NCBI GenBank assembly: GCA_041687695.1
Contig: JAWLBL010000009.1
Location: forward strand, 107,634-171,633
DNA: 64,000 nt
Reading direction: 5' to 3'
From: Myxococcota bacterium
GTDB taxonomy: Bacteria > Myxococcota_A > UBA9042 > PHBI01 > JAWLBL01
The notes under the pieces were generated by a model. That model was not told where the DNA came from. It ran no database searches and worked only from the letters and a program-made list of their open reading frames with translations. How positions within the stretch are numbered: position 1 is the stretch's first letter; every line of letters starts with the position of its first letter. This document shows, piece after piece, positions 1 through 64,000 of the stretch. The translations under genes and the position numbers were made by a program.

Positions 1-1
1 C

Positions 2-829
2 GCGCCCGCCTTCCTCGCCGACCCGGCCGAGCCCTTCGCCCACCACGTCCACCGGCTCGCCCGCGGCGGCCACGGCGCCCCGATCAGCCGCGGCTACGTC
101 CGCGAGGACAACGCCCTGCGCAAGGCCGCCGGCAAGGCCTGGGCGCGGCCGCCGGAGGTCACGCTCGGGCCCGACGACTCCGTCGAGGCGGCCCTGACGC
201 GGTCCGAGTGTCCGCCCGACGACGCCGAGTGGTTCCACCATCGCTGGGACCTCGGCGAGGGCCCCTCCGTGGCCGCCCACGCCGAACGCATCGCGGCCGA
301 GGCCAACGCCTTCGAGGCCGCGAGGCCCCTGCTGCCCGGCGTCCCCGTCCGCGTGCGGGTCAGCGTGGCCCTGACGGGCGCGCCGACCATGGCGGGCGAC
401 GGCGCGGTGGCCGCGGTGGCCCCGGGGACCCACGGCTGGCTCGTGGCGCTGGCCTCGATCGGCGCCCAGCTGGCGCGCACCACGCCGCTGAGCGCGCTGA
501 CGCGCGCCGATCGACAGCTGGTGTGGCTCAACACGGCGGCCTCGGCCCTGCTCCGGCTGCCTGGCTTCGAGCCCTGGATCGAGCCCCTGCTCGCCGCGGT
601 CGGACCGACGCTGATGGCGCCCGTCGGGGCCGAGGAGGGCTACGCGGCCCGCCTCGACGCGCTGGTCGGCCCCGTCCTCGAGCAGCCGGTCGGCGAGCTG
701 CAGCGGATGCAGAAGGGCCTGACCAAGCGTCGCCTCGACCGCCTGCATCGCGCCTGGCTGCGCGACTTCTTCGTGCCGCGCGGCGTCGACCTGACGGCCT
801 GGATCGACGGCCGCGTCAAGCCTGGGTGA
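2..829 (+). CDS. hypothetical protein (5' end outside window)
   Basis: Frame is open from base 2 to TGA 829 with strong GC3 codon bias; no recognised motif. Confidence 0.6.
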   Translation, partial: APAFLADPAEPFAHHVHRLARGGHGAPISRGYVREDNALRKAAGKAWARPPEVTLGPDDSVEAALTRSECPPDDAEWFHHRWDLGEGPSVAAHAERIAAEANAFEAARPLLPGVPVRVRVSVALTGAPTMAGDGAVAAVAPGTHGWLVALASIGAQLARTTPLSALTRADRQLVWLNTAASALLRLPGFEPWIEPLLAAVGPTLMAPVGAEEGYAARLDALVGPVLEQPVGELQRMQKGLTKRRLDRLHRAWLRDFFVPRGVDLTAWIDGRVKPG

Positions 830-919
830 CCTTTTCCGCTCGGGACCTTTTGGACACCGGTCCGGCGCGCGTGTATACGTCCCGGACGATCTCGGTAAGC
901 GGTGTTCAGGAGGGGGCCG

Positions 920-2626
<1,707 letters not shown>

Positions 2627-2639
2627 ACCTGACGACCCC

Positions 2640-2678
2640 GAGCGGGCGCCGCGGCTCTGACGGTCGCCGCGCCCGCTT
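2640..2678 (+). terminator. probable intrinsic terminator hairpin
   Basis: AGCGGGCGC...GCGCCCGCT inverted repeat just after the OmpA stop, followed by a T-rich run. Confidence 0.5.
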
Positions 2679-2734
2679 CGATTTCCGGGTCCACCCGCCG
2701 TGGCGGGTGCATGGCCCCTTCACAGGAGCAAGGG

Positions 2735-3361
2735 ATGGGTGCGCTTTCCGGTAGCGTGACCGCCGCGGCCTATTACGTCGGTGGCGAGCTGCCGTCGGAC
2801 TTCCGCGATCGCTACGTCTCCGCCCTCAACGGGCGGAAGTTCCGCGAGATCGATCTCAACAGCGACGACGACGAGAGCCTCGGCTGGGTCAGCATCAACG
2901 ATCCGTTCGATAACGAGTTCCACCTCGACAAGGTCCTGGTGGGCGACTACCTGATGGCCTCCATCCGGCAGGACACGATCCGCATCCCCGCCGCGGCCTT
3001 CAAGCTGCACCTGCGCAAGGCGATCATCGAGTACTGCAAGGAGACCGGGCGCGAGAAGGTCACCAAGGCCGAGGAGGAGGAGCTGCGCGACACGCTCGAG
3101 AAGCAGCTGCGCAAGCGCGTCCTGCCCTCCATCCGCACCTTCGACATGACCTGGAACATCCAGCGCGGCAAGCTCTGGCTCTGGACGACCAACAAGCGCA
3201 CCAACGAGGTCTTCCAGGAGCTGTTCCAGGACACCTTCGAGCTGCCGCTCATCCCCAAGACGCCGTACGCCCAGCTCGAGCGCATGGATCTGGGCGAGGA
3301 CGTCCTCGACCGCGCCGTGGTCATCGAGCCCGCGGCCCTCGCCCTGCCCCGCCGCCGCTAG
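2735..3361 (+). CDS. RdgC-like recombination-associated protein
   Basis: ESLGWVS...R.D..RIP...LRKRVLPSIR...WLWTT...ELFQDTF pattern resembles the N-half of RdgC; AGGAG RBS. Confidence 0.65.
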   Translation: MGALSGSVTAAAYYVGGELPSDFRDRYVSALNGRKFREIDLNSDDDESLGWVSINDPFDNEFHLDKVLVGDYLMASIRQDTIRIPAAAFKLHLRKAIIEYCKETGREKVTKAEEEELRDTLEKQLRKRVLPSIRTFDMTWNIQRGKLWLWTTNKRTNEVFQELFQDTFELPLIPKTPYAQLERMDLGEDVLDRAVVIEPAALALPRRR

Positions 3362-3370
3362 GAGACGCGC

Positions 3371-3943
3371 ATGGACATCCTCAGCCGCATCAACCATACG
3401 CGCTTCCTCGGCCGCGAGTTCCTGACCTGGCTCTGGTTCCGCTCGGAGCGCCAGGAGGGCCTGTTCAAGCGGGGCCCGGACGCCTTCGTCGAGGTCTGGT
3501 TCGACGCCAAGCTGGTCCTCGAGGCCCAGGGCGACATCAAGGAACAGAACGTCATCAAGTCCGAAAACCCCACCGAGACCGAGGAGGCCCGCGCCTCGCT
3601 GCAGACCGGCAAGCAGGTGAAGGAGGCGCGCCTGCGCATCATCGCCGACCAGAAGCAGTGGACGCTGACCTTCAAGGGCGAGGACTACCAGATCTCGGGC
3701 CTCAAGCTGCCCGCCCTGCTCAGCCAGGACGACGACGAGCAGCTCTTCGAGCGCTTCTACCTGCTCGAGGAGCTCGAGGACATCATCGACGACCTGTTCA
3801 CCGGGTTCGTCACCCTGCGCCTCGACGACGACGCTTGGCGCGCCGAGGTCGACGAGCTGCGCGCGTGGGTCGCCCAGGAGGAGGGCGACGGCGACGACGC
3901 CCCGACGCTGTCCCGCAGCGCGCGCGCCAAGGCCCTGGCCTGA
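3371..3943 (+). CDS. conserved protein, RdgC C-half-like partner
   Basis: FLGREFLTWLWF and EARASLQTGKQVKEARL motifs; 9 nt downstream of the previous gene. Confidence 0.55.
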   Translation: MDILSRINHTRFLGREFLTWLWFRSERQEGLFKRGPDAFVEVWFDAKLVLEAQGDIKEQNVIKSENPTETEEARASLQTGKQVKEARLRIIADQKQWTLTFKGEDYQISGLKLPALLSQDDDEQLFERFYLLEELEDIIDDLFTGFVTLRLDDDAWRAEVDELRAWVAQEEGDGDDAPTLSRSARAKALA

Positions 3944-3967
3944 CGGCCCGCGCTCGACACGACCGCT

Positions 3968-3999
3968 GACGGAGGGGAGCCATCGCGCTCCCCTTCGTC
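3968..3999 (+). terminator. hairpin / terminator
   Basis: GACGGAGGGGAGC-catcgc-GCTCCCCTTCGTC 13-bp stem followed by GTTT. Confidence 0.65.
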
Positions 4000-4039
4000 G
4001 TTTCCAACGGCGGATGCGCGTGTCACGGGCCCGGTCGCT

Positions 4040-4182
4040 GGCCGCGCGTCCCAAGCTTGATCAGTGGTCGCCAGGCGCTGACCCCTCCGGGGTTACCCCG
4101 GGGTGCCCTTCAGGCGCCGCATGCGTCGTGGGCGCGGCCACATCGCCGAGGCGATGGACGGTCGCCACGGGACGCGACGGTT
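4040..4182 (+). ncRNA. candidate retron msr-msd RNA
   Basis: CGCGTCCC (4045-4052) pairs with GGGACGCG (4169-4176) as a2/a1; AAG follows a2 (candidate branch G at 4055); internal hairpins at 4085-4103 and 4141-4156; lies directly upstream of an RT remnant. Confidence 0.4.
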
Positions 4183-4209
4183 GGGGCGCGCGCCCGCCCC
4201 ACAACCGTG

Positions 4210-4436
4210 TTCCTGGCCGGCGTCGTCAACCAGCGCCCCATCCTGCCGCGCGCCGAGCTCGACGCCTCGAAGCCACGCTCTTCGACTGCGTGCGCTACGG
4301 CCCGGCCACCCAGAACCGCGACGGCCAGCCCGACCTCCGCGCCCAACTGCTGGGCCGCGTCGCCTGGGTCACCCACGTCGACCCCGCCCGCGGCGCTCGC
4401 CTCCGCGTCCTGTTCGATGGCGTCCCCTGGCCCTGA
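4210..4436 (+). pseudogene. C-terminal remnant of a retron-type reverse transcriptase
   Basis: LAGVVNQRPILPRAELD / 1-nt frameshift near 4264 / RLEATLFDCVRYGPATQNRDGQPDLRAQLLGRVAWVTHVDPARGARLRVLF resembles the thumb region of myxobacterial and actinobacterial retron RTs; no YADD core present. Confidence 0.65.
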
Positions 4437-4438
4437 AC

Positions 4439-4476
4439 GACGAAGGGGAGCCCCCTGCAGGAGGCTCCCCTTCGTC
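4439..4476. terminator. bidirectional hairpin / terminator
   Basis: GACGAAGGGGAGCC-10 nt-GGCTCCCCTTCGTC perfect 14-bp stem between convergent ORFs. Confidence 0.7.
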
Positions 4477-4497
4477 ATCGGAGTCTCGGGCCGAGTC

Positions 4498-6498
4498 CTA
4501 CTCGAGCCGGGTCGCCCAGAAGGTCGCGTCGATGGTGGTCGTCGCGCCGAAGAGCTTGAGGTCGACCTCCCAGGTGCAGGGCTTCGCGATGGTCCCGAAG
4601 TTGTCGACCTTCATGTCGTTGTCGACGTCGTAGAACTTGCAGGTCTCGGCCGTGCCGATCTTGAAGGCGTCGCCGGTCGAGGTGTCGAGCCCCTCGAGCT
4701 GGTCGCGCAGGAAGTCGGCGCCGAAGCTCACCAGCGCGTCGCACATGCCGGTCACGACGCTCTCGCCGATGTTGCCCGCCTTGGAGGCGATGTCCTTGCC
4801 GAACTTGGCGCAGCAGGTCATCCCGAAGCTGGGGTCGAGGCACTCCTTGCCGGCGACCAGGCTCTGGATGAGCTCCTCGTAGGTGTCGATGACCGGAAGG
4901 CCGTCCGTGCCGTCACCGGCGAGCAGCGGCAGCAGCTGCTTCTCGATGATGTAGTTGAGCAGCGCGCCGTAGCTGAGGTTCAGCGCGTGCTTGTCGATGG
5001 TGAGGTCCCAGGTGTTCTCGACCCGGGCCGAGAACTTGCCCTGCACCGGGTTCTGCTGGATGGACTCGAGCGAGAACTGCATCAGGCCGCAGGACGGGTC
5101 GAAGCCCGGGTCGCAGTTCGCGTTGAGGCTCCACTTCACGTAGACCGTGTGCCAGCTCTCGGCGGTCTGCTCCTCGGTCCAGTAGCCCTCGGCGTCCGGC
5201 TCGGCCGCGAAGGTGACGTAGGCGTCGATCTGGAAGTGCTTGAGCATCTGGGAGATGTCGGCGCCCGAGTTCAGGACGTCGCCCCAGATGGTGTCCTCGG
5301 ACAGCCCGGCGATGATCGCCTTGAGGATGTCGGTGGCGATCTTGCCGGTCGAGGTCATGTCGTTGATGTTCGGGTTGGCGACGTCGTTGAAGACCAGCCC
5401 GCAGAGGTCGTCCAGGGCGCCGACGCCGAACTCGTTGCCGGCCATGCAGCCCAGGACCAGGATCTGGCCGACGGGATCCTCGAAGAAGTCGAGGACGCCG
5501 TAGACCCACGGCTTGACGCTGTCCGGCAGCGCGCTGACGAAGTCGAAGTGGCTGGTGACCGTGTAGGTGCCGGCGTACAGCGGCGGGCGGTCTTCGAGCT
5601 GGACGGTGATGGTCTTGGGGATGCCCCACTGCACGGAGCCGGCCGCGTCGGAGCAGCCCCACGCGATGATGGCCTGCTGCGGGTTCTTGGCCGTGACGTA
5701 GACCGTGTAGTCCTGGGTCCCGTCGGACTCGAGCCCCTCGAGCTCGGGGATCTTCCAGGTCTGGGCGATGTTGGTGATCGGGCTCTGCAGCGACGCCGTG
5801 CCCTTGAAGCCGTCGGTCAGCACCTCGGTGCAGGGGTAGGGCTTCTGCGCCGTCTGCCGGTACAGGTAGGCCTGGTAGGTGGTGACCGGCCGGCTGCCCG
5901 AGTACTTGCTGGCGATGGTCAGCGGCACCTGCCCCTTGGGGCTGACCACGACGTCGAAGTACAGCGGCGGGATCTCGGAGTTGTCGACGTAGGCCCGGAC
6001 CGCGAACTGCCCCGGCTTGGCGGCGCCCGGGCTGGTCTCGACGGCGGCGACGCCCTGCTCGTCGGTGTAGGCGGACAGCGACGAGATGGACCCGATGCCG
6101 GTCTCGCTCTCGTTTTCGACCTTGAACTTCACCAGCTGGCCGGCGACGGCGTCGCCGTCCTCGGTGTAGACCACCTTCAGGGTGCGGTCGCTGGCGTAGC
6201 TGAGGACGATGGTGCAGTGGGTGACGCCCTGGCAGGTGACGTTGTCGTCGCCCACGGCCAGGTCGAACTTCAGCGCGCGCACGGCGTTGGGGTTGGTCGG
6301 GACGTCCGGCGTCTCGGTGACGTCGGGGCCCAGATCCTCGGTCTTGGTGTCCGCGACCGGGACGTCGCCCGTGACGTCGGGGAAGCCCGCGCCGATGTCG
6401 GTCACCGTCTGGTGTTTGATCTCGTCCCCGCAGGCCTGGAGGGCGATCGCGCCGACCAGCGCGCAAGCGAGCGCGGCGTTCTTGAACAGCTTCATCAT
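4498..6498 (-). CDS. large Cys-rich lipoprotein with Ig-like N-terminal region
   Basis: Lipobox LQAC after MMKLFK and a hydrophobic stretch; many Cys; strong codon bias. Confidence 0.75.
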   Translation of the reverse strand: MMKLFKNAALACALVGAIALQACGDEIKHQTVTDIGAGFPDVTGDVPVADTKTEDLGPDVTETPDVPTNPNAVRALKFDLAVGDDNVTCQGVTHCTIVLSYASDRTLKVVYTEDGDAVAGQLVKFKVENESETGIGSISSLSAYTDEQGVAAVETSPGAAKPGQFAVRAYVDNSEIPPLYFDVVVSPKGQVPLTIASKYSGSRPVTTYQAYLYRQTAQKPYPCTEVLTDGFKGTASLQSPITNIAQTWKIPELEGLESDGTQDYTVYVTAKNPQQAIIAWGCSDAAGSVQWGIPKTITVQLEDRPPLYAGTYTVTSHFDFVSALPDSVKPWVYGVLDFFEDPVGQILVLGCMAGNEFGVGALDDLCGLVFNDVANPNINDMTSTGKIATDILKAIIAGLSEDTIWGDVLNSGADISQMLKHFQIDAYVTFAAEPDAEGYWTEEQTAESWHTVYVKWSLNANCDPGFDPSCGLMQFSLESIQQNPVQGKFSARVENTWDLTIDKHALNLSYGALLNYIIEKQLLPLLAGDGTDGLPVIDTYEELIQSLVAGKECLDPSFGMTCCAKFGKDIASKAGNIGESVVTGMCDALVSFGADFLRDQLEGLDTSTGDAFKIGTAETCKFYDVDNDMKVDNFGTIAKPCTWEVDLKLFGATTTIDATFWATRLE

Positions 6499-6612
6499 CG
6501 TCCTCCGGACCGGGTCCCCCAAGAGTGGGCGGAGCCTACCGATCCGGCGTCGACGCTGTCAAGCGAGGCCAGCGGCCCGAATACGCGCAAGGCCAACGTT
6601 TACGCGGGTCTG

Positions 6613-7740
6613 TCAGGGTCCGCCGGCGCCCTCGCCGCGCAGGTACCTCCGGACGTTGGCGTTGTGCTCGTCCAGGGTGCGGGCGAAGACGTGCGCGCCC
6701 GTGCCGTCGCGCATGGCGACGAAGTACAGGAAGTCGTGGCGCTCGGGCCTCAAGACCGCCTCGAGCGCGCCCCGCCCCGGGTTGCAGATGGGCCCGGGCG
6801 GCAGCCCCGCGATCGCGTAGGTGTTGTACGGGTTGCTCGCGTCCCTGCGGTTGTCGGGTCGCGGCGCCTGCCCGAGGCGCTCCGGGTGGTACATCAGCGT
6901 CGGGTCGGTCTGCAGCGGCATGCCCTTGGCGAGCCGGTTGTAGAACACGCCCGCGACGCGCTGCGCCTCGCTGGCGACCCGGACCTCCTTTTCGACCAGC
7001 GACGCCAGGACCAACAGCTCGTGTTCGCTGAGCTGGTAGCGCTCCTGGATGGCCATGAGATCGGCCTTGTGGCGGGTCTTCAGCTCGGTCCAGACCTTGG
7101 AGAAGTGCTCGGTCACGCGGCGCAGCGCCTCGGCCGCGTCGGCGTCGACGTCGAAGAAGTAGGTCTCGGGGAAGAGGTAGCCCTCGAGCCAGGCGACCGG
7201 GACACCGTCGGAGCGCACGAAGCCGGGGTCGAAGACCGGCATCTGCAGCTTGGACACGACGAACTCGGGGTCGGTCGCCAGCTTGAGGACCTGGTCGGCC
7301 TTGCCGAGGCCGACTTGCTCGATGCGGCGCGCGACGTCCCAGACGGAGTCGCCCGGCACGATCATCAGCGACAGGCGGCTGATGGCGGCGGGCCGCTTGA
7401 GGATGTCCGAGACGTCCAGCGTGCTGGACGTGCCCGGGACCTCGTAGATGCCGGGCTTGAGGTCGTCGAAGCCGCCGTCGAGCCGGATGGCCCAGTAGGT
7501 CAGGCGCGGGTGCTCGGCCAGCCCCTTGGCGGCCAGGGCCTCGACGACGTCCTGCCCGTTGGCCCCCCGGGGGACCTGGACCTGGATCACGTCGGGCGAG
7601 TCGCCCAGCGGGCTCGAGATGGCGCTCCACAGGATGCCGACGGCCACCAGCGGCGTCAGGACGATGAGCAGGACGAGCGCCCAGAGCAGGCGATGCCGCT
7701 TGGGCCGGGCCCCCCGTGGGGCGGCGCGCCGGGCGCTCAT
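6613..7740 (-). CDS. mltG: endolytic transglycosylase MltG
   Basis: LEGYLFPETY, LASLVEKE, LQTDPT, PYNTY..GLPPGPICNPG motifs; N-terminal TM helix. Confidence 0.95.
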   Translation of the reverse strand: MSARRAAPRGARPKRHRLLWALVLLIVLTPLVAVGILWSAISSPLGDSPDVIQVQVPRGANGQDVVEALAAKGLAEHPRLTYWAIRLDGGFDDLKPGIYEVPGTSSTLDVSDILKRPAAISRLSLMIVPGDSVWDVARRIEQVGLGKADQVLKLATDPEFVVSKLQMPVFDPGFVRSDGVPVAWLEGYLFPETYFFDVDADAAEALRRVTEHFSKVWTELKTRHKADLMAIQERYQLSEHELLVLASLVEKEVRVASEAQRVAGVFYNRLAKGMPLQTDPTLMYHPERLGQAPRPDNRRDASNPYNTYAIAGLPPGPICNPGRGALEAVLRPERHDFLYFVAMRDGTGAHVFARTLDEHNANVRRYLRGEGAGGP

Positions 7741-8165
7741 CGCGCGGCCCCGCTGTCGAGATAGGCCTGCAGCATCAGGCAGGCGGCGATCATGTCGACC
7801 CGTCCCTTGAGCGGGGCGTTCTTCTTGCGGCCGCCGCGGCCCGTCTCCTTGAGCACCTCCTCGGCCTCGAAGCTGCTGTAGCGCTCGTCCCAGCGCACCA
7901 CCGGCAGGCCGCTGACCTCCTCCAGCTTCCTGGCGTACTTCTCGGCCGTGTCGGCCATGGGGCCGGACGAGCCGTCCTGGGCGTAGGGGATGCCGACCAG
8001 CAGCCGCTCGACCTCGAGGCTGCGGGCCAAATCGACGACGTGGCGGACCTGGCGGCCCTTGTCCTTGTCCGCGAGGACCGAGTGCGGCGAGGCGATGAGG
8101 CCGGTGGGGTCGCTGACGGCGATGCCGATGCGGGCCTCGCCGTAGTCGAGGGCCATGACGCGCAT
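7737..8165 (-). CDS. ruvX: pre-16S rRNA nuclease / YqgF family
   Basis: ALDYGEARIGIAVSD, VGIP, WDERYSS, VDMIAA motifs; adjacent to mltG. Confidence 0.93.
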   Translation of the reverse strand: MRVMALDYGEARIGIAVSDPTGLIASPHSVLADKDKGRQVRHVVDLARSLEVERLLVGIPYAQDGSSGPMADTAEKYARKLEEVSGLPVVRWDERYSSFEAEEVLKETGRGGRKKNAPLKGRVDMIAACLMLQAYLDSGAAR

Positions 8166-8184
8166 GCGGGGGCTCCTGGGAACC

Positions 8185-9240
8185 TCAGAGGTCTAGCGTG
8201 AGCCCCCGGGCCCGGATGGCCAGGAGGTCCATCGAGAGGGCGACGCCGTAGTGGAGCGCGACGCCGAGCCACATCGAGCGGTGCTTGAGGGCGAGGAAGC
8301 CGAGCAGCGAGCCGGCGACGATGGCGCCGAGGGTCTCGGCCAGGGGCTTGCCGAAGTGGGCCGTGACGTAGGGTATCACCATCAGGACGATGCCGTAGAG
8401 GCCGAGGTCCCGCTCGGTCCCGAAGGTCAGCACGCCGCGCCAGAAGCCCTCGCCCGACACGAAGATGAGGAAGTAGAAGGCCTGGTAGACGAGCAGGTGC
8501 TCGAGGGAGATGACGCCGCCGGGCTGGATCATCTCGCGGCACAGCGGGTACTTGGCCTGGAAGGCGGGCGTCTGCGCGACGGCGACCAGGAAGGGCACCA
8601 TCACGAGGAACATCGCGAGGTACAGCGGCCAGATGCGGCGCACCGTGGGCGGGTGCGGGTTGGTCGCTGCGGCAAAGCCCAGGTCGCCGGGGCGCAGGCC
8701 CAGGGCGAAGCGGGCGAACAGGAGCGGCAGCGCGGCCCGGAACAGGAGCGCGCAGACCGAGAAGTACATGAAGGCGTAGATGGGCGAGTAGGGCCCGTCG
8801 TCGTGCAGGTGGACGCGCCACCACTTGTGGTAGGCGTCCATGCGGCCGAAGTACCAGAACAGGGCCAGCAGGACCATCGAGGCCGCGAGCAGGACCCAGG
8901 TCCGGGCGCGGACGCGGCGGAGCGTGCCGAAGCCGTGGAACAGGCCGATGACCGTCAGGGCCGTCGTGAACCCGATGAGCAGGTGGGCGCCCTGCCAGCC
9001 GTCCTCGGCGAGGAAGCCCGCCTTGTAGCGGAGCACGGTCTGGGTCGCGAGCAGCGCGAAGATGAGGAGCACCGGCGCGAGCCGCGCGCGCGGCGCGTCG
9101 GCGGCCATGCCGGGCGTGACCGGGTCGAGCAGGCGCCCGAGCCAGTCGCGGAACGGGTGGCGCGGCGTGGGCGGCGGGGCTCCGGCGAGCGGGCCGTCGG
9201 CGCCGGGCTCAAACGCTGATGGTGCGGAGGTCGTCTGCAA
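8185..9240 (-). CDS. CPBP (Abi/CAAX) family intramembrane glutamic protease
   Basis: Multiple TM helices; EGFWRG, AHFGKP and LH motifs; start codon uncertain. Confidence 0.8.
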
Positions 9241-9877
9241 CCTCGAACTCGGCCTCGGTCAGTTGGCGGAGGCCCTCGACGGTCTCGCCGGGGGCGATCT
9301 CCCGCAACACCAGCTTGCGGCCGTCGCCTTCCCCCACGACGTCGAACCAGCCGCGGTCGGTCAACACCGCGTCGACGCAGCGCTTTCCGGTCAGCGGCAG
9401 CCGACACGCGTCGAGCAGCTTGGGCTCTCCGTCCTTGGAGGCGTGCGTCATGATGACGATGACCCGCTTGGCGCCGGCCACCAGATCCATCGCGCCGCCC
9501 ATGCCTTTGACCATCTTGCCGGGGATCATCCAGTTGGCGAGATCCCCCTCACGGCTGACCTCCATCGCGCCCAGGATGGCGAGATCGATGTGGCCGCCGC
9601 GGATCATCGCGAAGGAGTCGGCGCTGGAGAAGAAGGACGAGCCGGGGACGGTGGTCACCGTCTGCTTGCCGGCGTTGATGAGGTCCGGGTCCTCGTCGCC
9701 CTCGACCGGGAAGGGGCCGATGCCGAGCAGCCCGTTCTCGGAGTGGAGGATGACCTCGACGCCTCGGGGGATGTAGTTGGCGACCAGCGTCGGCATGCCG
9801 ATGCCGAGGTTGACGTAGTAGCCATCCTTCAGCTCGCGCGCGACGCGCTGGACCATCTCTTCTCGGGTGAGCGGCAT
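9209..9877 (-). CDS. scoB: 3-oxoacid CoA-transferase subunit B
   Basis: [13 protein letters not shown] active site, GMGGAMDL. Confidence 0.95.
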
Positions 9878-9910
9878 GGGCGGGCTCCGACGCGGTCAGG
9901 GGGTCGTGGG

Positions 9911-10609
9911 TCAGGCGCGCGGGCGGGTCGTGCGCTGCTCGATGGGCTTTTGGTAGTCCGAGCCCTCGATGATGCGCGCGACGAAGATGCCAGGGGTGTG
10001 GACGCTGTCCGGGTCCAGCTCGCCGGCGGGGACCAGCTCCTCGACCTCGGCGATGGTCACGCGCGCGGCGGTGGCCATCATCGGGTTGAAGTTGCGGGCG
10101 GTCATGCGGAAGACCAGGTTGCCGTGGGTGTCGCCCTTCCAGGCCTTGACGATGGCGAAGTCGGCGGTCAGCGCCCGCTCCATGACGCAGGGCACGCCGT
10201 CGAACTCGGCCGTCGGCTTGCCCTCGGCGACCACGGTCCCGTACCCCGTCGGCGTGAAGAAGGCGGGGATGCCGGCGCCGCCCGCGCGGATGCGCTCGGC
10301 GAGCGTCCCCTGCGGGCACAGCTCGACCTCGAGCTCGCCCGACAGGTACTGGCGCTCGAAGGTCTTGTTCTCGCCCACGTAGCTGGAGATCATCTTACGG
10401 ATCTGCCGGTTCTGCAGCAGGATCCCGAGCCCCACGCCGTCTACGCCGCAGTTGTTCGAGATGACCGTGAGGTCCTTGACGCCGCGCTCGGCGATGGCCG
10501 CGATGAGGTTCTCGGGGTTGCCGCACAGGCCGAACCCGCCGCTCATCACGGTCGCGCCGTCGGTGAGGTCGAACAGCGCCTCGCGGGCGCTCCCAAACAC
10601 CTTGTTCAC
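9911..10609 (-). CDS. scoA: 3-oxoacid CoA-transferase subunit A
   Basis: [32 protein letters not shown]. Confidence 0.95.
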
Positions 10610-10706
10610 GTCGGCCTCCGAATGGGTCGTGGGACCCGCGTACTAACACGCTCGCCGCGCGCGTCAACCCGGATGCCGTCGGCGCTCGTGGCGGCGCGGA
10701 GCCCGC

Positions 10707-12473
10707 TCAGGCCGGTCGCAGCGCCTTGACCCGCAGCTGCAGCCGCGCCTGGTTGCGGAAGACGTTCACCTCGGGGACGAAGGCGACGTCGACGCGCTCG
10801 CCGGGCGCCGGCGCGGCCTCAGCCTGCCCGAAGGCGATGGCGTCCATCGGGGCCTCCGGCGTGCCCAGGGTCAGCTTCAGGTGGCTGCGGTCGGCCCCGA
10901 CCGGACGCGCCTCGAGCACCGGGACCGCCTCGGCGAGGAAGGTGGGCTCGGGGTTGCCTTGCCCATGAGGCTCGAGCTGCCGCAGCGCCTCGACCAGTTC
11001 GAAGGAGACCTCGCCTAGCGGCACCCGCGCGTCCAGGCGCAGGCGCGGCCGCAGCTGCTCGGGCTTCAGCGCCTCGTGGGCCGCCCGCTCGAAGGCCTCG
11101 CAGAAGTCGGGGCGGCGCGCGTCCTCGAGCGTCAGGCCCGCCGCGTGGTCGTGGCCGCCGAACTTGACCAGGTGATCGCGCAGGCGCTCGAGGTGGTGCA
11201 CCAGGCGGAAGCCGGCGACCGAGCGCGCCGAGCCCGACGCGAGCCCGTCGGCGATGGTGAGCAGGATGGTCGGGCGATGGAAGCGCTCGACCAGCTTGGA
11301 CGCGACGATGCCCAGGACGCCCGGGTGCCAGTCCGGGTGGCCGAGGACCAGGGTGCGGCGCTCGCCGCCGGCGCCGAGCAGGTCGGCCGCCTGGGCGACG
11401 GCGGCGCGGAACGTCTCGTCCTGGATGGTGCGGCGGTCGTCGTTGTGCTGGTCGACCTGGCGGGCGACCCCCAGGGCGTGGTCGTAGTCCTCGGCCACCA
11501 GCAGCTCGACGCCGGCGCTGGCGTGCGCGACGCGGCCGGCGGCGTTGATGCGCGGCCCCAGGTGAAAGCCGATGCGCCCGGCGGTGATGCGCTCGGCCCC
11601 CAGGCCCGCGACCTCGCGCAGGGCGACCACCCCCGGGCGGCGCGACCGGCCGATCTGCGTCAGGCCGGTCTTGACGATGACCCGGTTGACGCCCGTCAGG
11701 GGCACCATGTCGGCGACCGTGCCGATGGACGTGAGGTCAAGCCAGTCCCGCAGATCCGGCTCGGGCCGGGTGGCGAAGTGGCCGCGCTCGCGCAGGCGCG
11801 CGCGCAGCGCGATGAGCAGCATCCAGGTCACGCCGCAGGCGGCCAGGTGCTTGTAGGGGTAGGCGCAGCCGGGCTGGTGCGGGTTCAGGATGGCCGCGGC
11901 CCGGGGGAGCGTCGCCGGGACCTGGTGGTGGTCGACGATGACGACGTCCGCGCCCTCCTCGCGAGCGGCCTCCACCTCGGCGACGCTGGTGATGCCGCAG
12001 TCGACGGTGACGAACAGGCGCACGCCGCCACGCGCCAGCTCGCGGATGCGGGGGGCGCTGAGGCCGTAGCCGTCGGTGAACCGGTCCGGGACGAAGTAGC
12101 CGACCGGCACGCCGAGCGCGCGGAAGAACAGCAGCAGCTGCGACGCCGAGGTGACCCCGTCCACGTCGTAGTCGCCCCAGACGCACACCGGCTCGCGGTG
12201 GTCGATGGCGTGCAAGATGCGGTCGACCGCCGCGTCCATGCCCTTCATCGCGAACGGCTCGGGCAGGTGCTGCAGCCGCGGCGCCAGGAACGCGGCCGCC
12301 TCGGCCGGGTCGTGGACCTTTCGGTTGACCAGCAGGCGCGCGACGACGGCGGGGACGCCGAGCTGGCGGCTGAGCGCGGCCACCAGGGCTTCGTCGGGCT
12401 GCTCGAGCTCCCAGCGCGGCTGCACGCGGGCGGACGATGACGGAGCGGGCGCTGGCGGGGCGAGGGCGGTCAC
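10707..12473 (-). CDS. recJ: single-stranded DNA exonuclease RecJ
   Basis: GDYDVDG, TVDCG, DHH, GTVAD, PRINAAGR, GGH motifs; GTG start approximate. Confidence 0.95.
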   Translation of the reverse strand: MTALAPPAPAPSSSARVQPRWELEQPDEALVAALSRQLGVPAVVARLLVNRKVHDPAEAAAFLAPRLQHLPEPFAMKGMDAAVDRILHAIDHREPVCVWGDYDVDGVTSASQLLLFFRALGVPVGYFVPDRFTDGYGLSAPRIRELARGGVRLFVTVDCGITSVAEVEAAREEGADVVIVDHHQVPATLPRAAAILNPHQPGCAYPYKHLAACGVTWMLLIALRARLRERGHFATRPEPDLRDWLDLTSIGTVADMVPLTGVNRVIVKTGLTQIGRSRRPGVVALREVAGLGAERITAGRIGFHLGPRINAAGRVAHASAGVELLVAEDYDHALGVARQVDQHNDDRRTIQDETFRAAVAQAADLLGAGGERRTLVLGHPDWHPGVLGIVASKLVERFHRPTILLTIADGLASGSARSVAGFRLVHHLERLRDHLVKFGGHDHAAGLTLEDARRPDFCEAFERAAHEALKPEQLRPRLRLDARVPLGEVSFELVEALRQLEPHGQGNPEPTFLAEAVPVLEARPVGADRSHLKLTLGTPEAPMDAIAFGQAEAAPAPGERVDVAFVPEVNVFRNQARLQLRVKALRPA

Positions 12474-12567
12474 GGCGGGCGCACCGTAGCGCAGGGCGTT
12501 CGAAATGACGAGAGCCGCGGACCGCCCAGGGAGGCGAGCCGCGGCTCCGTCGTGTCTTCCGCGCGGA

Positions 12568-13950
12568 TCAGGCCCGGGCGGGCTTGGGCTGGTCGCCCCG
12601 GCCGCTCTTGGCCTTGTCGGCCTCGCGGCGCTCCATGTACTGCGAGGTGTAGTACACGAGCGGGCTGGCCACGAAGATCGAGCTGTAGGTACCGACCACC
12701 ACACCGATGAGCAGCGCCAGGGCGAAGTCGCGGATGAGGCCGCCACCCAGCAGCAGGATGCTGACGACGACCAGCAGCGTCGTGACCGAGGTCAGGCTGG
12801 TGCGGCTGAGGGTGGAGTTGATGGCTCGGTTGAGCAGCTCCTTCATGTCGCGGCCGCGGTAGGCGTCGAAGGTCTCGCGCACGCGGTCGAACACCACGAT
12901 GGTGTCGTTGAGCGAGTAGCCGACGATGGTCAGCAGGGCCGCGATGATGGGCAGCGAGAACTTCACCTGGAGCAGCGCGAAGATGCCCATGGTGATGATG
13001 ACGTCGTGCACGAGGGCGACGACGGCGCCCGGCGCGAAGCGGAAGTCGAAGCGCAGGGTGATGTAGATGAGGATGCCGATGATGGCGTACAGCACCGCGA
13101 GCAGGCCGTTGGCGAGCAGATCCTGGCCGACCGACGGCGACACGCTGGTCGACGACTCGACGGCGATGAACGAGCCGGCGAAGTCGGCGGCGAGCTGCTC
13201 GGTCACCTTGCCCTTGAGCTCCTCGACCGTCACGGTAAAGCGGGTGTCCTGCTTGGCCGAGGCCTCCTGCGTGACGCGCTCCTCGCACTGCCGGTAGGCG
13301 ATCTGCGGGTCGTCGCCCAGGCCGTCGCCGGCGCGCTCGCGGGCGGCGTCCTCGAGCAGCATGTTGAGGTCCTTGATGCAGGCGATGCGCGCCTCCTTCT
13401 CGTACCCCGACTCGATGGAGGTCTCGGTGTAGCCGAGCCCCGCGAAGAGCTGCTGCAGCTGAGTCACCCGCTCGCCGATGGGGCCCTCGGCCGGATAGCG
13501 GACGTCGAACACGTCCGCGCCCTCGGCCGGCACGTCGATGCGCGCGCCCTCGCCCAGCTGCTGCTGCAGGGCCGAGATGATCTGGGCCCGCTTGTCGGGG
13601 CTGATGAGCGAGGTCACCTCGGTGTAGATGAGGAACCGCTCGGCCGGCTTGCCCTCGACGACGCTCTGGGTGCCGGAGTCGAAGTCCTGCACCGAGACCT
13701 GGGTGCCCTCGACGCCCAGCTCCTTGGCCACCAGCGTGGCGACCGACGACTCCAGACGGTCGCGGTCGACGTCGGCCGCGTCGTCGAAGGCGACGATGAG
13801 CGAGCTGCCGCCCTTGAAGTCGATGCCCAGGTTGAGCCCCTGGACCATCAGGACCAGGAGGCTGAGGACCACCAGACCCAGCGACAGGAAGAAGGCCTTC
13901 TTACGGGCCCCCATGAAGTCGAGGTTGATGTCTTCCTTGATCCACCGCAT
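12568..13950 (-). CDS. secF: protein translocase subunit SecF
   Basis: LGIDFKGG, GYSLNDTIVVFDRVRE, GTYSSIFVA; enlarged periplasmic domain. Confidence 0.95.
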   Translation of the reverse strand: MRWIKEDINLDFMGARKKAFFLSLGLVVLSLLVLMVQGLNLGIDFKGGSSLIVAFDDAADVDRDRLESSVATLVAKELGVEGTQVSVQDFDSGTQSVVEGKPAERFLIYTEVTSLISPDKRAQIISALQQQLGEGARIDVPAEGADVFDVRYPAEGPIGERVTQLQQLFAGLGYTETSIESGYEKEARIACIKDLNMLLEDAARERAGDGLGDDPQIAYRQCEERVTQEASAKQDTRFTVTVEELKGKVTEQLAADFAGSFIAVESSTSVSPSVGQDLLANGLLAVLYAIIGILIYITLRFDFRFAPGAVVALVHDVIITMGIFALLQVKFSLPIIAALLTIVGYSLNDTIVVFDRVRETFDAYRGRDMKELLNRAINSTLSRTSLTSVTTLLVVVSILLLGGGLIRDFALALLIGVVVGTYSSIFVASPLVYYTSQYMERREADKAKSGRGDQPKPARA

Positions 13951-13962
13951 GCGCGCGCCTCC

Positions 13963-15768
13963 TCAGCCGATCGAGAGCGTGGCGGGCCGACGAGCGAGCC
14001 ACCAGTTGAACATGACGCGGCTGACGTAGACCGCGGTGAACACGGAGCAGACGATGCCGATGAGGAGGGTCACGGCGAAGCCGCGGATGGGGCCGCTCGT
14101 GTAGTTGAGCAGGATGACGCCGGCGAGCGCCGTGGTGACGTTGGCGTCGAGGATGGTCGAGAAGGCCTTCTCGTAGCCGGCGTCGACGGCCGCGCGCGGC
14201 GACTTGCCCGCGCTCAGCTCCTCTCGGATGCGTTCGAAGATGATGATGTTGGCGTCGACCGCCATGCCGATGGTCAGGATGATGCCCGCCATGCCCGGCA
14301 GCGTCAGCGCGGAGTTGAGGCTGACCAGCAGGACCAGGATGAGCAGCATGTTGAACAGCAGCACGGTGACCGCGATGATCCCCGAGGCGCGGTAGTACAG
14401 CAGCATGAACATGATGACGAGCGCGCCGCCGACGGCCATCGAGGTCGTGCCCGCGCTGACCGAGTCGGCGCCCAGGCTGGGGCCGACCTCGTGGTCGTGG
14501 ACCTTGTAGACCGGGGCCTTGTAGGCGCCCTGGTTCAGGACCGTCACCAGGCCCCGCGCCTCGTTGAGGGTGCGCTGGGGGTTGCCGCCGGCGCCCATCG
14601 TGATCTGGGCGCGGCCGCCGCCGATCTTCTCGTTGATGATCGGGGCCGAGGCCACGTTCTCGTCGAGCATGATGGCCATGTACTCCTGGACGTTGCGCTC
14701 GGTGACGTCCGCGAAGATGCGGCCGCCCTCGGCGTTGAAGTCCAGGCTGACGTAGGGGATGCCCTTTTCGTCGTACAGCACCTGCGAGCGGGCGAGGTGA
14801 TCGCCGGTGATCGCGGCCGTCGCCTCGACCAGGTAGGTCCGCCAGTACTTGTCGCTGACGATGTTCCCCTCGGTGATCTCGGTCTCCTCGTAACCGACGA
14901 CGCGGTCGGCGGGGATGTCGAGGGTGCGCACGAAGCGGACCAGATCGCTCTTGCGGGTCGCGCGGACGTACGGGCCGGTGGGGTGCGACGGCACCAGCGC
15001 GATGTCGCTGTCGGGGCGCTGGGCCTTGAAGGCGTCGAGCTGGCTCTGCACGCCCGCGAAGAACGTGTTGGACTCGTCGACCATGCGCAGCGTCAGCTGG
15101 GCGGTCTGCCCGATGCGCTGGCGCACGGTCTCCATCTGGGCCTTGCTGACGCCCGGGATCTGGACGGCGATGTCGCTCAGGCCGGCGGTGCGGACGTCGG
15201 GGTCCACCAGGCCGAAGGCCTCGACGCGCTTGCTGATGATGCCGCGCGTCTCGCGCACCACCTGCTCGCGGATCTCGGCGACCTGCTCGTCGGGCAGGGT
15301 GAGCTCGAAGGTCGTGTCGCTCTCGCGGCTGAGGACGAAGCGCGAGTCGAGCTGCTCGAGGATCTCGTCGTCGAGCAGGTCGGCCGTCGCCTTGTCCTTG
15401 AACTGGAGCTGGAGGCGGTTGTACTCGGGGACCTGGACCGTGATGCCGGCCTGGTAGGCGGCGATCTGCTCGGCCGTCAGGTCGACCGGGTTGCGGTTCT
15501 CCTTGCGGGCGAGCTGGTCGACGATCTGCGCCCGGACCGTGTCACCGAGCTTGCGCGTGTTGTCCTCGATGGCCCGCTTCCAGTCGACCGTGTAGCGCAG
15601 CTCGAGGCCGCCCTGCAGGTCCAGACCGTAGTTGAGCTGCTTGGAGAACACGTTCGTGTACCACTCGGGCAGCTTGTCCCGGCCGACGAAGGTCGGGAGC
15701 GTGTAGAGCACGCTGAACACCACGAGGGCCCACAGGGCGACGATGCGCCACCTGCGCTTCTTGTCCAT
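13963..15768 (-). CDS. secD: protein translocase subunit SecD
   Basis: GLDLQGG, VGPSLG, GMAVDANIIIFERIREE. Confidence 0.96.
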   Translation of the reverse strand: MDKKRRWRIVALWALVVFSVLYTLPTFVGRDKLPEWYTNVFSKQLNYGLDLQGGLELRYTVDWKRAIEDNTRKLGDTVRAQIVDQLARKENRNPVDLTAEQIAAYQAGITVQVPEYNRLQLQFKDKATADLLDDEILEQLDSRFVLSRESDTTFELTLPDEQVAEIREQVVRETRGIISKRVEAFGLVDPDVRTAGLSDIAVQIPGVSKAQMETVRQRIGQTAQLTLRMVDESNTFFAGVQSQLDAFKAQRPDSDIALVPSHPTGPYVRATRKSDLVRFVRTLDIPADRVVGYEETEITEGNIVSDKYWRTYLVEATAAITGDHLARSQVLYDEKGIPYVSLDFNAEGGRIFADVTERNVQEYMAIMLDENVASAPIINEKIGGGRAQITMGAGGNPQRTLNEARGLVTVLNQGAYKAPVYKVHDHEVGPSLGADSVSAGTTSMAVGGALVIMFMLLYYRASGIIAVTVLLFNMLLILVLLVSLNSALTLPGMAGIILTIGMAVDANIIIFERIREELSAGKSPRAAVDAGYEKAFSTILDANVTTALAGVILLNYTSGPIRGFAVTLLIGIVCSVFTAVYVSRVMFNWWLARRPATLSIG

Positions 15769-15849
15769 GCTGGTTCGGCTCCTTGGGAGGGGGCGGGCGC
15801 GTCACCGCGGCGGGCTGGGCCGCGACGCCATCGGGAGAGGGGTCCGGGG

Positions 15850-16263
15850 TCAGGTCGCCTGAGGCGTGGCGAGCTCTTTTTCCGTCTCGGGGTTCGCGAG
15901 CCCGCCGACGTAGCCCTTGAGCACCTTGATCTGGGTGTTCTTGGCGATCTCGAGCGTGAGCGTGTTGCCCTCGATGGCGACGATGCGGCCGAAGATGCCG
16001 CTCGACGTGATGACGTTGTCGCCCTTCTTCAGGCTGCCGATGAGCTGCTGGTGCTTCTTGGCGCGCTTCTGCTGCGGACGGATGAGCAGGAAGTAGAAGA
16101 TGGCCAGCATCACCAGGATGAAGAGGATCTGGTCGAAGCCGAAGCCCGGCGCCTGGCCGGGCGCGCCCTGGGTCGGCCCTCCCGGGCTGGACGCGGGCGG
16201 GGCGCCGCCACCGGGGGTCAGCGACTCCTGGGCGACGAAGATGAAGTTGCGAAGCAGATCCAA
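15850..16263 (-). CDS. yajC: preprotein translocase subunit YajC
   Basis: FYFLLIRPQQKR...LKKGDNVITSSGIFG; synteny with tgt and secD. Confidence 0.93.
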   Translation of the reverse strand: MDLLRNFIFVAQESLTPGGGAPPASSPGGPTQGAPGQAPGFGFDQILFILVMLAIFYFLLIRPQQKRAKKHQQLIGSLKKGDNVITSSGIFGRIVAIEGNTLTLEIAKNTQIKVLKGYVGGLANPETEKELATPQAT

Positions 16264-16351
16264 CGCTCTCCCCCTGCAGGGCCCGGCTCGGGACGTAACG
16301 TGCCGAAATGATTAGGAAAACGGGCGCGCCCCGGGCCAAACCGGGTGGCAA

Positions 16352-16380
16352 CGAATAGCAGAGCGCCCCAGACCGGTCAA
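16352..16380 (-). promoter_or_regulatory. putative sigma70 promoter for yajC-secDF
   Basis: Minus strand TTGACC-17 nt-TATTCG with TG extension. Confidence 0.4.
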
Positions 16381-16464
16381 CCTAATAGCGGCTTGCCTCC
16401 CGCAGCGCACGCGCAGCGGGATGGGGCCCTGAACCACGCCTGTCGGGCCTTTGTTCCGGGGGGC

Positions 16465-17613
16465 TCAGACCCCTTCGCGACGCCGGGCGAGGGCCTCGTC
16501 GCGCCACGGAGCGAAGGAGCCGTCCTCGATGTGGGCGCGCGCGCGCGCCATCAGGTCGAGGAAGTAGTGGAGGTTGTGCAGCGTGGCGAGGGTCGCGAAG
16601 AGCATCTCGCCCGAGCGGTTGAGGTGCCGCAGGTAGGCCCTCGAGAAGTGGCGGCAGGTGTAGCAGGCGCACCCGGGGTCGAGCGGCTGCTCGTCGGTGC
16701 GGAAGCGGTGGTTGCGGATGTTGAGGTCGCCGCGCGAGGTCAGGATGCGACCGTTGCGGGCGTTCCGGGTCGGCAGGACGCAGTCGAACATGTCGACGCC
16801 GTGGCCGACGCAGGTCAGCAGATCCTCGGGCGTGCCGACGCCCATCAGGTAGCGGGGCTTGCCCTCGGGGAGCAGCGGCGCCGTGGCCGCGACGGTAGCG
16901 TAGGTCAGGTCGGCCGACTCGCCGACGCTGAGGCCGCCGATGGCGAGTCCCTCGAACGGGAGCTCGCGCAAGGTCAGGGCCGAGTGCCGCCGGAGGTCGA
17001 GGTCGACGCCGCCCTGGACGATGCCGAACAGGGCGCTGTCCTCGCGCCGGCGGGCGTCGAGGCAGCGGCGCGCCCAGCGGTGGGTGCGCTCCATCGCCGC
17101 GACCACGCGGGAGCGCTCGGCGCGCGCGGGCGGACACTCGTCGAACACCATCATGATGTCGCTGCCGAGCGTCTCCTGGATGGCGATGGCCTTCTCGGGG
17201 GTGAGGGTGTGGCGCGCGCCGTCGAGGTGCGAGGCGAAGGTGACGCCGTCCTCGGTGACCTTGGAGATGTCGCGCAGGCTGTAGACCTGGAAGCCCCCGC
17301 TGTCGGTCAGGATGGCGCGGTCCCAGGCGGCCATCCGGTGGAGCCCGCCGAGGGCGCCGACGACCTCGGTGCCGGGGCGCAGATACAGGTGGTAGGTGTT
17401 GCCCAGGATGATCTCGGCGCCGAGCTCGACGAGCTGGGCCGGCGTGACGCCCTTGACGGTGCCCTGGGTCCCGACCGGCATGAAGACCGGCGTCTCGATG
17501 GTGCCGTGCGGGGTGCGGACGCGGCCGCGGCGGGCGCCGGTCGTCGGGTCGGTGGCGAGGACCTCGAAGCCGAAGGCGCGCGGCGGAGTGGAGCTGGGGG
17601 CGGGTTGCGTCAT
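16465..17613 (-). CDS. tgt: tRNA-guanine transglycosylase
   Basis: TPVFMPVGT, NTYHL, TDSGGFQ, GVDMFDCV, CxCxxC...HN zinc site. Confidence 0.97.
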   Translation of the reverse strand: MTQPAPSSTPPRAFGFEVLATDPTTGARRGRVRTPHGTIETPVFMPVGTQGTVKGVTPAQLVELGAEIILGNTYHLYLRPGTEVVGALGGLHRMAAWDRAILTDSGGFQVYSLRDISKVTEDGVTFASHLDGARHTLTPEKAIAIQETLGSDIMMVFDECPPARAERSRVVAAMERTHRWARRCLDARRREDSALFGIVQGGVDLDLRRHSALTLRELPFEGLAIGGLSVGESADLTYATVAATAPLLPEGKPRYLMGVGTPEDLLTCVGHGVDMFDCVLPTRNARNGRILTSRGDLNIRNHRFRTDEQPLDPGCACYTCRHFSRAYLRHLNRSGEMLFATLATLHNLHYFLDLMARARAHIEDGSFAPWRDEALARRREGV

Positions 17614-18647
17614 CGGATGAGCATCCCGTCGCCGTAGCTGAAGAAGCGATACTCGCGCCGGACCGCCTCGGCGTAGGCGGCGAGGGTGCGGGCGTGCCCG
17701 GCGAAGGCCGAGACGAGCATGAGCAGGGTGCTCCCGGGGAGATGGAAGTTGGTCAACAGCTGATCGACCACGCGGAAGGTCGAGCCGGGTGTCAGGAACA
17801 GATCCGTCTCGGCGCGCTCGGGGACGGGGGCGCCATGGCGGGCGGCCGAGGCCTCGAGGGTGCGCACGACGGTGGTGCCCACCGCGAGGACCGGTCGGCC
17901 GGCGGCTCGGGCGGCGGCGATGGCCTCGGCCGTGGCGGCGGGGATCTCGTAGCGCTCGGCGTGCATGACGTGCTCGCGCAGGTCGTCGGCGCGCACGGGC
18001 TGGAAGGTGCCCGGGCCCACGTGGAGCGTGACGAAGGCCGTCTCGCAGCCGCGGGCGGCGAGGCGCTCGAGGAGCGCGGGCGTGAAGTGCAGACCCGCGG
18101 TCGGGGCCGCGACGGCCCCATGGGCGCGGGCGAAGACCGTCTGGTACCGGGCGTGGTCCTCGGGGCGGGGGCCCTCGTCGCGGCGGATGTAGGGCGGCAG
18201 CGGGATCTCGCCGTGCGCCGCCAGAAAGTCCCATCCCTGGGGGCCGTCGGGCGGTGGCGCGACCCGGTAGCGGCCGTGCCCGAGCGCCTGCAGGACGCGC
18301 AGCGACGCGCCCGTCCGCAGCGTGACGTGCGCGCCGGGGCGCAGCGGCTTGGACGAGCGGCCCATGGCCTCGAGGTCGCCCTCGGCGCCGAGGCCGACGA
18401 CGAGCAGCTCGACCGCGCCGCCCGAGTCCTTGTGGCCGTGCAGGCGCGCCGGCACGACCCGCGTGTCGTTGAACACCAAGAGCTCGTCGCCGCGGACGAG
18501 GTCGGGGAGGTCGCGGATGTGCCGGTGCCCGAGCGCGCCCTCGTCGGCGCGCGGCAGCAGCATCAGCCGGGCGTCCTCGGCCCGCGGCAGGGGCGCCTGG
18601 GCGATGAGCCGCTCGGGCAGGTCGTAGAGGAAGTCGGAGAGCCGCAT
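17610..18647 (-). CDS. queA: S-adenosylmethionine:tRNA ribosyltransferase-isomerase
   Basis: PLPPYI, YQTVFA, AAPTAGLHF, TNFHLP, YRFFSYGD. Confidence 0.97.
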   Translation of the reverse strand: MRLSDFLYDLPERLIAQAPLPRAEDARLMLLPRADEGALGHRHIRDLPDLVRGDELLVFNDTRVVPARLHGHKDSGGAVELLVVGLGAEGDLEAMGRSSKPLRPGAHVTLRTGASLRVLQALGHGRYRVAPPPDGPQGWDFLAAHGEIPLPPYIRRDEGPRPEDHARYQTVFARAHGAVAAPTAGLHFTPALLERLAARGCETAFVTLHVGPGTFQPVRADDLREHVMHAERYEIPAATAEAIAAARAAGRPVLAVGTTVVRTLEASAARHGAPVPERAETDLFLTPGSTFRVVDQLLTNFHLPGSTLLMLVSAFAGHARTLAAYAEAVRREYRFFSYGDGMLIR

Positions 18648-18881
18648 CGGTGTCACGGGGGGCGTCTGTACCTCGGGAGGGGACCGGTGGCCAGCCAAAA
18701 GGGGGCGCTGGGGGTCGGGTGGGCCGATCGCGCGGGACCGGGGGGCGCGCTCGCCCGCGAACTACAAGGCCGAGCGGGCCCAAGCGATGTAACACGGCGT
18801 AGGGATTGGCATTTCGTTCGGACGGCCGCACCCGAAGTGCGGATCAGCCTTGTTTCATGCGCCTCAACTGCGCAAATCCGG

Positions 18882-18911
18882 TTGACAGCCGAGATCACGC
18901 CCCCCTAGGAT
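18882..18911 (+). promoter_or_regulatory. putative sigma70 promoter for the HU genes
   Basis: TTGACA-18 nt-TAGGAT. Confidence 0.55.
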
Positions 18912-19057
18912 GGCCGCAAACGGCCTCGAGGGGCCGGAGAACCGCACACATCAACGCTCAGCTCGAAATCGGAACGACGCCGGACGAGGTTCGGACGGGA
19001 GTCGTTCACCCACACGTCCCCGCTGCCGTGACGGCAGCAGTCAGGAGGGTTTCTCGA

Positions 19058-19333
19058 ATGAACAAGACCGAGTTCATCAACAAGGTGCATCAAGCGGCCG
19101 GCGGCAACCTCTCGAAGAAGGACACCGCCGCCGCGGTGCAGGCCGTCTTCGACTCGATGGGCGACGCGCTGAAGGAAGGCGGCCGCTTCTCGTACCCCGG
19201 CTTCGGCACCTTCAACGTCAAGGAGCGTGGCGCGCGCCAGGGCCGCAACCCGCGCACCGGCGAGGCCATCGAGATCTCGGCCTCGAAGAGCGTGTCGTTC
19301 AAGCCGGCGCCCGGCCTGAAGGACAACATCTGA
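19058..19333 (+). CDS. hup: HU family DNA-binding protein
   Basis: MNKTEFI...GFGTF...GRNPRTGE...FKPA; AGGAGG RBS. Confidence 0.95.
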   Translation: MNKTEFINKVHQAAGGNLSKKDTAAAVQAVFDSMGDALKEGGRFSYPGFGTFNVKERGARQGRNPRTGEAIEISASKSVSFKPAPGLKDNI

Positions 19334-19416
19334 GCTGCTGCGCGCGGACCGACGTCGAGCGGGTCCACCCGCTCGGCGCCGACGCCAGCCCCCTCTTCCC
19401 TTAGGAGAACCGAGCC

Positions 19417-19686
19417 ATGACGAAGTCCGAGCTCATCGACGCGGTTCACGCGAGCGTCGGCGGCAAGTCCAAGAAGGACACGGCCGATCTGGTCCAGGCG
19501 GTCTTCGACTCGCTCGTGGACGCCATCAAGGACGGGCGCTTCTCGTACCCCGGCTTCGGGACGTTCAACGTCAAGGAGCGCGCCGCGCGCACCGGCCGCA
19601 ACCCGCGGACCGGCGCCAGCATCGAGATCCCGGCCTCGAAGCAGATCGCCTTCAAGGCGGCGCCGCAGTTCAAGGACGGCCTGTAG
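19417..19686 (+). CDS. hup: HU family DNA-binding protein (second tandem copy)
   Basis: MTKSELI...GFGTF...GRNPRTG...FKAA. Confidence 0.95.
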   Translation: MTKSELIDAVHASVGGKSKKDTADLVQAVFDSLVDAIKDGRFSYPGFGTFNVKERAARTGRNPRTGASIEIPASKQIAFKAAPQFKDGL

Positions 19687-19846
19687 GCCGTTTCGGCTCG
19701 CCCTGGGCTCAGGGCGGTCGACCGTTGCGACGAGTCTCCAGGCTTCGGCCCGGGGGCTCGTTTCGTTTCGAACGCCGGCCGCGCCGCCCCCCTCGACCCG
19801 TGATGCGCCCGTGATGCGCCCCCGGCGGACGCGATGACGGCGGCCT

Positions 19847-20665
19847 TCAGGCCCGCAGCAGCTCGCGCGCCTTGAGGAGGTCGTGCCAGGCGGTGCGCTT
19901 GGCGCGCGGGTTGCCCAGCAGGTACGCCGGATGCCAGGTCGGCACGACCGGAATGCCGGCGTGCGAGCGGACCTCGAGGCGCAGGGCGCTCATCGGCAGA
20001 TCGAGGCCGCACACGACGTTCGACGCGAAGCGCCCGACGGTCAGGATGACGGCGGGGCCGACCGCCTGGATCTGGCGCTGCACGAAGGGGCTGCAGGCGG
20101 CGACCTCGTGCGGCTCGGGATCGCGATTGTCCGGCGGGCGGCACTTCAGGACGTTGCAGATGTACACGTCCGCGCGGGTCAGCCCGATGGAGGCCAGCAT
20201 CCGCCCGAGGAGCTGGCCGGCGCGGCCGACGAAGGGCTCTCCGATGCGATCTTCGTCGCGGCCCGGCGCCTCTCCGACGATGACCAGGCGCGCGTTCGGG
20301 TTGCCGACGCCGTAGACGAGGTTGCGCCGCCCGGCCGAGAGGGCGCAGCGCGTGCAGTCGCCCAGCTCCGCCCGGATGGCGTCGAGCGACTCGCCGGAGC
20401 GCGGGGGGCGGGGTCCGGGAGGCGGCGCTGTGGGGCGGGCCGCAGGGGGGGCGGGGCGCTCGGAGGGCGCCGGCGCGGGTCGCGCCGAGGGCGCTGGCGC
20501 GGGTCGCGCGGGGGCCTGAGCGGGCGCGGCGCGGGGCCGCGGCGGCGCCTCGAGGGCCTCGACGCCGATCTCGTCGGCGCCGAGGTGCATGTGCCACTCG
20601 AGCCACTGGCGCACATCGACGACCAGATCGGTGACGGCCTCGCGGAGGGCCTCTCGCTGGGTCAC
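19847..20665 (-). CDS. uracil-DNA glycosylase family 4
   Basis: CxxC, VGEAPG, PFVGRAG, KCRPP, HPAYLL. Confidence 0.92.
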   Translation of the reverse strand: MTQREALREAVTDLVVDVRQWLEWHMHLGADEIGVEALEAPPRPRAAPAQAPARPAPAPSARPAPAPSERPAPPAARPTAPPPGPRPPRSGESLDAIRAELGDCTRCALSAGRRNLVYGVGNPNARLVIVGEAPGRDEDRIGEPFVGRAGQLLGRMLASIGLTRADVYICNVLKCRPPDNRDPEPHEVAACSPFVQRQIQAVGPAVILTVGRFASNVVCGLDLPMSALRLEVRSHAGIPVVPTWHPAYLLGNPRAKRTAWHDLLKARELLRA

Positions 20666-21918
20666 GAGGCCCCCTCGGCCCGCGCCGCGAGCCCGCGTGG
20701 GTTCAAGTGGGGGGACAGGAGTGACACGATCCGGGCGGCAAACCGGGCCTTGTCACATCGGGAGATCACGTGGCGCTCGCCCTCGCGGCCGAGGAGCAGG
20801 CCCTCGTTGTCGCCGCGGCCGAAGCCGACGCCGGCGCGGCCGACGTCGTTGGCGATGATCCAGTCGAGGCCCTTGCGGTCGAGCTTGGCGCGCGCGTGGC
20901 CCTCGACGTCGTCGGTCTCGGCCGCGAAGCCGACGACCCGGCGGTCGGCGCGCCCGGGCAGCCCGGCCACATGGGCGAGGATATCGGTCGTGCGCGTCAG
21001 CGGCAGCGCGAGGTCGCCCTCGGCCTTCTTCATCTTGTGGGCGTGCGGGGCCGCCGGCCGGTAGTCGGCGACGGCCGCGGTCATGACCAGGACGTCGGTC
21101 TCGGGCCACGCGGCGACGACGGCCTCGGTCATCTGGGCGGCCGTGGTCACGTCGACGCGCGCGGCGACCCCGACGGGCGTGCGCAGATCGACCGGCCCGG
21201 CGACGAGGCGGACGGTGGCGCCGGCGGCGGCGAAGGCGCGGGCGAGCTGGAAGCCCATGGTGCCGGTCGAGTGGTTGGTGATGAAGCGGACCGGGTCGAT
21301 GGCCTCGCGGGTCGGGCCGGCCGAGACGGTGACGCGGACGCCGGCCAGCGTGCGCGGCGTGAGGACCGCGGCGCAGGCCTCGATGATCTCGGGCGGATCG
21401 GGCAGGCGGCCCGGGCCGGTGACGCCGCAGGCGAGGAGCCCCTCGCCGGGCTGCAGGACGTGGTAGCGGCCGAGGGCCTCGAGCTCGCGCAGGTTCCGCT
21501 GGACCAGCGGGTTGTCGAGCATGTCCGTGTTCATCGACGGGCAGACGAGCACGGGGGTGCGGCAGGCCATGATCGAGGTCGAGAGCAGATCGTCGGCGAA
21601 GCCGTGGGCGATCCGCGCGATCAGGTTGGCGGTCGCCGGGGCGAGCAGGATGAGATCGACCTCCTGGCCGACGTCGGTGTGGACGATGCGGCTGTCGGCG
21701 TCGGCCTGCCAGAGCGCCTGGCCGACGGGGTGGCCGCTGACCACCTCGAGCGCCAGCGGCGAGACGAAGCGGGCGCCGGCGTCGGTCAGCATCACGCGGA
21801 CGTCGGCCCCGGCGTCGCGGAGCCGGCGAACCAGCTCGGGGGCCTTGTAGGCCGCGATGCCGCCGCCCACCCCGAGGAGCACGCGTCTATCGTCGAGCAG
21901 TCCCACGCGGGCGTTCAT
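20662..21918 (-). CDS. coaBC: bifunctional phosphopantothenoylcysteine decarboxylase/synthase
   Basis: [47 protein letters not shown]. Confidence 0.96.
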
Positions 21919-22026
21919 AGCCGACGCGCCCGGGCCGTACAAGGCTGGCGCCTTCGACGCCCGGGGCGAACTAGGCCGGCGCCTTCCCGTTGCCCGCATC
22001 GTCGGGGGCACGCATACTCGCCGCCC

Positions 22027-22407
22027 ATGCGAACGCGACGGCTCATCGGGGCGGCCTGGCTGGCCGCGGCGCTGTTGGCGGGCTGCGGCGCCTCGCCCCT
22101 GGTCCAGACCGAGGCGGGGCCCTCGGTCCCGGCCGCGGACGACGACGGGCGCCCCCAGTGGCCGGCCGACGCGGCGCTGCGCGCGGGCCCCGTGGTGGAC
22201 GGCCAGGTGACCGTCTGGTGGACGGGCGCCTTCGACGCCGACGAGGTGGTCGCCTATCGGCTCAGGCGAGGCGACGCGCTGCTGGCCGAGGTGCCTGGGG
22301 CGGTGACCTCGGCCGTGCTGCCGGCGTCCGCGCTGGACGGGGCGCTCGCCGTGTGGGCCGTCGACGCGGGCGGGCGCGTCAGCCGGTCGCCGCTGACCTT
22401 GCGCTGA
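22027..22407 (+). CDS. small lipoprotein, FN3-like
   Basis: Lipobox LAGC; W...D..V..Y...V.AVDAGG..S pattern. Confidence 0.6.
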   Translation: MRTRRLIGAAWLAAALLAGCGASPLVQTEAGPSVPAADDDGRPQWPADAALRAGPVVDGQVTVWWTGAFDADEVVAYRLRRGDALLAEVPGAVTSAVLPASALDGALAVWAVDAGGRVSRSPLTLR

Positions 22408-22410
22408 GCC

Positions 22411-23040
22411 TCAGCGCGCGACCTGCTCGGTGCGGCCGCGCCCCACCTCGACCACGACGTCGCGCACCTCGGGGAGCTGGCCGGCCGGCTCGAGGACGAT
22501 GCGGTGGGCCCCTGCGACCAGCCCGACGCTGCGCGGCAGCTTGAGCCGACGGCCGCCGAGCCGGGCCCAGGTGTCCGGCGCGTCGGTCTGCAGCCGGAGC
22601 CAGCCCATGGGCGGCTCGAGGCGGGCGCCGTGATCGGCGAGCCCGGCGCGGATGAGGACCAGCTCCTCGACGTTGGGGTCCATGTCGAGGGCCATCAGGA
22701 AGGCCTCGAAGGCGTCGCGGTGGCGGGCGAGGCGCCCGAGGATGGTGCCGCGGATGACGGCGGTGCTGGCGTTGGGCCAGGCGTCGAAGGCCTGGTTGGC
22801 GGCGCGCAGGGCGCCGGCGTCGTCGCCTTCGGCGAAGCGCTCCTGGGCGAGCTGGTAGGCGGCGGTGGCGCGCCAGCGGGCCTCGTCCTCGGCCAGGCGG
22901 CGCGACGGGACCTCGGGCGCCATCACGTTGGACTGCGCGGCCGCGCAGGCGGCGAGGGAGAGGACGGCGAAGAACAAGGCGGCGCCAGCCGGCACCGCGG
23001 GGAAGACCAGCCTCGTCGGCACGGTGACTCCTGTCGGCAT
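22411..23040 (-). CDS. TPR / PEGA-like exported protein
   Basis: Signal/lipobox (LAAC), TPR-like helices, C-terminal PEGA-like beta region. Confidence 0.55.
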   Translation of the reverse strand: MPTGVTVPTRLVFPAVPAGAALFFAVLSLAACAAAQSNVMAPEVPSRRLAEDEARWRATAAYQLAQERFAEGDDAGALRAANQAFDAWPNASTAVIRGTILGRLARHRDAFEAFLMALDMDPNVEELVLIRAGLADHGARLEPPMGWLRLQTDAPDTWARLGGRRLKLPRSVGLVAGAHRIVLEPAGQLPEVRDVVVEVGRGRTEQVAR

Positions 23041-23409
23041 CTGCCGCGGCCACTGTAGCGCGTCCCGCCGCCGTAGTGAAACGAGGTTCGAGCGGGGGAG
23101 CGAGGGACCGGGTCGGTGAGGCTAGCGTGTCGGATGTGTTGGCGGGCGGGCAAGGGTCCAGTCGGTTGCTCGGAGCGGTTGCCGATCGGTTGACGGCCGG
23201 CCTGCGCTGTGGCTTTTGGTGTCAGGAGCTGTCGATCGAGCGATGCTGTTGACTGCGAGACATGACCGCCTCTCGGTGGTGCTCACCGGAGGGCTTCGTC
23301 TCGCCTGCCGTCGTCTCGCGGCGCCCTCCTTCCCTCCGCCGCTCGTCCCGCCGTCTCCGTCGGTCGGCCCCCCTCCCCTCTCCCCGACCAGCCTGCCCGA
23401 GGCCCCCCC

Positions 23410-25113
23410 ATGACCCCCAAGGCCAAGGCGCCGGATCCGCTGATCTCGCGCGTCCTGCACGACGCCTTCGAGATCGTCGCCCCCATCGGGCGCGGCGCGA
23501 TGGGCGCGGTCTACCGCGGCCGTCAGCTCGTCGTGGGGCGCGAGGTGGCCATCAAGTTCATCAACTCGGGCACGGAGTTCGTCCTCGAGGACCAGGAGAT
23601 CCTGGCGCGCCGCTTCAAGCGCGAGGCCTACGTCCTGAGCAGCCTCGAGCACCCCAACTCGGTGCGCCTCATCGACTTCGGCCAGACCGAGGACGGCCTG
23701 CTCTACCTCGTGCTCGAGCTGCTCAAGGGCCACTCGCTCGGCGAGGTCCTGTACGAGGACGAGCGCCTCGAGCCGGCCCGCGTCGCCCGCATCGGCGCCC
23801 AGGTCTGCCGCGCCCTCGACGAGGCGCACGGCAAGGGCATCGTCCACCGCGATCTGAAGCCCGACAACATCTTCCTGTGCGAGTACTCGGGCCAGACCGA
23901 CTTCGTGAAGGTCATGGACTACGGCCTCGCGCGCGTCATGGACGAGGCCCCGGTCGCCCGCCTCGAGGAGCCCAACGCGGTCCGCATGACCCGCATGGGC
24001 ACGACGCTCGGCACGCCCCCCTACATGTCCCCCGAGCAGGCCTTTGGCGCCGAGGTCCACGCCGCGAGCGATCTGTACGCCGTCGGCATCCTCCTCTACG
24101 AGATGCTGACGGGCGAGCCGCCGTTCATCGACGACGACCCGATGGTGACGCTCGCGCGCCACGTGCACGAGGAGCCCAAGCCGGTCACCCTCGACGCCAA
24201 GCTCCCCAAGGGCGTGCAGAGCGCGTGGCAGGAGCTGCTCGATCGCCTGCTGGCCAAGCGCCCCGAGGACCGGCCCGCGAGCGCCAGCGAGGTCGCCGAC
24301 GTCCTCGAGCGCCTGATGCTGGCGTCGGCGGGGGACGCGCCCGAGACGTTCTCGACCGACCCGCTCTTCTCGCTGGCGCGGATGCGCAACCGCAAGCACC
24401 TGCGCACCGTGCGGACGCCCGAGCGGCGCTGGGCGGGGACGCGGCGGCACCTCGCCTGGGCGGCGCCTGCCCTGGCGCTGGGCCTCGGCGCGGTGGCCTG
24501 GATCGCCTGGCCCGAGCCGTCCGCCGAGCGCCCCGGAGCGACCGCCGGAGCGGCGCTGGCGCGGGTCGAGGCCCCCCAGGCGCCCCGCGCGGGCGTCATC
24601 GACGAGGCGGCGACCCTGGACATGCCGCTCGAGCTCATCGCGGACGAGCCCGACGCCGAGATCGCCGACGAGGACGTCCCGGTCACGACGCTGACCTTCG
24701 CCGAGGACGACGCGGGCGGGCTGCGCGTGGTCGACGAGGACGAGCAGGCCGAGGCGCCCGAGCCGGGGCCGAAGCCGGCGCAGCTGAGCGTGCAGTCGGT
24801 CCCGGCCGGGGCGACCGTGCTGCGCGGGGGCCAGGCGCTGTGCAAGACCCCGTGCAGCCTGACGCTGCCGCCGCGCGAGGAGGCCGAGCACTTCGTGGTC
24901 CGGCGCAAGGGCTTCGCCGACGCGAACATCGAGGTCGATCTGCGCGAGGCGGCGGTCATCGCGCACACCGTGACCCTGGCGCGGCGCGGCGGGCCGAGCT
25001 GGACCAAGCTGCGGGGGCGCGGCGACGGCGACGACGACGAGTACATCGTCGAGCCCAGGACGCGGCCGTCCGACCCGTCACGCGAGCTGCCGAGGTTGCG
25101 CCTGACGCCCTGA
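23410..25113 (+). CDS. membrane Ser/Thr protein kinase with PEGA domain
   Basis: GRGAMGAVY, VAIK, HRDLKPDN, DYG (for DFG), GTPPYMSPE; TM helix; SVPAGATV...KTP PEGA. Confidence 0.93.
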   Translation: MTPKAKAPDPLISRVLHDAFEIVAPIGRGAMGAVYRGRQLVVGREVAIKFINSGTEFVLEDQEILARRFKREAYVLSSLEHPNSVRLIDFGQTEDGLLYLVLELLKGHSLGEVLYEDERLEPARVARIGAQVCRALDEAHGKGIVHRDLKPDNIFLCEYSGQTDFVKVMDYGLARVMDEAPVARLEEPNAVRMTRMGTTLGTPPYMSPEQAFGAEVHAASDLYAVGILLYEMLTGEPPFIDDDPMVTLARHVHEEPKPVTLDAKLPKGVQSAWQELLDRLLAKRPEDRPASASEVADVLERLMLASAGDAPETFSTDPLFSLARMRNRKHLRTVRTPERRWAGTRRHLAWAAPALALGLGAVAWIAWPEPSAERPGATAGAALARVEAPQAPRAGVIDEAATLDMPLELIADEPDAEIADEDVPVTTLTFAEDDAGGLRVVDEDEQAEAPEPGPKPAQLSVQSVPAGATVLRGGQALCKTPCSLTLPPREEAEHFVVRRKGFADANIEVDLREAAVIAHTVTLARRGGPSWTKLRGRGDGDDDEYIVEPRTRPSDPSRELPRLRLTP

Positions 25114-25132
25114 GCGTCCCGGCCCTTGATCT

Positions 25133-25148
25133 CTGAACATGCGTTCAG
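25133..25148. promoter_or_regulatory. LexA (SOS) box
   Basis: CTGAAC-ATGC-GTTCAG palindrome 13 nt before the dnaE2 ATG; fits the Myxococcus consensus CTRHAMRYBYGTTCAG. Confidence 0.8.
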
Positions 25149-25161
25149 ATAGATCGGGGCG

Positions 25162-28353
<3,192 letters not shown>

Positions 28354-28398
28354 CCCGGCCCCGACCCGGCCGCCGAGCCAGCCGCCCCCAATTTCCTC

Positions 28399-28426
28399 TT
28401 GCCAGCCCCGGCGGCATGCCTATACT
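28399..28426 (+). promoter_or_regulatory. sigma70 promoter of the tRNA gene
   Basis: TTGCCA-16 nt-TATACT followed by a GC-rich discriminator. Confidence 0.7.
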
Positions 28427-28440
28427 CCGCCTTCGCTCGC

Positions 28441-28516
28441 GCCGACATAGCTCAGCCGGTAGAGCAGCTGATTCGTAATCAGCAGGTCCGCGGTTCAAGT
28501 CCGCGTGTCGGCTCCA
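28441..28516 (+). tRNA. tRNA-Thr (CGT); probable prophage attachment site
   Basis: 76 nt cloverleaf: GCCGACA/TGTCGGC acceptor, CTGAT-tCGTaa-ATCAG anticodon arm, GGTTCAAGTCC T arm, encoded CCA. Confidence 0.97.
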
Positions 28517-28544
28517 AAAAGGCCCTGAGAAATCAGGGCCTTTT
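28517..28544. terminator. bidirectional terminator between tRNA and integrase
   Basis: AAAAGGCCCTGA-gaaa-TCAGGGCCTTTT; overlaps the integrase stop codon. Confidence 0.85.
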
Positions 28545-29771
28545 CCGTTTCGAACCGCCGTTACGGCCCTGTTCTGCGCGCTTGGGTGACACGGTGGGTG
28601 ACACGCTCTCGGGCCCGATCTTCGGCAGCTGCGCGCGGGCGTTGACTCCATCCATGAGGCTCGCGAGCCGGCTGTCGGCGACGCCTGCGTAGGCCTGCTC
28701 GGTCGTCGTGACGGACTCGTGGCCCAGGAGGCGCGACACGTCGAAGATGTCGATGCCGGCGGCAAGCCAGAGCACGCCGGCGGTGCGCCGGAGGCCGTGG
28801 GTGTCGACATCGGTCACGGCCTGTCGGAACGGCACGCCCGCCTCCTCGGCCTCTCGGCGAGCGCGCTCGTTCGCTCGAGCGCAGGCCGAATGGACGTCGT
28901 CGCACCAGTTGTCGTGCCGGATGGGCTGGTCAGCGTCGTGCAGGATGTAGCCGTCACGCCCCCAGCGTTCGGCCGCCAGTTCGAGGAACTCCTGCGCCGG
29001 ATTCGAGAGCGGGATCACCCGGACCTTTCGGCCCTTCGAGCGCCAGCCCGGAGTTGCGGGGTCCGTGGCCGGGATCCGCAGAGTGGGCGTGCCGAGGCCG
29101 CGCTGCACCCAGGCCCATCGAGCCGCGACGGCCTCGCCAGCCCGCAGGCCGGTGTGGATGATGAGGCCCGCCCTAACCCTCATCGCCGGAGAGCAGGCGG
29201 CCAAGAACGGCTCGATCTCCTCGGGCTGCAGGAAAGGGCGGAGCTGGACGGGGCCCGGATCGACGTGGACGCCCTCGGTGATGTCGACGGGCATCCAGCC
29301 TTGCCGGATGGACCATCGAACGAGCGCCCTGATGGCCCGCAGGTACTGCGCCTGAGAGCGGACGCTCGCCGGTCGACGGATGGCGGCCTCGACGTGACGC
29401 CTGGTGAGGTGGATGATCGGCCAGTCCGCGCCTGCGGCCGCCACCAGCGACTGAAGCTGTGTCCGGTATGCCCTGGCTGTCGCCGGCGACAGCTCGCGAC
29501 CGCGCTTGGATGTCGACCGGGCGACGAATCGGTCGACCAGGTCCTGCACTAGGACGGGCGGGGGTTCCGGTGCCTCGAGGAGGCCTGCGAGATAGTCGCG
29601 CCAGATCGTCGTGGCGCAGAGCTCTGCGTCCTGCTGGGTGCCGAACCGTGCGCACGTGCGCGAGCTCGCTCGATGGCCACGGAAGTAGCCATCGACACGC
29701 CACCGGTCTCGGGCTCGCTCGTAGGTGATGTGGACGACGTAGATCCCGTCGTCACGGAATGGTCCTGACAC
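28533..29771 (-). CDS. int: tyrosine recombinase / phage integrase
   Basis: TGLRAGE (R), SKGRK (K), HGLRRT (H-x-x-R), LLGHESVTTTEQAY (H...Y). Confidence 0.93.
   Translation of the reverse strand: MSGPFRDDGIYVVHITYERARDRWRVDGYFRGHRASSRTCARFGTQQDAELCATTIWRDYLAGLLEAPEPPPVLVQDLVDRFVARSTSKRGRELSPATARAYRTQLQSLVAAAGADWPIIHLTRRHVEAAIRRPASVRSQAQYLRAIRALVRWSIRQGWMPVDITEGVHVDPGPVQLRPFLQPEEIEPFLAACSPAMRVRAGLIIHTGLRAGEAVAARWAWVQRGLGTPTLRIPATDPATPGWRSKGRKVRVIPLSNPAQEFLELAAERWGRDGYILHDADQPIRHDNWCDDVHSACARANERARREAEEAGVPFRQAVTDVDTHGLRRTAGVLWLAAGIDIFDVSRLLGHESVTTTEQAYAGVADSRLASLMDGVNARAQLPKIGPESVSPTVSPKRAEQGRNGGSKRKRP
28583..28605. repeat. direct repeat, candidate integrase arm-type sites
   Basis: TGGGTGACACG twice at 12-nt period, about 70 nt from the tRNA end. 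Confidence 0.55.
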
Positions 29772-29883
29772 CTGGTCCTCTCCTCGAGCTCGGCTTGGGC
29801 GCGCAGCGCGCGCGCCCTCAAGGCGGCGGCGAGCGACTCAGCCTCGGCCGCCTCGGCTTGTAGTCGCAGCAGGTCCGTGTGGG

Positions 29884-30492
29884 TCATTGTGACAGCTCCA
29901 CCGAGCTGGCCACCTCGTTGCCCCAGACGTCCCAGCCCGGCCGGGGCGAGCGACAGAACATCTCGAGGCGGGGCCCGTGCGAGACGCGTTCGATCGCCTC
30001 GTAGCTCACGTCGGGCTTGGCGCTGTGCCGGCCGCGGCGGGCCACCCAGACGCTGGGCGTCTGGCAGCGCTTGCCGTCCTGGTCCAGCTTGTACGGAAGG
30101 GTTCCCCGGACCCCGAACAGGCACAGCTCGTGCGAGCCCCGGATGTACTGGCCCAGGCCCTGCTGCAGAGTGATGCCCTCGGCGAGCTGCTCGGCGCCGG
30201 TCTTCACCCAGGCGCAGTTGCTGACGTACCTGAACCCCCACGCGCGCATCACCTCGAGACCGTCGGCCAGGAAGTTGTTTGTGACCCAGAGCCAGAGGTG
30301 CGCGCCCTCCGGATGGGCGAGGCGCCCGGGCTGCAGGGCGGCGATGTCTCGCGTGTGCATCAGCGGGTAGTGCCGGTCGGCGCCCCGCTTTGTCTTGCCG
30401 GCGCCCCTCTCCATCCAGGGCGGATCGGCGAGGATCGTCTTGTAGCGGCCGGCCGAGGCCGACGGCGGCGGCGCGAGGGCGAAGTCAGACAC
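29884..30492 (-). CDS. MT-A70 family N6-adenine methyltransferase
   Basis: ILADPPW, HLWLWVTN, WGFRY, ELCLFGVRG, HSAKP, RLEMFCR..RPGWDVWGNE. Confidence 0.92.
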   Translation of the reverse strand: MSDFALAPPPSASAGRYKTILADPPWMERGAGKTKRGADRHYPLMHTRDIAALQPGRLAHPEGAHLWLWVTNNFLADGLEVMRAWGFRYVSNCAWVKTGAEQLAEGITLQQGLGQYIRGSHELCLFGVRGTLPYKLDQDGKRCQTPSVWVARRGRHSAKPDVSYEAIERVSHGPRLEMFCRSPRPGWDVWGNEVASSVELSQ

Positions 30493-30811
30493 CAGACACC
30501 TCCGCGAGCTTCTGCTTGGCCTTGCGCATCCGGTCCACAGCCGCGGCCAGAGCGTCGACGTCTTTGCTCGTCGGCCCGTTGCGCCGGCGGTCCGCGGTGT
30601 CGAGGACCTCGCGCTCGGCGGCCGCGACCTCCGACCCGGCCGCCTCGACGACCAGATCACACGCGTGCTCGGCTGCGTGCGCCTGGCAGTACCTCGAATC
30701 GGGGCTTCGCGGCTCCGGGCAGTAGAGGCCGTCCAGCAGCCTCCAGCACTGAGTGCGGCCGCACTCGCAGAGGTCGTGCAGGTGCCCGCACCTGAGGCAT
30801 CCGTCTCTCAT
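30485..30811 (-). CDS. small Cys-rich phage protein
   Basis: CxxC / CxC / YCxxH clusters; overlaps neighbours at start and stop codons. Confidence 0.6.
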   Translation of the reverse strand: MRDGCLRCGHLHDLCECGRTQCWRLLDGLYCPEPRSPDSRYCQAHAAEHACDLVVEAAGSEVAAAEREVLDTADRRRNGPTSKDVDALAAAVDRMRKAKQKLAEVSGV

Positions 30812-31167
30812 CGCGCATCCTCCCAGGCCCGGCGCAGCTCGGGCGGGCAGTGCGGCGTCGCCGCCATGGCGTCGAGGACCACCGGCGGGCTCTGAGCCAG
30901 GAGGCAGTCGACGCGCGTCCGTTCACTGCACTCGACCCGGAAGACCTCGACGACCTCGCCGCCCTCACGCCGCTCGACGTGCCACCAGGACTCGTCGCCC
31001 GACCAGACCGAGTAGCTGTGCCACCCGGAGACGTAGAGGCGCGCCCAGTCTGCGAGCGCCTCGCCAGCTCGGTCGCGTGGCGTCTTGGCGGCCTCGTGCT
31101 CGCGGACCCACTGGTCGATGCGGGCCTGCAGGGCGGCCCGGCGGTCGCTTGCTCGTTGCCACCTCAC
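30808..31167 (-). CDS. hypothetical phage protein
   Basis: ORF packed in the operon with ATGA overlap. Confidence 0.55.
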   Translation of the reverse strand: MRWQRASDRRAALQARIDQWVREHEAAKTPRDRAGEALADWARLYVSGWHSYSVWSGDESWWHVERREGGEVVEVFRVECSERTRVDCLLAQSPPVVLDAMAATPHCPPELRRAWEDAR

Positions 31168-31170
31168 CCG

Positions 31171-32670
31171 TCAGCCCTCCGCCTTCGGCACCCGCAAGCC
31201 CGCGGCGCGCCGGAGCGCGGCCCATGGCTCGTTGGTCCGGTACGTGCTGTGCGGGTGCGACTCCTCGACGAGGACCTCGGTCAGGAGCGCCAGCTCGTCG
31301 CGCACGCTCCACTCGGGGTTCTCGGCCGCACTCCGGAGCGCGTCCTGCCAGAGGTACGTCCCGTGCACCACGCTCTTCTCGGCCTTGATGCCGCGGCGCC
31401 GGCAGACGGCGATGATGCTGTCCTGCCGGGCCGTCCGGATGATGAGCTGCAGGAGCTGCGGGACGACCTCGTCCCACTCGATTCGCCCGTCGGAGATCCA
31501 GGCCAGGACCGCGGCCATCGCAGCGTGGTGCTTGGCCTTGGTCTCCTCGCGCTGCTTGCGCTGGAGCTCCTTGTCGCTTTCGGCTTGCTGCCGACGATCC
31601 TTGGCACGGATGCGGTCGGCGAGTTCCTGGCTCCCAGTGGCTTCGAGCGCGGCCGCGACCTCCGCCGGGTCGTAGACGACCTCGAAGACCTTCCCGGAGT
31701 ACTCAGGGGCCGCGCGCAGGCTGGGGACTACCTGGAGGTCCGCGACGACGTCGGCGACTCGCACGTTCCGCGCCCCGTCGAAGTGGACGAAGGCGTCGCT
31801 CGAGACGAGGTGCGGTGCCTTCCGCGCGCTGTCGATGACCTCGCCGCCAGCCGCCTCGACCTCGGCCTTGCGCCGCGCCCAGAAGGACTCACCACGTTGA
31901 TCCCAGCAGGGCTTGTTGATGCAGCGGTCCTCGTGGCTGTCCTCGAAGAGGTCGGGCTGCGCCGAGGCGCGATACGGACAGGCCGAGCAGGCCCCGGCCC
32001 CGATAGGTCCGAGGGTCGAGTCGTCGAGGGACCATGGGGCCTGCGAGAGCCACCGTCCACCGACCCATTGACGGACCGTCGAGACCGAGAGGGGATCGGC
32101 CGACGTGCCCCGGCTCTCGCGCTCGATCACCTCGTTGACGATGTCGTCGCGGGTCGCCGGCGCCAGGCGCGCGATGGCGATCGCGGCGCCCAGGCGGACA
32201 CGGCTGGCCTCAACCAGGTCGAGGATGCCGCTCGGCAGGTCGAGGAGCGCGAGGCGGTCGCGCACGTACCGCTCGTGCCGGCCGATGCGCGTCGCGATCT
32301 CCACCGCGTCCTCGCCGAGCCGCACCAAGGCCGCGAAGGCCTGCGCCTCCTCGACGGGGGTGACGTCGGCCCGCTGGTTGTTCTCGATGATGCGCGCGTG
32401 CCCCGCGGCGCGGTCGTCCAGCTCGCGGACGACCGCGGGGATCTTCTCGAGGCCCGCCGCGCCCGCCGCCCGGAACCGCCGCGCCCCGCAGACGATCTCG
32501 AAGCGCTTGCCGCCCCCGGGGTGCGGGCGGACGAGGATCGGCTGCAGGACCCCGTGCTCGGTGATGGAGGCCGCCAGCTCGGCGAGGCGGTCCTCGTCGA
32601 ACCGCCGGCGCGGGTTGTGCGGCGACTCCTCGATGAGGCTGAGGGCGAGTTCACTGGTCTTCGCGGCCAT
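31171..32670 (-). CDS. ParB/RepB/Spo0J-family protein with Cys cluster
   Basis: NPRRRF...LAASITEHGVLQPILVRP...GARRFRAA...ENNQRAD; HTH; CSACPY...C....CW. Confidence 0.88.
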   Translation of the reverse strand: MAAKTSELALSLIEESPHNPRRRFDEDRLAELAASITEHGVLQPILVRPHPGGGKRFEIVCGARRFRAAGAAGLEKIPAVVRELDDRAAGHARIIENNQRADVTPVEEAQAFAALVRLGEDAVEIATRIGRHERYVRDRLALLDLPSGILDLVEASRVRLGAAIAIARLAPATRDDIVNEVIERESRGTSADPLSVSTVRQWVGGRWLSQAPWSLDDSTLGPIGAGACSACPYRASAQPDLFEDSHEDRCINKPCWDQRGESFWARRKAEVEAAGGEVIDSARKAPHLVSSDAFVHFDGARNVRVADVVADLQVVPSLRAAPEYSGKVFEVVYDPAEVAAALEATGSQELADRIRAKDRRQQAESDKELQRKQREETKAKHHAAMAAVLAWISDGRIEWDEVVPQLLQLIIRTARQDSIIAVCRRRGIKAEKSVVHGTYLWQDALRSAAENPEWSVRDELALLTEVLVEESHPHSTYRTNEPWAALRRAAGLRVPKAEG

Positions 32671-32914
32671 GGCCGACCTCGAGGGGAGAGATGAGGCCGA
32701 GCTGCTCGCCTCGGACCTCGAGGGCGGCGTACTCGGCGCGGATGCGATGTCCATGGCGGGCCACGAGGCGGGCCCGCTCCTGCCTGATGAGGCGCTCCGA
32801 CTGGGGCAGGGCCTGCAGCTTCCGGAGCGCGGCCTTCGCGCGGTCGCGCGCCGCGTCGGGGACGCGCGGGTCGTCGCCGGCGTCGTCGGCCGACGTCAGC
32901 TCGAAGGCCTCCAC
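32651..32914 (-). CDS. hypothetical phage protein
   Basis: ORF fills the gap in the operon. Confidence 0.45.
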   Translation of the reverse strand: MEAFELTSADDAGDDPRVPDAARDRAKAALRKLQALPQSERLIRQERARLVARHGHRIRAEYAALEVRGEQLGLISPLEVGHGREDQ

Positions 32915-32915
32915 G

Positions 32916-33716
32916 TCATGCCGCCGCGGCGGTGTCGGGCTCGGCGAGCAGCGCGCGGATCTGGTCGGCGCGCTCGTCGGTCACCGCCTTATGGCCGTTC
33001 GCCCAGTTGCGGACGGCGCCGGTGGACACCCCCAGGCGCGCCGCAGCGTCCTTGAGGCCGAACCGCTTGACGCAGGCACCGACCAGCGCCTTGCGGTCCT
33101 CGGGCTCGGGCGCGGCGAGCGACGTCGGCGGCTGCGCTTCGATGTAGTCGGCGATCGCCAGCTCGAGCACGTCACGCACGCTGCAGCCGCCCTCCCGAGC
33201 GATGGCCTCGAGGGACATGAGCTGCACAGCGCCGACGAGATCCTCGAGCCCCGGCTGGCCCGCCGCTTCGAGGCTCTTCATCTTCAGGGCGATCGCCTCG
33301 GCCAAGGTCGACCCCGGCCGTAGCCATGCCTTGCCGACCGCTTCGCGCGCGGCATCGATCTGCGCCTGCAGGCGCTCGACCTCCTGGTCGGCCGAGCGCT
33401 CCCCGGCGACGGCGCCGACGAGCTGCGTCTGGGCCCGCTCGAGCGCCTCCCCGACGCACCCGATGCAGGCGAAACCGTAGTCGGCCAGCCGGAGGCGCTC
33501 GGTGCACGGCGAGCCGCAGTGCTCGCACTTCTCCTGCGCGATGGCCGCGGACTCGGGTACGAGGACGACCTCCTCGTACAGCCGGGCGCCCCAGGCGCGC
33601 GCATCCTCCGGCGTGTCGCAGCGGAACTCGAACTCCTCGTCCTCGATGCAGAGGTAGACGGAGGGCGCTCCGCCCTCGTACGACCCAGCTGCCGTCACCT
33701 GTGCCTTGACCTTCAT
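32916..33716 (-). CDS. multidomain protein (Zn finger, coiled coil, RHH-like, C-terminal HTH)
   Basis: CEHC...CIGC; AREGGCSVRDVLELAIADY; AAARLGVSTGAVRNW. Confidence 0.65.
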   Translation of the reverse strand: MKVKAQVTAAGSYEGGAPSVYLCIEDEEFEFRCDTPEDARAWGARLYEEVVLVPESAAIAQEKCEHCGSPCTERLRLADYGFACIGCVGEALERAQTQLVGAVAGERSADQEVERLQAQIDAAREAVGKAWLRPGSTLAEAIALKMKSLEAAGQPGLEDLVGAVQLMSLEAIAREGGCSVRDVLELAIADYIEAQPPTSLAAPEPEDRKALVGACVKRFGLKDAAARLGVSTGAVRNWANGHKAVTDERADQIRALLAEPDTAAAA

Positions 33717-34183
33717 GCTGATGCCTCCAGGCCGAGCGCCTCGACGAGATCGAGGATGCTGCCCGGCGTGAGCGTGCGGATGCGGACGACCACCCGAGGC
33801 CGACCCAACCGCTCCGCGTAGACCTTGACCGTGTCGCCGGCGACGACCTGAGCGTCGTCGCGCCACAGCGTCTGCAGGCCGTCGAGCACGGCCTTCCTGA
33901 TGTTGTCCGCGTCCGGGCGGACAGGCGCCCAGACCAGCCCGGTCGGATGCCGCTTGCCCTGGTCGAGCCGCTTGGGCCTTGGCATCACCGCCAGGATGTC
34001 GACTCGCACCGGCCCCTCGATGATGTCTCGCGGCGCCTTCTCCGACGCGACGAGAGCCACCGATGCCTCGAAGCTCCGCGTCTTCGTCGGCGTGACCATC
34101 CGCGGCCGGCCCGCGGGGCCCGGCACGGCGCGAGGCCGGCCCTTGGCCACGGGCGGGAGCGGGATGTTCAAGGTGATGTCCAT
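33713..34183 (-). CDS. rusA: RusA family Holliday junction resolvase
   Basis: KGRPR, PDADNIRKAVLDGL, DDAQVV. Confidence 0.9.
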   Translation of the reverse strand: MDITLNIPLPPVAKGRPRAVPGPAGRPRMVTPTKTRSFEASVALVASEKAPRDIIEGPVRVDILAVMPRPKRLDQGKRHPTGLVWAPVRPDADNIRKAVLDGLQTLWRDDAQVVAGDTVKVYAERLGRPRVVVRIRTLTPGSILDLVEALGLEASA

Positions 34184-34204
34184 CCGGGCCTCGAAGTGGA
34201 AAGG

Positions 34205-34258
34205 GCGACCACGGCGCGGGGTCATGGCGTGACGGAGGAACTCCCGCGCCGTGGTCGC
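34205..34258 (-). terminator. intra-operon hairpin / terminator
   Basis: Perfect 16-bp inverted repeat GCGACCACGGCGCGGG / CCCGCGCCGTGGTCGC, followed by CCTTT on the minus strand. Confidence 0.65.
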
Positions 34259-34265
34259 GAACTGG

Positions 34266-35132
34266 TCAGGCGGCGGCGGCCGTCGGCGCCTGGGCGAAGC
34301 TGTCCCGCAGCGACCCGCAGACGCGGCGCAGGACCTCGGCCGTGACCCGCACGTCGTACAGGGCCTCGTGGAGCGCGCCCTCGTCGACGTCGATGCCCAG
34401 GGCCCGCGCGAGCTCGCCGTTGCGCGTGGACGGGAACCGACCCGTCCCGCACGCGAGCTGCAGCGTGTAGGCGATCTGGCGCGTGTCGAGCAGCGTCCCA
34501 GCGACCCCCAGCTCCGGGACCGGCTTGTAGTCGCGGCCCTGCACGAAGCGTCCCGCGGCCGTCGCCATGTCGACCAGGATGGGCCAGTCGAACTCGAGGC
34601 CGTTGTGGGCGACGAAGCGCACCGGGGGCAGCACGTCCCGCACGCGGACGCCGGCGAAGTCCGACCAGCGCCAGGTGTAGTTCTCGGCGCGCATGGCCGA
34701 GCCAGCCGGCTCGCTGTCCCAGCACACGCGGGAGCCGACCTGCAGCAGGTCGCTCAGCGAGGCCGGGGCCATGCCGCAGAGCTTGCTCGACAGCTCGACG
34801 TAGAAGCGGCCCGACCACCGCCCCTCCGTCTTCACCCACCCGCGCTTGACCACCGTCGCATACTCGGGCGGCGCGCCGACCAGGTCGCACAGGGCGGCGA
34901 CGGCATCCTCACGCGAGACGGCCTCACGCTCCCAGACCTCGGCGTTGTAGCCGTTCATCGCGAGGGCCTCGGGATCGGCGCTCTCCGGGTGGGTCATGCG
35001 GATCTTGGTCTCGACGTGGCCCACCTCGCGCAGGTCGGTGTCGAGGAGGACCGCGGCGAGCTGGATGGGCTCGTGTCGGCCGGGGCAGTCGAGGCCAGAG
35101 GTCTCGAAGTCGAAGACGCAGGTCATGGTCAT
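34266..35132 (-). CDS. DEDDh (DnaQ-like) 3'-5' exonuclease
   Basis: ExoI DFETSG, ExoII VAHNGLEFD, ExoIII HEALYD. Confidence 0.88.
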   Translation of the reverse strand: MTMTCVFDFETSGLDCPGRHEPIQLAAVLLDTDLREVGHVETKIRMTHPESADPEALAMNGYNAEVWEREAVSREDAVAALCDLVGAPPEYATVVKRGWVKTEGRWSGRFYVELSSKLCGMAPASLSDLLQVGSRVCWDSEPAGSAMRAENYTWRWSDFAGVRVRDVLPPVRFVAHNGLEFDWPILVDMATAAGRFVQGRDYKPVPELGVAGTLLDTRQIAYTLQLACGTGRFPSTRNGELARALGIDVDEGALHEALYDVRVTAEVLRRVCGSLRDSFAQAPTAAAA

Positions 35133-35151
35133 GGCAGGTCTCTCCTGAGGG

Positions 35152-36030
35152 TCAGGCGGCCGCGGCCGCGTCGGTGGCCGGGGGCCCGGCCTTGAGGGTC
35201 TCGACGAGGCCGTCGACCTTGTCCTTGTCGACGTCGTCCGCCGTCTTGGCGTCCACGGTCGCGAGCAGCGCGGCGACCTGGTCGCGGGTCCAGCGCTTGC
35301 CGCGGATCTCCGTGACGATGGCCTCGCGCAGGCGCGCGGCCGGGGGCATGCCCTCGGCGACCGCAGCCTCGAGGGCCGCCCACTCCAGCGGCAGCGGGTC
35401 GGGCAGGACGCGCGTGCGCGACCCGGCCTCGTACCTGCGCGGGTTGGGGCGCGTGCGCAGGACGCGGTTGCCCTCGCGATCGGCCGTGGCGAAGAGGATC
35501 GTGTCGACCAGGCCTGCGACCACATCGCCCTGGCTGCCCTTGATGCTCGGCCGCAGCACGATGGCGCTCTTCCCGCCGTCGACCTCGACCTCCTTCTCGA
35601 GGCAGTGCGAGATGAAGATGACGCCCATCGGCAGCCCGCACAGGCGGTTCACCTGCAGCGTCCACTCCTTCTTCACCGCGCCGAAGCCCTTGCCGTACCC
35701 CATGTCCGAGGGGTCATCGATGCCCAGCCGAGCGCAGACGTGCGCCGTGCAGTACATCGCCGCGTTGTCGACCGTGTCGATGACCACCGTTTTGAACTGG
35801 TGCTTGCCGGCCTCGAGCTCGTTGATGGCGGCGACGAAGGTCCGCCAGTCCCGCACGGGGACGTTGAAGGTCTCGAGGTGGTTCAGGCCCGGCTCGCATG
35901 CGAGGAAGACCGCAGCGGGCGCCGAGGCGGCGAAGGTGCTCTTGCCGATCTTCGGCGGCCCGTAGAGCAGGATGCTCAGCTCGGACAGCGCGGTCTTCGG
36001 CGGGGTGGGCTTGGTCGGGAGGAGTCCCAT
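35152..36030 (-). CDS. AAA_24 / Sak4-like phage ATPase (recombinase)
   Basis: YGPPKIGKST Walker A, VVIDT Walker B, GYGKG, IFISH. Confidence 0.85.
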   Translation of the reverse strand: MGLLPTKPTPPKTALSELSILLYGPPKIGKSTFAASAPAAVFLACEPGLNHLETFNVPVRDWRTFVAAINELEAGKHQFKTVVIDTVDNAAMYCTAHVCARLGIDDPSDMGYGKGFGAVKKEWTLQVNRLCGLPMGVIFISHCLEKEVEVDGGKSAIVLRPSIKGSQGDVVAGLVDTILFATADREGNRVLRTRPNPRRYEAGSRTRVLPDPLPLEWAALEAAVAEGMPPAARLREAIVTEIRGKRWTRDQVAALLATVDAKTADDVDKDKVDGLVETLKAGPPATDAAAAA

Positions 36031-36041
36031 CGTGTCTCCGG

Positions 36042-37694
36042 TCAGGCGGCGACGCCGAGCTCGCGCTCGATGCGGCGCTTGGCGAACTTGAGGGTCATGA
36101 GGCAGGCGGCCTCGTATCGGCTCACAGCGGTCGGCAGCTTCATGCGCTCGAGGTGCGCGAGCTGCTTGGGGGTCGGCTCGGCCGCGAGCCACTCCCGGTT
36201 GCGGCCGGCGGCCTTGCGGTCGCCTCGCTGGCGCATCCAGTCGTCGCCGGCGGCGACGCAGACGTTCTCGGTTCCAGAAGCGAGATGCTCGACGACGCCC
36301 TCGTCCCCCCCGAAGGCGTGCCACACGCCCGACTTCGAGAAGGCGACCGCCCACACCTTGAAGGCCGTCGCGACGCGGCAGCGCTCATTGAACGACCACC
36401 AGCTGAACGGCGACTGCCCGATGAGGAGGTCGAGCTCGACCATCCGGAACTCTTCGAGCGTCTGGACCTCGCGCAGTTCCTGCGGCCAGGAGTACGAGCA
36501 CAGCGGGCAGGACTTGCAGCCGAGCGGCACCATCGCCTTGCAGCCCGGGCAGGCCTTCTTGGGCGCGAAGCGGGGCCCGCCCTCGCCCTCGCCCGGCGTC
36601 TTGCCGTCCAGGTCGACGAGCTGCTCGATCCCGCCGTGCGTCAGCAGCGAGCGGCCGAAGTCCATGACGACGCAGTCCGTCTTGACGAGGCCCGGGTAGC
36701 GCTTGGGGTCGATGGTGCGCAGGCCTCGACCGATCATCTGGACCATCGTGCTCTCGCAGCTCGACGGCCGCAGGAGCATCACGCAGGAGATCGGCGGGCT
36801 GTCGAAGCCCTCGGTGGCGACGGCGACGTTGGTGAGGACCTGCAGCTCGCCGCGGTCCAGGGCGCGGAAGGTGCGCTTGCGCTCCTCGCTGCCGGTCTCG
36901 CCGGTCACGCAGGCCGCGGCGACGCCGGCGGCGCGGAAGGCCTCCGCGACGTGCTCGGCGTGGCCGACCGTGCTGCAGAAGGCGATGGTCCTGCGGTCGC
37001 CCGCCTGCGCCCGCCACTGGCCCAGGATGGCATCGGTCACGGGGGCGACGTCCATGAGCGCTTCGACCGCGGCCATGTCGTACTCGCCGACGCGGGTCTT
37101 CGGGATCTTCGAGAGGCCGTCGCTGATCCCGACGTCGATGACCATCGCCCGCGGCGCGACCAGGTGGCCCGCCCGGATGAGCTCGGCGACCGTGATCTGG
37201 TCTGCGACGTTGCCGAAGACCTTCCGCAACCCCTTCTTGTCGGCCCGGTTCGGCGTCGCCGTGACACCGCAGACCTTCACGTCGGGGTTCAGCTCGCGGG
37301 CCCGCTCGATGATGCGCATCCAGCTGTCGGCCGCGGCGTGGTGCGCCTCGTCGCACAGGACCAGGTCGAAGGCCGGCATCTTCGACAGCGAGCCCTCGCG
37401 GCTGAGCGTCGGGACCATCGCGAACGTCGCCGTCTGCGACCAGCGCTTGTCGGACGCCGTCCAGACCGTCGAGCCCACGCCCGGGTTGACGGCCTGGAAG
37501 GTGCGCCGGTTCTGCTCGACGAGCTCGTCGCGGTGCTGCAGAACCAGCGCGCGACCGCCGTGCCGGCCGATGATGGCCGACATCATCACGGTCTTTCCGG
37601 CGCCCGTCGGCGCGATGCCGAGGGTGCTTCCGTGCTCCTCGAGCGCGGCGAGCACACGGCCGACGAAGACCTCCTGGCGAGGGCGGAGCAGCAT
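36042..37694 (-). CDS. SF2 DEAH-box helicase with C-terminal Zn finger
   Basis: PTGAGKT, DEAHH, TATP, TEGFD, QMIGRGLR, CPGC...CPLC. Confidence 0.92.
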   Translation of the reverse strand: MLLRPRQEVFVGRVLAALEEHGSTLGIAPTGAGKTVMMSAIIGRHGGRALVLQHRDELVEQNRRTFQAVNPGVGSTVWTASDKRWSQTATFAMVPTLSREGSLSKMPAFDLVLCDEAHHAAADSWMRIIERARELNPDVKVCGVTATPNRADKKGLRKVFGNVADQITVAELIRAGHLVAPRAMVIDVGISDGLSKIPKTRVGEYDMAAVEALMDVAPVTDAILGQWRAQAGDRRTIAFCSTVGHAEHVAEAFRAAGVAAACVTGETGSEERKRTFRALDRGELQVLTNVAVATEGFDSPPISCVMLLRPSSCESTMVQMIGRGLRTIDPKRYPGLVKTDCVVMDFGRSLLTHGGIEQLVDLDGKTPGEGEGGPRFAPKKACPGCKAMVPLGCKSCPLCSYSWPQELREVQTLEEFRMVELDLLIGQSPFSWWSFNERCRVATAFKVWAVAFSKSGVWHAFGGDEGVVEHLASGTENVCVAAGDDWMRQRGDRKAAGRNREWLAAEPTPKQLAHLERMKLPTAVSRYEAACLMTLKFAKRRIERELGVAA

Positions 37695-38083
37695 CAGCAG
37701 GCCTTCCCCGCACCTGCATCCGACACCGGCAGCCAGGCCAGGCGCCGCAGGACGCCCCGGCTGTCAGCCGCCCAAAGGTAGGGGACAAGCATGTGGCCCA
37801 CGTCGCCAGGGATGCGCTCGGCGAGTTCGAGCGCGAGGGTCTTCAGCTCGGCCTTCTCGGCCCAGGCGTCCTCCAGGTCGGACTGGGACGAATCCAACTC
37901 ATCTTGGACATCTTCGAGGCGCCTCTCGGCGCGCCGGACCTCCTCCTCGGTCTCCGCGAGCTCGCTCTCGAGGTCCTCGATGACCTTGCAGGCCCGCTTG
38001 AGGTACTCGCGCAGATCCTCGGGCTGCATAGCGTCGAGCTTCAAGAGCAGCAGCCGGCGGTGTTGCTGGTTGCCCAGGTTCAC
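37694..38083 (-). CDS. coiled-coil hypothetical phage protein
   Basis: GTG start overlapping the upstream stop; heptad-rich. Confidence 0.6.
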   Translation of the reverse strand: MNLGNQQHRRLLLLKLDAMQPEDLREYLKRACKVIEDLESELAETEEEVRRAERRLEDVQDELDSSQSDLEDAWAEKAELKTLALELAERIPGDVGHMLVPYLWAADSRGVLRRLAWLPVSDAGAGKAC

Positions 38084-38655
38084 GACGTCCTCCTGCCGTG
38101 CAGCAGCTCCCGGCCGCCGGCGGCGCGGTAGGCTTCGATGGCCTTCTTCTCGACCTCGGCGCGGTGGCACTTGAGGCAGAGGCCGTCGGGAAAGCGGTCG
38201 GTCCAAGGCTTCACGCGGGAGTCCTGAAGGCGCAGGCCGTGGTGCATCAAGCTCGCGTCCGCGGAATCCTTCGTCTTCTCCACGTCGCGGCTCCACGCAA
38301 CCCGAGGGCCTCCACTGCACGCCCACTGCGCAAAGAGCCCAGGCCTGACGTACTGGAACCAGTCTTTGCCGTTGCGGGCCTGCACGAGCTTCACGGCAGG
38401 CGGCGAGCCTTCCAGACCAAGGAAGTGGCGCACCCAACGCCCCTTGTCGTCGAGCGCCCAGGGCCCGACGTCGAAGCCATCGTCGTTGACCCTCAGGTGG
38501 TGGTAGATCCACCAGGCAAAGCGGGAGTCGTACCCGCCCTCGGCCTCGTAGCAATGGGCCAAGGCTCGAAGATGATGCCGGTCCTTGATGGCCGCGCAGG
38601 CCTCGACCGCAGCCTTGGGCGGCTCGCAGCAGCCGGTCCACTCGACGAGATGCAT
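38080..38655 (-). CDS. hypothetical phage protein
   Basis: TGATG overlap with the upstream gene; C-terminal CxxC. Confidence 0.55.
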   Translation of the reverse strand: MHLVEWTGCCEPPKAAVEACAAIKDRHHLRALAHCYEAEGGYDSRFAWWIYHHLRVNDDGFDVGPWALDDKGRWVRHFLGLEGSPPAVKLVQARNGKDWFQYVRPGLFAQWACSGGPRVAWSRDVEKTKDSADASLMHHGLRLQDSRVKPWTDRFPDGLCLKCHRAEVEKKAIEAYRAAGGRELLHGRRTS

Positions 38656-38951
38656 CACGACGCCACCTCGACCAGCTCGGCGGCGCCGGCGGGAAGAGCC
38701 ATGCGCGGGCCAGCCCAAGCGCCGGCGCGCCCGGCGGCGACTCGGGTCGGCCGGCCGGCGCGGAGAGCCGCCTCGCCCTCCAGGCGCGCCGCGTCGGCCT
38801 CGAGGTGCTCGCGCAAGGTGATGGCAGCGCCCATCAACTCGCCGACGCGGTCGCTCGGCGAGCGTCGCACCTTGGCGTTCACGTAGGCGCGGATCTGCTC
38901 GGACAGGTCACGCAGGGCGGCCGCACGGGCCGTGTAGTCGTCGCGCTCCAT
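38655..38951 (-). CDS. first gene of the leftward early operon, unknown function
   Basis: GGAGG RBS just downstream of the PL-like promoter. Confidence 0.6.
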   Translation of the reverse strand: MERDDYTARAAALRDLSEQIRAYVNAKVRRSPSDRVGELMGAAITLREHLEADAARLEGEAALRAGRPTRVAAGRAGAWAGPRMALPAGAAELVEVAS

Positions 38952-38979
38952 GATGCCTCCGTCGGTTGGGACGAAGGCG

Positions 38980-39031
38980 AGCATGCGTGACCATGAATCA
39001 CACGTCAAGGCCGAAAGTGATGCATGGTCAC
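38980..39031 (-). promoter_or_regulatory. PL-like promoter with two repressor operators (OL)
   Basis: Minus strand TTGACG-17-CATGCT; operators GTGACCATGAATCAC (38987-39001) and GTGATGCATGGTCAC (39017-39031). Confidence 0.75.
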
Positions 39032-39090
39032 AGGTGCCAGATCGCGGGTCGGGTGGGCTTCTGGTAGGCTCCGGGGTGGAGGTCAGCCCC

Positions 39091-39465
39091 ATGCGCATCT
39101 TGGTTCTCGACGATGAGAAGGTCCGCCACGACACGTTCGCCAGCCGCCTCGCCGGCCATGACGTGACGCACGTCTGGAGCGCGAAGGCGGCGGCGAAGGC
39201 GCTCGACCGTGAGCGGTTCGACCTCGTGTTCCTCGACCACGACCTCGGCGAGAGCGCCGGCAACGGTCAGCAGGTGGCCGACTACATCGCGCGCCGACTC
39301 GACCCCGAGAAGCGCTCCGGCCGGGTCATCGTCCATTCGTGGAACGTCGTGAGGGCGCCGCTGATGGTCGCCACGCTCTGCGGCGCTGGCATCCCCGCGC
39401 GACACGTCATCTTCCCAGGCGCGGCCGATGAGGTGTCGAGGCCTGCCTTCGAGGCGGCGGGCTGA
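39091..39465 (+). CDS. stand-alone receiver-like protein (cyclic-phosphate-processing receiver type)
   Basis: ILVLDD...LDHDLG...G..VA...IVHSWN signature; GGAGG RBS. Confidence 0.75.
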   Translation: MRILVLDDEKVRHDTFASRLAGHDVTHVWSAKAAAKALDRERFDLVFLDHDLGESAGNGQQVADYIARRLDPEKRSGRVIVHSWNVVRAPLMVATLCGAGIPARHVIFPGAADEVSRPAFEAAG

Positions 39466-39508
39466 CCTGGCCGTTCATCGCGCGGGGGCTGACACGCGAT
39501 CGAGGGCG

Positions 39509-40714
39509 TCACTCTGCCTCTGGCGACCCGCCCGAATCCTTCGGATCGCCCTGATCGTCCGGCGATAGGGGTTCAAGCCAGACTAGAGCGAACTTGCTCG
39601 AACGCACCTGCGTCGTCTCAACAATCTCAACGGTTTCCACCAAGGTGGCCATGAACCAGGACCCAAGGCTCGCGCCTTCAACGGTCGCAAAAGCGTCCTC
39701 GAGCATTCTTCCCGAGTAGCGCTTACCGTCATCAGCCTCGATCTCGTAGGACTTCAACCTGAGGTTGGCGGCAACCAGCCTGGCACGCACCTGATGCTCG
39801 ACCGGATCCTCCTGCACGAAAACCTCGACTGCCGCGAGGGCGATCTGGGCCTGGACGGGACTCATCTCGACAACATCAGCACCTGTGCGAGATGCCCATT
39901 CCAACTTGATGGGCTTTCGACTCGACACGACGGCTCGGAGGAAGTCGCGATAGCGGCTTGCCGCCCAAGGCCGGAGTTCCTCGAGTGCCCCCTTGATAGC
40001 ATCGGTGTCGCCGCCGCAGCGGATGAGGCTTCCGAGGGTCGTGACGGCCTGATGTAGAGGGCTGTCGCCAAACAAGTCGGCCGGTGCCCAAGCCATCAAC
40101 CTGATTCCCAGAGAGCCAGGGAACGTGGTGCTGAACATCAGCTGGGTCTCATCGGAGGCTGGCCGCGGGTGAGCCTTCTTAAGCCTGCGAGGCTTCCGAA
40201 GAACATCGACCGTCGATTGGAAGCGAGTAAGGACGCCCCCAACATCGGCAGCAGGCACCTCAGAACGCCCACCGTGCGCCGTCTCGAAGACCAACTCGAC
40301 GACTTCGCGATTCGACCGAACTGCGCGCTCCCAGATCGCTTCTCCTCGAGGTTCCAATTCGAGGCGCTCGCCCTCTTCTGCGAGCCACTCGTCTGGGATG
40401 GCGGATGCTTTGAGCGGCTCCACTGTCGCGAGTCCGGTCGTCGCCTCGAGCAGAACCTTGCAGACCACCCCATCTTCCGCGGAGACGTAAGCATCTCTCA
40501 GTGTGATGCGCCCTGAGCGAATCGCATTGAGCCGGTCGGTAGAGACTTGTACGTAGAGCCACGTCTCCCAGCCATCATCGTCTTCGTCCGCGGCGCTCGC
40601 GAGCCAGACCTGGCCGGACTTGCTCGTGCAGACGAACAGGCACGGGCGGTCGTAGTAGACGAAGACTTCGCCTAGCTCGAGTGAGCCGAGGACGGTATTC
40701 AGCGGAAGGCTCAC
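39509..40714 (-). CDS. DUF6575-like N-domain protein with C-terminal OB-like region
   Basis: N-terminal LGxLxxxEVFVYYDRPxLFxC...WLYVxVSxxRL; weaker GC3 bias than flanking genes. Confidence 0.65.
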   Translation of the reverse strand: MSLPLNTVLGSLELGEVFVYYDRPCLFVCTSKSGQVWLASAADEDDDGWETWLYVQVSTDRLNAIRSGRITLRDAYVSAEDGVVCKVLLEATTGLATVEPLKASAIPDEWLAEEGERLELEPRGEAIWERAVRSNREVVELVFETAHGGRSEVPAADVGGVLTRFQSTVDVLRKPRRLKKAHPRPASDETQLMFSTTFPGSLGIRLMAWAPADLFGDSPLHQAVTTLGSLIRCGGDTDAIKGALEELRPWAASRYRDFLRAVVSSRKPIKLEWASRTGADVVEMSPVQAQIALAAVEVFVQEDPVEHQVRARLVAANLRLKSYEIEADDGKRYSGRMLEDAFATVEGASLGSWFMATLVETVEIVETTQVRSSKFALVWLEPLSPDDQGDPKDSGGSPEAE

Positions 40715-41082
40715 GAGACCACCTGGAACATCTCCCAGACGTTGTTTTCATCAGGGAGCCACCATGTGTGATGCGAGTCATCGGACCTGGGGGTCGCGAG
40801 CATGCGACCCGGGGCGCCGTCGACCGTCGCCTGCGCCACGCGCTTCTTCCTTGTCAGGCCAGTCATGCGACGGAGGCGTTCCACGTCCTCCCTCGACCTG
40901 TAGACCGAGAGGCCGCAGGCCTCACACATGTCGGCGTACTCCATTTCGGGCTTGCGTTGCCGATGGCTCAAGAAGTCTTTCGCGCGTGGTGATGCCCTGT
41001 CGACCAATCGGTAGACCGTTCCGCTCGGCGCATTGGCCTGGCGTGGAGGACATCCCTTGGGGAAGAGCGGGGACCACGACAT
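40711..41082 (-). CDS. small protein, candidate ART-fold (Tse2/RES-like) toxin
   Basis: FPxxCPP...VYR...DF.S...CGLSV...SHHTWW; GAAAGGA RBS; GTGA overlap with the downstream gene. Confidence 0.6.
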   Translation of the reverse strand: MSWSPLFPKGCPPRQANAPSGTVYRLVDRASPRAKDFLSHRQRKPEMEYADMCEACGLSVYRSREDVERLRRMTGLTRKKRVAQATVDGAPGRMLATPRSDDSHHTWWLPDENNVWEMFQVVS

Positions 41083-41122
41083 GAACGTTCCTTTCGAGCT
41101 ACCAAGACGGATGACGTCCTCC

Positions 41123-41131
41123 ATTGTAACA
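41123..41131 (-). promoter_or_regulatory. extended -10 promoter for the two-gene cassette
   Basis: Minus strand TGTTACAAT about 40 nt upstream of ATG 41082. Confidence 0.6.
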
Positions 41132-41153
41132 GGGTGATGATCACGCGGGAACC

Positions 41154-41747
41154 TCACCTGGCCCTGTACGCCTTCACCGCCACCGCCGCCGCCTCCGTCG
41201 AGACGGCGTAGGTGTCCCGCACGGTCGCCGCGGTGAGCCTGCCCTCGGCCTCGAGTACGAAGAGGCCCTCTGGCGGGACGAGCAGGAACCGGGCGAACGT
41301 GTTGGCCTGCCACTCGCTTGAGGTCGCGTAGTCCCGCGGCGAGATGCGCTCCTCGATGGCGTGGGCCAGCTGGCCGTGCTCGAGCAGCTCGGCGCCGTGG
41401 AGGACGACGTGCGCCAACTCGTGGCAGGCCGAAAAGCGGGCGCGGCCCTCGTCGGCCTGAAGGCGTGACCAGGTGTCGGGGCCGAATAGGATGACAGCCG
41501 TGTCGCCGCGCATGTAGGTCGTCGCCCACACGTCCGAGGGCACGCACTGGCTCCCGCGCGCCCGGACGGGGAGGGGCCGGCCGCCGACGTCGACGGCGAT
41601 CTCGCGCGCGAGGACCTCGCGGGCCGGGAAGGCCTCCCAGGGTGCGATCCCTGGTGCCAAGTCGGCACGCACCCGGCTGGCCAGCTGCGCGAGCCCTGCC
41701 CGGCTCCAGGCCCGGGACGCCCGCACTCCGCTGATTGCTCCCGACAT
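41154..41747 (-). CDS. ImmA/IrrE family metallo-endopeptidase
   Basis: RARFSACHELAHVVLH (HEXXH), EWQANTFARFLLVP, YAVSTEAA. Confidence 0.92.
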   Translation of the reverse strand: MSGAISGVRASRAWSRAGLAQLASRVRADLAPGIAPWEAFPAREVLAREIAVDVGGRPLPVRARGSQCVPSDVWATTYMRGDTAVILFGPDTWSRLQADEGRARFSACHELAHVVLHGAELLEHGQLAHAIEERISPRDYATSSEWQANTFARFLLVPPEGLFVLEAEGRLTAATVRDTYAVSTEAAAVAVKAYRAR

Positions 41748-41842
41748 CGGCCGCTCCCCGTCGAACGTGAACAGGTGAGCAGTACCCCGGCGGTCGGTCG
41801 AGGATCAACGCTTCAAGTTGAGACGCGCAGAGACGCGCGAGA

Positions 41843-42559
41843 TCACCCGGGTTCCATCACGTCGGGTTCCGTCAGCTTGTCGATGCGGCGACGCAACTCG
41901 ACGGCCTTGGCGATCACCTCCCACTGCTCGTCTCCGATCTGCATGAACTCGCCGCCCTTCTTGAAAGGGGTGGCGTACGGTCCCCGGCGGTAGGGATGGA
42001 AGTGGGCCAGCCGCATCTCAAAGGTGGGTTCATGCCGGGCGACTACCACGAGCTGGTCGTCGAGCATGACCTCTAAGTCGTCGGGACGGAAGATGATGAT
42101 GTCCGCAGGCTTGAAGTCGGTTCCACTGGCAGCCTTCTCGTCGAGTTCCACCGCGAACCATCGCGATGTCGCATCAGGGTGAGTCAGGGCGGCGTGCTCG
42201 ACGACCTTCTTGGTCGGCTTCACCGGTCCACGATCCAAGCGGACAGGGAGCGCGGCGTTGAAGGCGCCCATCGTGTTCAGCCCCCCATCTTCAGCGACGT
42301 CGCGCTCGACAGGGACGACGATCGCAGGTTGGTCTGATGACGGTCGGGCCGCAACAGGTGCGCTTGAGCCGAGCTCCCACCATTCGACTCCCAGGTGAGG
42401 GGCTACGGCTTCGAGGAACCGCAAGGTGGCGTCCATCTTCCCCCGCTCGACCTTGTTGACGTAGCTCGGGGCGATGCCCGCGCGCCGCGCCAACTCGGCC
42501 TGGGACAACTTCAGCCCCTCCCGAAGATCTGCGATGCGTTGGCCGATCGAGTTCTCCAT
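41843..42559 (-). CDS. CI-like phage repressor (XRE HTH plus degenerate S24-like C-domain)
   Basis: IGQRIADLREGLKLSQAELARRAGIAPSYVNKVERG; divergent from the cro-like gene. Confidence 0.85.
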   Translation of the reverse strand: MENSIGQRIADLREGLKLSQAELARRAGIAPSYVNKVERGKMDATLRFLEAVAPHLGVEWWELGSSAPVAARPSSDQPAIVVPVERDVAEDGGLNTMGAFNAALPVRLDRGPVKPTKKVVEHAALTHPDATSRWFAVELDEKAASGTDFKPADIIIFRPDDLEVMLDDQLVVVARHEPTFEMRLAHFHPYRRGPYATPFKKGGEFMQIGDEQWEVIAKAVELRRRIDKLTEPDVMEPG

Positions 42560-42565
42560 GGGCGC

Positions 42566-42650
42566 AGGCTTCGCAGAAGCATCATCGCACGGCAACGATT
42601 GACTCATGCTCACGACAGTCTTGACACCGGCTGTGACCATTGCTCATTCT
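42566..42650. promoter_or_regulatory. OR region: PR and PRM-like promoters with two operators
   Basis: Plus strand TTGACA(42621)-18-CATTCT; minus strand TTGCCG-18-AAGCCT; operators TTGACTCATGCTCAC (42599-42613) and GTGACCATTGCTCAT (42633-42647). Confidence 0.72.
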
Positions 42651-42657
42651 CCGCAGC

Positions 42658-42933
42658 ATGGGAAACACGACGAAGACCCTCCTCGAGATCATCGAGGAGC
42701 GGGGACGAAAGCGCGTGGCGTCCGATCTCGGCGTCGACGAGAGCTACATCTCGCACCTCCGGCATGGTCGAAAGCCGATCACGGCGGCGCTCCTGGCCAA
42801 GGCTGAGGCCGCTTATGGTCAGGAATTGGACCTCCGGGAGACCCTCCGCCAGATGCGGGTCGAGGACTACGAGAAGGGTCTCCGTCTCAAGCCGGGGAGC
42901 CCCGGGGAGGTGTGCGATGCCGCCCAACCGTAG
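42658..42933 (+). CDS. Cro-like HTH regulator
   Basis: RVASDLGVDESYISHLRHGRKPI HTH; position divergent from the repressor. Confidence 0.8.
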   Translation: MGNTTKTLLEIIEERGRKRVASDLGVDESYISHLRHGRKPITAALLAKAEAAYGQELDLRETLRQMRVEDYEKGLRLKPGSPGEVCDAAQP

Positions 42934-43465
42934 CGCCTCGGCTGGCCGCGGCCGTAACAGGGGGCCGGATCCGACGCTGTCAGTGAAGCCGCGCTTCGTC
43001 GAAGCGGTGCTGCGGCGCCTGGTCGACGGGGCCACTGGCATCACCCACGACAGCCTCGAGGCGGCCCTCGGCCTCACACCCGGCTGCGGCCAGGTCTCGC
43101 GCATGCTCCGGCCGGCGAACAGCGTCACCGGCCGCGAGTACCGCGTCGCCGCCAGCGACCTGGTCGTGTGGTGCACCGAGCTGGACACCATCGAGCCGCT
43201 CGACGCCATCGCCCAGCGCGTGGGCGCCCGGGTCATCCGAGACGACATCGAGCCGGCGGCGAACGTGGCCGAGGGCGTCATGACCTCCATGACCGAGGTC
43301 GCCGACGTCGTCCGCGAGTTCCAGGCCTCGATGGTCGACGAGCGGCTCGACGCGGCCGAGCGGCGCCGGCTCATCGCCGAGGCCGACGAGGCCATCGAGG
43401 CCCTCACCGCCCTGCGCGCTGCGCTCGTCGCCGAGACGACCCCGGCGAGGGGGCGCGGCCGATGA
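42917..43465 (+). CDS. CII-like phage regulatory protein
   Basis: LDAIAQRVGARVI...EVADVVREF..SMVDERLDAAERRRL..EADEAI pattern; position after cro. Confidence 0.65.
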   Translation: MPPNRSASAGRGRNRGPDPTLSVKPRFVEAVLRRLVDGATGITHDSLEAALGLTPGCGQVSRMLRPANSVTGREYRVAASDLVVWCTELDTIEPLDAIAQRVGARVIRDDIEPAANVAEGVMTSMTEVADVVREFQASMVDERLDAAERRRLIAEADEAIEALTALRAALVAETTPARGRGR

Positions 43466-43668
43466 CCCTCGAGCAGCTCGTCGAGCGATCCGGCATCATC
43501 GGCCGGTCCGGAAGGCCGGTGTCTGCGCGCTGCCTCATCATGGCGGGGAAGGTCCGCCTGGCCGGTCGCGTGTCGACCGATCCGGAGCAGCTGGTCGAAC
43601 CCGGCGTAGCATGCCTCCAGCTCGACTGGACCTTCACGATGGTGCTGAACGTCCCGGGGGACGCATGA
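43462..43668 (+). CDS. small S4-like RNA-binding domain protein
   Basis: LEQLV..SG....SARCLIMAGKVRLAGRV.TDP...V.PG; ATGA overlaps at both ends. Confidence 0.55.
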   Translation: MTLEQLVERSGIIGRSGRPVSARCLIMAGKVRLAGRVSTDPEQLVEPGVACLQLDWTFTMVLNVPGDA

Positions 43669-46454
43669 GCTTGCTCGAGGCGGCCCTCGCCTACGCCAAG
43701 AAGGGCTGGCGCGTGTTCCCGGTGACGGAGCGCGAGAAGACGCCACACCGATGCCTCGGGAAGGCTGGCTGGACCGTCGCGACGACGAACGAGGCGCAGA
43801 TCGCCACCTGGTGGACGAAGCACCCCGACGCGAACGTCGGCCTCGTCACCGGCGGCAAGCTGGGCGTCGTCCTCGACATCGACCGACGCGAGGCCCTCGG
43901 CGAGCTGGGGCAGTTGCCCCGGACGCGCGCGGCGCGGACCGGCAGCGGCGGCCTGCACCTGTTCTACCGCCTCAAGCCCGGCGTCCAGGTCGGCAACGCC
44001 CGCGGCGCCCTGCCCAAGGGCATCGACGTGCGCGGCGAGGGGTCGGGCTACATCGTGGCGCCGCCGTCCATCCATCCCTCGGGCGGGCGATACGAGTGGG
44101 CGGTCGAGGTCGACGAGCCGGCCTTCCTCCCCGAGCGCATCCTGCAGCTCATCCGGAGCGAGGAGCCCGCCCAGGCGGCGATGCCGCTCGACGGGCCCAG
44201 CCGGGCGCCCGAGCCGACGGCGCTCGAGCGCGCGCGCAAGTGGCTCGCTACACGCGACCCGGCCATTGCAGGTCAGGGCGGCCACAACGTCACGTTGCGC
44301 ACCGCCGTCGGCCTAGTCCGCGGCTTCATGCTCGACGAGGGCGTCGCCCTCGAGCTGCTGGTCAGCGAGTACAACCCGCGGTGTCAGCCGGCGTGGAGCC
44401 GCAAGGAGCTCGCCCACAAGGTGCGGGAGGCGGCCAAGCGGGGCGACATGGTCCCGGGCGAGCTGCTCCATGCCGAGCGGCGGCCGTCGCCCTCGACACC
44501 GGCGGGCCCGCCCCCGCGGTCCGCGGCGCCCCCGCAGCAGCCCGCGGCGACCTCGGCCGAGCCGCCCAAGAAGGAGTGGAAGAAGTCCGACCTGTTCTCG
44601 GGCTTCGGCACCGACGCCGAGCTCGTGCCCGTCGGCGCCGGCGTGAAGGACGCGCCCGACCCCGAGGCCCTCGTCCCCTACGGCTACTACATCGGCTCCA
44701 AGGAGACCGGCAGCTGGTGGCTGTCGACGAAGCGCCAGGACGAGGACGACCCGCTCAAGCACCGCACGATGATGCACGCGCCCCTGGTCATCGGCGGCCG
44801 CATGGTCGACATCGACACCGGCAGCCAGCTCCTGTCGCTGCACTGGCGGCTGCCGAACGGCTGGCGGCAGCGCGTCGTCCCGCGCTCCGAGACGGCGAAC
44901 GCGAACAAGCTGCTCGGCCTGGCGGACTTCGGCCTCCCGGTCAACACGCACAACAGCAAGGACCTGTCGAAGTACCTCGGCGAGTACGAGGCGCAGAACT
45001 ACCTGCGCATCCCCGAGGCCCAGGTCGCCACGACGATGGGATGGCAGGGAGACCAGGGGAGCAAGGGCTTCCTGTGGGGCACGACCCACTTCGCGCGGGA
45101 CGGGCGGGCCACCGAGTGCGACCTCGAGACGACGTCGCCGAGCCAGTGGACCCGGGACACCGTCAGCTTCCGCAACCTCGCCGAGGGCGACCGGCAGTTC
45201 GTCTCGGCGATGAGGCGCCGCGGGAGCCTGGACGGCTGGCTCGAGGCGGTGGGGCCGCTGCAGTCCCATCCGCGCGCAGCCCTGTGCCTGTACGCGGCCT
45301 TCACCAGCGTGCTGCTCGAGGTCCTCGGCGCCCCGAACTTCATCCTCGACTGGGCCAACAGGACCAGGACAGGCAAGTCGACCGTGCTCCGCGTCGCTGC
45401 CAGCGTCTGGGGCGACCCCGACGACCGCGCGGCGACGTCGTACATGAAGAGCTGGGACTCCTCGCTCGTGAGCATCGAGCGCACCCTGGAGATGCTTCAC
45501 AGCCTGCCGCTGATCCTCGACGACACCGCGCGCGTCACGAGGCCTGAGGGCATCGCGAACGTGCTGTACATGGCCGCCCAGGGCCAGGGCCGAGGCCGAG
45601 GCAACATCCAGCGGACCGAGCGCACCAGGTCGTGGCGCACGGTCGTCCTGTCGAGCGGCGAGCAGCCGGCCGTGAGCTTCAGCCAGCACGGTGGAACGCG
45701 CTCACGTTGCCTCGAGGTCGAGGGGCCGCCCTTCGGGGGCGACGAGGCGCACCACGCGGTCCTGGTCGAGCGCATCACCCAGGGGCTGCTCGAGCACCAC
45801 GGCCACGCGGGCCCGCTCTTCGTGGCGTGGCTCCTCGAGCACCGGAAGGCCTGGCCGCAGATGCGTGCCGACTACCAGGACCTGACCCGGCAGTACGTAG
45901 CCGACGCCGACGGCGGGCCCGCCTCGGCCATCGCATCCATCCGAGCGGCGCTGTCGATGACGCACCGCTGTGTGAACCTGGCGCTCGGCCTCGATTGGCA
46001 GGACCCAGTCGCCATCATCTGGGACGACCTGGCCGCAGACATCGGCGACGCCGCCGGCGAGGAGCGCGCCCTCGAGGACATCGTCTCCTGGCTGTACGCC
46101 AACGAGGCGGCATTCATCGGGCGCCGCGACCGCGGCTCTCAGGATCCGCCTGCAGGTTGGCTGGGCTACTGGCCTCGGGTCGCCGACTGGCAGTACGTGG
46201 CCATCTACCGACGGCCGCTCGACGAGTACCTGCGCAAGTGTGGCTACCAGCCCGAGGCCATCCTCAAGGCCTGGAAGCAGAAGGGATGGCTCATCACCGA
46301 CGGGGACAAGCCGAGCCGCCTCACGAAGGACACCAGGGTGCCGGACAAGGGCAAGAGCCGGATGGTCTGCCTGCCCCGCAGGCTCTTCGACGTCTCCCCC
46401 GAGTCGCCACAGCCACAAAGGCCTGGGGAGACACAGAGAGCGCTGTATGTTTGA
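43665..46454 (+). CDS. bifunctional primase/polymerase fused to DUF927 helicase-like domain (replicase)
   Basis: ALAYAKKGWRVFP, NVGLVTG..VVLDID, TGSGGLHLFY, YIVAPPSIH; C-terminal TRTGKST, LPLILDD, LSSGE, HHGHAG. Confidence 0.9.
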   Translation: MSLLEAALAYAKKGWRVFPVTEREKTPHRCLGKAGWTVATTNEAQIATWWTKHPDANVGLVTGGKLGVVLDIDRREALGELGQLPRTRAARTGSGGLHLFYRLKPGVQVGNARGALPKGIDVRGEGSGYIVAPPSIHPSGGRYEWAVEVDEPAFLPERILQLIRSEEPAQAAMPLDGPSRAPEPTALERARKWLATRDPAIAGQGGHNVTLRTAVGLVRGFMLDEGVALELLVSEYNPRCQPAWSRKELAHKVREAAKRGDMVPGELLHAERRPSPSTPAGPPPRSAAPPQQPAATSAEPPKKEWKKSDLFSGFGTDAELVPVGAGVKDAPDPEALVPYGYYIGSKETGSWWLSTKRQDEDDPLKHRTMMHAPLVIGGRMVDIDTGSQLLSLHWRLPNGWRQRVVPRSETANANKLLGLADFGLPVNTHNSKDLSKYLGEYEAQNYLRIPEAQVATTMGWQGDQGSKGFLWGTTHFARDGRATECDLETTSPSQWTRDTVSFRNLAEGDRQFVSAMRRRGSLDGWLEAVGPLQSHPRAALCLYAAFTSVLLEVLGAPNFILDWANRTRTGKSTVLRVAASVWGDPDDRAATSYMKSWDSSLVSIERTLEMLHSLPLILDDTARVTRPEGIANVLYMAAQGQGRGRGNIQRTERTRSWRTVVLSSGEQPAVSFSQHGGTRSRCLEVEGPPFGGDEAHHAVLVERITQGLLEHHGHAGPLFVAWLLEHRKAWPQMRADYQDLTRQYVADADGGPASAIASIRAALSMTHRCVNLALGLDWQDPVAIIWDDLAADIGDAAGEERALEDIVSWLYANEAAFIGRRDRGSQDPPAGWLGYWPRVADWQYVAIYRRPLDEYLRKCGYQPEAILKAWKQKGWLITDGDKPSRLTKDTRVPDKGKSRMVCLPRRLFDVSPESPQPQRPGETQRALYV

Positions 46455-46466
46455 GCACTTACACGC

Positions 46467-46614
46467 ACTGTCTCCACTGTCTCCACTGTCTCCACTCGAC
46501 AGGTGTGCTCGCGCGGGTGCGCGTGTGCGCGGACGCCGTTGGCCCATGGGCGGCCGGCGCGAATCCGCCCCTGTATGTATTTCTAGTGGAGACAGTGGAG
46601 ACAGTGGAGACAGT
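46467..46614. repeat. iteron-containing inverted repeat, probable phage replication origin
   Basis: Perfect 30-bp inverted repeat (46467-46496 / 46585-46614), each arm about 3.3 copies of CACTGTCTC. Confidence 0.75.
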
Positions 46615-46700
46615 CTAGTTATGGGCTCGGAATCTCTGGGTTTTGGGCGTCTCCACGGGTGTCGCCACTCTGTCTCCCCTCATCATCAGGAGCCCGCAAC

Positions 46701-47237
46701 ATGAGCGGCAGCGTCAACAAGGTCATCATCGTCGGCAACCTGGGCGCCGACCCTGAGGTTAGGACCACCCAGGGAGGCCAGAGCGTGGCCAGCCTGAGCA
46801 TCGCCACGAGCGAAAGCTACCAGGACCGCGACGGCAACCGTCAGGAGCGTACGGAGTGGCACCGCGTGGTGCTGTGGGGGCGCCTGGCCGAGCTGGCGCA
46901 GCAGTACCTGTCGAAGGGCCGCAAGGTCTACGTCGAGGGGCGCCTGCAGACCCGGTCCTGGGACGATCCTCAGTCGGGCGAGAAGAAGTACTCGACCGAG
47001 GTCGTTGCCCGCGAACTCGTGTTCCTGGACAGCGCCGGGGGCTCCGGTGAAGGCAGCAGCCCTCGAGGCGCTCAGCAGCGCCAGGGAGGCCAGGGCAGGC
47101 AGGCGGGACAGGGGCGGGCCAATGGGCAGGGCTCTCGTGGCCAGGGACGGCCTCAGCAGCGCCCGTATCAGCCCCTCTCGCAGCCTGCGGACGTCGGCGA
47201 CGATGAGGGCCTCGGCGACGACGACATCCCGTTCTGA
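46701..47237 (+). CDS. ssb: single-stranded DNA-binding protein
   Basis: [35 protein letters not shown]-terminal DDDIPF. Confidence 0.97.
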
Positions 47238-47252
47238 GGCAGGAGAGGTCAC

Positions 47253-47594
47253 GTGGCATCGAGGGCGCAGACCAGGAGGGCAGTCGAACACGCGGACAGC
47301 GTGGCGGCCGGCTCTCGCCCTCAGACCAGGGCGGACTGCCAGGATGGGCCTCGGCCCTGCCCGTGGACTACCTGCCGCTTCCATCTGGGGCGCAACGCGC
47401 CAGCGCCGACGGACTCCGATGTGCCCGAGACGTGCGCCTTGGACGTGGCGGAGCGTGGCCCGCTCCGGACCGTCGAGATCGCCGAGCTGCTCGGGATGAA
47501 GAAGACCACCGCCTTCGCCGCCCTGGCATCCGCGCTGCGCAAGCTGCGGGCCGCCATGGACGACGACGGCTGCGACGACGAGGATTCGCGATGA
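47253..47594 (+). CDS. Cys/His plus sigma-region-4-like HTH protein, candidate late activator
   Basis: RPQTRADC...RPCPW..C.FHL, ETCALDVAE.G.....EIAELLG......ALRKLR. Confidence 0.7.
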   Translation: MASRAQTRRAVEHADSVAAGSRPQTRADCQDGPRPCPWTTCRFHLGRNAPAPTDSDVPETCALDVAERGPLRTVEIAELLGMKKTTAFAALASALRKLRAAMDDDGCDDEDSR

Positions 47595-47628
47595 TGCAAG
47601 GGCTGTGCCAGCAGGAGCGCCCCTTCCT

Positions 47629-47725
47629 GGGTCCTTCCCCCCCGGGGGGGCCTCGAGCGGGTACCGCGAGACCGCTCGCTGTCACTGGTCACAGGGCCGC
47701 GGGAAAGGTTGTAGGGGTTGTAGGG
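47629..47725 (+). other. candidate cos packaging site (cosQ-cosN-cosB)
   Basis: GGGTCCT (the lambda cosQ sequence), then dyad CGAGCGG-11 nt-CCGCTCG, then tandem GTTGTAGGG x2, just upstream of the small terminase. Confidence 0.6.
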
Positions 47726-47744
47726 TGAGGTCGGGGAGGCCGTA

Positions 47745-48290
47745 GTGCCGGGTGGCAAACAGCTTGGCATTTCCCGCGCCGAGTACGCGCGACGCTGCGA
47801 GGTCAGCCGCGAGACCGTGCGGAAGTGGGAGCGCTCGGGCTACCTGGTCGTCAACCACGACGGAAGCATCAACCCGGACGCCAGCGACGAGCGGCGCGCC
47901 CGCATGGTGCGGCCGAAGTCCGACCGGCCAGGTCCACGGGCAGCCGCGGGCCCGCGCTCCCGGGCGGAGACGTCGGCCGACGACGCCGGAGACGTCCCGG
48001 ACATCAACGCATCCCGGGCGCGGCTCTTCGCCGCGGAGGCGGCGCTGAAGGAGTTGAAGCTCGAGCAGGAGCGCAAGCGCCTCGGCGACCTGGAGCAGAT
48101 CCGGCGGCATCTGTTCGACCTCGCGGCGATGATCCGCGAGGGCGTGATGAGCATCCCGGCCCGACACGCGGCCGCGCTGTGCGCTGTCGAGACGGAGCAC
48201 GAGATGCGTCGCCGCCTCGAGCTGGCGTGCGCCGAGGCCCTGCGCGACCTGGATGCGCGGGTCCAGGCGTTCGCGACGGCGGAGGCGTGA
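47745..48290 (+). CDS. terminase small subunit (Nu1-like)
   Basis: N-terminal winged HTH ISRAEYARRCEVSRETVRKW, coiled coil, IP...AA.L; precedes the large subunit. Confidence 0.8.
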   Translation: MPGGKQLGISRAEYARRCEVSRETVRKWERSGYLVVNHDGSINPDASDERRARMVRPKSDRPGPRAAAGPRSRAETSADDAGDVPDINASRARLFAAEAALKELKLEQERKRLGDLEQIRRHLFDLAAMIREGVMSIPARHAAALCAVETEHEMRRRLELACAEALRDLDARVQAFATAEA

Positions 48291-50254
48291 CCTTGGTCCG
48301 GGAGCGCATGGTCTTCCTGTCGCTCGCGGCCGGCCTGCGGCCTCGGGACGACCTTACGGTCAGCGAGTGGGCTGACCGGCATCGGGTGCTGACATCGACC
48401 GAGTCGGCCGAACGCGGCCTGTGGCGGACGAGCAGGACGCCGTATCTGCGAGAGATCATGGACGCGTTGTCACCGCAGGACCCCTGCGAGCGCGTCGTGG
48501 TTCAGGCCGGCACCCAGGTGGGCAAGACCGAGATCGGCCTGAACTGGATCGGCTACACCGTCGCCCACGACCCCGCCCCCATGATCATCATGCAGCCGAC
48601 CGAGCACATGGCGGAGCGGTTCAGCAAGCAGAGGCTGAAGAAGCTCATCGAGGCCTCGCCCGAGGTCTCGGAGCGCATCCCCTCAGCACGCAAGCGGGAC
48701 TCGGGCAACACCATCTTGCTCAAGGAGTTCCCCGGCGGCGTGCTGATCCTGGCCGGCGCCAACAGCGCGGCCGGCGTGCGCTCGATGCCCGCCAAGCGTG
48801 TGTTCGCCGACGAGGTCTCGGTCTACCCGTACGACGTGGACGGCGAGGGCGACGTCGTCGACTTGGCCGCCCGCCGAGCCGGCACGTTCCCTGACCGCAA
48901 GATATACGAGTGCTCGACGCCCACGATCCATGACGAGTGCCGCATCGAGCGGTCGTACCTCGAGGGCGACCAGCGGCAGTACTGGGTGCCCTGCCCCCAC
49001 TGCGGCGAGTTCCAGGTCCTGGTCTTCAAGGGGCTGGTGTGGCCGACGGGGCGTCCGGACCAGGCCGGCTATGTCTGCTGCAAATGCGGGGTCCTGCTCC
49101 AGAACCACGAGAAGGAGCTGATGCTGCCTGCGGGCCAGTGGCGGCCCACCCTGGACGACGATGGGAGGCCGGTCGGAGACGGCAAGACGAAGTCCTACCA
49201 CCTGCCCTCGTTCTACTCGCCTCACGGGCTGGGCTACACCTGGGCTGACATCGCCCGGATCTGGACCAAGACGCACGAGGACCCGGTCACGCGGAAGACC
49301 ACGGTCAACACCCTCTTCGCCGAGACCTGGAAGGATACGAGCGGGGACAAGCCCGAGGGCGGCCCGCTGTTCGCCCGGCGCGAAGACTACGGCCGGCCTG
49401 CCGGTCCGGACGGGCTCCCGCTCGTCCCGGCCGAGGTCGCCCTGCTCACCGCGGCGGTGGACATGCAGCACGACCGCCTCGAGCTGCTCGTCGTGGGCTG
49501 GGGCGCCGGCCGCGAGTCGTGGCACGTGCACCACCAGGTCATCGAGATCGACCCGACCAACCCGCAGGCCTGGACCGAGCTCAGCGCCGCCATCGAAGCC
49601 CAGTACCCCCACGAGACGTTGGGCGCCATCCGCATCCGCGCGGTGTGCCTCGACACGTCGGCCTACACGGACGAGGCCTACAAGTACGTGACCAGCCGAC
49701 TGGGCAAGCGTCCGGTGGTCTGGGCCATCAAGGGCCAGTCGGACGTCGAGAAGCGTCTGCCCATCTGGCCAGCCCCTGGCAGCAAGCGGACCAGGTCGAG
49801 GGCGAAGCTCAAGGGCGCGCAGCTCGTCCGCGTCGGCGTCGACACGGCGAAAGAGGCCATCTACGCCCGGCTCAAGATGGTCCGTGCCGAGGACCACCCG
49901 CGCGGCCTGCCGATGCCGGGCTACATGCACTTCTCGCTGGCCTGCAGCGAGGAGTACTTCGACCAGCTCACGGCCGAGGTCCAGAAGGTCAAGCTCTCGC
50001 GCGGCTACCGGCTGCGCTACTGGGAGCTGCCGTCGGGTGCAGCCAACGAGATACTCGACCTGTGGGGCTACAACCTCGCTGCCCTGGACGGGTTGACCAT
50101 CAGCGCCGGCTACAAGCTGGACCGCGAGGCGCGGAAGCTGCCGCCGATCCCCCAGGGCCCGCCATCGGCCGCGCCGGCGCCCGTAGCGGCTCCGTCGCCG
50201 GCGAAGGCGAAGAAGCGGCGGCCACGGAAGCGCGAGCAGACTTACGAGTGGTGA
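48287..50254 (+). CDS. terminase large subunit, lambda gpA family
   Basis: TVSEWAD, TPYLREIMD, TQVGKTE, FADEV, STPT, VPCPHCG, AAVDMQ, NEILDL. Confidence 0.95.
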   Translation: MTLVRERMVFLSLAAGLRPRDDLTVSEWADRHRVLTSTESAERGLWRTSRTPYLREIMDALSPQDPCERVVVQAGTQVGKTEIGLNWIGYTVAHDPAPMIIMQPTEHMAERFSKQRLKKLIEASPEVSERIPSARKRDSGNTILLKEFPGGVLILAGANSAAGVRSMPAKRVFADEVSVYPYDVDGEGDVVDLAARRAGTFPDRKIYECSTPTIHDECRIERSYLEGDQRQYWVPCPHCGEFQVLVFKGLVWPTGRPDQAGYVCCKCGVLLQNHEKELMLPAGQWRPTLDDDGRPVGDGKTKSYHLPSFYSPHGLGYTWADIARIWTKTHEDPVTRKTTVNTLFAETWKDTSGDKPEGGPLFARREDYGRPAGPDGLPLVPAEVALLTAAVDMQHDRLELLVVGWGAGRESWHVHHQVIEIDPTNPQAWTELSAAIEAQYPHETLGAIRIRAVCLDTSAYTDEAYKYVTSRLGKRPVVWAIKGQSDVEKRLPIWPAPGSKRTRSRAKLKGAQLVRVGVDTAKEAIYARLKMVRAEDHPRGLPMPGYMHFSLACSEEYFDQLTAEVQKVKLSRGYRLRYWELPSGAANEILDLWGYNLAALDGLTISAGYKLDREARKLPPIPQGPPSAAPAPVAAPSPAKAKKRRPRKREQTYEW

Positions 50255-50294
50255 CCCGGAGCGTTTGGCGGAGCTGGGCGATGATGGCCGCATG
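50253..50294 (+). promoter_or_regulatory. candidate phage late promoter, copy 1 (leaderless)
   Basis: 31/42 identical to 52058-52099, both copies ending at an ATG. Confidence 0.6.
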
Positions 50295-50489
50295 GCGACC
50301 TGGACCGACGAACAGATCCAGAACCTGCGCGAGGCCATCGCGGCCGGAGTCCTCTCAGTGCGGCACGGTGACAAGATGCTCACCTACCAGAGCCTGCCTG
50401 AGATGAGGAAGGCGCTCGCCGCGATGGAGGGCCAGCGGGGGCGCCGGCGGCGCCGGTACGCGCTGGTCCAGTTCAGCCGGGGGGAGTGA
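50292..50489 (+). CDS. head-tail joining protein, gpW-like
   Basis: L..AIA.GV.SV..GDK...Y.SL.EM; between terminase and portal. Confidence 0.85.
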   Translation: MATWTDEQIQNLREAIAAGVLSVRHGDKMLTYQSLPEMRKALAAMEGQRGRRRRRYALVQFSRGE

Positions 50490-52051
50490 TGGGCAAGGGC
50501 GCTCGCGGCAACTGGTGGTCTCGCAACATGCCGCCGTGGCTCGGCGGCCGGCGCGGCAAGCGCTCGGGCTACGACGCCGCGAAGAAGGGGCGGCACACCG
50601 CTGACTGGCTCCCGCGCAACAGCTCAGCCAACGCCGAGCTGGCGATGGCCGCACCAACCCTGCGTGCGCGCTCCCGGGATCTCAGGCGCAACAACCCGTA
50701 CGCGGCGTCAGCGCTGACGAAGCTCGCGAGCCGCATCGTCGGGACCGGGATCAGGCCGCGCCCGAAGACCGGCGATCCGACCCTAGACGCGAAGGTCCTG
50801 GCGCTCTGGGACGCGTGGTCAGCCGAGTGTTGCGTCGGAGACGACATCGACTTCTACGGCCTGCAGTACCAGGCCGTCCTCGGCATGCTCGAGTCGGGCG
50901 ACGCCTTCGTGAGGCGCCGCCTGCGGCGACTGGAAGATGACCTGCCGGTGCCCCTGCAGCTCGAGGTCCTCGAGGCCGACCTCCTGGACGAGACGCACGA
51001 CAGCGTCCCGTCGTCGGAGGGCGGGGTCGTCATCCAGGGCGTCGAGTTCGACGCGATCGGGCGGCGCACCGGGTACTGGTTGTTCGACTCGCACCCGGGA
51101 GACACGTACGGCTGGGTCGGCGCCGCCGGGCTGCGAGGCTCGACCACCTCCAGCTTCATCCCGGCCGCTGGTGTGATCCACCTCGCGAACAGCCTCGACA
51201 TGAGGCCGGGGCAGGTCCGGGGCGTGCCGCATCTGTCGGCTGTGGCCCGGCTGTTGCGTGAGATCGACGACTACCGGTTCGCAGAGCGCACCCGTAAGAA
51301 GGCCGAAAGCTGCGTCGTCGGTGCCATCGACGGCGGCGAATGGGCTGACGGGGGCGGCGACGACGACGAGGATGGGTTCAACGCCGCCGTAGACGCGGAC
51401 GGCAACCCCGTTGAGAACCTGCAGCCCGGCCACATCTTCGAGGTTCGCGACGGCAAGCGATTCCAGCTGCATGCTCCCGCGACGGTCGGCGGCTACAACG
51501 AGTACCTCTCGACCGAACTGCACGCGGCGGCCGCCGGCGCCCGCATGACCTATGAGCTCATGACCGGCGACCTGCGCGGCGTGAACTACAGCTCCATGCG
51601 AGGCGGCCGGCTCGACTTCCACGCGTGGATCGAATCGGTGCAGTACCTGGTCGCCATCCCGCGCCTGTGCATGCCGTCCTGGCGGTGGTTCATCGAGACG
51701 TCGGTCACGGCAGGCCTTCTACCCCAGCGCCCCGACGGCTACCCCGTCGACTGGCGTCCGCCCCGACCCGCGCTGCTCGACCCCATCAAAGAGGTCGCAG
51801 CCGCGTCGGCGGCCATCCGCTCGGGTCTGTCGTCGTTGCCGCGCGAGACCGCATCGCTCGGCGAGGACTACGCCGAGACCCTTCGCGAGCAGGCCGAGGC
51901 GCTCGAACTCGCCGACGACCTCGGCCTGATGCTGGACTCGGACCCGAGAAAGACGGCGCTCTCCGGCACGGCGCAGGACTACCTACGCCAGCGAGAGGGG
52001 ATCGCGACGGGCGGCGAAAGCGCTGACGAATCACAGGCTTCGGACGACTGA
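50489..52051 (+). CDS. portal protein, lambda family
   Basis: LRARSRDLRRNNPYA, PLQLEVLEAD, RPGQVRGVP, VNYSSMR, DPIKE. Confidence 0.95.
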   Translation: MGKGARGNWWSRNMPPWLGGRRGKRSGYDAAKKGRHTADWLPRNSSANAELAMAAPTLRARSRDLRRNNPYAASALTKLASRIVGTGIRPRPKTGDPTLDAKVLALWDAWSAECCVGDDIDFYGLQYQAVLGMLESGDAFVRRRLRRLEDDLPVPLQLEVLEADLLDETHDSVPSSEGGVVIQGVEFDAIGRRTGYWLFDSHPGDTYGWVGAAGLRGSTTSSFIPAAGVIHLANSLDMRPGQVRGVPHLSAVARLLREIDDYRFAERTRKKAESCVVGAIDGGEWADGGGDDDEDGFNAAVDADGNPVENLQPGHIFEVRDGKRFQLHAPATVGGYNEYLSTELHAAAAGARMTYELMTGDLRGVNYSSMRGGRLDFHAWIESVQYLVAIPRLCMPSWRWFIETSVTAGLLPQRPDGYPVDWRPPRPALLDPIKEVAAASAAIRSGLSSLPRETASLGEDYAETLREQAEALELADDLGLMLDSDPRKTALSGTAQDYLRQREGIATGGESADESQASDD

Positions 52052-52057
52052 ACGGGC

Positions 52058-52099
52058 GACCCGGAGTGTTTGCGCAAGCCGGCCTATCATGGCGACATG
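52058..52099 (+). promoter_or_regulatory. candidate phage late promoter, copy 2 (leaderless)
   Basis: GACCCGGAGTGTTTG...TATCAT-6 nt-ATG. Confidence 0.6.
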
Positions 52100-54175
52100 C
52101 CGCCCTCTCGCACACCGCCCACCGGCGCCGCCCCCGATGACCAGGCCGTCCGCTACCGGGCGCCCTGGCTCGAGCGCGTTGCGGCCGAGGGCTATACACC
52201 CCGCGACGGTGCATCCGCCGGTCCCACCCACGTCCGCGAGGTCGAGGTGCGGCCCGAGACCTGGGACGAGGAGTCTCGGACGCTCGAGATCGTCTGGACC
52301 ACGGGCGCCGCGGTCACTCGCCGGGACTGGTGGACAGGCGAGCGATGGGTCGAGGAGCTGAGCCTCGAGGCGGACCACGTCCGGCTCGGCCGGCTCAACG
52401 GCGGTGCTCCGCTGCTCGACTCGCACTGGTCCTACGGCACCAGCAGCGTCATCGGCGTCGTGGTCGACGGGACGGGGCGCATCGAGGACGGCCGCGGCCT
52501 GGCCCGCGTGCGACTGAGCCGCGCGCCCGGCGACGCGGACATCACCGGCAAGATCATCGACGGCATCATCCGCTCCATCAGCGTGGGGTACGTCGTCAAC
52601 GAGTGGCTCGAGGTCAACCCCGAGCGGAAGAAGGGCGAGGCGCCCATCTACCGCGCCATCGACTGGGAGCCCCTCGAGGTCAGCGCAGTTTCGATTCCCG
52701 CGGACGCGGGATCCGGCTTCCGCGGCGCGAGCCGCAATGCACAGGAGAGGCCCATGCCCCCCGAGAAGAAGAGCCGCGCCGAAGAGGCCGACGAGACCTG
52801 CCCCGAGTGCGAGGGCCAGGGCGAGGACTGCACCTGCGACGACGAGGCGGCTCGGGCGGCGAAGGCCGATGCCGAGCGGGCGGAGAAGGAACGCGTCCGG
52901 GCCGAGGAGCGCGCCCGCATCCGTGGCATCGAGAGCGGCGCCGAGGCGCTCGGCCTCGACAAGAACGACGCCGAGGTGCGCAAGCTCGTGGACGAGGCCG
53001 TCCCGCTCGGCAAGGCGCGCAGCCGCCTGTTCGAGCTCGCGGCCGAGCGCGACGGCAAGGGCACCCGCGGTCGGCACGGCGGCAACATCGAGGTGGGCAC
53101 GGAGGAGCGGACCAAGATCCTCGGCGGCTTCGAGAACGCCCTCGCACACCGGCTCGGGCGCGGCGACCTGACCGACGTCGGCCGGCCGTTCCGCGGGCTG
53201 TCGCTCGGGGAGATGGCGCGCATGAGCCTGGTGCGCGCTGGCCGCATCGACTCCGGCGCCTCGATCCCGGAGGTCGCGCAGGTGCTCTTCGAGCGCTCGG
53301 GCATGCACTCGGGCGACGACTTCCCGATCCTCCTGTCGAACGTCGCCAACAAGTCCCTGCGCGACCAGTACCAGCGCCTCGAGCGGACTTTCGTGAAGTT
53401 CGGGCGCCGCACGACGCTGAAGGACTTCAAGCAGGTCACCAGGACCCAGCTCGGCGAGGGCTCGAAGCTCAAGAAGAAGCTGCCCGGTGCCGAGATCAAG
53501 TTCGGCACCATCGGGGAGGCGAAGGAGCAGTACGCGCTCGCCACGTACGCGGGCGGGTACATGTTCACCCGCGAGATGCTCATCGACGACGACCTCGACG
53601 CGTTCTCGCGCCTGCCGAGCCTCGAGGCCGCCCAGGTCGTCGACATGGAGAACCTCGTGACCTGGGAGCAGATCACGAGCAACCCGACGATGGGCGACGG
53701 CAAGACGCTCTTCCACGCCGACCACAAGAACCTCGCGAGCGCCGCCGCGCCGGGCGCCACGGCGCTGAACGCCGGCCGCAAGCTGATGCGCACCCAGACG
53801 GGCGTCGACGGCGCCAAGATCCGCCTGCGGCCGCGCTTCATCTTCACGCCCGAGGCGCAGCTCGGCGCGTGGGAGCAGCTCTACAGCCCGAACTACAAGC
53901 CGACGGCCAAGGAGACGGCGATGACCGACGATCTCCTGCGCCTGGAGATCATCGCCGAGCCGCTGCTCGACGACGTGTCCGAGACCAACTGGTACCTCGG
54001 CGCCGATCCCGCGGTCGTCGACACGCTCGAGTACGCCTACCTCCAGGGGGCCGAGGGGCCGCAGATGGCGTCGGAGATCAAGTTCGGCGTCGGGATGTGG
54101 TTCGCCGTTTTTGAGGATTTTGCGGCGAAGGTCATCGAATGGCGCGCGTTCGTGAAGAACCCGTACGCCGGCTGA
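52097..54175 (+). CDS. prohead protease / major capsid fusion protein
   Basis: PLLDSH, ISVGY, WEPLEVSAVSIPAD protease; capsid part HSGDDFP.LL.NVANK, TREMLIDDDL, LFHADHKN. Confidence 0.92.
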   Translation: MPPSRTPPTGAAPDDQAVRYRAPWLERVAAEGYTPRDGASAGPTHVREVEVRPETWDEESRTLEIVWTTGAAVTRRDWWTGERWVEELSLEADHVRLGRLNGGAPLLDSHWSYGTSSVIGVVVDGTGRIEDGRGLARVRLSRAPGDADITGKIIDGIIRSISVGYVVNEWLEVNPERKKGEAPIYRAIDWEPLEVSAVSIPADAGSGFRGASRNAQERPMPPEKKSRAEEADETCPECEGQGEDCTCDDEAARAAKADAERAEKERVRAEERARIRGIESGAEALGLDKNDAEVRKLVDEAVPLGKARSRLFELAAERDGKGTRGRHGGNIEVGTEERTKILGGFENALAHRLGRGDLTDVGRPFRGLSLGEMARMSLVRAGRIDSGASIPEVAQVLFERSGMHSGDDFPILLSNVANKSLRDQYQRLERTFVKFGRRTTLKDFKQVTRTQLGEGSKLKKKLPGAEIKFGTIGEAKEQYALATYAGGYMFTREMLIDDDLDAFSRLPSLEAAQVVDMENLVTWEQITSNPTMGDGKTLFHADHKNLASAAAPGATALNAGRKLMRTQTGVDGAKIRLRPRFIFTPEAQLGAWEQLYSPNYKPTAKETAMTDDLLRLEIIAEPLLDDVSETNWYLGADPAVVDTLEYAYLQGAEGPQMASEIKFGVGMWFAVFEDFAAKVIEWRAFVKNPYAG

Positions 54176-54232
54176 TCCTCGAGCACACCAACCGAAGAAC
54201 CGGGCGGGCTCGAACCGCCCTCGGAGCACAGC

Positions 54233-54763
54233 ATGGCCACCAACTTCACTCAGGACGGCGATCGCCTGACCCTCACCGCCCCTTCGGGCGGCGTGGTGAA
54301 GGACAAGGTCTACGTCATCGGCGACCTGGTCGTCGTGGCGCTCGGAAGCGCCGCCGAGGGCGCCGACTTCGTCGGCTGTCGGCGCGGTGTCTTCGCGCTC
54401 GACAAGGAGGCGGATCTCGCCATCACGGCGGGTGACATCGTCTTCTGGGCCACGGACACCCTCGAGGCGACGGCCGACGAGACCGACAAGGCCGTCGGAT
54501 ACGCCATCGCCGACGCCGCGGCCGACGACGACACGGTCGAGGTCGTGCTGACCCCGGACATGAGCCCGAACGTCCTCGCCTCGGTGCTCGCGATCCCGAA
54601 GCACAACTTCGCCGCTGGCGCCGCGCCGGGGGTCGGCGACGACTCGGCGGACGGCTACTCGGTCGGCTCGATGTGGTTCGACACCACCAACGACGAGATC
54701 TACGGCTGCGTCGACGCCAGCGAGGGCGCCGCCGTCTGGAAGCAGCTCAGCAACGCGGCCTGA
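54233..54763 (+). CDS. DUF2190-like capsid cement/decoration protein with C-terminal extension
   Basis: MATNF.QDG..LTLTAP.GGV......G....VA...GVF.L.K. Confidence 0.8.
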   Translation: MATNFTQDGDRLTLTAPSGGVVKDKVYVIGDLVVVALGSAAEGADFVGCRRGVFALDKEADLAITAGDIVFWATDTLEATADETDKAVGYAIADAAADDDTVEVVLTPDMSPNVLASVLAIPKHNFAAGAAPGVGDDSADGYSVGSMWFDTTNDEIYGCVDASEGAAVWKQLSNAA

Positions 54764-54779
54764 TAGGAGCTGACGCGCG

Positions 54780-55097
54780 ATGGTGCAGTGGGACCGCCTG
54801 ACCGACATGACCAACCGGATGGTCACCAAGACCTTCGGTCGCGCGGTCGTGTACACGCCGAGCGGCGGCGGTCCCCTCACCACGCGCGCCGTCTTCGACG
54901 CGGCCCACCAGCAGATCGAACTCGACGACGGCATCGCCCACAACACCACCCGGCCCGTGCTGCACGTGCGCCTGGCGGACCTCGACACGGCGCCCCGCAA
55001 GGATGACCGGGTCGAGGTGCAGGACGTGACCTACGCGGTCACCGAGGTGCACCCCGACGGCCGCGGCGGCGCGACCCTCTACCTGGTGCGACGATGA
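54780..55097 (+). CDS. head-tail joining protein
   Basis: FG..V.Y.P.GG.....AVFD...P.KDD.V......Y.V.EV.PDG.G. Confidence 0.75.
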   Translation: MVQWDRLTDMTNRMVTKTFGRAVVYTPSGGGPLTTRAVFDAAHQQIELDDGIAHNTTRPVLHVRLADLDTAPRKDDRVEVQDVTYAVTEVHPDGRGGATLYLVRR

Positions 55098-55663
55098 CGA
55101 CGCCCACCGACATCCGGCTGGCCACGCTGGCCGTCGTTGCGGCGGCCCTGCCGACCTGGACGGCGCACGACTCGCGCATCACCCCCCTGAGCGACGACGA
55201 GCTGCTCGAGGGGCCGGCGCTGGTCGCGCTGACCGGGACCGGCGTCGAGGAGGAGAGCGAGGGCGGGACGGGGTCGTACACCCGGACCGAGGACGTCATT
55301 GTCGAGGCTCACTTCATCGTGGACCCCGAGACGCCGTCCCCCGAGGCCGCGCTCGCCGCCCAGCTCGACGTGCTCGAGCGCGGCATCAAGGATGCCCTGT
55401 TCCGCGACACGGCCTGGCGCAATCGATTCGAAGACGTCGCCAGGATGCGGGTCACGAAGGGCCGCCACAACGAGAGCGCGCACCACCGCGGCGCGGTCGT
55501 GATCGCGTTCACGGTCGCGTACCACGAGGGCTACGGCTACGAGCCCGACGACGACGAGGACCTCTCCGAGGTGCGCATCGCCGTCGACTGCATCGTCCAC
55601 GGCACGGGCCAGCCGGACGGGACCATCGAGGCCGAGGCCTACCACGAGCTGGAGGGCGCATGA
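55094..55663 (+). CDS. probable tail terminator / neck protein
   Basis: Position between head-tail joining and sheath genes; ATGA overlaps. Confidence 0.55.
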   Translation: MTTPTDIRLATLAVVAAALPTWTAHDSRITPLSDDELLEGPALVALTGTGVEEESEGGTGSYTRTEDVIVEAHFIVDPETPSPEAALAAQLDVLERGIKDALFRDTAWRNRFEDVARMRVTKGRHNESAHHRGAVVIAFTVAYHEGYGYEPDDDEDLSEVRIAVDCIVHGTGQPDGTIEAEAYHELEGA

Positions 55664-55851
55664 GCCGCATCCACGTCTACCCGGCGCCCGGCCTCCAGGT
55701 CGCGATCCCCCTCGAGGAGCGCCGCCGCGGCGGGCCGACGCACCTGCCCGCCACGGGCGCCCCCGTCTCCCTGACCACCTACTGGCGCCGCCGTCTCGCC
55801 GCGGCCGACGTCACCACCGAGCCGACGCCGGCGCCGGCGCCCGAGGCCTGA
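55660..55851 (+). CDS. DUF2635-like (Mu gp38-like) small tail protein
   Basis: V.PAPG..V......LP..G..V....YWRRRL...DV. Confidence 0.8.
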   Translation: MSRIHVYPAPGLQVAIPLEERRRGGPTHLPATGAPVSLTTYWRRRLAAADVTTEPTPAPAPEA

Positions 55852-55852
55852 C

Positions 55853-57343
55853 ATGACCGTCCCCTTCGCCACGCTCCCCGCCAACACCCGCGTCCCGCTG
55901 TTCTACGCCGAGGTCGACGCCAGCCAGGCCGGCACTCCGGTGGCCGACGTGTACCCGGCGCTCATCGTGGCGCAGCGTCTTTCGACGGGGTCGGTCGCGG
56001 CGGGAGTCCTGACGCGCGTGTTCGGCGCTGACCAGGCAGCCACCTACTTCGGCCGCGGCAGCATCGCGCACCGGATGGTCCACGCCTACCGCGCCAATGA
56101 CCCGACCGGCGAGTTGTGGGTCATCGCGCTGGACGATGACGCCTCGGGCGTGGCGGCCACGGGCGAGATCGAGGTCACCGGCACGGCGACCGCCGACGGC
56201 ACCCTGTCCATCTACATCGCCGGCCAGCTCGTCGAGGTCGCCGTCGCCGACGAGGACACCGCGACCGACATCGCCACGGCGGTGGCGGCGGCCATCAACG
56301 CCGACACCAACCTGCCTGTGACCGCGGCCGCGGAGCTGGGCGTCGTCACCCTGACCGCCCGCAACGCGGGCACCCAGGGCAACGCCATCGACGTCCGCCT
56401 CAACTACCGGGGGCCCGAGTACGGCGAGGAGACCCCCGCGGGCGTCGACGCCGCCATCGTGGCGATGGCCGATGGCGCGACCGACCCCTCGGTGGCGGAC
56501 GCCATCACCGCGATGGGCGACATCGCGTACGACCACGTCGCCACCGGCCTCAGCGACGCCGGCAACCTCGACCTCCTGGTCGCCGAGTACGACGACCTGA
56601 CGGGCCGGTGGTCGCCGCTCCGGCAGATCTACGGCCACGTGTGGGCCGCCCGCGTCGCCTCGCACGGCACGCTGACGACCCTCGGCAGCGGCCGCAACAA
56701 CCCGCACGAGACCATCGTCGGCATCGCCGGCACACCGACGCCGCCCTGGGAGATCGCGGCGGCGGTGATGGCCCAGGCGGCCCGCGCCCTCAACGACGAT
56801 CCCGCCCTGCCGCTCCAGACTCTCATCCTCCGCGGCGTGCTGGCCCCCGCCGTCGCGGCGCGCTTCACGTGGAGCGAGCGCAACGCACTGCTCCACGACG
56901 GCATCTCGACCCTGGCCGTCACGGCCACGGGAGAGGTCGCCATCGAGCGGGCGATCTCGACGTATCAGCGCAACGCCCACGGCGGCGCCGACGACGCCTG
57001 GCTCGACGTCACCACCCCCTACACCCTGGCCCGCATCCTGCGAACCCTGCGGTCGAGGGTCCTGCAGAGGTTCGGTCGGACTCGCCTGGTCGACAACGGC
57101 ACGCGCCTGCGGCCCGGCGTCCGCGGCGTGACGCCCAACGTCATCCGCGCGGAGCTGATCGCCACCTACCGCGAGCTCGAGGGGAACGGCCTGGTGGAGA
57201 ACGCCGACGCCTTCATCGCTGGGCTCGTCGTCGAGCGCAACGCCGGCAATCCCACTCGCGTCGACGTCCTCTTCCCCCCGGACCTCGCCAACCCCCTGAC
57301 GGTGCTCGGCGTCCTCGCCCAGTACCGCCTGCAGACCACCTGA
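55853..57343 (+). CDS. contractile tail sheath protein (Mu gpL-like)
   Basis: RVPLFYAEVD, FGRGS, LPVTA, ERN.LL.DGIST, RVDVLFPPDL. Confidence 0.95.
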   Translation: MTVPFATLPANTRVPLFYAEVDASQAGTPVADVYPALIVAQRLSTGSVAAGVLTRVFGADQAATYFGRGSIAHRMVHAYRANDPTGELWVIALDDDASGVAATGEIEVTGTATADGTLSIYIAGQLVEVAVADEDTATDIATAVAAAINADTNLPVTAAAELGVVTLTARNAGTQGNAIDVRLNYRGPEYGEETPAGVDAAIVAMADGATDPSVADAITAMGDIAYDHVATGLSDAGNLDLLVAEYDDLTGRWSPLRQIYGHVWAARVASHGTLTTLGSGRNNPHETIVGIAGTPTPPWEIAAAVMAQAARALNDDPALPLQTLILRGVLAPAVAARFTWSERNALLHDGISTLAVTATGEVAIERAISTYQRNAHGGADDAWLDVTTPYTLARILRTLRSRVLQRFGRTRLVDNGTRLRPGVRGVTPNVIRAELIATYRELEGNGLVENADAFIAGLVVERNAGNPTRVDVLFPPDLANPLTVLGVLAQYRLQTT

Positions 57344-57353
57344 GGAGCCTCCC

Positions 57354-57716
57354 ATGGCCGGTAACAAGTTCGCCGGGACCTGCTACGTGGCGGCGGGCGA
57401 GCGTCAGCTCGTCGTCGCGGGCGAGGTCAGCCACAACCTCGGCCAGAGGGCCACCCGCGAGACCCAGACCGGACTCAATGGCCCGGTGGGCTTTTCCGAG
57501 CAGCTCACCACCCCCTTCGTCGAGGTCGAGGTGATGGACGCCGGCGACGACCTCGAGGCCCTCGCCGACCTCGAGGACGGAACCATCACCGTCGAGAACG
57601 CCAACGGCCGGGTCGGCGTCCTCGCGAACGCCTGGCAGGTCAACGACGTGACGAAGACCGCAAGCAATGGCCGAGCGACCCTCCGCTTCGAGGGCCTGAG
57701 GAGCGACCGCACGTGA
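57354..57716 (+). CDS. tail tube protein (Mu gpM-like)
   Basis: AGTCY...RETQTGLNG.VGFSE....PF...ANG....L.NAW...L.FEG. Confidence 0.88.
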   Translation: MAGNKFAGTCYVAAGERQLVVAGEVSHNLGQRATRETQTGLNGPVGFSEQLTTPFVEVEVMDAGDDLEALADLEDGTITVENANGRVGVLANAWQVNDVTKTASNGRATLRFEGLRSDRT

Positions 57717-57979
57717 GCAGCAAGACCGTCCAGCTGAGCTATCCCGTCGAGGCCCACGGCAAGACGATCAACGAGATCACCCTGCGGCGCCCCAAGGGCG
57801 CCGACCTGCGTGCCGTCGACGGCATGGACAAGTGGGCGGAGACGGTGACCTTGATCTCCCGTCTTGGATCCATCCCGCCCTCGTCCGCCAACGAGATGGA
57901 CGCCGTCGACGTGGTCGCCTGCGGGGTGGTCATCGCCGATTTTTTGCGGCCTTCCCCGCCGACTGGCGGGAGCGAGTAG
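57713..57979 (+). CDS. tail assembly chaperone (Mu gp41 / P2 E-like)
   Basis: L.YPV......EITLRRPKG.DL...MDAVD; ends near the TTTTTTG slippery site. Confidence 0.85.
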   Translation: MSSKTVQLSYPVEAHGKTINEITLRRPKGADLRAVDGMDKWAETVTLISRLGSIPPSSANEMDAVDVVACGVVIADFLRPSPPTGGSE

Positions 57980-58101
57980 CCGACCTCGTCCACTGGTACC
58001 GCTGGTCGCCCTCGGACGGCTGGGAGCTCGAGGCCGACGAGATCCGCTGGTGGATCGAGCAGGCGAACCGGATCGTAGAGGAGCAGCGACGTGGCCAGTG
58101 A
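57940..58101 (+). CDS. -1 frameshift extension of the tail chaperone (E+E' type)
   Basis: TTTTTTG at 57940-57946; the -1 frame reads ADLVHWYRWSPSDGWEL...WWIEQA (GpE-like). Confidence 0.8.
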   Translation, partial: FFAAFPADWRERVADLVHWYRWSPSDGWELEADEIRWWIEQANRIVEEQRRGQ

Positions 58102-59926
58102 AGTCGGGATCAGCGCCGCCATCGGCCTGCAGGACAGCTTCACCGCGCCGCTCGCGAAGGCGGCGTCGACGGCGCGCGTGGCCATGCGCGGCGCCCTGGA
58201 GGACATCCAGCGGGCGGCCCTGGGGGCGTCGCTCGGGATCGCCAAAGTCTCGTCGTCGACCGACTCGCTGACGCAGGCCGCCGCGCGCTACCAGCGCGAA
58301 GCCGAGGGCATCACGCCCATCGATCAGATGCGCCTCGAGCTGACCGATGCCCGAGCCAAGGGCCTGTCCGAGCTGGCCATGATGATCGAGCGGAACATCG
58401 CCGTCGCTCGCATCGAGCAGCGCGTGGCCAAGGGCGAGATCACCAACGACCGCGCTCGCCTCGAGATCCAGATCGTCGACATCGAGCAGACGAAGCGGCT
58501 GAGCGAGCTGAAGGCCAAGAAGTCCGCCGAGACCAAGAAGGCGGGCGAGGCGGCCAAGAAGGCGGGCGCGGACGCGAGGAGGGGCGCCGGCGGCTGGAAG
58601 CGGCTGGGTGACCGACTCCGGTCGGTGCGCAGCACCATCGGCAAGTTCGTCGGCCTCGGCAGCCTCGTCGGCGGTGTCTCCGTCGTAGGCGCCGCCGGCG
58701 GCATCATGCGCCTGGTCGACGGCCACGCGCAGGCGACCGACGTCATGGCGAAGTTCGCCTCGCGAGTGGGGATGGGGATCGAGACGCTGCAGGAGTACGA
58801 GTACGCCGCTGGCATCGCGGGCATCACCAGCGACGAGTTCCGCGACTCGCTCTCGGAGCTGTCGCAACGCATCGGGGAGGCGAAGCTCGGCGAAGGCGAG
58901 CTGCTCACATTCCTGAAGCGCGCCAGTCCGGCCCTGCTCGAGCAGGTGAAGGGCGCGCGCGACAACGGCGAGGCCTTCGAGCTGATGGTGCAGGCGATGC
59001 GCCAGATCGAGGACCCCACGAAAAGGGCGGCGGTCGCGAGCAAGGTCTTCGGAGAGTCCGGCAAGAAGATGGCGTTGATGGCCAACCTCTCCACCGCCGA
59101 GCTGCTGAAGCTCCGCGCCGAGCAGGAAGCGAACGGCAACGTCACGGCCGAGGGCGCGAAGCTCGCCGAGGAGTACGCTGACGCCAAGTCGCGCCTGGGC
59201 TCAGCCGTGCGCGGCGTCGCGGTTTCGGTGGCGTCCGATCTCCTGCCCAAGGTGACGCCGCTGCTCGGTCGTCTGACAGAATGGGTCCGCGCCAACCGAG
59301 AGATCATCGCGACCAAGCTCACGAACTTCGTCGTCGGCCTCGGTGAGGCCCTCGGCAGCATCGACTGGCAGGCAGTGGTCTCAGGCATCGGCCGGTTCGT
59401 GGAGGGGCTCGTCCGCGCCGCGGAGTGGCTCGGGCCGGACGGGATGATCATCGTAGGCATCGGCGCCATGGGCGCGGCGCTGACTCTCTCGTTGGGACCG
59501 ATCGGGCTGGTGCTGTCGGGCGTCGCGCTGCTGGCGGTGTACTGGGACGATGTCACCGCTGCTGCGAAGCGCGCGCTCGAGGTGGCGAGCGAGGCCACGA
59601 GCTGGCTGCAGCGCATCCCGGGCATTGGCCACGTATTCGGCGGGGCAGGGACCTCAGGCCTCGTGCGCGACGTCGTCGGCCAACACCAGGCAGACCTCGA
59701 GGAGCGGGCGAAGCAGGTCGACCCGGCCGAGTTCAGCCAGCGGATGTTCGGGGTCTCGCTGCCGCGGCTGGCCGGCGCTGACGGCGCGTCCGGACGCGTC
59801 CAGGTCGAGGTCGACTTCCGCAACCTCCCCGACGGCGCCCGCGTGAACACCGAGACCTCGGACCCCGCCCGGGTTCCGGTGAAGGCCGACGTCGGCCGCC
59901 GCACGCTCGGCACGGGGGCCCCATGA
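58091..59926 (+). CDS. tail tape measure protein
   Basis: Long Ala/Gly-rich helical ORF after the chaperones; C-terminal V.VDF.NLP.G.RV. Confidence 0.88.
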   Translation: MASEVGISAAIGLQDSFTAPLAKAASTARVAMRGALEDIQRAALGASLGIAKVSSSTDSLTQAAARYQREAEGITPIDQMRLELTDARAKGLSELAMMIERNIAVARIEQRVAKGEITNDRARLEIQIVDIEQTKRLSELKAKKSAETKKAGEAAKKAGADARRGAGGWKRLGDRLRSVRSTIGKFVGLGSLVGGVSVVGAAGGIMRLVDGHAQATDVMAKFASRVGMGIETLQEYEYAAGIAGITSDEFRDSLSELSQRIGEAKLGEGELLTFLKRASPALLEQVKGARDNGEAFELMVQAMRQIEDPTKRAAVASKVFGESGKKMALMANLSTAELLKLRAEQEANGNVTAEGAKLAEEYADAKSRLGSAVRGVAVSVASDLLPKVTPLLGRLTEWVRANREIIATKLTNFVVGLGEALGSIDWQAVVSGIGRFVEGLVRAAEWLGPDGMIIVGIGAMGAALTLSLGPIGLVLSGVALLAVYWDDVTAAAKRALEVASEATSWLQRIPGIGHVFGGAGTSGLVRDVVGQHQADLEERAKQVDPAEFSQRMFGVSLPRLAGADGASGRVQVEVDFRNLPDGARVNTETSDPARVPVKADVGRRTLGTGAP

Positions 59927-61071
59927 CCTGGCGCGACGAGCTGCGCCCGGCCTCGTTCCGCGGCGTCCCGTTCGAGGCGACCCAGACCGGCGGCACGTTC
60001 GGCCGCCGCCTGGTCGAGCACGAGTACCCCCAGCGCGACGTCCCCGGGGTCGAGGACCTCGGGCGCGCCATCCGCCCGATCACCCTGACCGCGTTCGTCA
60101 TCGGCGCCGAGTACCGCGCCTCCCGGGACGCGCTGCTCGACGCGCTCGAGGCGCCCGGGCCCGGGACGCTCGTGCACCCCTGGCTCGGCACCCTGCGGGT
60201 CTACGCGCGCCCGGGCTCCTACTCCGAGAGCTCGGCCGAGGGGGGCATGGCGCGGTTCGAGCTGAGCTTCATCGAGGCCGGCTCGGCGTCGTTCCCGTCC
60301 GTCGTCCCCGACACCAAGGCGGCCGCCGTCGCCGCGGCCGACGTCGCGATCGAGGCCGTCGGCGCCGCCGCCGCGAGCGAGCTGCAGGTGAGCGGCGTCG
60401 CCGAGTGGCTCCCCAGCCGCGCGGCCCGCACGCTCACGCGCCAGATCGCCAGCGTCCGCCAGACCATCACCGGCCCGGGCGCCGGCGTCGTCGCCGAGGT
60501 GGCGGCGGTGACCCGCGCCCTCGACAGCATCGACACGAGCTCGCCCATAGACGAGCTGCTCGGCCAGCTCGACGCCGCGCTGCGCCTGGTCGGCTCGGTG
60601 CGGCCGCTGCGCCTCCTGACGACCGAGGCCGGCGCCGCCCCGCCCGCGCTCTCCGGCACGGTGGCCGACCAGGTCGCCGCCATGAACGACTGGGTCATCG
60701 AGCGCGCCGTCGTCCGCGCCGCCCTCGCGGCCACCGTCGCCCTCGCCAGCTCGGAGGCCTGGGACACGCACGACGAGGCCATCGCCCTGCGCGACGAGAC
60801 CGCCGCCCGCATCTCGGCAGAGGCCGAGCTCGAGCAGGACGCCACGGCCTACGCCGCCCTCGTCGATCTGCGCGCGGCCCTCATCGACGACCTCACCGCC
60901 CGCGCCGCCCCCCTGGCCCGCCTGCGCACGATCACCCCGCCGACGGTGACGAGCACCCTCGAGCTGGCCCAGCTGCTCTACGCCGACCCCGCCCGCGCCG
61001 AGGAGATCGCGGCGCGCAACCGCATCTCGCACCCGGGCTTCGTCTCGCGCTCGGTCCTGGTGGTCTCGTGA
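59923..61071 (+). CDS. DNA circularization protein (Mu gpN-like)
   Basis: W...LRPASFRGVPF, GRR...HEYP.RD...EDLGR, GPGTLVHPW, IAARN.I.HPGF. Confidence 0.93.
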   Translation: MTWRDELRPASFRGVPFEATQTGGTFGRRLVEHEYPQRDVPGVEDLGRAIRPITLTAFVIGAEYRASRDALLDALEAPGPGTLVHPWLGTLRVYARPGSYSESSAEGGMARFELSFIEAGSASFPSVVPDTKAAAVAAADVAIEAVGAAAASELQVSGVAEWLPSRAARTLTRQIASVRQTITGPGAGVVAEVAAVTRALDSIDTSSPIDELLGQLDAALRLVGSVRPLRLLTTEAGAAPPALSGTVADQVAAMNDWVIERAVVRAALAATVALASSEAWDTHDEAIALRDETAARISAEAELEQDATAYAALVDLRAALIDDLTARAAPLARLRTITPPTVTSTLELAQLLYADPARAEEIAARNRISHPGFVSRSVLVVS

Positions 61072-62219
61072 CGGCCCTGGCCCCGAGCAACCTGGTCCGC
61101 CTGCTGGTCAACGGCCGCTGGCACGAGGGCTGGACGTCGGCGACGGTCACCCGCGACATCGAGCAGCTCGCGGCGACGTGGTCGGTCTCGCTCGCCTCGA
61201 CGTACCCGGACCAGGTCGGCCTGACCAGCCTGCGCGCCGACGACCTGGTCGACATCTACATCGGCGACGACCTGGTCATCACGGGATTCGTGGACCAGGC
61301 CGGCGTCGAGGAGGACGCGAAGAGCTCGTCGGGCGTCGCCTCCGGCCGCTCCCGCACCGGCGAGCTCGCCGACTGCAGCCCCGACCCGGACGGGCCGGTG
61401 ACGTTCCGCAACCAGAAGCTCGAGGTGATCGCCGAGCAGCTCGCCGACTACTACGACGTCGAGGTGGTCTGCGATGTGGACACCGGGCCGCGGCTCGGCC
61501 GCCTGCGCATCCAGACCGAGGAGAGCGTGTTCGACTCGATCGAGCGCGCCTCGCGCGACCGGGGCCTGTTGCTGACCGACGATGCCTGGGGCCGCCTGGT
61601 CATGACCCGCGCCGGAACCGGCCGCGCGGACGACCCCCTCGTGCGCGGGCCGCGAGGGAACATCCTGCAGGGCGGCGCGCGGGCGGTCAGCTCGGGCCGC
61701 TTCAGCGAGTACAGGGTGAAGGGCCAGCGCGCGGCAGGCAGCGACTGGGACTCCGGCGCCGACGTCACGGCGGCCGTTGGCGGCGCGCGCGACGTCGACC
61801 TGCAGCGACGCAGGGTCAAGGTCATCAAGCCGTCGGGCGCGGCCGACGCGGCCCGGTGTCGCGAGCTGGCCGAGTGGGAGGCGACGACCCGCGCCGGCAA
61901 GGGGCTGACGGCCGCGTACATCGTGCAGGGCTGGCGGCAGAGCACGGGCCGCCTCTGGGCGACCAACGAGAGGGTCCTCGTCACCGATCCCCGCGTCGGG
62001 TTCGCGGCGACCGAGCTGCTCATCACGGCCGTGACCTTCAGCCTCGACGCCCGCGCCGGCTCGCTCACCGCCCTACAGCTCGCCCCCGTACAGGGCTTCG
62101 CCCCGCCGCCGGCGCGGCAGCCGGGGACCGGGGGCGGTGGGACCCTCAAAGAGCTGAGCAACGGCGCCGAGCTGCCGTACTGGTCCCGCATCCTCACCTC
62201 CGTGCAGAACGAACGATGA
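61068..62219 (+). CDS. baseplate hub protein (Mu gpP/gp44-like)
   Basis: L.VNG....GW...V.R.IE, ITGFVD, GRSRT..L.DCS, RFSEY.VKGQ, V.GWRQ..G.LW..N. Confidence 0.9.
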   Translation: MTALAPSNLVRLLVNGRWHEGWTSATVTRDIEQLAATWSVSLASTYPDQVGLTSLRADDLVDIYIGDDLVITGFVDQAGVEEDAKSSSGVASGRSRTGELADCSPDPDGPVTFRNQKLEVIAEQLADYYDVEVVCDVDTGPRLGRLRIQTEESVFDSIERASRDRGLLLTDDAWGRLVMTRAGTGRADDPLVRGPRGNILQGGARAVSSGRFSEYRVKGQRAAGSDWDSGADVTAAVGGARDVDLQRRRVKVIKPSGAADAARCRELAEWEATTRAGKGLTAAYIVQGWRQSTGRLWATNERVLVTDPRVGFAATELLITAVTFSLDARAGSLTALQLAPVQGFAPPPARQPGTGGGGTLKELSNGAELPYWSRILTSVQNER

Positions 62220-62752
62220 GCGTCATCGACCGCCTCACCGCCATGACCCGCGGCCTCATCTCGCGCGGCCGGGTGCGCCTGGTCGACGACGCCGGCCGCG
62301 CGCAGTCCCTGCAGGTCGAGGTCCACCAGGGCGAGACCGACGACGACGTCGAGCACCTGCAGCCCTACGGCCTGACCGCGGTGCCCCTCGCTGGCGCCTC
62401 GGCGCTCGTCGTCCGCGTCGGGGCCGCCGCCAACCATCCCGTGGTCCTCATGGTCGAGGACCGCCGGTACCGCATCACCGGGCTCGAGGGCGGCGAGGTG
62501 GCCCTGTACGACGACCAGGGCCAGGCCGTGATCCTCCGCCGGGACGGCATCGAGCTGGTCACGCCGCACGAGATCCGGCTCGGCGAGGGCGCCGATGCGG
62601 GGGTGGCCCGCGTCGGGGATGAGGTCGAGGTCACCATCCCGACCGAGGGGCTGACCGTTGAGGGGCCGGGCGGCGTGTCGACCAACACGGCGCCGGTGAC
62701 GATCACGGGCACCATCACCAGCGCGTCGACCAAAGTGAAGGCGGTGAGCTGA
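62216..62752 (+). CDS. baseplate spike/assembly protein (Mu gp45-like)
   Basis: RG.V..VDD....Q.LQV, EHLQPYGLT.VP, DRRYR..GL..GEVALYDDQG. Confidence 0.9.
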   Translation: MSVIDRLTAMTRGLISRGRVRLVDDAGRAQSLQVEVHQGETDDDVEHLQPYGLTAVPLAGASALVVRVGAAANHPVVLMVEDRRYRITGLEGGEVALYDDQGQAVILRRDGIELVTPHEIRLGEGADAGVARVGDEVEVTIPTEGLTVEGPGGVSTNTAPVTITGTITSASTKVKAVS

Positions 62753-64000
62753 TGGCGACGCTGCTGAGCGAGGGCTTCGAGGCTGGGGCGCTGCCGGCCG
62801 GCTGGGCGACGAGCAGCCCGACCGCGAAGCCGAACACGTGGGCCGTCGGCAGCACCATCGGCGGCACCAACGGCCCTACCTCGGCCTACGCGGGCTCGTG
62901 GGTCCTCGCGACCAACCCAAGCGGCAACCACGCCAGCGACGAGGAGAGCGTCGTCGACGTCGAGCTGCCCGACCTGACGCAGTACGAGTCGGCCGTCCTG
63001 AGCTGGGCCCAGTGGCTGACCGTCGTCAACACGACGACCAGCGGCGCCCAGATCCACCTCTCGACGGACGGGGGCGCGACCTGGGCGGGCGTGGCGACGG
63101 GCCTCCTGTCCCCGGGCTACTCGGCCTCCGCGCCCGACGCCAGCGCCGGCGTGCTGCTGCCCACGATCGGCCGATGGGAGGGCACCGGATCGTCCTGGGT
63201 GCCGGTGACGTGCGACCTCGAGGCCGCGCTCGGCGCGTCCCCGCGCGACCAGGTCGTGCTGCGCTTCGCCTTCGAAGCGCGCCTCAACGAGAACACCCGC
63301 GCCGGCTGGTACCTCGACGCCGTCACGCTGACGGCCGACCCGGTCGACGAGACCCCGCCCGAGGTCGCGATCACCTCGGGCGACGAGGCGACGGCGACCC
63401 CGTTCGAGATCACGGGCACCGCGAGCGACGACCTGACCGGCGTCGACCTGGTCGAGGTGCGCGTCGCCGGCGGCGACTGGGAGCCTGCGACCGGGACGAA
63501 CGCCTGGACCTACTCGGCCGAGCTCGAGGAGGGCGAGAACTCCATTGAGGTCCGGGCGACCGACGGCGCCGACAACGTCTCCGACATCGTCACGCAGACG
63601 GTCACGCTCGACAGCATCGCGCCCACGGTGACGATCACGTCGGTCGCGGGCCTGGTCCCTTCCGCCGACTACCTCCTCGAGGGCACCGCCGAGGACGCGA
63701 CCAGCGGCGTCGTCCTGGTGGAGGTGCGCGTCGCCGGCGGCGACTGGGTCGAGGTCGAGGGCACGGCCACCTGGTCGCTCGGGATGCAGCTCGAGCCGGG
63801 CGTGACGCTCCTCGAGGCGCGCGCCACGGACGCGTTCGGCAACGTCTCCGAGCCGGTCTCGGTAGAGGTCCTCTTCGTGACGCCCCAGATCGCCCCCCTC
63901 GCCGCGACCCTCGACTGGGCCCCCGTCGACGAGACCCACTGGCTCGACGACGCCGAGGTGCTCGAGGTCGCCGTCGTGTCCTCGCTGTGGACCTGGCGGC
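62752..64000 (+). CDS. adhesin/MAM-like plus two Ig-like domains fused to a Mu gp46-like baseplate domain (3' end outside window)
   Basis: Frame open from ATG 62752: EGFEAG.LP.GW...STDGG.TW...LRFAF...GWYLD; two DxxxP.V.IT..GTA.D..GV..VEVR....W...N.I.VRATD..GN repeats; ends LEVAVVSSLWTWR. Confidence 0.75.
   Translation, partial: MATLLSEGFEAGALPAGWATSSPTAKPNTWAVGSTIGGTNGPTSAYAGSWVLATNPSGNHASDEESVVDVELPDLTQYESAVLSWAQWLTVVNTTTSGAQIHLSTDGGATWAGVATGLLSPGYSASAPDASAGVLLPTIGRWEGTGSSWVPVTCDLEAALGASPRDQVVLRFAFEARLNENTRAGWYLDAVTLTADPVDETPPEVAITSGDEATATPFEITGTASDDLTGVDLVEVRVAGGDWEPATGTNAWTYSAELEEGENSIEVRATDGADNVSDIVTQTVTLDSIAPTVTITSVAGLVPSADYLLEGTAEDATSGVVLVEVRVAGGDWVEVEGTATWSLGMQLEPGVTLLEARATDAFGNVSEPVSVEVLFVTPQIAPLAATLDWAPVDETHWLDDAEVLEVAVVSSLWTWR

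Follow-up and report, generated by a model that had tools for sequence, protein, structure and literature searches.

The cassette and its prophage

The window, by which we mean the whole 64-kb stretch of DNA analysed, carries a two-gene cassette within a prophage of about 44.5 kb that is inserted at a tRNA-Thr gene (Table 1). Both attachment sites are present, the 3′ part of the tRNA gene being repeated 44.5 kb downstream (G000:C9:180592-180661), and the prophage surroundings include integrase, ParB, RusA, helicase, primase, terminase, portal, capsid and sheath genes. The terminase and portal are of the lambda type, the tail has a contractile sheath, and an MT-A70 gene is present as well as the ParB gene. 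From the left promoter region, the order is operator-like repeats, a convergent cREC gene, gene B, gene A, immA, cI, an operator-like site and a cro-like gene. The cREC gene, which lies between OL and gene B, was absent from the preliminary description of this locus, and the true start of the cI-like repressor is probably downstream of 42640.

Table 1. Positions in the window of the cassette and of the neighbouring prophage features
Feature	Position	Strand	Remarks
tRNA-Thr, left attachment site of the prophage	28441..28516	+	
Integrase	28533-29771		
OL-like: operator-like repeats at the leftward promoter	38987..39034	.	
cREC receiver-domain gene, convergent on the cassette	39091..39465	+	Pfam PF20274, E 6.1e-13
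Gene B	39509..40714	-	401 aa
Gene B residues 123-401, linker and C-module (about 135-386)	39509..40348	-	likely effector, PDC-M63B-like
Gene B residues 1-122, DUF6575 domain	40349..40714	-	Y21-D22-x-P24 loop
Gene A	40711..41082	-	123 aa, PD-T4-10A homologue, predicted ART fold, R25/S59/H104, likely antitoxin
Ribosome-binding site (AAGGA, 6 nt 5′ of ATG 41082)	41089..41094	-	sequence
Extended -10 element TGTTACAAT	41123..41131	-	sequence match
ImmA/IrrE-type metallopeptidase	41154..41747	-	Pfam PF06114, E 6.7e-11
cI-like HTH repressor	41843..42640	-	Pfam HTH_3, E 1.6e-11
OR-like: operator-like site and rightward promoter	42615..42650	.	

The motif GTGACCAT or its complement occurs at 38987, 39024 and 42633, which are three of its six copies within the window, and these sites adjoin promoter-like hexamers (read by eye). 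Their position makes it plausible that the cassette lies between OL and OR, and the ImmA/IrrE and HTH repressor genes upstream agree with its proposed place behind cI and immA. In lambda, rexAB is found downstream of the repressor gene and before OL. The cassette takes up the same position, but it has its own candidate promoter and is flanked by immA and a convergent cREC gene, and searches of PADLOC, Pfam, NCBIfam and PHROGs gave no match of either gene to RexA or RexB. Relatives of the immA gene are distant (at most 35% identity) and the cassette accompanies none of 80; none of 17 other genomes of the order gave a match at E 1e-10.

The start of B and the stop of A share a GTGA overlap, as expected of a translationally coupled pair in which A is read before B. 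An own extended -10 and ribosome-binding site had been proposed for the cassette, and both were found 5′ of gene A; TGTTACAAT is the sole TGnTAnAAT on either strand of the 64-kb window, and a sigma-70 scan that required both hexamers returned no promoter between 38900 and 42900. Directly upstream of the extended -10 stands a perfect palindrome, GTGATCATCAC (41134-41144). Its half-sites are similar to those of the phage operators, which suggests that the cassette promoter may be regulated rather than constitutive. The cassette is more AT-rich than the phage backbone (61.6% GC versus 70.5% for the window from 28.5 to 64 kb) and lower in GC than every one of 339 segments of equal length, although cI is also low (63.3%), so that low GC is not confined to the cassette.

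Gene A has a predicted ADP-ribosyltransferase fold

The VYR, GLSV and SHH motifs of gene A correspond to R25, S59 and H104, which had been likened in their spacing to the R-S-H triad of Tse2-type toxins. In an alignment of 50 homologues, many of them from related cyanobacteria, S59 and H104 are kept in all 50 and R25 in 47, with substitutions in the other three. The protein modelled from this alignment reached a pLDDT of 93.9, compared with 42 from the single sequence. Comparison with 48,161 chains (VIA) gave KptA/Tpt1 as the best neighbour (Z 7.1, rmsd 3.5 Å over 94 residues), followed by TreX (Z 6.0), Scabin (5.9), the RES toxin of a Vibrio toxin-antitoxin pair (5.4), pertussis toxin S1 (5.0), Tse2 (4.9) and Arr (4.8); the matches listed are ART-fold proteins or uncharacterised entries, and each Z taken alone is middling. 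Foldseek likewise ranked Tpt1/KptA and RES proteins first, none of them below E 0.001, and the nearest named Atlas cluster was Arr (0.78, at the level of a lead). Gene A is therefore predicted to adopt an ADP-ribosyltransferase (ART) fold on the strength of a consistent neighbour list, though no single Z is high. The ART-like fold and the triad of the preliminary description thus both held up.

Gene A resembles the small ART-fold proteins (Tpt1/KptA, TreX, Scabin, RES toxins, Tse2, Arr) in fold, in the Arg and Ser at the usual strands and in having its partner modelled over the cleft. It differs from them in that identity is 6-18% with no close match, in the His that replaces Glu and in that its homologue tested in E. 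coli works as an antitoxin. The Glu of R-S-E transferases is absent and His takes the third position in 50/50 aligned sequences; since this Glu is catalytic in R-S-E transferases, catalysis by A is not assured. A PDB sequence search with the A profile gave no meaningful match, a word-index search retrieved two homologues of A and none of B, and longer, fused forms of A were not found by search, which is weak evidence. Two cysteines, C11 (47/50) and C53 (50/50), are conserved, also in the E. coli protein, and could possibly form a disulphide or a metal site.

Gene B joins a DUF6575 domain to a C-terminal module

Residues 3-170 of B match Pfam DUF6575 (PF20215) over the cut-off at E 5.8e-18, which confirms the N-terminal domain named earlier. 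The B family comprises 1447 representatives after clustering at 50% identity (E 0.001 or better). We aligned 140 of the best 150 homologues, leaving out ten with atypical lengths or split matches. D22 is kept in 138 of the 140, and the sole invariant residues of B, Q166 and S201 (140/140), lie in the C-module. This module (135-386) aligns with nine standalone proteins of 300-325 aa from the window's phylum (hhalign P 99.3%, E 4.6e-20), and PDB searches with profiles of B and of the standalone C-module gave no meaningful match; an OB-like barrel had been proposed for the C-terminus of B.

Behind an A gene, DUF6575 is also found fused to DUF7226 and, judged by eye, to an ImmA-like peptidase, a PLD-helicase in a restriction-type operon and an HU-like domain. 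Fusions to alternative tails lie at L056:5983-7803, L058:5974-9618, L103, L092, L002 and L071. In L044, L045, L047, L053, L087, L102, L111 and L116, which represent many lineages, B ends a few residues past DUF6575. P0059, a candidate fusion of A with B, was rejected because by eye it is a duplication of DUF6575. Locus L017:44-1866 has no A gene; there, a small MqsR-like gene precedes a protein that begins with a zinc finger, is weakly DUF6575-like in its central part and resembles the C-module at its end.

The cassette is a variant of PD-T4-10

PD-T4-10 is a validated anti-phage toxin-antitoxin pair of E. coli that protects against T-even phages (PMC9519451). According to the discovery paper, its B protein is toxic and fully neutralised by A, A could not be deleted, and deletion of B abolished resistance to T4 (PMC9519451). 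Neither protein is given a predicted function in that paper (PMC9519451; Vassallo et al. 2022).

Consistent with the no or weak hit that had been expected of PADLOC, A matches PD-T4-10_A weakly (E 5.5e-4) and B matches both PD-T4-10_B (residues 16-119, E 4.2e-5) and PDC-M63B (residues 135-378, E 3.4e-6) weakly. A primer published with the discovery led us to an E. coli copy of PD-T4-10, which is situated within a P2-like prophage and whose genes share an ATGA overlap. The alignment of the A-family profile to E. coli PD-T4-10A spans 115 columns (hhalign P 94.7%, E 6e-8; profile score 35.2 bits), and R, S and H coincide in it. For the B family, the profile matches E. coli PD-T4-10B over DUF6575 only (E. 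coli residues 13-126, P 95.9%), with no alignment past residue 122 of B. The C-module profile did not match E. coli PD-T4-10B, and the profile-profile comparison of the C-module with the E. coli-type tail, a sequence test on a 7-sequence alignment, gave P 0.2%. The GSFG and YxSPG motifs found in the two C-terminal types were suspected to be remotely alike, but the comparisons gave no support for this and the idea was rejected.

The cassette shares with PD-T4-10 a small gene overlapping a larger one downstream, homology along the whole of A that includes R, S and H, an N-terminal DUF6575 domain in B, and a prophage location. It differs in that the C-terminal two thirds of B are another module, in an identity of about 20-25%, and in that A is modelled here as an ART fold whereas the paper predicts no function for either protein. 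By sequence, the cassette is thus a PD-T4-10 variant with a different effector tail that fails full-length membership, because the C-terminal region of B is unlike that of PD-T4-10B. The earlier statement that this is not a named system does not stand, as both genes match PD-T4-10 in the right order. Nor does the proposal that the small protein is the toxin and the large one the sensor or antitoxin fit the E. coli pair, where it is the large protein that is toxic and the small one that acts as its antitoxin (PMC9519451); by analogy, these roles were probably reversed. A literature search retrieved no later mechanistic study of PD-T4-10 and, with subscription journals, database wikis and bioRxiv supplements outside its reach, no paper that assigns a fold or mechanism to PD-T4-10A.

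The predicted ART fold and the conserved R-S-H residues speak for another arrangement, in which A is an ART/NADase effector held off by DUF6575 with Asp22 as a plug, or the two form a two-way lock, and the C-module is a sensor or second effector. An ART toxin that is harmless alone has a precedent in CmdT, which was non-toxic when expressed by itself (PMC9519451), and the joining of DUF6575 to unrelated tails is also in keeping with A as effector. The E. coli data argue against it: A was not the toxic component, rescued B and could not be deleted, and the B-deletion construct was viable (PMC9519451). The primers for that deletion, read by eye, leave about ten codons of B, so A without DUF6575 is tolerated in E. 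coli. We regard A as effector as unlikely.

The C-terminal domain of E. coli PD-T4-10B occurs alone, without A, in six loci. These standalone tail genes of about 210 aa (L068, L069, L070, L119, L120:2504-3145 and L121:2474-3112) sit next to the ogr gene of a P2-like prophage or within a cassette-like array of Vibrio; the two that were scanned matched no Pfam family, and the standalone tail is a candidate single-gene defence protein. Their occurrence bears on a further reading, in which DUF6575 is toxic in every version, A neutralises it and the C-terminal parts are sensors or passengers, since DUF6575 is the sole part that our B shares with the toxic E. coli B and the E. coli-type tail is found by itself. 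This reading has to contend with the invariant residues of B, Q166 and S201, which are both in the C-module, and with the loci described below in which DUF6575 persists without A; we consider it quite unlikely.

DUF6575 is modelled in the active-site cleft of A

The model of A in complex with residues 1-125 of B scored 0.86, compared with 0.21 for the best control, with contacts agreeing by at least 94% between runs and a partner pLDDT of at least 89. Of 157 solved complexes, 116 reach the mark used for this score, as do 2 of 215 mismatched pairs; for alignments made here, both counts are approximate. The model supports binding of DUF6575 by A. At the modelled interface, which includes residues 26, 57-59 and 104 of A, Y21 and D22 of B contact S59. 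Position 22 of B is Asp or Glu in all loci with an intact A and is Gly only in L113 and L114, in both of which A is frameshifted.

Tsi2 blocks the toxin Tse2 by occluding its active site (PMC6099711). The modelled geometry of Asp22 and Ser59 fits equally a residue that accepts ADP-ribose from a transferase and a plug as in Tsi2/Tse2. The placement of Asp22 in the cleft, like Tsi2 on Tse2 (PMC6099711), thus also counts in favour of A as effector.

Linkage, gene loss and selection

For the linkage survey we used an A profile built from three seed sequences, without position data. Among 47 loci fetched by B, an intact A lies directly upstream in 42, a remnant or cut A in three and none in two. 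Conversely, DUF6575 lies directly downstream of A in 29 of 33 metagenome loci fetched by A, the remainder being two contig edges and two broken A genes. The homologues of the two genes are therefore linked, as the preliminary description had supposed. Across the 80 loci, every B with an intact C-module has an intact A (35/35), and none of the 15 loci in which A is broken, cut or absent retains an intact C-module B, although some of these 15 are cut at a contig edge or are near-duplicates, and related loci do not count as independent. That an intact C-module B never occurs without an intact A fits B as the toxic partner.

DUF6575 with an intact Asp22 does occur in three lineages that lack a working A (L054, L066 and L104-107), which argues against DUF6575 as the toxin. 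An alternative genetic code for L104-107 was rejected, as these loci have a TAG in A and a frameshift in B. The viral contig L066 encodes DUF6575 (3131-3613, +) without an A gene; the YYDGP loop is intact and the protein has a hydrophobic helix at its C-terminus. It could be a decoy that binds A-type proteins.

Thirteen of the 80 loci have an intact A and DUF6575 only. At two shared sites such pairs arose by loss of the C-module, in L047 through an internal deletion of about 690 bp. Four pairs of loci that are both short, in which the C-module was presumably lost before each split, gave dN/dS values of 0.12-0.40 for A and 0.12-0.28 for DUF6575, similar to those between full-length loci. A lock without its effector should decay, yet the short pairs are under purifying selection, which suggests that A or DUF6575 may also act independently. 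The maintenance of these pairs favours DUF6575 as toxin, and their origin by deletion at shared sites together with purifying selection in all four short-short comparisons favours A as effector. So does the observation that, two contig-edge cases aside, every intact A was accompanied by DUF6575 residues 1-80 at least. Two findings point away from A as effector: a single comparison of a full with a short locus gave a DUF6575 dN/dS of 2.06, on 9 changes, and in L057 and L099, which are one lineage, A is intact while DUF6575 is frameshifted near residue 80. L110 was rejected as a further intact A without a partner, as its A is frameshifted near the start.

The genomic neighbourhood bears on whether A and B serve defence at all. 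Of 28 chosen loci, scanned without a background control, seven have a restriction or recombinase gene close by; the other 21 have none adjacent, and most homologous loci lie among housekeeping genes. Scans of viral contigs returned two loci by B, both without A, and none by A, and a complete A-B pair was not found in the viral collections. The 21 of 28 loci and the viral scans would suit an addiction module that stabilises the prophage and provides no phage defence in this host, as would the inactivity of PDC-M63AB, to which the C-module is related (see below), in one test (10.1101/2024.12.20.629700). The defence role that had been assigned to the cassette is supported by its homology to PD-T4-10, and we judge a pure addiction module very unlikely.

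The C-module is shared with PDC-M63

Models of PDC-M63B match five B homologues at E 1.6e-9 to 8e-15. The gene 5′ of the nine standalone C-module proteins is DUF6932/PDC-M63A in all four that were scanned, looks alike by eye in three more and is different in two; PADLOC models missed the four standalone C-module proteins scanned. The arrangement of a DUF6932 gene followed by a standalone C-module protein, with a 4-nt overlap in most (L008-L013, L018), is common in the window's phylum. The DUF6932 genes carry a GSF...DxD motif, which we take to be a nucleotidyltransferase signature. A PDB sequence search with one DUF6932 protein gave no meaningful match, so the nucleotidyltransferase label follows from the motif.

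The cassette thus resembles PDC-M63AB, a PADLOC candidate system, in that residues 135-386 of B match PDC-M63B and the standalone proteins behind DUF6932. No DUF6932 or PDC-M63A match lies upstream of B in the cassette; in its stead is the ART-fold gene A, and DUF6575 replaces the N-terminal helical extension. A further difference is that PDC-M63AB has no demonstrated defence activity; it gave no defence in one native-host test (10.1101/2024.12.20.629700).

In MntA-HepT, an enzyme antitoxin modifies its toxin (PMC8138530). The cassette has in common with this system an enzyme-fold antitoxin encoded upstream of its toxin (PMC8138530). MntA is a nucleotidyltransferase that adenylylates tyrosine, whereas ADP-ribosylation of an aspartate, as might occur in the cassette, would be new chemistry. 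The same effector behind a nucleotidyltransferase-like gene in PDC-M63 and the parallel with MntA-HepT make covalent control of B plausible by analogy. In the strongest form of this idea, A would be an enzyme that serves as antitoxin by ADP-ribosylating Asp22 of DUF6575, and A and DUF6575 together a portable NAD+-dependent switch on at least five tails. Writer enzyme and acceptor domain would then have been swapped together around a fixed effector, in place of the nucleotidyltransferase-like switch of PDC-M63. We put this forward tentatively.

A proposed lock-plus-effector mechanism

The reading that we favour, with moderate confidence, is that B is a lock-plus-effector toxin, that A is an ART-fold antitoxin holding the lock by binding and possibly by ADP-ribosylation of Asp22, and that infection releases B. 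The cassette would be cargo of the prophage, a toxin-antitoxin module that is related to PD-T4-10 and serves defence. B would be the toxic protein, in which an N-terminal DUF6575 lock is fused to a swappable C-terminal effector module. As antitoxin, A would hold DUF6575 in its own active-site cleft with Asp22 of B beside Ser59, and B would be off for as long as A stays bound or Asp22 bears an ADP-ribose that A has attached. Infection by another phage would remove the lock, whether because A is no longer supplied, because NAD+ is lost or because the mark is taken off, and the freed B would stop the infected lysogen from growing. Homology, fold, linkage, domain swapping and the modelled interface were computed here, and polarity and anti-phage activity come from the E. 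coli homologue. Which part of B is toxic and whether it is covalently modified are inferences, and the trigger is conjecture. Covalent modification and plain binding seem to us about equally probable.

The toxicity of B is carried over by analogy from E. coli PD-T4-10B across a domain swap, as the C-module is not detectably related to the E. coli toxin tail. Against the lock-plus-effector reading stands the E. coli-type tail that occurs alone without A and is not obviously toxic by itself.

New here are the predicted fold of the antitoxin, the interface modelled at residue level (Asp22 of B against Ser59 of A) and the domain map. PD-T4-10, whose proteins had no predicted functions in the discovery paper, thereby gains a testable mechanism. 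ART folds in bacterial conflict systems are known as toxins. A search of titles and abstract starts found no case of an ART-fold antitoxin, and an ART fold serving as antitoxin would invert the toxin-only rule. If A does ADP-ribosylate Asp22, the cassette would represent a class of toxin-antitoxin systems in which ADP-ribosylation silences the toxin, and provide a mechanism for PD-T4-10. As the B family is large and its matches in the defence databases are weak, many of its loci have probably been overlooked.
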